Both the position numbers and the translations under genes were made by a program. DNA of 64,000 nucleotides, from NCBI GenBank assembly GCA_051294905.1, contig CM119378.1, positions 9,672,001-9,736,000 of the forward strand, written 5' to 3'. The stretch comes from Botryllus schlosseri. Taxonomy: Eukaryota. Shown here one piece after another: positions 1 through 64,000 of this stretch. The notes beneath the pieces are model-generated. The model ran no database searches, was not told the origin of the DNA, and saw only the letters and a program-made list of their open reading frames with translations. The first letter of the stretch is position 1. Every line of letters begins with the position of its first letter.

Positions 1-9
1 AAGTAACTA

Positions 10-3958
<3,949 letters not shown>

Positions 3959-4968
3959 AATGCTTGATTATCAAATCCACCAATTCCCAAAGAAATATAC
4001 AACCGTAACCTGCTGAATAAACCCAGGAATATAGTTCTCAAGGTAAACCACACTTGGTATGTCAATAAAAGCACATTACTCTCAACGGGCTAACAACGCG
4101 CTGCCCTCCTGAATTATACACTGAGACACGCACAGTCACTGCAGGTATGCGTGCATTATGATTCTACCTTGACGTACTCCAGGCTATATTCCGGCACTTA
4201 TCGACCCCCTACTTTAGCAGCGGCGTTGATGGCACATATTCGTCGGGTTATCAGTAAATATCACACTACCCAGAACACATTACCCGTGATCATAATCGGA
4301 GCACGGCAAAGGTTTAGATACCGCGTCGACACTTATCACGATTTTCTTTATCTATTACAGCAAATGGAATTCATCAACAGAACGACATAATGGCAATCAT
4401 GGTTTATTTTGTTTTGTACTCAGTGATCCATGACATTGCAATTTAGGATATTGTTCTTCTGCACGTCTCCGTGACCGTGAGCTTATAAGCATTACGAATA
4501 TAGTCCGAGATTTACTTGCTCATTTACATAGAATTGCGCATATCCCGGTTAGATGTCCAGGAAAATTCAACGATTTTGTCACCTCGGAATCAGAAGCGCA
4601 TAGAAAACACCCGCGCCCTTGTCGTTGAACTACCATGTGATAAGCATGAATTAGGCTACATGAAAACACGTCGGTCGATCAAGTATGCCCGAACACAACT
4701 GTAGGACAGTATTTCGAAGGCTATCCGACAATCGTCGAGCATGTTCAGTGTCTACATTCCAGTCGAAATATAAGCAGTTTCTGTCGAATCAATACTTGAC
4801 AAGAAGCCAACCCTGGATATTGCAGGACCGCGATTAGAAATTGACTTCACCTACCGACACGTCACATTCGTTTGGACTAATTGTTATTGGATGTAATCTT
4901 TTACTTTTCATTGAGTGCGCGCAGTACATACCCCATGCTTTCTAAAGCAAGGTGGGAGTCTGATTAAG

Positions 4969-5726
4969 TAGGGGCTATGGATTACCATATTTTGGAATCA
5001 GAAAAGGGGGACACTTTTACCAAATTATAAAAAGTTAGTTGACGGAAATTGAAACAGCTTATTTTGAAATATTTAGTCAAAATCATGTTGTGTTGACTTA
5101 TAGACGTGTGCGCTGATATGACATCCAGCTTACGCAATCGCCGGTATTGCTCTGTATAGATTTTGAACGTGTTTCATAAGAAGAGAGAGATGACGAGATT
5201 TCCAACTATAATTATTCGGATTATGCGTTCTAGCTCTCTGCGAAGTTTCAATAAGGCTGTTACTTCGCGATAAGGATAGTAATTTCGTTATCGCAGTCGA
5301 GTATGTATAATTCCGCGAACCCTAGCCCAGCCTAGACAAAAAAAGGTCATCACTCCGACTCGAACGTCCGCATTACGTTATTCGCGTCATTTATGGCGAT
5401 TTTCAGTAGACCCTGTCCATTGACCTGGCCGTCAAAGCTGTGAAGGAGGACGAATTTCCAAATAGAAATTTAAGCGTCCCATGAGGAAATTTTCGATTTC
5501 TTTAGAATGGAGGACAAATCCTCCATATGGTTACCATCATGAAACACGTTCAAAATCTATACAGAGCAATACGGGCTTTTGCGTAAGCTGGATATCATAT
5601 CAGCGTACACCTCTATAATTCAACGTAACAAGATGTCCAGTAAATATTTCAAAATCAGTTGTAAACTAACTTTTATGAGTTGATGAATGTGTCCTCGTTT
5701 CCCGATTCCAAAATATGGTAACCCTG
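4969..5726. mobile_element. Foldback element with ~200-bp inverted arms, ~1 kb upstream of the myosin ATG
   Basis: About 4981-5177 is the reverse complement of about 5539-5726; GATTAAG flanks both ends; end resembles CAGGGTTACCATA. Confidence 0.75.
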
Positions 5727-8639
5727 GATTAAGAGCATACCCTCAAGTCGTTTCGACACCCTCCTCACTTTTCATTTCATCAAAATATATATATTTTTTA
5801 ATTGACTAAATTATAATTAATTGGTGAATTGAAGCAGTATATTGTCCTCGAACGAAATGTCCGCAATGATACGTAGATATTTACAACTTGATCCTTCCAA
5901 ATTTGTTATCGACCTACCAAAATATATTTTATCCATAGATTGGGAGGGGTAGGCACTGAGCTATATCGCCACTGGGCTCTAGCCTATCGCCCTGATGAAA
6001 ATTCCATCCCATCCTTAACGTCACGCGATGGCGAAATAGAGCAGTGTGTGCATAGAAAACATCAAGGAATCTTCCGCGATCCATCCGTTCCATGGTTCAG
6101 TGGTTGACAAAGATTCACCTCTATCTCATCATTCACTAAGTAAATAGAGTACATTACTGCTTATAACATAGAAATGATACGTTCAATTCTGTAAGGCTTT
6201 CAAGTAGCAAAGAAACCGTAAAGCAGGCAGATCGGGCGACGATTACCGAGTAATTATGGTGCCGCCGCAGTTTAGCTGACAAGATCGATGTGATTTTCGC
6301 TGTTTGGACCTCGTTTTCGCGTCGATTTTGTAAGGTATAGGTTAATTGGGAATACGACCAAACATGGCGGTGCCAGATAATCGATATCTGTTGGCTTATC
6401 TATTGCAAGACGTGGTTATATATTCTGACGAGTTGGCTAGGGGGAATATCACCACGGTTCCGACGAACAATGATATGTACGCGATAGCTTTCAGAGTTGT
6501 AGAAATCTCCAGTATTTGGTTCTATCGTAGCACCATGCATAATTCCGTGATTTCGTTAGATTGTTATTCGACAAAGTTATAAAAATAATTAAGACAGATA
6601 AATTAAGGTAGTACTGAATAGACTTCTACGAAGAGCAGGATATGTGATATCTTATTGCCTTACCCAACATCACGTCCTCATCCAGGATTTCATTTTATCA
6701 TTTCGCGACATTACAAGACTACGCTACTTTAAACTTACATAGAGCGGTCTAAACAACTGAGGGGTGACATTGAAAAGAATCGATTCAAACGATTGTATAT
6801 ATAAACCTTGATAGAGTTTAACGAAGTTCATGTCGTGGCATCATCACTAAAACCTTGGGGATTGATGAGCTAGAACGATACGTACGTCGTACATCTCATT
6901 CCTAAGAGTAACAAGTTGTGTAATTGCTCTATGTAACGAGACAGTGCACCTGCCTTTGTAGAGTTGTACGCGGGATGATATGCGTCGAACGATTCCCGAG
7001 TATACTGTGAATGCGAAATGGCTTAAATTATTCATGCACCCATCACAAATAGCGATCACAACAGCCGTCAGCGTAAGACTGCAACGGTAGGTTTACCTGG
7101 TACGCAAGTTACAACAGAGACTGATCGTTTTCAGTGTGAATCGACAAAATGTTAGATCTAGGTGGCAAGAAAAAGGTGCGTGATTTACGTTAGTAATATG
7201 CGTATTCCGTGGCGATTCAAGCATAGGCTATCAGAGACGAGAAACTAGAATACACGCAGTACTCTAAACTATAGGCTATGCTGGTCGGTTTGGAAATATA
7301 TCGGCGTAGTGAGAATTCCTGTCGTGCCAATATATGGTTGAATTGGAAACTGGCACTAATTATTCTCAGTGACAGCATTTTGTCAGGACTACACAATGAC
7401 AATACTAACCCATCTCGGCCACCCCCTCACGTTTTATCATCAATTCACCAATTCTGTAATTTCAATGTTTCTCAAGGGTTCAGTAACCGTGTTGGGCATC
7501 CTTTCAAGCATAAGATCCGTTATTAAAAATAAAAGTATAATCCCAAACGATATTTAAGATCATTGAGGCTACAATATCTCTTTTAACAGATGTATGGCAA
7601 TCAGCGTAGCGGAACAGACATAGTCGTCTCATATTGTGTCACGTTATGTTTGTGAAGAGGGCGACTCGAATATTTGAAGCGTGATGGCAAAACAAATATC
7701 TTAAGCTCGCACTTTTACGGAAAGCAGGAATTCACAGAAACGTAACCTTACGTCTTCTGCAAATCATACGGTAGCTGTACCCAGGATTCGGTTAGCGTCG
7801 AAGTTCTCGTAGGTGTTCGATAATAACAATACATTACATGCAAAAAATTTCTGCATCATGGTTCCACATATGCCTTTCCGGTTGCTATACAAGTGTACTG
7901 TACGTGTATATTGTTTTGATCTATTATGTTACGACGTCCGGACGTCCGCAGACACTGGTCGATGGTCATTGCTCAATTGGTCATATTAGTTATGCCCATC
8001 GAGCGTAAAATACGCATTATTAGTATATAATGTCCAATTTCTTTCCGCAGGGCCTAATTTGCCCCGGTATTTTGTAATAACAGTGGACATTACACTATAT
8101 TTAACAAGAGATACCAAGATTCAAATCATACTTTACGACTACATCTATCTTGCCATCGTTGTGGGAATATGTAAGCATGCTTTTCTCATCAGTAGGGGTC
8201 TCTTTCTCATATCGTATTCTATCAACTGTACCAGTTCGACATACGTTGATCCTTGATGGTATATCGTAATCGTGTATTAAATTAACCATTTTAATCGCCA
8301 ATCACCATATATGGTCTGCACGCACACAAAGAATTATGTCAATAGCGTCAAAATCCCCAGTTCTCATTATGAAATAACATAACAAAATTTTGTAGTATAA
8401 CATAAACTGAGAAATGATAAATCTCGTTGGTTGCGATTTTGAGTTACAGCGCGATTTAAGGAAGCGTAGGCTACATAATCAGCAATATTTGGTTTTGCAA
8501 CGAACTGCGCCCATTTGGTCACTGCATCTTCATAAAAGCAGTCATATTGCTGGCCCGCCATAGGCACTTCTCACGTTGCAGCTTAATGTAAATATGCTTT
8601 TAAAATACAGATGCTTAAAACATGGCCATTAGTTTAGTC

Positions 8640-8902
8640 CAGTGGTTCCCAACCTTTTTCGACCCATCGCCCCCTTTTAAAGGTCAACACCGGTCAACGC
8701 CCCCCAAATTTTGTGTACCGAAAATTGGGCATACAAACTGTAATCACCGGCGGGTTGACTAAAAATAAAAAGGTCAAATTTTCGGATCGATGTCTAATTT
8801 GACATACTTTTGTAACGAAATTTCCGTGGGTTGACTAAAAAAAAAAAGGTCAGCCGATTTGACGCGTCATCGCCCCCCTATCGCCCACGTTGGGAACCAC
8901 TG
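8640..8902. mobile_element. hAT (Charlie-like) MITE
   Basis: TIR CAGTGGTTCCCAAC..GTTGGGAACCACTG; perfect TSD GTTTAGTC; subterminal ATCGCCCC repeats. Confidence 0.9.
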
Positions 8903-10894
8903 GTTTAGTCGTTTTTAGCCATGACATCGAAAATATGAAAAATCATATTTTTGGTTGATTGGTATTCATGTGCTCGTTATGGAATGTTCGAAAGTTATAC
9001 CATACTTGTATTCAAGAAATATTTTTTCGTGATCAAATCGTAAATATGTCTAAATGTACCACGGTACACTGACTTGTATTGAGCACTACTTGTTTGGCCC
9101 TTTCGCGCGCTATCTTTAGTGTGATTCATAAACTGGACATCTTGCTTTGTGACGTGATTTGCCAAATCAAGCGGAATGTATTTTCAGAATGTGTCATAAT
9201 GATAATTTTACTGCGACCGCAGGCGTTTGGTTGGTTTGAGTTATACGAGTCAAGTCACCAAATGTGACCATGTTCGCATTGGGGGACAAAACAAATGTGT
9301 CAGGGCAGATATTCGTAACATTCGACCATGAGGTGCTCAAATGTCATAAATTTCATTTTCAATTTCAATAATAACTGACGTCGTCACGGGAACAAAAATG
9401 GATTCACCCCTCCCCCTAAAGAAATCTAACGGCGCGAATTGTTGATCTGTAACAATGCTTTCACTACGTCGAGATAAATCCATGACGTAACCTCACTGCA
9501 GAAAAACATTCACCAAGTGATTTACTGATAGAATATTCGTTATAAAACGTATGATATACCCTTTGTCGTCGAAGTTCCATGTCTACTTCCATACTACCCC
9601 TGTTTCTAGTGCAAGCATTCATGCAATATTTCCCTTCGATAAGGGGTAGGTGTAGCCTATTCACCCGTTTTACGTTACATCATTTTTTACAACATTGCTA
9701 AAATGAAACATTTTGAGCCGGTGTGTTCCAAATCACGTTTTTTAAAATTTGCCATTCCCTAGTCACGATTATATATAGTCTACAGCTCCGCGGAATGAAA
9801 AGAACATTGATTTCTTGCAAGCCACAAAACGCAAGCTATGATAAAAATAATCGTTGGTTATCCATTCCATGAGGTTTACACGCAGCAGCTGGCCAACGTA
9901 TAAAATTCATTGTGATGTGACATATCAATATATGGCTATTATGCGCCTGTTAGATATTGTATGCATGTATATTTATATCTGTTCGGTGTAATTTTTGAAT
10001 GGACGACAGAACGACCGTAATGCGGACTGCGGACTGTTCATTTCAAGTATGGTCTTTCCCGGAAAGTAAATCCAAGACTGTGCCACATATGTGGCTCCCA
10101 CTCGTACGATGCATGTATGGTACAAAACAAATCCATTAGCGATTCATTGATTACTTTTAATGACTGATCGATAGAGAAATCAATTCTGAAGGACAAAATC
10201 CTATGTATACATAGTTGGGCGAAACCGAATAGTAGTTCACTTGAAAGTTTATTGATCGGTATTAATCAGTGAGATTGCATGCACGCGGTACAGTTAGTAA
10301 GTTATATTTATCATCACTTTTGAAAGCCGCACGAACACCTACGAGTCAATGGCCATTGCCTTAATGCTTGTCAGTTTGCGATTACCGTCCGTGGGATTAG
10401 TTATTTTTAAAAGAGCTTCTTGTGAACTCATTTTCCTCAAATGCGCCCTGAAATATTTATAAACGATCGAAGAGTTCGGTCGTTCAAGTCGTGATTGATA
10501 AATTTCAAGTCCTTCAAATCAATAAAACGACGACCGCCGATCGATGGCTTACTCATGTCCCGTAACGTAGAAGTTACCGACTAGCCGTTTGAGATACAGA
10601 ATCGATATTTTCTTGGGGCAATTAGGACGATATATATTAATGCCTTATCAAAATCCAATACGCAACGAAAAGTATCAAAATAAGCTAATTAAATCTGAAG
10701 TTCACCATGTGGCATTCACCATATGCCTCATATTTTCAGTGAAAACTGATGTGATGCTATAACATCCATAACAATCCATGTAGTATGATTTGGTTATGAG
10801 GTGGTGTCAGTATTACTTGTCGTGGCCACAGCCCACATATCCAGTTTCCCTTGCGCAGATTCGTTTTGTGATCTCGTAGTGATAATCTCGTTAG

Positions 10895-11417
10895 TAGGGC
10901 TGGGCATAATGATTCGAGTACTCGAATCTGAATCGAGCAGTAATTTTAATGATTCGAGTCGAGTAGTAAAATACGATTTTTTCGAGTACTGAAATTATAC
11001 GCTCCTCGCCGCTGAAAGTTATTTTATCAACAAGAATTATAGTTTCGATACTAATTTTCACAGACGAAGCCTTGGAACCTTGACTGGTCGTACCGTAGCA
11101 TACAATACATATAGTACAAAGCTACAAACGTAACTGGGAATAACGGATTTCTGAAGTCATGATCATTCCACAACATTGCCACTCAGTGAATTGAAATCAG
11201 TGTGGTCCAAAAAATACCTAGCTATCTTTAATATAATGGATAACGTACATTATATTCTTTGTGGTGGCATAAAAGGTAGATATTTGTACTTTGAGATAGG
11301 CCTACTATATTCGGTTATGACGTCATAATAAGTGATACTCGATTACTCGACTCGACTCGAAGCAAAATGCGTGATTCAGAATCGAATCACCCGGGTACTC
11401 GATTTTGCCCAGCCCTA
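10895..11417. mobile_element. hAT-type MITE
   Basis: TIR TAGGGCTGGGCA..TGCCCAGCCCTA; perfect TSD CTCGTTAG; subterminal TCGAGT/ACTCGA repeats. Confidence 0.9.
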
Positions 11418-11862
11418 CTCGTTAGTACTTCGTGCATTGGCGAGCGAGTTGAATTGGAATATGAAGTACTCATTGTTACTAAATAATTTCTGAACACGTG
11501 TCTCTGAGAACCTAGTATTGTAGTGGTCGGGAACCTTTTTTGTCTAAAGAGCCATACTGGCACTATTTTTTTCCATTTTAACTGCCGAGAGCCATACATG
11601 CCAATCAACAGTTGCGTCATAATTGATATTCCATGACGTCATGGTAGCACTAATTCGAACTACATGGGATTCGTCGTGTGCGCCACATTGTCTCTGTAAA
11701 AACTCGTACTAATCAAAGCTTGAACTTTAAACTTGAATTCCGAGAACGTAGGTTCGTCGTTATGCTCCTTTAAATGCGAGAATCCATGATCACATGCGTA
11801 GGTGGAGCAAAATATGTTCCCTACAGCAGTATATATCCATAACCACTGTAAGCTGTGATACG

Positions 11863-13221
11863 CAGGCCGTGTTATTTTTGGCATATGCCAAAACTGCCAA
11901 AAATAACTTATTTTTGGCATTTTTCGATTTTTATTTTTGGCAGTTTTGGCATCGTCCTCTAAATAGATAGTTTCAGCCTCGAATTAGTCACAAAAACGCT
12001 TTATTTGGGCTAGTTTGTCAAAAGACACCACAAAATGTGCAGCATCCACGTATAATCAGTGCCAACAAACAATAAGAAGAAGAAAAAAACTAACGATTTC
12101 ATAGGGTAATAATATCAAACGAAACCACAAAATGTGCAGTATCCATCGGAATCGGTGCCAATAAGCAAAAAAAAAGAAAGAAAAGCCTAACAAACACGCT
12201 CAACAGCTGATTGTTACAGCTGTTGAATAGACTTAAATCGTTTGCACTGTAACAGTGCTTCCAAACTCAGGTCAGCTAAGTTTCTCCTAAATTTTTTTCT
12301 CGCCCAGCGAATCTGGGAAATATCGGCTTCAACAGTAGCCGTTGAGGGAAAGAATGTTGCCAGTCATCCACAAAAGGTTTTCAGAGCTTCAAAATCATTG
12401 GAGGGCCGAACCGGCTTCCATGCATCATGAAAAGAGATCACTTCGCCAGTGCCATCGATCTTATCGCGGAAAGAATTTTCTTCCCGATCCTTTTCCAGGA
12501 GTTTCCTGTGTTGTCTCTCAACACATTCTATTTAGTAGCCCGACTATCATTTCCCCATCAGTCTACCGATATATTTTCGGAGGACTTTTGTCACTTCAGG
12601 TGGCTTTAATATTACCAACTCGCATGGAAGAGTCCTGGGAAAGTTAGCTTGTTTAAGAACATTGACGCAACAAGACTGTCTGGCAAAACGAGACTATGCA
12701 GCTCAGAAATAGCCAGACAGTTTGTTGCGTCACAATGTTCAACTCGATCGCAATGCAAAAATTGTGGTTGATTTTGGGGATTCCAGTTCCATGAGCAGAA
12801 TATAATTTAGATTTTAATAATCAGTACTGCGGCAGCTTCTCATTGATACCCGTTTTATCAAATTTAGTGCCCGACAAGCCGGTCAAAAATGGTTGTAAAA
12901 TTGCCTTTCGACAAATGGAAAGTATGACGTAAACCAAATGCAGTCAGCCGTTCAATATCGCTGTGCCCACACCATTTAGGACACCATGCTTTCCCCCCTA
13001 ATGGGTGGGCTGGACCCAGATTAAGAAACCTGCCTTTCACAAACGCTCTTCTCGCTTGTAACGAGGTCCTGCTAACACAACACCATGAACGAAATACACT
13101 ATTTGGCAGGCCGTGTTATTTTTGGCATATGCCAAAAATTGCTTATTTTTGGCATTTTCAAATTTTTATTTTTGGCAGTTTTGGCATCTGGCTCCTGAAA
13201 TGCCAAAAATAACACGGCCTG
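11863..13221. mobile_element. hAT deletion derivative carrying a transposase remnant
   Basis: TIR CAGGCCGTGTTATTTTTGGCAT; perfect TSD GTGATACG; the left arm is repeated internally at 13107. Confidence 0.85.
12214..12660 (-). pseudogene. Decayed hAT-like transposase C-terminus
   Basis: Hand translation ..LPCELVILKP..DAWKPV..LKTFCG*LATFFPSTATVEADISQIRWARKKFRRNLADLSLEALLQCKRF; several in-frame stops; resembles the hAT C-terminal S/T-x-V-E-x-x-F-S region. Confidence 0.7.
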
Positions 13222-13635
13222 GTGATACGTCAGTCACGTCGGGTCAGGGTCAGTACCACACCTGTCGTCAGGATGAGTGAACGAAAATTCTGAAACGTTC
13301 CAGTACTATATTGGCATTTTCTATCGATGTTCAGTTCATGGATGCCAAGATTTTAAAGATTTTTTCTCCCAAAATCACACAATTTGTATATTTATTGTTC
13401 GAAGATAAAGCGCGAAACGAGAGGTAGGTCTGAGGCAGCACAGACGAGCCAAGCCTCACCAATGGTAACGCAATTCATCGTAAATAGCTTAGAATTTATT
13501 ATAACTTATATTCATCATCATCATTGGTTTATTAGCAATTTTATCAGTTCAATACACCACAAAAATGCGATACAATGAATAGACAGAAGCGACTAGGAGT
13601 AATCTATGGAATCAGACAACCACCTTGGCCTAGGC

Positions 13636-15186
13636 CAGTGGTTCCCAACCGGGGAGGAATTCCCCCCTTGGGGGGAATTTTGCAATTTTTAGGGAGGAAT
13701 TCCACTTTAGAATTGGATTTCCTAAATTGTTCATGTCCGAACTGTCATGTAGTCAACCAGTTATATCCGAAAGTATGCTCCTTATGTTTTTTTTGTTTGC
13801 TGAAAGTATATGTTCAAACGCTATTTGAAACCTCTTTTTCACATACAAATTCCCCCTCCCCCCCCCACCCCCACCCCCATTTTTTAAAATTAGTTCAGAT
13901 GTGCTGCAGTTCGCAAGACAATTTTGTAGGCCAGCGACGGCCTCTCAATCAAATATATCCTAAGCGAGCAAATGTCGTGCCGTATCTATCACAACAGGGC
14001 CTCTAGTGAAAGTATTTATCTTATATTTTCAAGTTAACATTTTCAGACAGTGACAAAATATTCTAACGTCATCCATTCAAGTCAAAGAGATCGCTAGCCT
14101 TGTTTTATTTTTAGTGAGCAGCTACCCGATCGAAAAAATACATGGTAAACTTGGTGCAATGTTGCCGAAACGCAATGGGTGTCCTAAATTTCAATGAGCT
14201 CCAGCAGGGTATCTGATCACGTGTATGTTATATATCAACGCTGTAACCAAATCACGAGGCTCCGAGTCACGAGTCCATCTCACTTTCATAGTTTTTACTC
14301 GAGTCAAGTCGAGTCATTTTCAATTCATCATTGAGTCAAGTCCGAGTCCAAGTCACCGAGCAGAGGGTCGAGTCCGAGTCAGTGTATTATGTCTCGAGTC
14401 CGAGTCCAAGTCACACTCCAGTCAACACTGTTTGGTGATATTGAATGATTTGGATTTATGATATAATAATTTTCCTCACTTTGAGCAGTTTCTTGTCCCA
14501 TTGTCAAATAGCAGGATCAATAGGCGAAATTCCAATAGGGTGGTCACACTGGTCACTTTACTGTTCTTCGAAATTACAATGAAATGTCGGTCTTGGCCGT
14601 CTTATAGTCTCAAATCATATGGCTTGGTTCGAGTCATGAACAATGACTCGAGTCCAAGTCGAGTCAATACCCAGATTGTCTCGAGTCGAGTCGCTTCCGT
14701 ATTTTGAGAAAATGACTCGAGTCGAGTCGACTCATCAGAAAATGGTGACTCGAGTCAGACTCTAGTCTGGTCAACCCTCCTATATATGAAAGTACCAATA
14801 TTATTGGCCAAATGCATACGCAAACTTGAGAAAAAAATCGCAAGACCAGTAAATTTATGCATAGTGATTTTTCACAACAGTTATATTAGCGATTGGTGCA
14901 TGGTAAGCCGAAAACACAAATGGAAGTGTGGGGGTTTGTTGAGTCAAGCCTTCCAGAATTTGTTTGATTGGGACCAAGATCATTGTTTTTGGAGGTCTAC
15001 AAAGTGTTATTACAGCACTGCTAGAAACAAACACTCGGTACCGCCCGTCTTATTCTCTCAGTCAACAGGTGTTTGCGCGGTAAAAATGACCTTTTTCAAT
15101 CATCGGGCAGATTTATCCTAAGGGGGGAATTTTGGCTTAAATTTCAGCCAAGGGAGGCACGAGATGAAAAAGGTTGGGAACCACTG
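13636..15186. mobile_element. hAT (Charlie-like) MITE inserted in the LINE-tail element
   Basis: TIR CAGTGGTTCCCAACC..GGTTGGGAACCACTG; perfect TSD GCCTAGGC; empty site visible near 50418-50425. Confidence 0.92.
14236..14779. mobile_element. Same GACTCGA-rich hAT family, older inverted copy
   Basis: Degenerate TIRs; TSD TTATATAT/CTATATAT; interior is the reverse complement of 2987-3539. Confidence 0.8.
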
Positions 15187-18140
15187 GCCTAGGCGATGTA
15201 AAGAGGAGGCATGCACACTGAATGAAAGCAAAGAAGATAGCATATAAAAAGAAAGCGACAAGAAATAAGGCGGCATGTCATGGGAAGCGAGATCGATAGG
15301 TCACTCGTGGTCCGGTAATCTTGAGGATGGACTGTATTTATTTAGTAGTAATTGCTTGTATTTCGACTTGAATGTGGACATGCTCGTCGACTTCCGGATG
15401 GCCGGCGGGATACTGTTCCACATATCAGGTCCGGCATATTTGATAGAGCGATGATCTTTTCGGTCGTTCATATGATATTTGGACGACGTGGACGCGCGTG
15501 TGTTGTACTTGTGCACTTTTGATTGATATTAATCGAATTCAACTGTAACGATTCCGAAAATCTAAATGCTGCTCGACTTCTCAATTCTCAAAGAATTTGC
15601 CGGTAACATATAACGTCCCGCTACACGCCTACATTTTATCGCTGGTACTACAGAACTACTTACCAATCAAGAACGTGGATAGCTATGAAGTTGTTTGTAA
15701 TTCGAGTTTATGATTGTGAATGTAACGTCCACGGCAGTTAATTTAGCGTCGTATATCAGGAAGACAATGTGTATTTGAAAACTGCGTTATCATTTGGACG
15801 TCGCCATCTGCTGTTCTCTCTGATCAATCAACGTCTCGTGCAATCCATGATTTCGAGTAAGGTTTATCTAATTTGCGAGTTATATTGGTCGTCGGCGCGA
15901 CAGCAACTTAAATTTGAGTATTTTGAAAAGAGGGGTCAGAACCCGTAAACTGAAGACGGCGTTGTCTTTACCTCTCAAAGACATGTTTATACTGTCAAGA
16001 GAATAATTATTCTGTCCGTGATAAAAATTTACTAACAAGTTGCTGCAATATTGATCAATTCAACATAAAAAAAACATATATTTGGCAAAGAGCCATATCT
16101 TATACCCCGAAGAACCATATATGGATCGCGAGGTTCCCGACCACTGTAGTATTGGGTCAATCCTTACAAATTTCGTCACCGGTATATGGCTCGATCCTTC
16201 GTGTGACATATAATTTTAAAACGCAGGTCCTGGAAAATTTGAGCTTTACTACCGCTTCGCATCAAGCCTACAAATGGAAAGTAATGCATTTCTAACGTTG
16301 ATATGCTACGTTTTTATGGGTAGATATGAAAAAGAGAAGGTACAGTCAACCAGATGTACGATATATGCAGTTCTATGAAAGTGATTCATTAAAAAAATTC
16401 GTTGGTTCAGTAGGGTTGATGTCACTGAAATTTCCCCTTCATATGGTATTTTCAATGTATATCTACTTTGTATTGTGTGCTATGGTGGACTATATATCGA
16501 TCGTTTCCATCTGATGTCTCCATGAAAGAATTGTCAAGCTCACAGACGCCTAAATCATTGACATTGGCGGTTAATTTTTCAACAGCATGCATGATTGGCA
16601 GCAATGTGCCCCCATAGCATGCGAAATGTTAATATAATTTAGATTAGGACTTCTATACGTCTTTTGTTTTATTCTGCGGTCCCAATTCACCCGCCACGGT
16701 AATAACTGATAACAAGCTACGTGCATGGCTTAACATAAGCAAATCGTCCCATACCCTGCGCACAGATTTCCAAAGAAACCAAATGTCAGATAAATCTTAC
16801 TATGATTAAACACGTGTGAGAACATTATTCTTGATCATTTTTCATGATGCGCCAGCTATGAAGGACATAGGTCTACAAGTTAGGTAGAAGACTCAACAAT
16901 GACAATTTATCTAGGCCTACTTGTTATGCAAATACTTGACAACCCGCAATATTGCTGCGGTTTTATTTACTGATAAGTCGTTGGCAATTTCTCTGCGTCC
17001 AACGAAATTTCGCAAATGTTATATCCATGTAAATCCAATCGAGTTCACTTTCGTTGGGGTATAGGCAGTGGTTACCACGCGGGATCCATATTGCATTATT
17101 CAGAGTTGCCGTCAGATAATGTCATACAGAGGGTTAGTCGTCGTCACATAAAAATCAAGGACATCCCAATTCTGAGAATAGGGAAGCTGATGTCTAAAAT
17201 AAATCATCATCGGCAATAATTCCGCGATATTCAGGCTTAGCCGAAAGTGGTATAGAATCATACAGATTATTACAATTGTTTATATTCGTGATGATCGCGC
17301 TGCCTGAATATTGCAGCAATACGGCGTCATCGAAACAGTCACATATGGCTCGCGAGCCGTATTTTTCCGACGTAATGATACTCTGAGGGTTCTTCGCAAT
17401 ATTGTGAATATATCCCAACATTCTCAGCCGTAAGCAAGTGTAGTGTATGTGACAAAGACTTGAAATTGCAAGTTTCACAGCCTGGAAATTTTGGATTTTA
17501 AACTGCTGAACACCGCCGCGTTCATAACCAGATTTCACCACAGAGTGTACTTCCCAAAACCGCGCACACGAGGCTGTATCGGTAAATTAAATATCGACCT
17601 TTCGTACAAATGTATCGCGTGACATTTTTATGTTATGTTTGTACGCACAGGGGCGTGCGTAATCTATATAATTTGTGACGCACAGAATCCTAGGCTAACG
17701 CCTGAAAGAGATTCCTTACGGTGCTCACATCATTTGTTGTCAAGATCGCTGTTGTTATGATGCTGTAATATTAATAGATGACGTCCAGTAACACATACGG
17801 TACGTAAAAATAAAACAAGTTTAGGACAGGGCAAAATCCAGTGCCTAACTTATTCGATTAAGAGTAGAGTTCAATTTTCTAGTCGAATTTTCAAGTATTT
17901 CTCATTACGATGTCATACGTACGGAGAACAACGGAAAAATTAAAAGATGTGTCTTTCATTCGACCATCATCAAAAATCCCCCAGAGATTGTCGGTAACGA
18001 ACTATACCTCGACAGTTTTCTTTGCATTCAAACGGGTTTTGTGTACTTCCACTATTGAGTCAAGTTGTTTCGTTTTGGTCTACTTTTACTTCTACTAAGT
18101 AATTGTAACCAAATTTTTCGGATTTTTCAAGTAAGAAATA

Positions 18141-18362
18141 TTTGTTTGTTTGTTGTATTCATAGTGTTTGTCGACTACTATGGTCATTTACACCAGGCCG
18201 ATATTCCTTATATTTTTGATTCCGTATCTGCGGACGTGCAGCACGGCCCACTTTTATTAAATGAAAGACTCCGCTTACGCGGATGCGATAACGACGAGGA
18301 GTCTAGATAAACCTCCAACACTTAGGTAGGAATTCTGGAGTCGACCTCGGTCGGACTCGAAC
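18141..18362 (-). mobile_element. SINE family 2, 5'-truncated copy
   Basis: Reverse complement matches 20725-20944 from the B box through the (TTTG)n tail. Confidence 0.8.
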
Positions 18363-19137
18363 GAAGTCATTTCGGACGATGACTAAGGGTCTATTATATA
18401 GTTCATATTGTCATACAATCATATGGCTCGTCCTGTGACATATACGAATTCCACAACTTTTATGCACATTCTGGAATCAAATAATAAATTTCCATTACAG
18501 AACAGATGCCTAATTGATCGGCGGCTTCATTAATCGAAGTTCGGTGACGTCGGATCTGCTACGACCTTCACCATAACATTTTGATAATTTGTTGCGTTGT
18601 TCGTGGTTGTACCAAGTCATGACGTGCCGAGTCACCATAAGTCCTTCAGTGATTGTCAAGTTTGACGCGACTAAACTCGAGTCATTTTTTTTTATCACCC
18701 GGTGAGCTCAAGTTCGAATAGTTCTACAAATGGTCGCGCCCAAGTCCAAATCACAATTTTCTGTCACGAATCATCAACGGTCATGTTTTACCATCATAAA
18801 CAGGTGATGTGACGTAATAGTTGATCTTCCACTGATTAGTAACTTTTGAAGAAATTGATAGGTTTTGGAGTAGTTTTAAAGCGAGTTTTAAGTTCGCAAA
18901 TCCAAAATGCAGTCGCGCGCTGCACAAAATGGTCTCGCGGGCCGCGTGTTTGAAATCCCTGGTTTAAACGATTAGGAAAAGCGTTTGCTAATGACGTCAC
19001 AAAAGGAATGTTACTTACAAGCTATACGTACAGCTGATATGAACATTGTACGATACTGCACACCCGGTCAACATGTGAAGCATAAACTTGCCTGTTTATG
19101 GAGATAGCTAGTCATTGGTATATTTTAATGTGGATCT

Positions 19138-19214
19138 GGTACACCCCAGTGGTACACCCTTTTACAATTTCTGTACACCCCAGGGTACACGATACACCCG
19201 GTTGGAGAGCCCTG
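19138..19214. repeat. Right-end fragment of a GTACACCC-rich MITE
   Basis: Ends GGTTGGAGAGCCCTG; homologous fragment at 51667-51761; left ends not found. Confidence 0.6.
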
Positions 19215-20660
19215 GTCTGACGCAAAACTAATTTATACACGATGAAATTTTAAATCAGTCTAGTCGGTGTGAAAATTGCTGAAGATTGTCTTACAACTAA
19301 ATAAAGAACGATATTTCGAAGAATTAGTAGCATCCCGTTCTGTCATCCCTATTGTATGATCCATATCAGCTGTGTGATGTTAGAAATGCATTCACCATTT
19401 ATCGCGTATCCCTGGAATTTTAGTTTCAGAGATGGAATTTAATATGGATCAGTGTTCAGTGATCCCTTTCAAATGTTATTGATTGAAATTTTAGTCAGGC
19501 GAGATGGCTCGCGTTTTACCCTGCATTTTCTTACATGGCTTTAATTTAACCTGTCTAGTAATATATGGCAGCATCTCCCCAACGGAAGGAAAAATCGATG
19601 TGGCGCTATATATCGTAGCGTCGTAGGAGATAAGTCGTACCAAGTGCACTTTCGAAAGGAATATATAGGCCTACGATACAGCAATTCTGCAGCCATTTAT
19701 TTCATCGTGCAATTTTACCGATCGGATCACCAAACTATTAACTTGAAATGGTGTTGCCAACGCCATACATTCACGTAGAAAACGATACATATATTTGTGC
19801 CGTGCACGATGGTATAGAATTTCGTACAAGAGAGGAATTTTTCGCAAATAGCGGCAATACGCGACAGCAATATTGCTTGGTGATGCCTGGCAATAATGCA
19901 TGAATTATTCAGAATAGCACGCTCCCAAGATATCTATAGTTTGTGCGCCAGAATCGAAGACAGCAGCGTATATTATAGGAAGATCGAAGATGGTCGAATT
20001 CGTAAGTCAGTCTAGACTTTCCAGTATTATCAGCACAAGGCACAGACGAGGTCTACTCATTTACGATGCTTTGCACAATAATTTTACGGAGTGGTCGATT
20101 ACAGAAAATTGCGCGTTGCACTTGAGTAGGCCTACTTTTTAGAGTTCGCTGTTGTGAACGAATTCGCATAGCGACGGTTGCGATTTCGGTTGATCTATTT
20201 TAGGGGCTGATTTCATGAGTATTGAATTACAGTGTATAACATTTCTGGATGCTATATACAAGTGGTTCTCAATCTTTTCAGCTTGCCGACCGGTGAACTT
20301 ATAAAATCACAATCAACCCGGTGTGTAACTATGAAGCCCAAAACAAAGAGTTGCAACTTATTTGTAATGTGAAATTTTCGGTCGTATTTTTCATATTGCG
20401 CTGATATTATGTATGGTTTTATTGAAGTTTCTGCAATGCAAAGTCATATTAAAACGACAAACTAATATATTGTCAAATGTCATTAAATTGTAATTTCGTT
20501 AAATATTGTTTTAAAAAGTCTCCCTATATTTCACATAACATATTGGTCTTAAACGAGTTGTAGGCTAATTTTAAACATTTTGGTACATCGCTTGCAGCAT
20601 TGATCCGTAGAACAAGACTGAAGTAACAGCATTGTTACGTAGGACACGACGGAAGTATAG

Positions 20661-20944
20661 GTAGCGAGATAGTGTAGTCACCAATAGTGGTATAATCCAC
20701 AGCTGCAACACCAATGGGTGGCGGGTTCGAGTCCGACCGAGGTCGACTCCAGAATTCCTACCTAAGTGTTGGAGGTTTATCTAGGCTCCTCCTCACCATC
20801 TCATCCGTGCAAGCGGTGTCTTATAAAAAGCCTAGAAGTAGACCGTGCTACAAGTCGGCAGCTACGGAATAAAAATGAAGAAAATTGGCCTGGTGTAAAT
20901 GACCATAGTAGACGACAAACACCATAAATATCACAAACAAACAA
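20661..20944 (+). mobile_element. tRNA-headed SINE family 2, full length
   Basis: Head GTAGCGAGATAGTGTAG, B box GGTTCGAGTCC, (CAAA)n tail, perfect 12-bp TSD ACGGAAGTATAG (20649-20660 / 20945-20956). Confidence 0.85.
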
Positions 20945-21050
20945 ACGGAAGTATAGAGTATATGCATGAATTCTACATCAAGTCAGAAAGCATTCTGTAT
21001 CACATTCTAAATATCTAATTGAGTTTAAAAGTTGGTATTCTATTCTAATT

Positions 21051-21130
21051 CAGTGGTTCTCAAACCTTTTTACTCAGGCCCCCGTTTATGATAGTGAAAA
21101 ATTTCGCGCCCCCTTATCGTCATATCACAA
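21051..21130. repeat. Left-end fragment of a CAGTGGTTCTCAAAC MITE
   Basis: Homologous fragment at 63647-63730; right ends not found. Confidence 0.6.
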
Positions 21131-21865
21131 AATACAACCATAATGCTAGCATCCCAACGGATAGCTTAATGGCATGGAAGCTTATGACTTTGGATGAGAG
21201 AATTCTCAAATATGAAATTCGGACTATACACAGAGCAATAAATATAAACTGGAGGTAAATCGCGCGGAGTGCGAAAAAAAATTACAATAAAATCAAAGTT
21301 GGAAGGCCGGAAAGTTGAGCTGGTATTAGTAATTGTCGTTGCGCAACCGATCTCATTGTATTATAGACAAGCCATTAGATTCATTTTATCAAGTAGGTGT
21401 CTGATTCCGTATAATACCCCAAGTCGTTTCGACATCTTCCTATCTTTTCATCGTATCGCAATTTTTGTGGTGTATTGAACTGATAAAAATTGCTAATAAA
21501 CCAAACCGAAGTAAATAAATAGGGAACCTGACCAGTATGTTTCAGTATTTTAGCAGTTCCATCGTATAATTAGATACACAAATCGATACGGGCGAGAGCA
21601 CAATAATGTCGCATTCAGTGAGCGCTTGAGAGATAGAGAACTGCTTCCTCTATTCTAGAGGTTTTCAACCTATGTGCAAGGGCCCACGACTGGCCCATGT
21701 CGTTGTTTTCAATGGACCGCTGAGCTTTTCTGGTACGCAGCAATGGTTTTGAACCTGGAGGTCGCGAAAGTGCTGCGGCCTTATTTTAGTAGCCTACTCA
21801 GCTTCCTAAATAGGCTCGTGTGCTGGGTGACGGTGCTGACCTTTTTTCTTTGTACGCAGTGTAAG

Positions 21866-22110
21866 CAGTGTAATGGTTATGCGTCCGGCTTGTGATCAGT
21901 ATACGTCGTGGGTTCGATCCCCGGCCGGGTTATACCAAAGACTCGAAAATTGGTATCCGCAGCCACCCTGCTAGGCGCTCAGTATTCACGGATAGCATGG
22001 AGGAGAAAAAACGGGGGCGCAGACTACCTCGCGGCCGTATCGCAACTCCGTCGTCAAAGCATCTCTATGGTGCAGGCGAAAAAGAATATCATCTCTTTCT
22101 CTCTCTCTCT
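21866..22110 (+). mobile_element. tRNA-derived SINE family 1, copy 2
   Basis: Colinear and highly similar to 1555-1820, slightly 5'-trimmed, (CT)n tail. Confidence 0.85.
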
Positions 22111-25100
22111 GGGCGGAAGTGTTAACGTCCGTTAGTAATCAGCAGTTCTTCGCCGTGGTTGGTTACCTTTTTTAGTAATCAGCCGGTCTCTGTTCAGGTG
22201 GTGACCGTTTTAGTGTTCTATACCAAACACACCAGGTAACAAGGGCGAACATCGAACAGGGACATGTAAAGCTGTTTGAGTGGTCTGTTTGTCCCGAAGA
22301 ATGTTTCCACGTTTAGCACTGTACTGTGATTGTATTTCGATTGCTTTGGAATGCTAATGAAAGGAATTGCTTTATATTTTGTTGCCATAATAACGAAGTC
22401 TAACGTAGCTTATAGCTCACATTCACGGATGGTTTCTCTTGTTAAGGCCCATTTCGTTCCGAAAATAGTTTCTTATGTACGCACAAGTTAATTGCTTGCA
22501 ATATCAGAAAATGACAGGGCTACACGGGCGAATGTCACAAAACGAGAAGATGTATTTGTGTCGCAAATAGAATTATAACGAAGTGAATACGCGTGGTTTG
22601 ATCTGAACAGAGTTATAGAACGACCCAGCGAGGTCTTATAACCTGCGATAATGTTGTCGCGGCGTAGAAGACGCATGAGGGCGAGTTTTAATTTTTGATT
22701 GTAGTGTCCGACGTGACAGATATCCAATTAGCTTCCCGTCGAAAACCTATCTTTACGGCGCCACAAGTTAATAACGGATGTATCGGTGCAGACTGCAGAT
22801 TGGCATCGCCAAGGAAAGGAAATAATGAAAAGGAGTCGTCTTGCGAAACTTAGTGACACTTGAAGCATACGGGATGACAAACGTACTTTACTGAAAAAAT
22901 GCAGCTCATTTTTGAATAGATGCAGGCCTTTGGTAATAAAATTCTCGCCGAAATTATTCGAAACGAAGAAGGCCTTTAGTGAACAGGATTCTGTTTCTGG
23001 AAAAAATATTCTATGGTATCGCCTGCAATTTTGAGATGTCGGCCAATACTAATAATTACGTAAGTCCTGATGTAAGCGTATCCAAATACTAAGACTATAA
23101 AATTACATATTTCGTCAACCACAGCAGGTAGCTATCCCGTTAATTTGTAAACGATAGCATTTGATGACTTGAAAGCTCATGGTTACGGTTGACTCGATAT
23201 TTTGTGTTGTATTTACATAGCCAGATTCGCCAGGCATATAGCATGTCTTTTGTTATCAACCAACTCCCGCCAAACAACGGAGGACGATTCTAGTTCTATG
23301 GATAGCAGATATACATTTAGAACAATTCTCTATCATGTTCATAATTGCGCGACAGATATATGTCTAACTTATATATCCATCGCGTAATGTCAAAGGGCGC
23401 CAAGGGGTATGCGAAGCATGTATAATGTATATTGTACAGTACTCGAATGACTGGCATCGCTCATGGAACATTTAATTGGATTTGCATTTCTAGCAAGGTA
23501 GTAACACGGCGACTCTGTTGTGACGTAATAGAGGAGTTTGCTCAACGATCACCCGGTGAAATGTCACGTGACACACACGCTATTCGCCCAATATACCTAT
23601 AAGACCAACTTATATAGTTCTGATCAGGCATACAGTCAGCAATTATTTCGTGCGAAATGGTCGACACAGTATAGGTTGTTTTGGTGGCGTCATTTTCTAT
23701 AGTAGTATAACAACGAGGTCGCCAATCTGTCCTGCGATACAGTACAATTTGAAAAGCGTGGAAGATCAATACTTTCAATTGTGCCACAATGAATGTGGCA
23801 AGTCGACATGAAGTGGAGAAAATCTTAGGATTTCACGCATGATACGCCATATGCCGCTATTTCCAACGCTACCAAATATTGATCCAAACTTGATTGAAAA
23901 TTGCAATCCTTCCCCAATCGACACAGCAGAGTGCATCGCTAAATCATAATCAATATGAGCACGACGCAAGAGTTAGTGCAGATTCAATCATTTCCAGTGT
24001 CGATCAGCAAAGTTCACGGTCGCAATTGTGGCATTCTGGAAAATGAAAGCGGCTCGCAAAGCGCCCAAAATATCGATCTTACAAATAGTCGTCATTGGCT
24101 TTATGTGTCTTAGTACCGTACCGCGTATTTCGCGGCCGGTCGTATAAATCTCAGAGGCAGTTAGTCGGTTGTGGGGTTTAAGGTTGCAGTTCTTTTAATG
24201 GTAGATACAAGATACAGAACAGCGCGATTAACGGCCAGAGAAAAGTTTCATACTAATTGATATTATTATACAGTTTTATCGCCTTAGAATACAGTTCGAA
24301 AAATAAATCCGAAATAACAGATTTATAGCTTACGAGCTACGATACAGCAGCCCACAAGCCTGTATATGGACGTCCAGTCCCCAAACGCAAAGGTTCAGCA
24401 TGTTGTGTAATCTGCATTTTTACATAAATTCATTTTTATGTTACTCATCTGGACAATATCTGAGTTGCTACCATGGCTGGAACACCGAAAGCATAGATAG
24501 TAGACACCCATTGGAATTAGAATCCGGAAGATATCAGAATTTTGAGTCAGTAATGATACAACGGATTTTTTCCGATATCAAAATGTCCATATCTTAACTA
24601 AAACTCCCAATTATTGGCAGTAATTTGCAAGATGTTCCTATCATAGGTTTAGTTACAATGAAACTATAGTTATAAAAACTAGTACTTCCAGTTACGAGAT
24701 GTCGGGACACAACATTCAATATTTTCATCAGGAAGTGAACTCCTATAGTCCTCCAGCTGTACTGAGGACCATCTCACTTGTAAAAAAAACTGTAGCAGCC
24801 ATGACATGATTGGGCACTCTGGGCAGGTCGATAAATATCGGTCGATACCGATATTTCTATTCAGTCGGATATAACCGCCCATATATTGGTCTGACTCTGC
24901 TTCGAATATGGCAACTGAAATTTCTGGCAGTAGGATTTTGGGTTTTCGAAGTCGGGGTCAAATACCGAATGGCATACCGATGTGTCGAATTACTTCAGAC
25001 GTCTAATATTACAGCAGCACCCGAAAACGCATAGCATACAATTCGGATGCCCTAAATATTCAGTTTTAACGATATTTGTGACTATATATTTAAAATCTCG

Positions 25101-25378
25101 AGCTATCATCCGAAGCGGCGTGAATGTCATATCCATTCATTTGTTAACGCTAACTTCCCTTTATTGGAAGATGTAGGCTACTTTTACACTTTGTCTAAAT
25201 CATTAACATTTCAACAACAGTAATTTGTACCAGGTGAATTACATCATAACTGATGTCCAGATTTTACACCGATCATACCTAAGGTATTATATAGAATTAT
25301 AACTAAACCCTTTCAAAATACCGCGGTAATCAATGAAATGTAACAGTATTCCTTGACCGGGTGGACATGTGGACATGG

Positions 25379-27541
25379 CAGTGTTGGGATCAAGTCATTA
25401 CCTTCGAGTCACGAGTCATTTCGAGTCATTGCACATTTTGACTCGAGTCAAGTCAAGTCAATCGATTTTTGAAGGTGACTCGAGTCAAGTCAAGTAACTC
25501 GTTTTTTGGAGGTGACTCGAGTCAAGTCGAGTCAAGTCAAGTCAAGTCACGAGTCAAGTCACAATTCAAGTCAAATTGGTTTTTCGAAGTATGAGTGATG
25601 ATTCAAAGTCATTACATTTTCCTAGATGTGTGAAAGACAGATGTATTGGTCATATATCTCGCATCGATAACGAGTATAAAGTCTAATTATACATGCCAAA
25701 GGGCGTTGTATCGCTCACGCAGACGTAGAGCAGCTAATAAAATACGTGAGGTAAAATAGAGGATCGAAATCGAAGCGTCGAAAAGTTGAAACATTATTGA
25801 TATGGTATAATACACTACCCATCTACACATCCGTGAGAATATAAACGCATAAACTATATGCGTTCCATTCAAATCATACAAGGAGGTCGGCAGCACCGTA
25901 ACTGCCGCACCCCAAACCCCCCAATTGGGGGGGGCCCGAGCTCGAAGGGGGCCCAAAATTATTTCGTGAATTAGCATAAATCATAGCGTATTTTTTGAAA
26001 ATTTATGCAAAATTGTTCAAATTTTTTTCGCGCTGCGCGCGAATTCAAGCAGCCATTTTTCTGTATTATTGGATATTGGGCCATTACCGCGCCACGGCCC
26101 ACCAAGACATACAATCAAGTTTTAGGCCATATAACATGCGACTCCAAGAAGTGTGCCAGAACGATCGGTAGCGAGAAAAGCTTGGCCGAAAAGGTCTATG
26201 CCCTTATGCAGACCGAAAACTTCGTTATATAGGCTATACAAAATACATATAGGTTTAATTGTCCATAGGCTCCTGAATGACTGGCGCCGAATGTTCCTGT
26301 CTTTGCAATCTGAACCTCACGAGACAATTACCATCCCGCTGGGGAAAATTTTATGCCAGTGAAGAAATACCAATTTGAAATCGTGTGCGTCTCTTAGTTT
26401 AGAAGCCTACGTTTGGGCGATTCTATAATTTTTGATATAGCAGACTGGAAGTCACGAAATAACACCATAACGAAGTCATATCAACGGGTCCGCCCGCCCG
26501 AAGATGTTTAATCAATATTTACGGGCCCTCCCGTTTTCAAGACACTTCACTCAGCTCAACCGGTAAATCTAATTAAGTGAGTAGAGAGGACAATAAATTG
26601 ATACCATAATATATATGCAATCACCGATCTGATTGACCGATTTTATCATAAATTATCGAAAATTTTCGCGCCTCGCTTTCGCTCGGCTCACAATACAGTA
26701 CATATAATTTCGTGACAAACGCGAACAACGTGATGGGTGCCTGACGAGGTGCTGTTTAATTATTATTGAGTGGTCCTACCTTTTCAAACACACCTCACTC
26801 AGCTCTACCGGCAAATCTGATTACGTCAGCAGAGAGAAGATAAAAATTGATAAAAAATACGCAATTCCCGATCATACTGACTGATGAAATCATAAATTTT
26901 CCGCGCTTCGCGCGCTTAGGCGACAAAAGCTGATTCACTAAACAAAGTCCCGAACTCTAAGATGAATAGTGGTAAACAGTGTATCGCCGGAGGAGGGGGT
27001 CTGGGGGGCGAAGCCCCCCAGAAGTTCGGTCTATAACCCTATCGGGGGCCCAAGACCAAAGTTTTTGGGGGGGGGCCTGACGAAGTGCTGTTACGGCCCT
27101 GGAGGTCGGTTAAGGTGGGCACTGCCCGATGAAAGCCGTCTAAGAAACAGAGATACGTTTGCTATTAGATTATACTACTGATTGAACATTAACGTAAGCT
27201 GCCATCAGTTCGTTTTCGGCCAATTTATTTGTGATGTAACAAGGGGCCACTGAAAGGTACAATCAGTGAATGACTGGTTGCTCTCACAAGTGACACATGC
27301 GTATCACGAATAATCCGACCATAAAAAAGATACAGAGATTTAATCGACACCGTTTACTTGGTGACTTGAAATTGACTCGTCAATTTTGCTCCGAGTCACG
27401 AGTCAATCCACATTTCTGAAGCGCCGAGTCAAGTCAAGTCAAGTCATTTTTTCAAAGTGACTCGAGTCAAATCAAGTCATACGAAAAAGTTGACTTGAGT
27501 CTGACTCGAGTCAAGTCATGACTCGAGTCATGCCAACACTG
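25379..27541. mobile_element. hAT-type element (GAGTCAAGTC-rich) just upstream of Syt exon 1
   Basis: TIR CAGTGTTGG..CCAACACTG; perfect TSD GGACATGG; hosts 25891-27101. Confidence 0.9.
25891..27101 (+). mobile_element. hAT-type CAGGGCCGTAAC family, nested copy
   Basis: CAGCACCGTAAC..GTTACGGCCCTG; perfect TSD GAGGTCGG. Confidence 0.9.
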
Positions 27542-27660
27542 GGACATGGACTATGATGCGATGTTTATTTCGTTTTATTTTAACAGTTTTCTGTCTAATG
27601 GTGTAAGTTCTGATACCTTCCGCACGGGGATACATTTGAGAGTGATTGTAGTCACCAGGG

Positions 27661-36035
<8,375 letters not shown>

Positions 36036-37163
36036 GGGCTTTTCTTAGAGATATCATTGCCGAATGAAAACTGTAACTAGTTAGCGAGGTAGCTCGGCAT
36101 TGTCAGTAAGTAGGCAGACGTAGAAACCTACATCCCAACGTACAGACAGTTCTCGTAGATTTATTCCCTCACCTATTCATTTTTTCACGAATTCCTATCG
36201 AGGGCCGTTTTCAGGCCGACACTGGATTAAAATTACAGCTAAGCATTCATTTTCCTAAATTTCGGCGTTACAATTCAAGAACGCGGCTCGCATTTTAAAT
36301 TCTGCTTCATCCTGAGGTGCTCTCCTATCCATATTGATAACGCAATATTTCAACTGGAAATTTAGGGACACATCAAGCTGGCTAACTAGTAATCACAGCC
36401 TACCGCTTCAGATCGTATAGAAACATACTATTTCAACTATACCCAACAATACAATATAGTTAAATGAAACGTTTAGACACCTCCGGTGCATGTGCAACAT
36501 TCAACTGTTACTGTTTGTGTGCTTTTAACTTATATATATATATTATTTTTAATTGTTTTGTGGGACGTTGCAATTACTGTAAGATCCTTGTTCCAGTGTA
36601 CTGCGTTCATACTGTTGCTGTTATAATGCACGAATCATGTTTATCGATTTTCTCTAAGTGATCCTTGGTCGACCAAGAGATCACAAACGCATCGTTGTTG
36701 CTGAATGCACTCGGGACTCGGACGCTACGAGCAGGGTTAATGTATTGAACTTGAAGAAACTATTCTTCCGTGTGCAGCGAAATAACGAGTTCATCCCGGC
36801 TGATTATAACCCCATCATCAATGAAGCGTACTGTAAATGACATCAAAGTACATGTCATTATTATAGGATAAACGTACGCACTGAGGGTGCGCAGATTTCT
36901 TGATGTTGCAGTAGACGTATTCACTGTTCAATGTGTCCATTCTTTGCACAATATCTTTACGTACGAAAATATCTCGGTGCGCCCTTACAATTGTTACGAT
37001 GGAATTGTAAGGATGAATACGCTATATCAAGTTCACGCTTTGCTATAGTTTCCAATACTTAACGTACAAATATACTGTATATAACGGCGCTGAATTCAAC
37101 TCAAATATACGTTACCAAGGAGGAATTGTGCGTGTATTACTAGAAGTCTTGATCAACTGTACT

Positions 37164-38385
37164 CAGGGCCGTAACTGCCGCACCCCAAACCCCCCAATAG
37201 GGGGGGCGAGCTCGAAGGGGGCCCGAAATTATTTCGTGAATTAACATAAATTACAGAGTCTTTTTGGAAAATTTATGGAACTTTTTCAAAAATTTTTCGC
37301 GCCATGCGCGATTTCAAGTTGGCAAGTATCTTGATTTTGGGGTAATCTTCCCCCAAGAAAAAATACGCACGATTTATAGAAATGGGCATATCGGCGTTAG
37401 TCCGGTACCGGGCCACGATGCACCAAGACATATAAAGTTTTAGGTCATGTAACATACGACTCCAAGAAGTGTGTCAGAACGATCGACAGCGAGAAAACCT
37501 TGACCGAAAAAAACTGCCCTTATGCTGACCGAAAACTTCGTTATATATAGGCTACAAAATACATATAGGTGTTCCTGTCTTGGCAATCTGAAAAAATTAT
37601 ATGCCAGTGAAGAAATACCAATTTGAAATCGTCTGCGTCTTTTAGTTTAGTAGCCTACGTTTGGGCGATTCTATACTTTTGATATTTGACTGGAGGTCAC
37701 GAAATAACATCATGTTACGGAGTCATACCTACGGGCCCTACAGTTTCCATAACACCTCACTTAGCTCTACCGGTAAATCTGATTACGTGAGCAGAGAGGA
37801 CAAGAAATTGATAGCAATATATATGCAATTCCTGATCTTATTTACCGATTTTATCGTGAATTATCGACAATCTTCGCGCTGGCCCACTACACAGTTCAAC
37901 TATTTACGTGGCGAAAGCGAACAGCGTGATTGGAGGTATAGGTTTATCACCCTATGAGAGCCCAAGACCCAAGTTTTTTTGGAGGACCTGAAGAAGTGCT
38001 GTTACGATCCTGCCAACGGGTATACGTCCAAAGATGTTTAATTAGTATTGAGGGGTCCTACCTTTTCAAACCCCCCTCACTCAGCTCTACCTGTAAATCT
38101 GATTACATGATCGGAGAGAGAATAAAAATTGATAGCAATATGTATGCAATTCCCGATCATATTGACCGATTCAATCATGAATTATAAAAAAATTTTGCTC
38201 ATTGCGCGTGCAGGCTAGAAAAGCTGACTAAGCTAACGCCCCCGAACGCAGATGACAAGTAGCGATAAAGAGTGTACAACGTGAGGGGGGTCTGGCGGGG
38301 GGCGAAGTTGGGTTTATTATCATATGGGGGGCCAGAGACCAACGTTTTTTTGGGGGGGGGCTGACGAAGTGCTGTTACGGCCCTG
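37164..38385 (+). mobile_element. CAGGGCCGTAAC family, between the 3' ends of Syt and the Ldh_2 gene
   Basis: CAGGGCCGTAAC..GTTACGGCCCTG; perfect TSD ACTGTACT. Confidence 0.9.
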
Positions 38386-38898
38386 ACTGTACTAAATCAG
38401 TGGTGTACGTGAAGCCCAAATTCACAAGCTTCCGTTCGCTTTAGCTGTTCTACCGGAAACGTGGGAACCGATACGACATGTCAGCAACTGCCCTGGAATC
38501 AAATCAGCAGAGGTGCAATCGTATCTGTCGCGTCAACTCCAGTAGACTAAGAGTAGGAATACCTCGTTCTTTCAAGGTCAACTCAAATGAACTTCGTCTC
38601 ATGGCATCGAGTTTGGTAATATCTACGGAAGGTCAGTTAACGGTGCTGCCTGCCTTCATATAGCATTCAAGCAATAAGTAGACGCCAATATCCATTGCTA
38701 CATGATATTTTATTGCCATCATACCCATGATGAGCAAATGGGAGATTAAATTAGTGTATTTGGTTTCGTTTTCATAGCGGCACACCATTTAATGGCATAA
38801 TTATCTGTAAAGTTGCACAAAATTGCTGATCATTCACAGCGAAAAAACCATGGTGAGAATTTTTCGAAGTATGAAACAGGGATATCGTCGACGGTACA

Positions 38899-41800
38899 CT
38901 ACATCGGCGGCACCTCCAGACTCTTCCCCACCCCGTTCTAAAACAAAAGAACACAGTCAAAATTACTGTTGCCACTTACATGCTCGAAAGTGGATAAAAT
39001 GACCGTTGACCATGTGTGAGCACAATAGCGCCATCCAGATAACAAAGGCATATCTTCAAGCAACAGTTAAGATCAGAACAACATAACACAAAAGTATAGA
39101 CAAAAGAGCATCACATTTATGATCATTCGGCTTCGTTTTTATGCAGAAGTACATATAGATTCAGTAAATGCAGTTTTACACAATGCAGTTTTACACAATA
39201 GAGTACTGCGTTGAGCTGTCTTACTCGGGAAGTTCTAACATGAGCTTCTTCAAACACTTCACCATTAAAGGTCCTTACACCTTGTAAGTAGGCCTACTGC
39301 CCGTGATCAATACCTCATGTCAACATACTGTCAAAATATCGCATGATACTGAAACAGCATCCTTCCAGGATCTAGCCAGGGATCACAACCAGAAGAAAAA
39401 TCATCATGTATGGTAACCCCAATTGGAAAATGCTGCTAGGAAATTAGCAATGTACATTATTACGGAATAGCCTACATGTTTGAAAAAAATATTTGCAGGG
39501 AATTCCATTTTGCCGTGTGCTTCCGCTCGCGGATCATTTCGCGGACAGCCAAAAAAATTGTCAAGATCAGGTTTTGCAATTTTATTTTGTGTAACGTAGT
39601 GGAAACATTTTACCGATTTGCAGTAGGCAGACAGTTTACTTGTGCGAGTAACTACATCGACAACTGACTTCTCTCTGTGGAAATTGTTCTGTTGATTTAA
39701 GTTCCAAAGACGCACATACAGACATGACGGGTTAATCATAGGTGTCTTAGATTTGGGTTTTGTCATTTTCTATTGTGACAATTGGTCATACGCAAACTGT
39801 GTTGCATACAATTTGCCGACCCCAATAAGCGTGGTAACCCACTTGACATATCAAAATTGATCTGTTATATACTGTTTAAATAGAAAACGAATGTCGAAGA
39901 CGCCCATTGAAATCATGTTTCATCCATCATAACACAGAAGATAAAAGTAAAAGAAGATGATTATAATTTATTCATTAAAAACTCGAGTGTGTTTCGGAAT
40001 GGAAAGAATCGGATCGGAGTTAAAGGAATTACAGAAAAATCCAAATCCGTAGTGGTCATTTAAATGTACATTGGCTATTCATATCATCACATGCATCTAC
40101 CACATCACGACAAGAGCCATATTTGGTGAGCAGGGAGCATGGCTGTTTTAAATAACTTACCATATACTCAATTACGCGAGCGGGATACGGAATTCCGCCG
40201 AGCTCTTCGCATTTCTTCATGTGAATTCTGGCCGGGTCTCCAGCCACAAGCACCGGCTTCTCCGGGTCAGCGGGAGCCAGATTGCGATGACTGTCCATGA
40301 GATCTTGCATCCTGTCTTCGAAGCCGTCGCCAAACATGGCGGGATTGACCGCGATGAAGCATTGGCCCTGAAAGATGGATGGGACATTTTAACTCCATTA
40401 CAATTCACTACGCAACGTGCATTAGAGTGTGGACGCTGAAAGCTAGCAGACCGAGCGGTATTGCGCCCGGGTGAACATTGGGCTCTCCAGAAACATGCTT
40501 AGTCTGCCGGTAGAGGTTGTCAAAATAGCACTACACAAGTCTTTAGACTATTTCCACTTCTATGCTTACTTGAGTATTTCTCACATCTTCATTTTCTACA
40601 TTTACTTGATGTAATTTTGACATGTATTTGAAATTCCCATTCATACTTGTATTTGGGCAGAAACTTGCAGCATTATATCTACTTCTTTACTCGAGTAGCA
40701 ACGCAAACCACTTTGAATTCCTCCGCATACAGCAGCTTTGAGTGAGCGATACAAATCCACAGTGGAAACTTGGGTCGGGACGACATAGGGGAGAGGAGGC
40801 CAAGATGAGACACGGGGCAAGATGAGACATGCAATTTTTTCACAGAAAAATTTTCTGATGGACAGATTCCTTCAACTATGTTGTTCCCATAATATCATTC
40901 CATAGCCCTACCATATTAACAAGGCAAACAGATTTGAGATTGGGCAGAAAAATGCCAAAAAATATATTTTCATAGCCTATGTCAGTTATGTGAATTCATG
41001 TTTGTAAGGGCATACCTATCATAGTACTTGATATTATAGAACAAGAATACTGGAGCTGGTTGAGTGCAATATTAGCAGTGTAATCATGCGCTTACCTCTG
41101 AAAAGTAACGGACAGAAATGTTTTTATTCGAATTTATATGTTAATTTAGGTGTGGGGGTAAGATGAGACAAAATCATGGGGGTAAGATGAGACATGGGTA
41201 TCAGAGGGCTTTTCTATTGAAGGCCTCGGAAGATTAAAAATTTACTGTTGAAGGCACACAAAATGTATTATTTATCTAGTAGTTTACCAGATGCGATATT
41301 ACCAGACAAAATAATACCGAAACTCTCATTGTTGCTGGATCCCATGGTTAATTGGTTTTCGATGTCATTTATATGTGTATATGATGTACAAATTCTTTTC
41401 AAAAATGACTAATTTCATGATTATTATATTTTATTCACGATGTTGCTGGTTGATTCATCATTTGGGATGAATTGGTGGTGTAATGAGCAAGAATTGCTTG
41501 GTGTCTCATCTTAAACACAGTGTGTCTCATCTTACCCTCACCTGGGGGTAAGTTGAGACATTTGAGCAAGGATTTTTGAGGGCCAAGAAATCCATCAGTA
41601 TGTTGTTCAATATAACTCAAGCCACTGTCATGGAAAGTAGAGATCGCAGGCTTTCCATTGGTACCAAAATTAATCCTCAGAAGCCATTACTCTTTGAGTG
41701 GCCTTGAATTATCAGAAAAGTGTCTCATCTTGGCCTCCTCTTGCCTACCCACATACAAGACACGATCAGAAAAAACGTTACAGAGCCTCACCAAATCAGC

Positions 41801-44800
41801 AGTTTCTCCGGTCGTGCCCCATTTTCGAATGTTCATGCTGTAATTGCTGCCTCCCAAAATCCCGCAGAGAACCTCGACCATCATAGCTAACCCGTAACCT
41901 GATAAAAACAATTAACACTATTTCCACGCGCAACAAAAAGCCACTCAACCAATCACCTTTGTACCCCGAAGTCTCCTCGGAACCGCCCAGAGGCAACATA
42001 CCACCACCGTCCAGGACAGCTTGTGGGTCGTTCGTCACCTTGCCTTCCTTGTCGGCACCCCAACCGTCAGGAATGGGAATTCCTTTTCTAAAATGATTTT
42101 GTTCGCATGATAAAGTATAATTTGGAATGAGTCGCATATCTGACATGTAGCTATGACTAATTATGGAACGAAACTGATCACTTCTGACCAGGCCTCCGTG
42201 CCCGGCTGAGGATGTGGCAGGTAGTGGCTAATCCCGTAGAAGTAGCAACAGAAGGAACACAGAAAAATTCTAGTGAATTGGAAGTAGAAGTAGCAATTTT
42301 CAAGACATACCGAAACTGCAGGTGCACCGAAGTAATTGCAAAATGCAGATTTCGTCAATGGGTCGAATACTTTTAGCAGTTGATCGGGGGGTGGTTACTT
42401 TAGAAATCGTAGGGTTATCTTTGTGACATATGCAGAATCACTAATGACTAGGGCGATTTTTTTGGAAATGTAAAAATTTTGTCAGAATTGAAGCGTTAGG
42501 TCGAAAAATTGTCGAAATTGTTTACAAAGTCTGAAGTTTTTTGACTCGTGCATTTTATTTGTACCGCAGATTTTGCACTGTCGGTGAACTTATCATTTGA
42601 TATTTTACAGCTTGTAGCCTACTTTATAGGCGTACCGTTGTAGACGGCCCAGTGTCTGCTCAGTGTGAATCATAAATGGTCAAATGAAACCAAATAGATT
42701 GACGCGGTGTTAATGGTCAACGTACCGCAATATCCTAACTGAAGAAAGACTGCTTGGGCATTGCATGGTTCTTATATCAAGAAGCGCATGATGAAAAATT
42801 GTGATGTAGACAGCATTGTCAGAATGAAGCAACAAGGTGTGTCACCAGCAGTGTACGTACAACTTCAGTGTTGCCGGTCAACAACTACTACGGCTGCTGA
42901 ACGTTCTTCCTCCATTCTTGGCAAGCTACTAAGTAAGGACAGACACTTTCTACCCGAGAATGTAGGAAAGTATCTTTCGTTGTAATACAACAAACTTTAA
43001 TTATTTCTACCATAATACGCGAATACCGGAATTCTTCATAGGGACAGATTTCGATAAAATAAAGTTTTTTCGCGTAAAAATTTGTCAGTTTTCAAGTCAA
43101 AAACGTTTTTTCAGACCAAATACTTCGGACAGTTCTAACAAGGACAAGGACAGACAGTTCCAAACAGAAATGAAGATAAGTAGCACAATTTTAATACCCA
43201 ATTTGCATAGGTGAGGTCAAATTAATTTAAAATTTTGATTTTTCAGGTCAAAATCTTCTGTTTTTAGGTCAAAAAAATCGCCCGACTAATGACACTACAA
43301 ATTAGGTGCAATTTACAAAAATTCATCCAGTTAACGTTACCGTCATACAGATTCTATTTCGGTGAGTGGTGACCATAATATAATTCGAAACATGCTTTCT
43401 ACTTTGCAAACTTCAACGAGTAGAAAGTAAGTGGTTTTATCAAGAAAAAGTTGAAGAAGTCCAAGACACAACCTTGTGAGGAAGTACGGTAGTAGGCAAA
43501 ACCTAATTGAGTACTCATAATAAGTAAAAGTACTTTGTTACTAACAACCTCTGAAAACTTCATACGCTAATATTAATTAGGGAGTTGAAAAGAATTCCAA
43601 AATAACAACTACCCATAAAACATGCGATGAGCAGTGAGCACACACTAAACAATGAATTACATAGAATGTCAATGAGATGAAAAATACAACCCATGCCACC
43701 ATTTCATTCCAGTAAAGTACAGTTCATTACGGTGCCAATATTTTAATTGCTCAGATGCAGCAGCCAAGTGTGTATTTGCCTAGCAGCTATGTAGCATTTT
43801 CGATAGAAATTAATTAACCGTGCCATGATCATGACCATAGAAAGCGACGGCAGGTTCGAACCTTGCATTAACTTCAGCTTTCCCAAAAGAGACGGCACTT
43901 GTTGCCATGTCCAGTACAAATGTATCACCATCAACACCAGGGGCAGCACATGCAATTGGGTTCGTACCAAGTCCATAGAACGAAGACCGATTTACCCGTA
44001 CTATGCGACTTGAATTGGTGAAAGAGAAACCCTGAATGTTATTGAGATCATCTCACCTTCCGGAATGATCTCAGAATAAATAAAGCGTGGCAGGACAAGG
44101 CATCAAGCATGAATTCCATAATGCTGGCATAACCGGACGATGATCAGATGGCGTAACGTCTCATATAGGCCTATTCACTGTTGTTGTGACACCACATCAG
44201 TAGATTGAAAGATGATGAATGATGGGAAGAAGATGAGTCTGATGACACCAGTTGAAATATTATGTGAAATCTACTCTACTTGATGATCGTAAGGTCAATT
44301 GCGCAGATGCGTGCAGCATCATCGGCATATATTATTCAAAGAGGAGTTTCTTGTTCAAAATGCGGAATACTGCTGTTGGGGTTCGATAGAGCGGTTACGT
44401 GTACCATGTCAGGATTTTGATTTTTAGATCCAATTCCCAACTACTGATAAATCATGGCACGTCAACGAATTTGAACGAACATGAGATAGACGAGTTTTTG
44501 TGATGCAATTTGGGATAAAGATTTTGGCTTCACAAAAGCAATTCAATAGGACATTGAAATAGAGTTTGGGAATTCTAAATCACAGTTGAATGAAAACATG
44601 AAAATTGAACAAAAATATTTGTCATTAGAAAAACTACCAGAATCTGTTACCCAACTAATCCTTACGAAAGATTTGTAGCTGGATAAACATCGCTAACAAG
44701 ACGTCAACGCAATTTGAAGTGAAACCGTGCAGCTGGTTGCTGTGATCATTATCGAACCAAATACATACGCGACAGTTACTTCTACTGATCTGCTATTTCA

Positions 44801-47800
44801 AACAGCAGCGCGATTCAAATCATCAATTGAGAGCCACAAATCAGCACTTGCTAGTCCCTATGCCGGTACAAGGTTCACCGCAACAACAGGAAGAAATAGG
44901 AAATTAGCAGAGTCGGCTACTCAGAGGTGACATACCGCATAGCTCGCATTGTAGTTCATCAGATGACAATGGCAATATGATATGAGCTGGCGGCGTTAAA
45001 GATGAAAAAAGAGAAACATCTGCCACCAAGCAACGATATTTGTTAATTACAGCAAATTTCACCATGAGAAATGCGCATTTCAGAGATATACCAGTCGGCA
45101 TCATCAGATGTTATCTTTCGTAAATTATTTTTATACAATTTCTGCACGATTCATACAAGACCAGGCTAGATCATACCTAGTGAGATAGGCTTTATCAATA
45201 CAAGTTCATATCTAGGCGGGTTCACCACAAACAGCCGGGACTTGATTTAGTAAAAAATCGCCGGAGTCCGGCAATGTCGGAAGATGCAGGTACGCGCTAT
45301 TGTTAAGCATCTTCCCGGTTAGCACCAGAAGTCAACCTTTCATTGATCCGAACTTTGCCGATAGAGACGGTACTGGTCGCCATATCGAGAACAAAGGAAT
45401 CGGCACCTACGGCCGGAGCAGCGAATCCGATAGGATTCGTACCAATCGCGAGCTCCGCAGAACGAGGGGTGAATACCGCAGGAGAAGTGTCGGTAAACGA
45501 CATCCCCTGAAGAAAATTTTGCGATCACACCCTACAAACTATATCTGGTGCCGAGATATCACAATCTTTGTTATACCACTCTGCATCGATGAGTGAAATC
45601 TCAAATCTCGGAATATCTGTCGAGGTTGAAACGTAAAAACTAGCGAAACATTGTCCACATTTGGCACCATCACCATTACCATTACGATACACTGCTTTTT
45701 GAGCAATAGACTTTGCTTCAAAACTGTGGGCCTTACAAATCAATAATTATAGAAATTCAGGAAGTGCTGTTACTAACCATTTAACCATGACTGTAACATT
45801 TTGTACAGACCAGACTCCCATTTAATTTTTTTAAAGCCGAGTAGTGTTAAGGTTGTCTGTAGCAGTAATAAAATTTATCCTCATCGGTTAGTTGAAGTGG
45901 CAAATAGATGGATTGTAATTTCAAGATAGGAAATTGAGAATTCAATGGTAAGTCTTGAATTGCATCGACTTTAGTCTAATTTCAAGTATAACACTAGAAA
46001 TCTAATGGTGAGATTCATTTCACAAACTAAGTCTACAAACTAGGTATGAACTTAAGTTATTTTCCACGTGGGCCAGGATTACCGGTAGATAGATACCACA
46101 TCAAACTTTTACCTATAACTCCATACTACCAATGTTTCAATGTACGCTGGCGTAAGCTTTCAATGACAATAGTTCTAGTGATGAATCTTTATTCAAAAAT
46201 TAAAATATGATGACCTAGTGCTCCAACAAAGTGCATAGATTAAGCTGTAATTTGATTGGCTTGAAAATAAGAGTCAAGGAAAGGTACATTACTAACAAAC
46301 CACAGCACATCACTGCAATCATAAATTTGCGAGTATTACAAACCAATCAAACGAAGGGAATTAACCAAGGCAATATTCGTGTAAGGATGAAGCAGTCACT
46401 ATGGTGAGCGTGCAGTGCATGACTGACCTCTTGTTTAGTTCTATCTTTCCCAAAGCAACGGTAGTTGTCGCCATATCAAGTACGAAGCTGTCATTATTTT
46501 TCGCAGGCGCAGAGAACGAAATCGGATTAGTTCCAAGCGTACACTCTTTAGAACGAGTCGGCAAGACAAGGGGAGACGTGTTGGTAACGCTCATGCCCTG
46601 AGATGAACAAAATTTGAATACAAGTGAAACGGTGCTTAATCAAATCAACAGGAAAAATTCTTTCAGATAATACTTCCTTCCCAAAAGGTAGTTCAACGAG
46701 TTGCTAAAAAATACAGGATTGATTGCTTAACATGAAATTATCGTCTGCAAGAATTAATCCTTCATAAAAGCCTTTGGACTGTGACATTGCTTCACACTAC
46801 CGTCGCTTTACAATTGCCAGAAGGCAGATCTAGTTATAATCTGGTGATTCAGAGCATACCTTTTGCCTTAATGCCATGATAAGTCTTAATACTTTGTTGT
46901 ACAAAATCCTACTTGATATTCACAAAAACAGGTTTGACAGACGTCTTCTAGACACCAAGCACAAATTATTTTTAGGTGGGGCCCGTCATAAGCAAAACGT
47001 CATATAAAATTTCCTACCTTAGAGAGTATGTGTCGCAAACACCAAGAGTATTTAGTATACCGTTGAAACAAACCTGTGTCACTGTATATATCCAAATTCA
47101 AGTAAGCCCTACTAAACAACCTCATTCTGTAAGGAATATATCATTTTCCGTCTGTATAAAACAAATTGATAAATCAACTTCCTTATTTTAGCAAGCAGAT
47201 ATCCAAGAACTAGTCTCATCACATCTCCATATTTGATGAAGAGTATAGCGAGCTCGAGCATACAGATTAAATTAATAGGTCCACAGAAGACATACCAATG
47301 TACATTCTGTCTGGGGTTAAATAGTTTCAATCTTGGTGATAACAGACATGGAATCCTTTGTAAAATACATGAACGTTTAAATTGATGGCGATGGCTCCAG
47401 CGGTGACCTAGTTGTGATTCAGAGGACAATTTCAGCAGCAGCACTAACATCATGTATCTTCTACTATGAAAAATTTTGACAATTGGTTTCAGAAACAGTT
47501 GAGAACTTACCACTAAGCCTTGACTGGAGGCCTGTAATGCATAGTAGCCAGCGATCCCATAGTGATTGGATCCTTTGGCAACGACCCATCCAACTCCACT
47601 TTCTTTGGCTTTCTGAAGTCAACAAGACAAACTTATGTTACGTCTTCTCCATACAGACCAACTGAATGAAAATATCCTAATAGCAAGGACACAGACAATA
47701 CCTTGATAGCAAGGTCCATGCAAAATTTACCGACTACAGGACCCAGACCATTGCGACCGTCAACATGAGCGGTAGCGGCGGATTCTTTTAAAATTGCAGG

Positions 47801-50077
47801 CTTAATGTGGCCATCGGCTATGCTTTGCTTCAAATCGTTGACATACATCTCTGAAACATAGCTCGGTTTATAAATTAGTCCATGTCAATAGCCAGCACTG
47901 TCACCAATTAGAAAAATAGGAATTTACCAAGCTGCACTCTATGTGCAATTTGAAAATGAGATTGGTTCTTCTTTCTTTCCTGTTTGCCATAAGCTTGAAA
48001 ATGAATAAAACTAGATCTGTATACCTTCCAAATGACACAGTCAGGTCAGATCAAGTAACAAGTTGGCATGGTATGGAAGTATGGCATGGCATGGAACGAA
48101 ATTTCGGTATGGAATATGGAAAAGTGCAAGTATGATATGGTATGGAAATTTCCCAAGTATGGTATGGGACGTGTTTTCCATACTTCCATACTTTTTCCAT
48201 ACTTTGACAGTTTTGCCAGAACCATGACAATAATCTTACTTTTGATTTGTCCAATTGATTGCATACCACCGAAAATCGCTCACTGTCTATGTTCATATCT
48301 CATATTGTGACTCACCCATCCCGGTCGACATATATTTGAAGACAATAATATCTATTCTCTAATATTTATTTTCTCATTTGCAATTCAGCAATTCGTATTA
48401 TCAGTGCCTCCAATTAGCGAGAATCGATTGGACAGCGGCACGCGATCTCCCTCATAGGTTGTTATTTATTCGTGTGCAAAATGAGGTGGTAGGTGTGATT
48501 GAAATCACCTGATTCGTTAAAATAAAAGTTCATATGTATATGTATAGCAACATGTATTCACGGGAGATCGTGGAATCGCTAATTGATAGCATAGCCGTAC
48601 TCGTTACTAATGAATAACATATTTCTTACTGCTCGAGTTATAGTGGCGTGCGACAGTGTAGGTCATGGCGGCTTCTACCATACGCATAAGTTTATTAACA
48701 CCAGGAAGTCGCTCTGACCCATGCAATATATTCGGCATTTACACATGTAAATTGATGCTACCTTTGTACATTTGGAAAAATTTCAAACCCTTCCTATTTC
48801 TCTGTGGGCTTACCTCATATATCCATTTTACGGAGGCGTCACATTGCATTGTACGGTTATCAGTTCACTGATCATTAATTAAATAGCGTGCTGTTCCATT
48901 CTGGGGGTGTTAACGTTCACCAATAGCAAGTCTTACCAAATTTTATTGGAGAAGCAGTTTAAAGTATATAAAGGTTGGGAACCTATCTTATAATTTGACA
49001 ATACATTTTTTTATGTAATTCTGTATATGAGGTTACTGCTAGCAGTACGTTACCACACTAGATTTACATGTCATGAGATTCTGTTGCGATTTCTTGATAA
49101 TCCCGTGTGTATAGGCCTATATTATATGTTTCTACATTGCTGACGACATATGATATAAAGAAACTGGGGATATCGTTGATGCATCGGGGCTGTTTAAACG
49201 GATAATCTCATCCAAAACAATTATAATATAAACGCCGGAACATTTCCTCACATCAAAAATAGAATATCACTTGGGATGTTGGTCAAGTTGCGAAAGTATG
49301 GAAATATTATCAAATATGGTATGGAAGAATGTTGCTATGGTATGGAAAATGGTCAAGTATGGTATGGAACGATTGGGCGGGTAAGTAGTATGGAAGATTC
49401 CCATTCCATTCCATACCATACCATGCCCTTCAAACATAAGTATGTTTCACAAGTACTAGATTGCTATTCAAGGTGTGCAGCAATCAACAAAACAAATTTT
49501 CTTAACAGAAAATATTTAGTCCAGGGTACCATACCTAGTCTGTTCATCCCGTGGCTGTAATGTCCTCTGTGATCTGCCATGATCAGCGTCTCTGCCATCT
49601 GGTCTGAATGTGCAGGCAAGGCTCCGGCAGCAGTGATGCATCTCGAAACAAACTGCTTTGCCGCAGCGATTGTCACTGTCTTTGTGGCACTGAAGTGAAG
49701 AAAGGAACAGATGCGACTAGACTAGGGCTGCCAGAAGTGCAGGTGGTAACTTTTCCCATCCACTCAATCAAGCTCACTAGTAAAGATTTCAAATTATTTT
49801 CGAATATCCTGCACATTCACAGTCGACTCAGACATATCAATCGAAGTAACATCGCAATCACATTTATCCCTATCAGTTAAAACCTGAACAGAATGGTCTT
49901 TGGTTCAATAACGAAGTGCCGAATTACATAGGCCCGGCGTAACGTAAGTAATTCGCCGATTTATCAAGTACCAGACAACCAGAAATACAATGTAATGTTT
50001 GTAAAACGACGATTGTAAAGCAACAATATCTTTAATTTCACGATAAGTAAAGACATAGGATTCGCTTACCTCTCCAT
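38899..50077 (-). CDS. Type-2 malate/L-lactate dehydrogenase family oxidoreductase (Ldh_2; AllD/ComC/YiaK/YjmC-like), 355 aa, with triplicated exon 5
   Basis: Exons 50070-50077 (ATG GAG AG), 49535-49689 (..[14 protein letters not shown]), 47702-47850 (..[12 protein letters not shown]..), 47511-47612 (..[11 protein letters not shown]..), one of 46428-46597 / 45337-45506 / 43862-44031 (GTNPI..DMAT), 41957-42087 ([19 protein letters not shown]), 41792-41898 ([17 protein letters not shown]), 40161-40367 ([16 protein letters not shown]), 38899-38937 ([15 protein letters not shown]). Family motifs occur in the correct order and phases are consistent. Confidence 0.93.
40788..41745. mobile_element. 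TA-flanked (Tc1/mariner-pogo-like) MITE in Ldh_2 intron 7
   Basis: About 26-bp TIR GG(GG/CA)AGAGGAGGCCAAGATGAGACAC flanked by TA on both sides; internal GGGTAAGATGAGACA repeats in both orientations. Confidence 0.8.
42449..43285 (+). mobile_element. hAT-type deletion derivative in the Ldh_2 intron after exon 5c
   Basis: TIR TAGGGCGATTTTTTT..AAAAAAATCGCCCGA; perfect TSD CTAATGAC. Confidence 0.88.
42761..43000 (+). pseudogene. Decayed hAT-like transposase C-terminus (second lineage)
   Basis: ..[51 protein letters not shown]; T-x-x-x-E-R-S-(F)-S-like motif; lies inside a TSD-flanked element. Confidence 0.7.
43862..44031 (-). CDS. Ldh_2 alternative exon 5c
   Basis: 170 nt, phase 0 to 2, cag|GGT..AG|gttcga; [56 protein letters not shown](R). 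Not recognisable in the supplied ORF track; decoded by hand. Confidence 0.85.
45337..45506 (-). CDS. Ldh_2 alternative exon 5b
   Basis: 170 nt, phase 0 to 2, cag|GGG..AG|gttgac; [56 protein letters not shown](R). Confidence 0.9.
46428..46597 (-). CDS. Ldh_2 alternative exon 5a
   Basis: 170 nt, phase 0 to 2, cag|GGC..AG|gtcagt; [56 protein letters not shown](R). Confidence 0.92.
46783..46810 (-). promoter_or_regulatory. Candidate intronic RNA docking site for exon-5 selection
   Basis: Pre-mRNA UAAAGCGACGGUAGUGUGAAGCAAUGUC is complementary to segments at 45832-45857, 44081-44093 and 43841-43853. Function is inferred only. Confidence 0.4.
48061..49430. mobile_element. TATGG-rich element with mirrored ~145-bp arms in Ldh_2 intron 2
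   Basis: GGCATGGTATGG.. at the left end, ..CCATACCATGCC at the right; the two TATGG/CCATA clusters mirror each other; no clean TSD. Confidence 0.6.
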
Positions 50078-50281
50078 TGCAACAAGTGTCTGTCTCTAAT
50101 GCGATTTCCAATCACCTGTCGTAGCTCACGAACCGAGCAGAGAAATACGCAGATGCAGATGCAGATGCACTCAAGTCAGTCACGTACAAGGTTGCACTCA
50201 GCGAGTCGCCAGCGCACTGCTTCTCTGCAAACCGTGCGGCAATCGATCATGCGTGATAGATCTATCTACTATATAGCAGGG

Positions 50282-50754
50282 CATCATCATCATCATCATC
50301 ATTGGTTTATTAGCAATTTTATCAGTTCAATACACCACAAAAAATGCGATACAATGAAAAGAAAGGAAGATGTCGAAGCGACTAGGAGTTGTCTATGGAA
50401 TCAGACACCCACCTTGGCCTAGGCGATGTAAAGAGGAGGCATGCACACTGAATGAAAGTAAGATAGATAGTATAGAAAAAGGAAGTGACAAGAAATAGGG
50501 CGGCATGTCATGGGAAGCGAGATCGATAGGTCAGTCGTGGTCCGGTAATCTTGAGGATGGACTGTATTTATTTAGTAGTAATTGCTTGTATTTCGACTTG
50601 AATGTGGACATGCTCGTCGACTGCCGGATGGCCGGCGGGATACTGTTCCACACATCAGGTCCGGCATATTTGATAGAGCGATGATCTTTTCGGTCGATCA
50701 TATGATATTTGGACGACGTGGACGCGCGTGTGTTGTACTTGTGCGCTTTTGATT
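50282..50754 (-). mobile_element. Uninterrupted copy of the LINE 3'-end element
   Basis: Same sequence as 13513-13635 plus 15195-15524, with a single GCCTAGGC at the MITE target site. Confidence 0.85.
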
Positions 50755-52407
50755 CAGAGGTAAAGAAGTCATTGAAATATTCGGGGCAACGACCGCAGTG
50801 AACCCGCTATATAAACTTGGCGATTTCTAGTTTCCGCATATCTTCTATGTTTAGGACGCCGAATCTCTTCAGTAGCGACTTATAGGATGGGCAGCCAGGT
50901 ATGCAGCACCGTAACTGCCGCACCCCAAACCCCCCAATTGCGTCCCGATGCCAATCTTCATAACAATGAAAAATTCGAGGCTGATTGTGGGAGTTCCAGG
51001 GCCACGAGCGGAATAAAATTTATATTTTCGTAATCAGTGCAGAGTCAGCTTTCGATTGATACCTGTTTCACCAAATTTAATGCTCGGCAAGCCGGTCAAA
51101 AATGACCGTCAAATTGCCTGTAGCCAAATTGAAATTGTGACGCAATACAATTTCACTGAGGCGTGAGATTTGCCTGGGTCGACACCATATAGGACACTAT
51201 GGTATTACACTTAAATAGGTTCCTTGTGGTGCAGAATTTGAATATTGCAACGAACAACACATTCATATTCGCAATTTATTCACTGTAAGCTTTTCAACTG
51301 ACCCTCGTCGGTAGTGGCCGTCAGTATAATGCGGAGATTGCAATTCGCAATATAAAGATGAAATAGGTAGTGTGACGTAAGAATGGTATAACAACAACAA
51401 CGAGAAAAATCACAAAACGAGAGCGTTAAGCAAAAATGCAATTACTGCAATACAAATTGGCTATAATATATAGCCAGAGACGCAACACTAATGAAATACA
51501 CGGAGAGAATATAGTCGGTCCTTTTGCCGACAAAGAATCGGTTGCGAGATTACACTTGAGATAACATCGTACCATATTGCTCACTAACCTGTGCGTCAAC
51601 CTGTACTGACGCATAAACCTGCCTTTGTGATAGCTAGCAATCGGCTCGTTTTAATTCGGATCTGCTGGTACACCCCTGTACACCCCATCCGAGTGGTACA
51701 CCCTTTGCAGATTCTGGTACACCCGACTAGGGTGTACGAAAACCCCGGTTGAAGAGCACTGATATAGCTGATAGCCGATCATCATTCATGGTAGAACGTA
51801 ATTACGACTTTATCAGTTTGAGCTGTGAAAAGCTCCTCTCACAGCTCGCAATTTAAACACCAAAAGGACAGACAAAGTTTCAGATACGAGCATAAATATG
51901 GTGTCAAATCAAGTAGGTGTGATTTAACCAGGGCTTTGGAGCAATCGTAAATTTTAAACTGCTCCAGCTCCGGCTCCGGAGCGCTCTTCTATGATGAATT
52001 AGCTCTTGCTCCAGCTCCGGAGCTCATTGCTACCACTGCTCCTGGTCCAGCTCCGGCTCCGGCTCCGGCAACTATGGTTCGGTTGTAGCCGTCGCAAGGA
52101 ACCATCATTTTGTGGGGGTATGCAAAGTCCTGTAACGTAATAATTACTTCGTGTCGTCTGTCGATGACGTCATATCCGCACGAGAACGCAATTTACTCCA
52201 TGCCATTTGTACAATGCACATTGTACACATGATACAGCATTAAAACAGTGACGTGATGTTTTACTACCGTTACTGCGCTTGTTAATACCAAGCCATACAG
52301 TCCAATATAATCTAGAAAAGGTGCTATTTGTTCAGATGTAACTGCAGAAATGAGCGCATGTCGCGACCTTACCAGCAGGAATCCACTTTTTACCAAATAT
52401 ACCCAAT

Positions 52408-54715
52408 CACTGGCGTAGCCAGCGAGGGGCGAAAGGGGCGATCGCCCCCCCCCCCAAATTTTTGGAAAATTTTTCGTAAAATCAATAAATATGACATTAT
52501 TTTAGGGCAGATGAATGCAACCTAAAAAATTTCTACGCGCTTCGCGCGATTTAGTGTCCATGATCATAACTGTCTTGATTTTATTATCGGTGTCCCGAAA
52601 AAAAATCTTCCGCAAATACCCACAATTGATTTTAGCTGCATTCTTAATTATGAGAATACAACAGTACCAGTAGATACACGAGAGTAACTCAAGGTCGTTG
52701 GGTTGATTGAGTTTAGGGTTGTCAGTTCAGTATGGGGATTGGGGACTGTTAGCTCCGACAATTCCTGTTACGGGACACACGAAGACATATAAAGTAGGTT
52801 ATTACATGCGACTCCGCAAAGTGCGCTCCCAAAATGATTGACGGCCATAAAACCGACGCATGTATTCGATATAGAATTTCGGGTACTTAAATGGCTGGCG
52901 CCTAATGATCCTGTCCCTGCAATCTGACTTCTCCGACATGAATGCGACTGGCACAGGAAAATATCGCCACCTCCCTTTAAAAAGTGCTAATTTGAAATCG
53001 CACGAGTCTGATCAAAGGAGTTTTGTAATTTGGTCTGGTATATATACCAGCAATTCCAATCTCTAAACTAGCATCAATCTTTACCAGAGGTCACTAAATA
53101 ACCGTGCTTCAACGAAGTAATTATTAAGAATGGAATCCACTTGCTCATATACACGCACCAATATTATTGATCAAATACTTTCATTTATTCAAAAACATGT
53201 ACGCTCCGCGCGACTAGGTCCGAAATGCACACTGCTTTTCAACTGGAAGCAACTGGAAACTTCCATAGGGTATGTGTGTGCGTGCGTCTAAGAATCGTCT
53301 GAATATATGGTAGTGATCAAATTGTCCATGGCAGGATGTACGGTTCTGCGAGGTGTTCCCAAGGGAGAGCTTCCCTAAACTCATAAAAATCCCCCCCCCC
53401 CCGCAATAAAAAAATGTAATTCTGGCTACGACCTTGTGTATGAGCGATCTCTTGAGTGGTGACAGCTTTCTCCGCAAGTCATGAAGTAACAACAATAAAT
53501 GACAACTGTCCCGCCAAGCGTCCACCCTATACAAACTCTAAATCAGTGGTTCTCAACCTTTTTGTCGTCGCGGACCCTCTTTGCACCGTCACGTACCCCG
53601 GCGGACCCCCAGTTCTTATTTCAAATTTGCCTCTATTATCATGCAACCTTCATCTGTCTTGTGCAATTATTATCTGTAGGCTAGTGATAAACAACAGCGA
53701 AATGACCTTTCTTGAAAATAACATCGACTTTTTAGTATATTTTAAAGCGAATTCTGTAGCTGCATTTCTTGAAATACAGGGCTATGTCTTGAAAATCCAC
53801 GTCGTCGATTTGATATGAACGAGTGCCGAGAATCCATTTCCACAGAGATAGGTGGTGGCGAATGTAATAATAACGCGTAACGCGTCCGACGACACATTTG
53901 GCTATGATGGCAACATACATGGATCAATATATCCTCCAGAGTTCAGCCTATAGTCATTTCTATCTAGCAGCTCATCGTGAAGTTATTCTGGAATAGCGGT
54001 CGGTGTATTTCATAGGAGAAAATGGATCTCTGCATACAATTATTTCCAAAACCCCAGCTAAACAATCCTAAACAGCAATGTGTTCGTATAAGTAGGCTAT
54101 TGGCAATTAAAATGACTTTGCGCGGTGGAATATTTCATCTCAGACGGCCATTCTCTGTTTATATGAGTCCTGAACTTTCAGCAGTTATGAAGCGAAAGTG
54201 CTTCATCATCAAACCAAAAATAGTTTATTATTATTAGGTTATCAAACATTTTTCAAATTTGGAGTTTTCGTGGATCCCTTGAAAAGGCTTTGCGGATCAC
54301 CGGTTGAGAACCACTGCTCTAAATAGTCTTGCCGTGTGTTATGAACATAGTTCAAGTGTACTAGCCCTGAATGTTCGATGACACCACTTCTATCAGCTTT
54401 GCCGGTAAATCTGATAATGAAAACGTATTTGCAAAATGCAAGTAACAATATAATGAACAATTTTCATTCTTTAACCAAAAAATTTTCGCGCTTGGCGCGA
54501 AAGTATTGACGTCAGAGTTTTCTACAATCACACATCACTTTATATGAGCGGAATATATGCATAAAGATTGCCTCAGATGTTGTGTTAATCATCCAATAAG
54601 GGCCCAAGACCATCGTTTTAGCCCATTTTTCCTTATCTTTAGGTGGGAGGGGCTCATTTACGTCATCGAATTTTTCGCCCCCCCCCCCCAAATATTTTTT
54701 CTGGCTACGCCCTTG
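52408..54715. mobile_element. hAT-type GGCGTAGCCAG element hosting 53544-54316
   Basis: CACTGGCGTAGCCAG..CTGGCTACGCCCTTG; perfect TSD TACCCAAT. Confidence 0.85.
53544..54316. mobile_element. hAT (Charlie-like) MITE, nested
   Basis: CAGTGGTTCTCAACC..GGTTGAGAACCACTG; perfect TSD CTCTAAAT. Confidence 0.9.
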
Positions 54716-55390
54716 TACCCAATGGCTTTAAATTCGATATTGGTGCGCTCGTTACCAGTCCGTCCATCGGCGATCAAGTTTAGTGGAGCATAGAAGGTTC
54801 CCCTTCTAACAAATCGAATAAACTCGATATTAGTGCCACTGACAATCTGGTGGTGCACCCATTTTTGAGAACTTAATTCAACATCTTGCACTGTAAAAGT
54901 CAGTAACCAATTATTGACCTCCTGCAAGCTCGCAAGTGACATTGCGCGACAATTCAAAAATACGAGTGTATCAAGCAGACAAGGATGAATACATAAAATT
55001 GATGATTAGAAATTGGAAAGCGCGCATCCAATCACTAATTGCTATCTTATATTACACGCCAGGGCAGGGTTCGGACACCGCATTCAGACTAGGACAACTG
55101 GATAATTCTAGTTGTCTAATTTCACTAAATGCCAGTAATCTTATTCTAATCTAATTTGTGTAATGTTTCTATGATCTAATTATAATTCTACTCTAATTTG
55201 CGAAATGTTCCTATGCTCTAATTCTAATTCTAATCTAATTTGTGAAATGTTTTTATTCTCTAATTTTAGTTATAATCTAATTTATTGTTTTCCTCTAAAT
55301 GCCTCTTTGTCCGCGGCATTTTTCAGCGAGTTAACAAGAATATTCCTCTCGAGCACGGAAATCCAGTGCCAAGCAGCCATCGCATTGGAT

Positions 55391-56830
55391 CAGTGGTTCC
55401 CAACCTTTTTGTCTCCATTCCCCACTTCAGATTTATTCCGAGCCGTCATTCCCCACCAGGACCGTAACAGCACTTTGTCAGCCCCGCCAAAAAACGTAGG
55501 TCTTGGGCTTCCAGAACCCCCTCAACCCTGCTGAGCCTGTACGCTTTTCCCATACAACTTATGAGCTACATTGGGTCTATTGTTTAGTGTATCGCCTTAT
55601 TTCGACTAAACGCGCTAAGCGCGAAAAATTTATATAATTCGTGTTTGAATCGGCCAATATGATCCGGAATTGCATATATTTTGCTATCAATTTTTTATCC
55701 CCTCTCTGCTCACGTAATCAGATTTACCGGTAGAGCTGAGTGAGGTGTGTTGGAAAAGGTAGGACCCCGAAATAAGAATTGAACATCTTCGGGCGGACCC
55801 GTTGGTATATTGACTTCGACACATTATGCTATTTAATTCGTGACCTCCTATATCTGCTATGTCAAAAGATATGGAAATCGCCAAAACTAAAAGGCATACA
55901 CGATTTCAAAGTGGTATTGCTTTACTGGCAAATAATTTTTCCCTGCGGGATGGCATTTGTCCGGTGGGGTTCAGATCGCCAGGACAGGAACATTCGGCGC
56001 CAGCCATTTAGCCAATTAAACATATATGTATATTGTATATATATATCGAAGTTTTGGGTCACCACAAATGCATTCCTTCTCGGTCAAGGTCTTCTCGCTG
56101 CTGGTCGTTCTGGCACACTTCTCGGAGTTGCATATTTCATGGCCTATAACTTCATATGCGTTGGTGCGTCGTGGCGCAGTAATGGCCGACGCCGAAGTCT
56201 ACATTTCTATAAATCCTATACGTATCTTCGTGCCGGAAGGGTACCTAATAATCAGATATTGGGCAATATTAAATTTTTTGAAAAAGTGGCATAACTTTTT
56301 AAAAAATACTTTAATTTATGTTAATTCACGAAATAATTTTGGGCCCCTTTGAGCTCGCCCCGCCAATTGGGGGGTTTGGGGTGGGGCAGTTACGGTTCTG
56401 TTCCCCACTACCCAGCACTTTTGTCATCACAGAGCAGCTATTTGCTGGTATGACTACACAAGACACACAACCACACCAGTACGCAAGACGATCGCCTATA
56501 ACTGCAGCATAAAACGTATGGTGAACTGATACCAGTAAAGCTCAAAATTTCGCGAAAGCGTCATTTCACGTCAAACTAGTCGTGCTGGATGCGTTTGTGA
56601 CGCCATTATTGGCCATCCAGAGTTAAAAATGAGGTTTTCAGAGCAACACACGCAATAGAATTTTCGATACATACATTCCAGAGCAGTTAACTGGTAACGG
56701 TAATTGCGCATGTGTCTCCGTGAATAGGTAGACTGTCCTGTATATAGTTTTGAACAAATGCGTATATTCCCCACCAGAAACCATTGAATTCCCCACCAGT
56801 GGGGAATTCCCCACCGTTTGGGAACCGCTG
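55391..56830. mobile_element. hAT MITE (TTCCCCAC-rich) hosting 55457-56400
   Basis: CAGTGGTTCCCAA..TTGGGAACCGCTG; TSD degenerate (CATTGGAT / ATTAGAT). Confidence 0.7.
55457..56400 (-). mobile_element. CAGGGCCGTAAC family, inverted nested copy
   Basis: CAGGACCGTAAC..GTTACGGTTCTG; perfect TSD TTCCCCAC. Confidence 0.88.
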
Positions 56831-58168
56831 ATTAGATACACCGTGCAATCATAGTAGTTATTGTGACGAATAATAGCCATTTTGGCATTGTAGCTTGTAG
56901 TCTGCGAAAAAGCATTTATTTCGATCACGTTTTTAAAACTTTACGTTAGTACTGTACAACGCCGTGCTCACTTACATGGGCGATGGGCATGGTTACTACA
57001 AAAGAAGTAATTTTATTAAAGAAGTACAAATACAACAAGAAATATTATTATGATCATAAAGTTCATTTTATTTTGAACTATGAGCTGCACACGATACCTG
57101 ATCACGCTTATCAGCAACTAATGAAGCTGAAACATTATTTCATTCTAAAGATTCATCTTGTGGGAAATCACTTGACCATTTTCTCAGCGTCTCCGTCTTG
57201 GCAGTGCATGGGCCATTGAACGTCAAGGCAGCTCTTGAACATTGCTCATATCAGCTGACTCATCAGCTGTTGCCATCGTCGAAACTGTTTCAGTTAGTGG
57301 GGAATAGTGTTGTTGGGCACAGACGAATAGCTAATTTTGAAACAACTACAATAGTTGGAAACTGAAATCAATTTCAGCATTTCAAAATTCTTTACTGCGC
57401 GTTCTTGTTCCAAAATCGCAAATCAGATCGCCGACCGCACGTGTTGGTGACCCCTGGTATAGTACAAAACCAGCCAAGCTTGGTGTACAGAGGTTAACCG
57501 CTCTCATGTTTATGGTAATGCGCTGTGATTTGATATGAACTGAACTTCGTTTTTGCTGTTTTTATTTCTCATTCCCAATTTCATTCAATTTCCAAGTTTT
57601 TGCGAATTCAGTAATTCTAATTCTAATTCTAATCTAATTTGAAAAAAAACTGTTTAGCTCAGCTCTAATTCTAATTCTAATCTAATATGGAAAAAGCTGT
57701 GGAGTTCTAATTGTGTAGCTCTAATTGTGTAGCTCTAATTCTAATTCTAATCTAATTTGGAAACGTGGAAAATTTCTAGTTGTCCAAGTCTGACCGCATT
57801 GACTAGTTCGCATCGCGGCGATTGTAGGCTATGCGGACTTAAAATAGCGATCTGGGCTGCTTCGACGCATTTCCCTATTTACGTTCGCAAATCGTTACTG
57901 GAGTAAACGATCGTGCGCGTTGAATGAATTTCAATTAATAGGCAAAAACGCTATCACACTATCCAATTTGGCGCCACGATTAAATTACTACCAACGAAGA
58001 GCGTGCATTTGCGCGTCCAATTCAGAAAGGAGACAATGTTTCTCGGCGTGCGGCATGCGCGCCTCTAAATCATCATGTGCATTAATTGTGCAGCGATGTC
58101 ATGGTTATATCCTATGGCGTCGGTTATGTATTCATCCCAATACTAATTAGGTATATATTGCTCATCTC

Positions 58169-58730
58169 CAGGGTGTAATGACTCGAGTCATGGCTCGACT
58201 CAGGTCCGACTCGAGTCACGATTTTCTGATGACTCTACTTGACTCGAGTCATTTTCTCAAAATACGGAAATGACTCGACTCGACTCGACTCGACATTGCG
58301 CATGACTCGAACCAAGTCATAGGACTCGAGACGCAGACGGTGAAGACCAACATGTCATTGTAATTTCGACGAACAGTAAAGTAACCACCCTATTGGGATT
58401 TCATCTATTGGTACTAGAACTTGAAAATGCGACCAGAAACTGCTAAAAGTGATGAAGATTAGTATATTATAAGTGCGAACCATTCAATATCACCAAACAG
58501 ACTTACAAAAAGTGAGTTTAACAAGATTTTAACTGGAAACTGAGCAGTCAACACATTGACTTGGACTCGAGTCATAATATTATGACTCGGACTCGACCCT
58601 CTGCTCGATCACTTGGACTCGAACTTGACTCGGTGGTGAGTTGAAAATGACAGTCGACTTGTCTCGAGTCAAAACTATACAAGTGAGATTGACTTGTGAC
58701 TCGGAGCCTTGTGACTTGGTTACAACCCTG
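58169..58730. mobile_element. Same GACTCGA-rich hAT family
   Basis: CAGGGTGTAA..TTACAACCCTG; perfect TSD CTCATCTC; interior matches 2987-3539. Confidence 0.9.
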
Positions 58731-59403
58731 CTCATCTCACTCGCATAAGCATTAATCCCGTTTTGTGACATGCATTAACAACTAAACGTGGTTACTGGTT
58801 AGAAAGAAAAGGTGGTGCCAACGAGGCGACAATTATTAATTTTCTGAGCGATTATCGTAAAATTAAGTGAATTCAGCCATCAGTAAAAGCATAGCATCTC
58901 ATGATGAACCGGCTCCAGCTCCAGCTCCTGCTCCGCTTGAATTTTATGTTGAGCTCCGGCTCCGCTGAAAATGAACGGCTCCGGGGCTCCAGCCCCAGGC
59001 TCCGGCTCCGGCTCCAAAGCCCTGGTTAACTAACCTATGTAAAACATCAAACGCTGTTTCATTACGATCAAGGGTGGTTTCCCTGCTCCGCACCAGCCTC
59101 TTAAATCTGTCAATTTCCGCAGCTAACTCCAATTTACCAATACTGATCTTACTAATGGAAAGCTATTGTTGCCCTGATTCCAGAAATACAATGTAAAAGC
59201 TGGTCAGGGCAACGGAACCACCCCGAAATAGCCGTCAAGTCTGAAAGTAGCATTGCTCCGAATAATCGCTCGATAAAATTTCCATTATCATGGTCAATTG
59301 GTCATTGCGGTCCGATTGTTTGGAACAATCGGCCTTGAAGGCTATTTCGGCGTGGTTTCCTTACCATGCTCAGTGCTCACATTTTAATTTGTGTTTTCGG
59401 AAT

Positions 59404-59983
59404 CAGTGCGACTATAGAATATAAACATAGAATGGCAACAACCGATTTTGCAGCTTCGTACCGCTACGCTGAGGCTGTATTCAGAATTGTTTTTGCGTAA
59501 GCGACTGTAGGATTTCTGGCAATTCAAAAGTTATCTTCCAGAGCGCAGAATTTACCGAATATGGTCTTGATCGAAAGCTACTGTTGAATTGATTCCGAAA
59601 ATATAAATTAAAATATGTTCAGGCTCCAGACTTTGAAGAAAAATCGCCCTCACCATCTGAAATGTGCATCGTTCTGAACAATCGGATAGCAGCAAAACAA
59701 TGACCTGTTGCGGCTCTCCGATTGTTCAGACTTGGAGGGCGGATTCTAGGTGGATCAGTGCCTGATCATATTTAAATTTATATTTTCGAAATCGGAGCGA
59801 CAGTAGCTTTCGATCAAGACCAGATTCAGTAAATTCTGCGCTCTGAAAGATAACTTTTGGATTGCCAGAATTCCTACAGTCGCTTACACAAAAACAATTC
59901 CGAATACAGCCTCAGCGAAGCGGAATGAAGCTGCAAAATCGGTCGTTGCCATTCCATGTTTACGCTCTATAGTGCGACACTAG
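59404..59983. repeat. ~580-bp near-palindromic foldback
   Basis: Arms 59404-59624 and 59760-59983 are reverse complements; inner perfect 13-bp stem 59674-59686 / 59717-59729. Confidence 0.88.
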
Positions 59984-61077
59984 CTTTCGATTGGGACCAG
60001 TTTGTCCAGGCTTTCGATTGGGACCAGTCACAGGACTACCAGTTACGCTGCTTTTAGCCGGCTGTGTACACAGTGCAGTGTGCACTGTACGTTAGGGCTG
60101 CTAAAAAATAACCCTTTTTTCCAGATTCCAGCCATTCACTGATTATTTTGTCAGGTTACCCTAAAAAACGCTGGATACCACATTTGTTTCAATTCTAACA
60201 AGTGACTCCGCAGATCCAATTTAAAGTTTTAATTTATTGGGGAAAATTGGAAAAGAAATTCAAATTTTTCTGTCAAACCCATGAAATTGTTGAGCTGTCT
60301 TCAAAGTCTATGCAAAAAATTTGACTCAATTTCAACTGGTAGAACCGGAGTTATTTGAGTTTTTCGTTGATAATTCTCGGATTACCATCAATCAACGATA
60401 ATGAAATGGCGGGGGGATTCCGTTATGGTAGCTCGACGTCCAGGACAATGCCAAAATATAGTAAACAACATTACTGTTCGGTAGCAGATATCCGTGAAGT
60501 ACTAGCAGATTCTCAATATATCTATGCCCATGACGTATTGCATGTTCTGACACAGCTTGTTTCTCTTACACTCAACGCAGTTTAGTACCATGTTTCTAAG
60601 TTTCGGACATCGTGTCTATACTCTGTCTGCGATGGCACCCCGGACATCATGTCTGGTTATGTTCGAACCAGTGTTGCAAACAAGTCACTACCGTTGTTGT
60701 TATTATTTTAATATTCATGTGGTGTTTTAACTACATTACTCATTTAATACTTGGCCGCTATTCCTTATAATAATTCAATATCTGCCGATTTGTCGCACGG
60801 TCCACTTCTGTCGTTACCTGATGGAGTTACCTGAAAAAAACGGGTAGCCTAACAAAAATTTATATTTTTCTTACTCCACTCCTCCCGAAAGAATCGTTGC
60901 CACGCATAATCGGTTGGCGCTGAACTTTTTCCAGATTTCGCGTCTATTTTGGCATTTTTCCGTGTACAATCGCCTGGCTCTCAATCGAGGACGAATTGCC
61001 AAAAAGCAGGACATTTGGGCGTCCTCGGAGGATATTTGGGATTTCCGTTACTCTAAAAGGGGCATTATGTTCTAAAT

Positions 61078-61725
61078 CACTGGTTCCAACCGGAGGCATT
61101 TTGAGATTGTTAGGGGAGAATCTGGCTTTAGGGTTGTATCGGACGATACACTGGGTTCACTAGGTTTTCAGATTTTTATGATAGAACTGTTAAGCTTGAA
61201 ACTAGTTCTTTACAATTGCATTATGTTTCTTTGGCGGATTTTAAGCTAGAAGTATGTTTAAATGTCTTCCGTAGATATTAGTCTCCCTGATAATGTGAGG
61301 CTCACGAGACGATTTCGTTCAGATTGCTACAGAGCAGGAAAAAGTCAAGCCGAATGCAGCAAAAGGATGCTTGTGAAAATTTCTACCTTTGTAAGCCAGC
61401 ATATGAGCTAACGTGAAAAACATACCAAATTTATCGATTCAACTCAAGGTCATAGCAAGCGGACTTGGTGATTTATTTTTCGTCAGTGGCTACCCGACCG
61501 GTAATATACAGGTCAAATTTAGCTGTACTTTATCAAGTGTAGTACGGTATGCATTCGACATAGTTCGGACATATCTGAATATGTTTGGCGATATATTGCT
61601 CAGTCAACAAATAATTGTGCGTTAAAAAGCACCTTTTTTTAGTCACAGGTAACTCTGTCAGGGGGGAAATTTAGCTCAAATATCGGACAAGGGGTCCACA
61701 AGGCGAAAAAGGTTGGGCACCACTT
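61078..61725. mobile_element. hAT MITE related to 13636-15186
   Basis: Degenerate TIRs CACTGGTTCCAACC..GGTTGGGCACCACTT; TSD TTCTAAAT/CTCTAAAT; shared right-end sequence. Confidence 0.75.
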
Positions 61726-61844
61726 CTCTAAATATATGACGTGGTCTCAAATTAGACATAGAAGCAACAATTTTCCACACAAAGCCAACGTATTGAAACT
61801 CTGGGCAAAATATTTGCACCAGTGTTACTTTCTATACTATAGCT

Positions 61845-63209
61845 CAGTGCTTTTCAACCTGTGTGACGGTTCGCACTGGTGCGAATGAAAAAAATTGCAG
61901 TGCGAATGACGAAGGTGGTGCGAATGGGGCGAATGAAAATCGTGAATGAGTGCGAATGAAAATCGTGACTAATTGTTAATTTTTCTGACGTGGAAAAACT
62001 CAAATAAATCTTATAGGAACTTCAAGCGCACTGTAACTTTTGTAGTTGCGATGCAATTGTAAAAACTTGTTTAACCTACGACGCACCACTAATCGTAGCT
62101 ATATCACAAGTCGTATTTAATTAATATTTTCGCACTAAAATTATTACGTAACCAAATACCTGGTTTGGTAGCTGCGGGCAGTGGGCATACAATAATATTA
62201 CAGTCAGTATATCAGTCCGCCTGAGCCTGCGCCAGGCTGAAAAAATGACGTCAAATTGACTTTCTGCCTTCTTTCTCTAAACAATCAACATATATTAGTA
62301 ATAACTGTTTGATTAGTGCGAAACACGAGCATATAAGCAGTAAATACCATCATTACACAAAACTCACATTTGCAAGTTACTGTAACGCAATTTTTTCCCT
62401 CCAAGGGTTAATAAAGTATGAACCGCAAAGGGTATAATTTTGGGTCGACACGGTGCCTGAGTTATCTGTTAATATGTATGTATTATTTGTTGAATTTATT
62501 CCAAATAATCCTGTGATAGTTTTTACATATCCAGGGTCACTGCGTTGGGTAATATAGCCAATAACCGAGACGCCCAGAAATACTGCTTGATCGTGAGAAT
62601 TCATGATAAGATTTGTCCGAATGTTTTTTTTTCTGGAAAACATGGTAGAAGACCATTGGGATGAACTAGTGTAGGGGTGGGCAACGAGCAAGTTCAGGCC
62701 TCTCTCATTCATTTTGAGGTCAACCCCTTCTGCGTCGGGGCACATGAAGACGTAAAGTTTTGGCCAACAAATCGCTGATAAAATGCGGTGCCAAAAACAT
62801 AAGCGGCGACAAAACCGTGGCCATAAAATGACCTTTCGATATGGATATGCTCCGTTGTCGGCTCGGAATAGTTCCGTACTTGCAGTCTGCGACACGCAAA
62901 GGAATTTGGTTCACCCTAATTTGAAATCCCGAGCGCCGACATGTCTTGTAGAGCTGTGTTGGGTAGATTTGGATTGTTCCGAGAAGGGTTAGTGAAATGG
63001 TTGAAATCGAAACGAGCGAAAAAGGTTTCCTTTCTAGTGAGTCACTCGGTAGCTGAAGCTACATAGTAGCCAATTTGTTGTAGATCTGAACAAAATGTTG
63101 TAAAGTATCTTCATCTTCTTTTGTATAACAATTTTCGGTTTGTTTGTGCGATTGAAATTTATTTTACAAAAAAAGTGCGAATAGAGCTCAAAAAGGTTGA
63201 AAAGCACTG
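61845..63209. mobile_element. hAT-type TGCGAATG-rich element containing an unidentified reading frame
   Basis: TIR CAGTGCTTTTCAACC..GGTTGAAAAGCACTG; perfect TSD CTATAGCT. Confidence 0.88.
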
Positions 63210-64000
63210 CTATAGCTTATCTTTTAGATTTGATAACCATTTGAAAAATTTCTGGTACGCATTACTTTCTCGACGCGAGGAGGGAATTCTAGACAGTTCT
63301 CAGCTGATATATGAAGGATATGTGCCGTATTACCACTATGGTTTACGTTCGGTAAGCAGGCGTGCGGTGCATGCGCTCAACGGCGACTTAACAGCGACCA
63401 CTGAAAAAGGGTTGGTCGGTACCCGTAGCCAGCTTCACACAAAAATATAGCTATAGCTGAACATCGTCCGTTTAGCACCAGTACCGTACGGCGTACGATT
63501 TACTGTAATTAAACCGCTAGTGTAGGACACATCAACAAACTCCCTCTAGTCCGACACCGACATGTTTCTTCAATATTGAATCCGGTTTCGGACCGCCAAT
63601 ATCCGTCCATCTGGCTAAATCATGTACACTAGGCTACTCCCTATAGCAGCGGTTCTCAAACTATTTTAGACACGCCCCTTTATGATCATGAAATATTTCG
63701 CGCGCCCCTTATAGTCATATCACAAAATGTCTGGCCTGTCAGGCTTGTGTTTGACAGCCCTGCTATACAGTTAGGTCGGTGCTGCTATCTGTTTATGTGT
63801 TTTAATCAGGTCCGAAACAATATTTTTCTCCCCCTTTCCTCCCAAAAAGCACTGATCTTCGGCCCACCATAGGGTAGTCGATGTAACTTGTTGGGCACTT
63901 ACTATATGCATTTGGCTGTTAAATTCTATGTATGAATTCTGTCAATAATATTGATTCTTCGGTATATTAGACTACTATAAAATGCACCAGCAGGTTGCAC

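What the first reader, a model, noticed from the sequence alone, without database searches (positions are those of the whole stretch)
43862..46597. Three mutually exclusive active-site exons in an Ldh_2-family dehydrogenase
Seen: exon 5 occurs three times in tandem (46428-46597, 45337-45506, 43862-44031). Each copy is exactly 170 nt, phase 0 to 2, has AG/GT boundaries and has no stops or indels, although the copies are only about 53-61% identical in protein (hand count 35/57, 32/57, 30/57). All other exons are single copy. Because 170 mod 3 = 2, including none, two or all three copies shifts the frame; only one at a time works. Established: GTNP and DMAT(S) are conserved cofactor/active-site motifs of the AllD/ComC/YiaK/DpkA family, whose members differ in substrate. 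The segment before GTNP differs sharply (NTSPLVLPT vs DTSPAVFTP vs NSSRIVRVN). Inference: one gene makes three enzymes with swappable catalytic-pocket modules and possibly different substrates. I know of no description of this for this family.
Basis: partly seen in the sequence, partly recalled or inferred. Interest (0 to 1): 0.92.

Follow-up and report, generated by a model that had tools for sequence, protein, structure and literature searches.

The report
Three swappable active-site exons, one dehydrogenase
A sea-squirt-type gene for a dehydrogenase of unknown substrate carries three alternative versions of the exon that builds part of its catalytic pocket and uses one per transcript; this is real and conserved, but it is a familiar kind of splicing and related species already have it in automatic annotation.

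Summary
A nine-exon, minus-strand Ldh_2 (PF02615) gene at window 50077-38899 encodes 355 aa. Its exon 5 occurs three times in tandem: 5A 46597-46428, 5B 45506-45337, 5C 44031-43862. Each copy is 170 nt, has AG/GT boundaries and is open. All other exons are single copy. Only single inclusion gives a full reading frame.

The copies are not relics.
- Synonymous sites are saturated against a relative that is 88% identical in protein, yet that relative keeps a B-type exon at 77% amino-acid identity.
- Styela clava has the same three 170-nt exons, and RefSeq models three 355-aa isoforms that differ only there.
- Ciona intestinalis has two such isoforms.

RNA evidence:
- 5A is joined to exons 4 and 6 at high depth in two runs.
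- 5B sits in RNA contigs at about 10% of 5A depth.
- 5C is the only copy covered in one raw-read run.
- Junctions for 5B and 5C were not seen directly.

By alignment to E. coli AllD, the exon carries first-shell substrate residues plus invariant cofactor residues. Different substrates remain inference.

I found no paper on this. It is a new member of a known kind (mutually exclusive exons from tandem duplication). The scan also noted this stretch once more (docking-site idea), which I could not support.

The parts
50070..50077 (-). exon 1, coding part: ATG GAG AG followed by GT
   Evidence: It completes the N-terminus M-E-S, as in relative P0167.
49535..49689 (-). exon 2 (carries the SHG motif, the AllD Ser43/His44 equivalent)
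   Evidence: (Ldh_2 profile 2-47).
47702..47850 (-). exon 3
47511..47612 (-). exon 4 (carries SNHYG, the AllD His116 equivalent); its donor joins to exon 5
   Evidence: One search shows the joint 47510/46596 at depth 378 and 277.
46428..46597 (-). exon 5A, the canonical variant, closest to the single exon of other animals
   Evidence: 138 of 141 homologues resemble A most; joints to exons 4 and 6 in X1 and X2, and 2 reads in X20.
45337..45506 (-). exon 5B, variant with the signature FTD...F-T-P-R-S and Val at position 33
   Evidence: RNA contigs at depth about 41 (X1) and 28 (X2) with empty flanking intron bins in X1. B-type exon in a relative, 77% identical.
43862..44031 (-). exon 5C, variant with the signature GFSFTNS...R-V-N-R-S
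   Evidence: X22 covers 5C but not 5A or 5B. X5 holds 0.42 of the words; same signature in Styela X2 and X3.
41957..42087 (-). exon 6; its acceptor receives exon 5
   Evidence: joint 42087/46428.
41792..41898 (-). exon 7
   Evidence: joint 41896/41955.
40161..40367 (-). exon 8
   Evidence: Ldh_2 profile 263-331.
38899..38937 (-). exon 9, coding part ending in the stop codon
   Evidence: total CDS 1068 nt.
45177..45336 (-). possible extension of exon 5B to an alternative donor (CTAG|GTATGA); it holds an in-frame stop
   Evidence: X2 contig record 10 covers 45178-45507 at even depth; sequence; stop at codon 206.

Best explanation
This is a cluster of three mutually exclusive exons made by tandem duplication of exon 5 of an animal Ldh_2-family (YjmC-like) NAD(P)-dependent oxidoreductase. 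One copy is spliced into each productive mRNA. Because each copy is 170 nt (two over a multiple of three), transcripts with none, two or three copies hit an early stop and should be removed by nonsense-mediated decay. The three mRNAs encode 355-aa enzymes that share everything except a 57-residue segment. That segment keeps the cofactor-binding motifs GTNP and DMAT and an Arg at position 15. It changes the residues next to them, including the equivalents of AllD's substrate-shell Ser140/Asp141 and a loop at positions 10-20. 5A is the ancestral, widely used form. 5B is a minor form. 5C is used in a restricted set of samples. Shown: the anatomy, the frame logic, conservation under purifying selection, 5A junctions, and the presence of 5B and 5C in RNA. 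Inferred: strict one-at-a-time use of 5B and 5C, removal of wrong combinations by decay, and any difference in catalytic properties.
For: Anatomy and frame. Each copy is an Ldh_2 segment in its own right. RNA: contigs join exon 4 > 5A > 6 > 7 at depth 378 (X1) and 277 (X2). 5B contigs have depth about 41 and 28, while the neighbouring intron bins in X1 are 0. In raw-read run X22, 5C has about the same depth as exons 6-7 while 5A and 5B have none. In X20, 2 reads join 5A to exon 6. RNA run X5 holds 0.42 of the words of 5C plus 120-nt flanks, where an exon-only holder would give about 0.37. Conservation: against transcript L002 (88% protein identity) pS is 0.79, which is saturated, and dN is 0.07. 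The relative still has a B-type exon ORF at 77% identity, with another Ldh_2-like ORF 1485 nt downstream; the spacing here is 1475 nt. The Styela clava locus L001 has three 170-nt AG/GT exons in the same place. RefSeq isoforms XP_039253951, XP_039253952 and XP_039253953 differ only there, and Ciona LOC100183774 X1 and X2 likewise. 5C matches Styela X3 at 37/56 and X2 at 35/56, as well as 5A matches X1 at 37/56. Active-site mapping.
Against: No read or contig was listed that crosses exon 4 > 5B, exon 4 > 5C, 5B > exon 6 or 5C > exon 6. The tool lists a joint only from three reads, and I had a single read-laying run. The 5C evidence rests on about four or five reads in one run and on a word share in another. 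In run X2 the 5B signal continues 159 nt into the intron, to a possible alternative donor, and that form carries a stop codon; part of 5B use may therefore be unproductive. The samples are coded, so tissue or stage is unknown. No biochemical data exist for any animal member.
Confidence: 0.8

Rival explanations
1. The three isoforms use the same substrate. The swap changes cofactor preference (NADH versus NADPH), dimer contacts, kinetics or stability instead.
For: In AllD, Phe147 lies in the adenine environment at the subunit interface, and Thr156, Pro158 and Asp174 hold the cofactor. Phe147 corresponds to position 14 of the variable loop. The canonical Lys at position 33 is Val or Ile in all B- and C-type exons. 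All Styela isoforms rank the NCBIfam subfamilies in the same order.
Against: The equivalents of the AllD substrate-shell pair also vary: Thr-Ser in A and B; Ser-Ser, Ser-Thr or Thr-Thr in C types. The AllD paper says these positions differ between family members with different substrates.
Confidence: 0.3
2. Only 5A makes enzyme. 5B and 5C are included mainly to make unproductive transcripts that lower expression, or they are decaying duplicates.
For: 5A dominates in three of four runs. In X2 the 5B contig runs on into the intron and would carry a stop. 5B and 5C have weaker donor sites and 5C has a poor pyrimidine tract.
Against: A poison exon needs no protein conservation. Yet both copies keep frame, length, GTNP, DMAT and Arg15 across species whose synonymous sites are saturated. 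Single inclusion of either gives a full 355-aa ORF. RefSeq models coding isoforms for the Styela counterparts. X22 covers 5C only.
Confidence: 0.07
3. The extra copies are an assembly artefact.
For: None found.
Against: The copies differ at about 40% of nucleotides, so they cannot be collapsed or expanded copies of one exon. The same arrangement is present in an independent Styela clava assembly and in a relative's contig. RNA runs hold 5B and 5C.
Confidence: 0.01

Closest known systems
Styela clava putative oxidoreductase YjmC isoforms X1-X3 (XP_039253951, XP_039253952, XP_039253953) and Ciona intestinalis LOC100183774 isoforms X1/X2
   Same: Orthologous gene. The same exon is duplicated with the same 170-nt length and phase in Styela. 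Isoforms of equal length differ only in this segment.
   Different: These are automatic gene models, not a described finding. Styela's two non-canonical exons are both C-like, whereas this organism has one B-type and one C-type. Ciona has two variants on record.
Mutually exclusive exon pairs in metabolic enzymes, such as ketohexokinase exons 3A/3C and pyruvate kinase M exons 9/10 (from my own knowledge, not tested here)
   Same: Tandem homologous exons of equal length give isoenzymes that differ in a substrate- or effector-binding segment.
   Different: Those are vertebrate pairs with measured kinetic differences. Here there are three copies, the family is different, and there is no biochemistry.
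Dscam1, 14-3-3 zeta and Mhc-type clusters controlled by a docking site and selector RNA pairing (from my own knowledge)
   Same: A cluster of alternative exons from which one is chosen.
   Different: I found no conserved intron element shared with Styela. The best candidate pairing was not beyond chance once the number of windows tried is counted. Here the reading frame alone can enforce exclusivity.
Ldh_2 enzymes with solved structures: P. horikoshii 1v9n, M. jannaschii sulfolactate dehydrogenase 2x06, E. coli AllD 4h8a/1xrh, DpkA 2cwh, YiaK 1s20
   Same: Same fold family. A close relative of the window protein matches 1v9n at E 6e-76, and the conserved His, GTNP and DMAT residues are present.
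   Different: No characterised subfamily cut-off is reached. Arg at exon position 15 is Gly in AllD and 1v9n. Those enzymes are prokaryotic and have no introns.
Lingula anatina LOC106159668 isoforms X1/X2 and the Mya arenaria MDH-like gene
   Same: The same enzyme family, with a tandem duplication of the exon that encodes GTNP to DMAT.
   Different: The duplicated exon is shorter (99 nt in Lingula) and a multiple of three, so the frame does not enforce exclusivity. The boundaries differ, so these look like independent duplications. The Mya model reads through both copies.

Membership tests
Pfam Ldh_2 (PF02615) oxidoreductases | Profile match above the gathering score | tested here: met
   each exon-5 copy alone scores 52-70 bits against a cut-off of 38.8. 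Exon 8 scores 43.8. Exon 2 scores 38.7, just under the cut-off.
Pfam Ldh_2 (PF02615) oxidoreductases | The two invariant histidines (AllD His44 and His116) and the cofactor residues Thr156, Pro158 and Asp174 | tested here: met
   SHG in exon 2, SNHYG in exon 4, and GTNP and DMAT in all three exon-5 copies.
Characterised Ldh_2 subfamilies (sulfolactate dehydrogenase, AllD, YbiC-type, 3-dehydro-L-gulonate 2-dehydrogenase) | NCBIfam equivalog score above the curated cut-off | tested here: not met
   run on relative P0167 and the three Styela isoforms. The best is sulfolactate dehydrogenase at 237-253 bits against a cut-off of 500. All other subfamilies are also below their cut-offs.
Mutually exclusive exon cluster from tandem exon duplication | Adjacent homologous exons of equal length and phase, each with its own splice sites | tested here: met
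Mutually exclusive exon cluster from tandem exon duplication | Each variant is found in spliced RNA, one per molecule | tested here: inconclusive
   5A junctions are shown. 5B and 5C are present in RNA without flanking intron signal (5B in X1, 5C in X22), but their junctions were not listed. No record joined two copies.
Mutually exclusive exon cluster from tandem exon duplication | Every variant is kept by purifying selection | tested here: met
   the B type is 77% identical in a relative with saturated synonymous sites. The C-type signature is shared with Styela. Between copies pN is about 0.3 against pS of about 0.7-0.8.
Docking-site and selector control (Dscam type) | One conserved intron element complementary to an element beside each variant | tested here: not met
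   no intron block is shared with Styela (best E 0.4); the best window, 47408-47385, pairs with both inner introns, but 3 and 4 of 100 shuffles do as well, and it was picked from about 150 windows. This was a light test only.

The most novel reading that the evidence does not exclude
The three exon-5 modules give one gene three isoenzymes with different substrate or cofactor specificity, switched between tissues or stages (5A to 5C, as run X22 hints). The same pocket-forming exon has also been duplicated independently in ascidians, a brachiopod and a bivalve, which would point to repeated selection for diversity at this pocket in an animal enzyme whose substrate is still unknown.
Probability: 0.35. 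Interest if true: 0.65.

Novelty: new member of a known kind. Interest (0 to 1): 0.45.

Why it matters
Animal Ldh_2 (YjmC-like) enzymes are widespread, from nematodes to fishes, but have no assigned substrate. A conserved set of alternative pocket modules marks the residues that evolution varies on purpose. It also gives three natural variants to compare in one assay, which could help find the substrate. The cluster is a clean case where exon length alone makes inclusion one-at-a-time. The gene also seems prone to duplicating this exon in separate phyla. As a type of gene architecture it is not new.

Tried and rejected
1. Finding this organism's own spliced isoforms in the protein collections. 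None is held. The closest is 88% identical, and isoforms collapse into 90% clusters.
2. Fetching DNA for the relative's contig that carries the B-type exon. No DNA was served, so dN/dS for 5B between species could not be computed; only amino-acid identity is available.
3. Ciona genomic locus and the first Mya protein: not on record.
4. Intron conservation with Styela: nothing.
The lighter window scan gave nothing beyond chance.
6. The 14-nt direct repeat at 46622-46635 and 44717-44730 as a selector: 13 of 100 shuffles give as many matches.
7. Rfam on the high-depth intron stretch: no match.
8. Literature: no paper on this cluster. The term 'YjmC' mostly matched a journal code.
9. I did not run structure prediction. 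The tools return no coordinates, so residue distances to the ligand could not be measured.
Full report
**Observation**

- On the minus strand, 46597-46428 (5A), 45506-45337 (5B) and 44031-43862 (5C) are each 170 nt. Each follows an AG, precedes a GT, and is open in the same frame with no indels.
- Nucleotide identity is only 0.56-0.61.
- Each copy alone matches Pfam Ldh_2 above the gathering score, at the same profile positions 132-185.

**Gene model**

Reading the minus strand with splice sites and homologues gives nine coding exons: 50077-50070, 49689-49535, 47850-47702, 47612-47511, exon 5 in three versions, 42087-41957, 41898-41792, 40367-40161 and 38937-38899.
- With any single exon 5 the CDS is 1068 nt and encodes 355 aa.
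- With none, two or three copies the frame breaks and a stop appears between codons 145 and 228.
- A tblastn of the full protein against the window finds every other exon once.

**RNA in this organism**

I had one read-laying run, used on two contig runs and two raw-read runs.
- In X1 and X2, contigs join exon 4 to 5A, 5A to exon 6, and exon 6 to exon 7, at depth 378 and 277.
- In X20, two reads join 5A to exon 6.
- Exon 5B is in RNA contigs at depth about 41 (X1) and 28 (X2), roughly a tenth of 5A.
  - In X1 the bins on both sides of 5B are empty, and intron contigs elsewhere have depth 3-4. This is spliced signal, not pre-mRNA.
  - In X2 the 5B contig runs on for 159 nt at even depth and stops at 45178, next to a plausible donor CTAG|GTATGA. 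That longer form has an in-frame stop. Some 5B use may therefore be unproductive.
- Exon 5C is at intron-level depth in X1 and absent in X2.
- In raw-read run X22 the gene is weakly expressed (four reads cross the exon 6-7 junction). There, 5C has about the same depth as exons 6-7, while 5A and 5B have none.
- A second run search with 5C plus 120-nt flanks found RNA run X5 holding 0.42 of the sampled words. An exon-only holder would give about 0.37.
- The tool did not list junctions for 5B or 5C, because it needs three reads. One-at-a-time use is therefore shown for 5A and only indicated for the others.

**Relatives**

No copy of this organism's own protein is in the collections.
- The closest is P0167, from a transcript contig: 87.6% identical and A-type.
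- The next are ascidian proteins at 64-70%: an unnamed transcript protein P0222 (92% identical to Styela X1), then Styela clava, Phallusia and Ciona.

Cluster listings show the following.
- Styela clava has RefSeq isoforms X1, X2 and X3, all 355 aa, which differ only in the exon-5 segment.
- Ciona intestinalis LOC100183774 has isoforms X1 and X2, both 367 aa, with the same pattern.
- In the Styela genome locus L001 the three exons lie at 7384, 10604 and 12563. Each is 170 nt with AG/GT boundaries, and the canonical one comes first, as here.

**Selection**

- Against the 88% relative, synonymous sites are saturated (pS 0.79) while dN is 0.07. Unconstrained sequence would be scrambled at that distance.
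- Yet a genomic contig of a relative carries a B-type exon ORF (P0276) that is 77% identical to 5B, with the same FTD, IGTNP and [10 protein letters not shown] features. It also has a second Ldh_2-like ORF 1485 nt downstream. The 5B-5C spacing here is 1475 nt.
- 5C shares its signature (GFSFTN, then Arg/Lys-x-Asn-Arg-Ser) with Styela X2 and X3. It matches them at 35-37 of 56, as well as 5A matches Styela X1.
- Between the copies, pN is about 0.3 and pS about 0.7-0.8.
An assembly artefact is excluded by the divergence of the copies and by their presence in independent assemblies.

**History**

- Of 141 full-length homologues, 138 resemble 5A most. 5A is therefore the ancestral form.
- In a tree of the 57-residue segment, A-types group with other animals. 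Our B groups with the relative's B (99/96). Our C groups with Styela X2 and X3 (81/64).
- All non-canonical exons, including Ciona X2, form a weak group (71/67). This suggests that a second exon existed before the split between the Ciona and Styela lineages. With only 57 columns this is tentative.

**What the segment does**

Alignment of P0167 to E. coli AllD is gap-free here. With the AllD paper's numbering, exon position n corresponds to AllD residue n+133. The paper (PMC3527362) reports the following.
- Ser140 and Asp141 are first-shell substrate residues. They are conserved within AllD but vary across the family with substrate.
- Pro158 stacks on the nicotinamide.
- Thr156 and Asp174 are conserved cofactor residues.
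- Phe147 lies in the adenine environment.

These correspond to exon positions 7, 8, 25, 23, 41 and 14.
- In all variants GTNP, DMAT and Arg15 are kept.
- The following vary in a type-specific way, conserved across species: positions 2, 6, 7-9, 12-14, 16-20 and 33 (Lys in canonical exons, Val or Ile in B and C types).
- 'Active-site exon' is therefore fair.
- Whether the change alters substrate, cofactor preference or subunit contacts cannot be told from sequence. No isoform reaches any characterised NCBIfam subfamily, and all rank them alike.

**How exclusivity is enforced**

- The frame rule is shown. Removal of wrong combinations by nonsense-mediated decay is inference.
- I looked for RNA pairing control, which another first-stage note on this stretch proposed.
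  - No intron block is conserved with Styela.
  - The best candidate site, 47408-47385, pairs with both inner introns no better than 3-4% of shuffles, after being picked from about 150 windows.
  - A repeated 14-mer is within chance.
  - I treat this mechanism as unsupported but not excluded.
- 5B and 5C have weaker donor sites than 5A, and 5C has a poor pyrimidine tract. This fits regulated, minority use.

**Wider pattern**

- In Lingula anatina, isoforms X1 and X2 of LOC106159668 differ in a 31-residue stretch. The genome has two tandem 99-nt exons that encode GTNP to DMAT.
- In Mya arenaria, two near-identical copies of the same short exon lie about 450 nt apart, and the deposited model reads through both.
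- The boundaries differ from the ascidian exon, so these look like separate duplications of the same part of the enzyme.

**Novelty**

- Searches for mutually exclusive exons with Ciona or ascidian, for the enzyme name, and for tandem exon duplication at enzyme active sites found no paper on this cluster.
- The isoforms already exist as automatic RefSeq models in two relatives.
- Mutually exclusive exons from tandem duplication are a well-known architecture.
- I therefore class this as a new member of a known kind, of moderate interest. The interest would rise if the isoforms prove to differ in specificity.

Noticed in passing
window 42577-43170 (intron between exon 5C and exon 6): RNA contigs and reads pile up here at depths of 1,000-15,000, from many slightly different contigs (95-99% alike) with many loose ends. 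It looks like a dispersed, highly transcribed repeat. There is one copy in the window and no Rfam match.
   Followed up: partly
window 45177-45336: In run X2 the 5B contig continues 159 nt past the normal donor and stops beside CTAG|GTATGA. This possible long form of 5B keeps the frame but has a stop after 11 codons.
   Followed up: partly
L003 5930-6034 and 6399-6500 (Lingula anatina); L004 4408-4512 and 4862-4960 (Mya arenaria): Separate tandem duplications of a shorter exon that encodes GTNP to DMAT in the same enzyme family. Lingula's pair is used alternatively in RefSeq isoforms X1/X2. The Mya gene model includes both copies.
   Followed up: partly
protein P0036 (Operophtera brumata KOB69503): The gene model contains four tandem copies of the segment that corresponds to exon 8 (NLGQCFIVIDP...). 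This is probably another tandem exon cluster read through by the annotator.
   Followed up: no
proteins P0151-P0158 and P0005: Double-length (570-790 aa) Ldh_2 proteins in horseshoe crab, oysters, Lepidoptera and others. They are either fused tandem genes or merged gene models.
   Followed up: no
window 48040-48300 and 49270-49440 (introns): Related repeat stretches with short tandem units (GTATGGAA-rich) that give long spurious ORFs on both strands.
   Followed up: no
window 46039-46053 with 45168-45181 and 45202-45215: One 14-15 nt site in the 5A-5B intron is complementary (93%) to two sites just downstream of 5B. One of these overlaps the candidate alternative donor. Significance was not tested.
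   Followed up: no

What the first reader, a model, noticed from the sequence alone, without database searches (positions are those of the whole stretch)
43841..46810. Candidate Dscam-style docking site with competing selector sequences around the exon-5 cluster
Seen: the intron upstream of 5a holds pre-mRNA UAAAGCGACGGUAGUGUGAAGCAAUGUC (46783-46810). It is complementary to three sites. (i) 45832-45857, about 325 nt before the 5b acceptor (about 20 of 28 positions, cores UAAAGC, GUAGUGU, AAG, UGUC). (ii) 44081-44093, 50 nt before the 5c acceptor (7+5 bp with a small internal loop, extendable by G.U pairs). (iii) 43841-43853, right after the 5c donor (13 bp with one G.U). All three compete for the same bases. 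Established: competing docking/selector pairing governs the Drosophila Dscam1 exon 6 cluster. Inference: unpaired gives 5a, pairing (i) loops out 5a and gives 5b, pairing (ii) gives 5c. Caveat: short matches do arise by chance; the core 11-mer CGTCGCTTTAC also occurs at 2441-2451.
Basis: partly seen in the sequence, partly recalled or inferred. Interest (0 to 1): 0.75.

Follow-up and report, generated by a model that had tools for sequence, protein, structure and literature searches.

The report
Possible RNA stem bracketing alternative exons
An enzyme gene uses one of three alternative copies of an exon. The proposed insect-style RNA "docking site" does not work as described, but one of its three pairings recurs in a distant relative and may be a real RNA stem closing the exon cluster.

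Summary
The sequences and pairings are at the stated coordinates. RNA reads confirm that exons 5a, 5b and 5c (170 nt each) of this minus-strand Ldh_2-family gene are used one at a time, with 5a dominant.

The Dscam exon-6-style reading is not supported. Selectors (i) and (ii) are no better than chance; (ii) is only the fourth-best site in its intron, and neither has a counterpart in relatives. Exon 5a has no selector. The 170-nt exon length means double inclusion or skipping gives early stops, which already explains exclusivity.

Two things about the docking segment (D, core 46797-46810) do stand out:
- **Match to exon 5a.** D reads as an inverted copy of the conserved [12 protein letters not shown] coding segment.
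- **Site (iii) recurs in a relative.** This site lies at +9 to +21 after the 5c donor. A distant relative with 5a-like and 5c-like exons has a matching helix at +11 to +24. Twelve pairs stay in register, four through changes on both sides. No shuffled (0 of 300) or real (0 of 250) control matched it.

Best reading (about 50%): D and site (iii) form a stem that closes the cluster and tunes the exon ratio. All chance: about 38%.

The parts
47511..47612 (-). Constitutive exon 4 ([34 protein letters not shown]); donor GTAAGT begins at 47510
   Evidence: Translation and splice sites. RNA joints run from 47510 to 46596 and from 47510 to 44030.
46772..46823 (-). Its reverse complement resembles the exon-5 coding segment [12 protein letters not shown].
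   Evidence: Inverted blastn match to exon 5a nt 111-146: 29 of 38, E = 0.018. Smith-Waterman p = 0.003 for 5a and 0.008 for 5c. Single copy in the genome.
46428..46597 (-). Variable exon 5a, 170 nt, the dominant form. Segment 46451-46465 (up to 46438-46495) is complementary to D.
   Evidence: Joints 4-5a (34 reads) and 5a-6 (57 reads). D x 5a: -21.6 ungapped over 15 bp; -29.1 for the 28-mer, reached by 1 of 24,000 controls; -45.7 by RNAduplex. This helix closes both the minimum-energy and centroid folds.
45832..45857 (-).
   Evidence: -21.1 by RNAduplex, p = 0.16. Per-window control frequency 1.6-3.8%. No counterpart in the relative.
45337..45506 (-). Variable exon 5b, 170 nt, minor form
   Evidence: Joint 5b-6, 17 reads. 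Translation. Absent from relative L009.
44081..44093 (-).
   Evidence: -14.6 by RNAduplex. Fourth-best site for D in its intron. No counterpart in L009.
43862..44031 (-). Variable exon 5c, 170 nt, minor form, weak donor GTTCGA
   Evidence: Joint 4-5c, 12 reads. Translation. Has a 5c-like counterpart in L009.
43829..43855 (-). It is the partner of D in the proposed cluster-closing stem.
   Evidence: 13 bp, -21.0 ungapped; -28.6 by RNAduplex with flanks. Reciprocal-best partner of D among intronic sites. Zone-limited p = 0.019. L009 has a counterpart at +11 to +24.
41957..42087 (-). Constitutive exon 6 ([15 protein letters not shown]...)
   Evidence: Joints from 42087 to 46428 and to 45337.

Best explanation
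**The gene.** It is a minus-strand Ldh_2-family (malate/L-lactate dehydrogenase type 2, 'YjmC-like') gene. It has three tandem 170-nt copies of exon 5, and transcripts carry exactly one of them.

**Exclusivity (shown from sequence).** 170 is not a multiple of 3. Including two copies, or none, shifts the frame into early stop codons. I infer that such transcripts are removed by nonsense-mediated decay.

**The docking site.** It is not the hub of a Dscam exon-6-type system. Its matches to sites (i) and (ii) are chance.

**What may be real (inferred from two species).** Element D (46797-46810, 200 nt before exon 5a) may form a long-range helix with element S (43841-43853, which abuts the 5c donor at +9 to +21). 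That stem would close the whole variable-exon cluster into a loop of about 2.95 kb.

**Likely effect (by analogy).** The comparisons are the R2-R5 module of human ATE1 and the approximating or balancer pairings of fly clusters. Like them, the stem most likely tunes the 5a:5b:5c ratio and does not enforce exclusivity. It could do so in two ways:
- by shortening the effective distances between the cluster and its flanking constitutive exons;
- by occluding the sequence next to the weak 5c donor.

**Competition in this species.** The same D bases also match the 3' part of exon 5a about equally well, so D-5a and D-S cannot form together.
For: **One exon at a time.** RNA joints are 4-5a (34 reads), 4-5c (12), 5a-6 (57) and 5b-6 (17). 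Depth is about 73, 10 and 9 for 5a, 5b and 5c.

**Frame rule.** Stops appear in every shifted frame.

**D-S helix in the window.** It is a 13-bp helix at -21.0. It is the best partner of the post-5c-donor zone in all 3.65 kb upstream. p = 0.019 against shuffled intron 4. Only 0.8% of real segments match it.

**Counterpart in L009.** This contig has the same exon boundaries and 5a-like plus 5c-like exons.
- Its reciprocal-best helix joins 3587-3600 (264 nt before the 5a-like acceptor) to 4641-4654 (+11 to +24).
- Twelve pairs are in register with the window's helix: 6 unchanged, 2 changed on one side, 4 changed on both sides, none broken.
- In the test for helices at matching positions, the observed score was -36.4. 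It was reached by 0 of 300 in each of three shuffle nulls and by 0 of 250 real pseudo-introns.

**RNA-level signature.** The L009 helix has 4 G.U pairs, so it exists only in the sense RNA.

**Not repeat-derived.** The motif occurs 3 times in the genome against 4 for the control pattern.
Against: - Only one relative carries both arms, and the zones and tolerances of the position test were chosen after I saw the match.
- The L009 helix alone is unremarkable in energy (p = 0.14).
- D's primary sequence is no more conserved than average intron-4 windows (rank 147 of 439).
- The closest relative, L005 (exon 5a 89% identical in protein), shows no D-like element and no complement to its exon in the 245 nt available upstream of 5a.
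- A stem enclosing all three exons has no established role in the docking/selector literature, and the direction of its effect is a guess.
- No structure probing or mutation data exist.
Confidence: 0.5

Rival explanations
1. Nothing here is a functional RNA structure. All of D's complementarities are chance, or neutral leftovers of a small inverted copy of exon sequence. Exon choice is set by splice-site strength, order of transcription and protein factors. Exclusivity comes from the frame rule plus nonsense-mediated decay.
For:
- No other intron-intron pairing stands out.
- D is not conserved in primary sequence and is absent from the 245 nt upstream of 5a in L005.
- The D-exon 5a match is only moderately significant (blastn E = 0.018; about 0.04-0.2 windows expected) and is absent in L009.
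- The acceptor pyrimidine tracts weaken from 5a to 5c, in line with usage.
Against: The reciprocal-best D-S helix at matching positions in L009 keeps 12 of 12 pairs and has 4 changes on both sides. No control reached it: 0 of 300 in each of three shuffle nulls, and 0 of 250 real segments.
Confidence: 0.38
2. An unpaired dock gives 5a. Dock paired with selector (i) loops out 5a and gives 5b. Dock paired with selector (ii) gives 5c.
For: The pairings exist and overlap on the same dock bases. Selectors (i) and (ii) lie upstream of 5b and 5c, as that model requires.
Against: - (i): p = 0.16.
- (ii): -14.6 kcal/mol against a chance best of about -21, and fourth-best in its own intron.
- No counterpart of (ii) before the 5c-like exon of L009.
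- The strongest intronic partner, (iii), is on the wrong side of the cluster for this model.
- The dock's best partner overall is an exon.
Confidence: 0.05
3. D acts mainly through its match to the exons. A hairpin between D and the 3' part of exon 5a encloses the 5a acceptor in a loop of about 285-330 nt and masks part of the exon. This damps use of the proximal exon so that 5b and 5c get a share. Weaker pairing to the same segment of 5c and 5b competes. The closest parallel is the repression of chicken beta-tropomyosin exon 6B by an intron-exon structure (from my own knowledge, not checked here).
For: - D x 5a: -29.1 for the 28-mer, reached by 1 of 24,000 controls.
- -45.7 over about 58 nt.
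- This helix closes both the minimum-energy and centroid folds of the 403-nt stretch.
- Smith-Waterman p = 0.003.
- D x 5c is -22.7 and D x 5b is -17.1.
Against: - 5a is still the dominant form.
- No such complement exists in L005 or L009, so the feature is specific to this lineage.
- It could be a neutral inverted exon fragment.
- The z-score of the whole fold is only -1.5.
Confidence: 0.2

Closest known systems
Drosophila Dscam1 exon 6 docking site / selector system (Graveley 2005; reviewed in PMC6071210, PMC4691838)
   Same: An intronic element upstream of a tandem exon cluster can pair with several downstream sites through the same bases, so only one pairing forms at a time.
   Different: - No selector lies before each variable exon.
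- The two upstream-of-exon matches are chance-level.
- The supported partner lies after the last variable exon.
- The docking sequence is not the most conserved element of the cluster.
- Exclusivity is already explained by exon length.
Human ATE1 exons 7a/7b: R2-R5 ultra-long-range pairing module (PMC7797038)
   Same: A long-range intronic helix in a chordate mutually exclusive exon cluster. In ATE1 this module sets the isoform ratio and does not enforce exclusivity, which is the role I propose for D-S.
   Different: The ATE1 module spans 30 kb and is proven by mutagenesis and antisense oligonucleotides. Here the span is about 3 kb, the 3' arm abuts a donor site, and the evidence is purely comparative and computational, from two species.
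Bidirectional docking/selector pairings of srp and Dscam exons 4 and 9, and Dscam1 'balancer' pairings (PMC4691838, PMC8791459)
   Same: Long-range pairings bring distant splice sites closer and offset the advantage of the proximal exon. Compensatory evolution occurs with little primary-sequence conservation.
   Different: In those systems the chosen exon lies outside the loop, next to the stem. Here all variable exons lie inside the loop.
Frame-enforced mutually exclusive exons cleared by nonsense-mediated decay (summarised in PMC6071210)
   Same: Exon length is not a multiple of 3. Double inclusion and skipping both give premature stops.
   Different: Decay of the aberrant forms was not tested here.

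Membership tests
Dscam1 exon-6-type docking/selector system | One docking site in the intron before the cluster, conserved across species | tested here: inconclusive
   Primary sequence is not conserved above background and is absent from the 245 nt available in L005. Position and pairing to S are kept in L009.
Dscam1 exon-6-type docking/selector system | A selector upstream of every variable exon, complementary to the docking site beyond chance | tested here: not met
   None for 5a. Site (i) has p = 0.16. Site (ii) is weaker than the chance best and fourth in its intron. L009 has no counterpart.
Dscam1 exon-6-type docking/selector system | Selectors overlap on the same docking bases, so pairings exclude each other | tested here: met
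   All partners use 46796-46810. This follows from how they were found.
Dscam1 exon-6-type docking/selector system | Disrupting and restoring a pairing changes and restores exon choice | not testable with these tools
   Needs minigenes or genome editing.
Long-range intronic RNA pairing that tunes exon ratio (ATE1 R2-R5 type) | Complementary arms in introns flanking the cluster, stronger than chance | tested here: met
   D-S helix of 13 bp at -21.0, reciprocal best. Zone-limited p = 0.019; 0.8% of real segments match it. The zone was chosen after the fact.
Long-range intronic RNA pairing that tunes exon ratio (ATE1 R2-R5 type) | Helix kept in other species through compensatory changes | tested here: met
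   One relative only (L009): 12 of 12 pairs kept, 4 changed on both sides. No control reached it, 0 of 300 and 0 of 250.
Long-range intronic RNA pairing that tunes exon ratio (ATE1 R2-R5 type) | Breaking the helix shifts the isoform ratio without creating double-exon forms | not testable with these tools
   Experimental.
Frame-enforced mutually exclusive exons | Exon length not divisible by 3; double inclusion or skipping gives premature stops | tested here: met
   Each exon is 170 nt. Stops appear in the shifted frames of 5b, 5c and exon 6.
Frame-enforced mutually exclusive exons | Transcripts carry exactly one variant | tested here: met
   Joints 4-5a, 4-5c, 5a-6 and 5b-6 are seen. No joint between two variants is among those listed, and 20 weaker joints are not shown.

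The most novel reading that the evidence does not exclude
One intronic arm, D, works as a two-state RNA switch. Paired locally with the coding sequence of the proximal exon 5a, it masks that exon. Paired 3 kb away with the sequence abutting the donor of the distal exon 5c, it frees 5a and closes the whole cluster. The 'selectors' would then be an exon and a donor flank, not sites upstream of exons. The D-S arm would date from before the split from the L009 lineage. This would be a docking design not described for fly or vertebrate clusters, in a tunicate metabolic enzyme gene.
Probability: 0.15. Interest if true: 0.7.

Novelty: new member of a known kind. Interest (0 to 1): 0.5.

Why it matters
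RNA-structure control of mutually exclusive exons is well documented in insects and in a few vertebrate genes. Whether it is general is an open question. The Ivanov-Pervouchine duplication model (PMC6071210) also awaits more cases.

If real, this would be a conserved, covarying stem that brackets a three-exon cluster in a tunicate-type genome. That would be a lineage between the studied ones, in an enzyme gene. It is small enough (3 kb) for a simple minigene test.

The negative part matters too. Short multi-site complementarities of the kind flagged here arise by chance at this intron size. Duplex energy alone cannot establish a docking site. Comparison of helix positions between species could.

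Tried and rejected
- **RNAduplex on long sequences.** On whole introns, or intron against exon, energies grow with length and random sequence does as well. I replaced it with windowed compact-duplex and ungapped-helix measures. A first windowed RNAduplex scan timed out, as did one shuffle run.
- **Repeat or transposon origin of the motif.** Rejected. D is single copy and the 14-mer is not enriched in the genome.
- **Paralogous cluster in the same genome.** None found.
- **Known RNA family in 42000-47700.** None at E <= 1.
- **Search for relatives.**
  - A full-length proxy (P0012) proved to be from an insect, and its relatives were useless here.
  - The open reading frame around exon 5c gave no homologues.
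  - Loci L006-L008 and L010-L015 have a single exon 5 and/or a different gene structure, so they could not test the pairings.
- **Phylogenetic footprinting of intron 4** against L005 and L009. D is not conserved in primary sequence.
- **A D-like motif I saw by eye in L005 and L009.** It scores at the background level, so I do not count it as evidence.
- **Pseudo-exon relics around site (i).** The tblastn fragments there are not colinear, so rejected.
Full report
**1. The locus**

The gene lies on the minus strand. Its exon translations, and every homologue found, carry Pfam PF02615 (Ldh_2), named 'uncharacterized oxidoreductase YjmC-like' or 'malate dehydrogenase' in animals.
- Exon 4 is 47612..47511.
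- Exons 5a (46597..46428), 5b (45506..45337) and 5c (44031..43862) follow. Each is 170 nt, flanked by AG and GT, and they are 53-61% identical to each other in protein.
- Exon 6 starts at 42087.
- The gene and the three exon copies are unique in the 495-Mb genome.
- Other notes of this scan call the genome tunicate. I did not verify that.

**2. Exon use**

I laid raw RNA-seq reads of one run and contigs of three others on 42000-47700.
- Joints: exon 4 to 5a (34 reads), exon 4 to 5c (12), 5a to exon 6 (57), 5b to exon 6 (17).
- Depth is about 73, 10 and 9 for 5a, 5b and 5c.
- No joint between two variants is among those listed, though 20 weaker joints are not shown.

Because 170 is not a multiple of 3, two variants in a row, or none, run into stops within a few codons. 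This frame rule, with nonsense-mediated decay (inferred), is enough to explain exclusivity in mature mRNA.

**3.

RNAduplex gives -21.1 for (i), -14.6 for (ii) and -23.8 to -25.1 for (iii).

Against 400 dinucleotide shuffles of each target intron, the docking 28-mer's best energies have p = 0.16, 0.31 and 0.06. In the 5b-5c intron the best site is not (ii). RNAduplex allows 30-nt loops and drifts with length, so I wrote a compact-duplex measure with loops of 3 nt or less. It reproduces the three sites at -20.1, -16.3 and -22.7.

With that measure:
- The dock is the top window of intron 4 for the sum over the three introns.
- But 0.5-1% of 2,400 real and 1,200 shuffled control 28-mers reach that sum, so 4-9 of 886 windows are expected.
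- A second hub at 47383-47414 scores alike.

No intron-intron pairing in the cluster stands out. A general scan lists 16 other inverted pairs of 14-24 nt. The motif is not a repeat family. As found, the triple match is therefore what chance gives.

**4. What the docking segment matches best**

The strongest partner of D is exon 5a itself.
- blastn finds an inverted match of 46772-46809 to exon 5a nt 111-146: 29 of 38, E = 0.018. This is the best non-exon hit in the region.
- The reverse complement of D reads D-I-A-S / T-T-V-A-L, against DMATTTVAL in the exon.
- A Smith-Waterman test against 1,000 shuffles gives p = 0.003 for 5a and 0.008 for 5c at the same place.
- As a duplex, D x 5a is -29.1 for the 28-mer, reached by 1 of 24,000 controls. 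That means about 0.04 windows expected in intron 4 and about 0.2 over all cluster introns.
- It is -45.7 over about 58 nt, and it closes both the minimum-energy and centroid folds of the 403-nt stretch.
- D x 5c is -22.7 and D x 5b is -17.1.

This feature is moderately significant. It is absent in both relatives, so it is lineage-specific. It could be a neutral inverted exon fragment.

**5. Relatives**

Two contigs are informative.
- **L005** (ENA metagenome assembly) holds an exon 5a that is 89% identical in protein, with 245 nt upstream of the exon. It has no D-like motif and no complement to its exon or downstream intron.
- **L009** (Logan contig) has the same exon boundaries and two exon-5 copies, orthologous by identity to 5a and 5c. 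Its introns do not align to the window's.

In L009:
- The best partner of the 60 nt after the 5c-like donor, in all 1.64 kb upstream, is 3587-3600. That is 264 nt before the 5a-like acceptor, against 200 nt in the window.
- The best partner of that segment downstream is 4641-4654, at +11 to +24. In the window, D pairs with +9 to +21.
- Aligned in register, 12 pairs hold in both species: 6 unchanged, 2 changed on one side, 4 changed on both sides.

I then ran a test for helices at matching positions. It covers three zones: after the 5a donor, before the 5c acceptor and after the 5c donor. Tolerances are 2.5 nt on the target and 100 nt on the intron-4 arm.
- It picks exactly this pair, with a score of -36.4.
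- None of 300 shuffles of either intron 4, or of both, reaches it.
- None of 250 real 876-nt segments gives a matched helix.

Caveats:
- The zones and tolerances were set after I saw the match.
- Only one relative is available.
- The L009 helix alone has p = 0.14.
- D is not conserved in primary sequence.

Sites (i) and (ii) have no counterpart in L009.

**6. Reading**

I put about 50% on D-S being a real stem that closes the cluster. Its 3' arm abuts the weak 5c donor. In this species, D's match to exon 5a competes for the same bases.

By analogy with the ATE1 R2-R5 module (PMC7797038) and the approximating or balancer pairings in flies (PMC4691838, PMC8791459), it should tune the exon ratio and not enforce exclusivity. 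The direction of the effect is a guess.

**7. Novelty**

If real, this is a new member of a known kind, long-range RNA pairing in a mutually exclusive exon cluster. It would be in a new lineage and gene, with an unusual geometry.

Noticed in passing
L009:3829-3857 and L009:4316-4347: The relative's cluster has a much stronger candidate stem: -28.2 kcal/mol, about 26 bp, reached by 0 of 3,000 controls. It joins the 30 nt just before the 5a-like acceptor to the middle of the next intron, so it would loop out the whole 5a-like exon. The window has nothing comparable at that place (energies -10 to -15).
   Followed up: partly
L009:3865-4034 and L009:4461-4630: The relative has only two exon-5 copies, 5a-like and 5c-like. 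The 5a/5c duplication therefore predates the split of the two lineages, and 5b was either gained in the window's lineage or lost in the other.
   Followed up: partly
window 42573-43336: This stretch of the intron after 5c has contig depth in the thousands in three runs, with many internal joints and loose ends. It looks like a high-copy, transcribed repeat or transposon fragment.
   Followed up: no
window 45018-45045: A short direct exon-5a-like fragment (about 77% over 22-26 nt, blastn E = 0.13) lies in the 5b-5c intron. It also complements D weakly (-12.8). It may be chance or a relic.
   Followed up: no
This shows how easily such hubs arise.
   Followed up: partly
window 44600-46460: Contigs from two other runs cover the introns with 3-5% differences and several small insertions or deletions (20, 6, 6 and 3 nt). 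They probably come from a divergent haplotype or population, and could serve for a variant test of D and S.
   Followed up: no
window 44445-44472 and 43807-43837: A segment of the 5b-5c intron pairs with the sequence just after S: -25.1 for the 28-mer, with a 12-bp core at -18.9. It is the second-best partner of the zone after the 5c donor, and about 1% of controls do as well.
   Followed up: no
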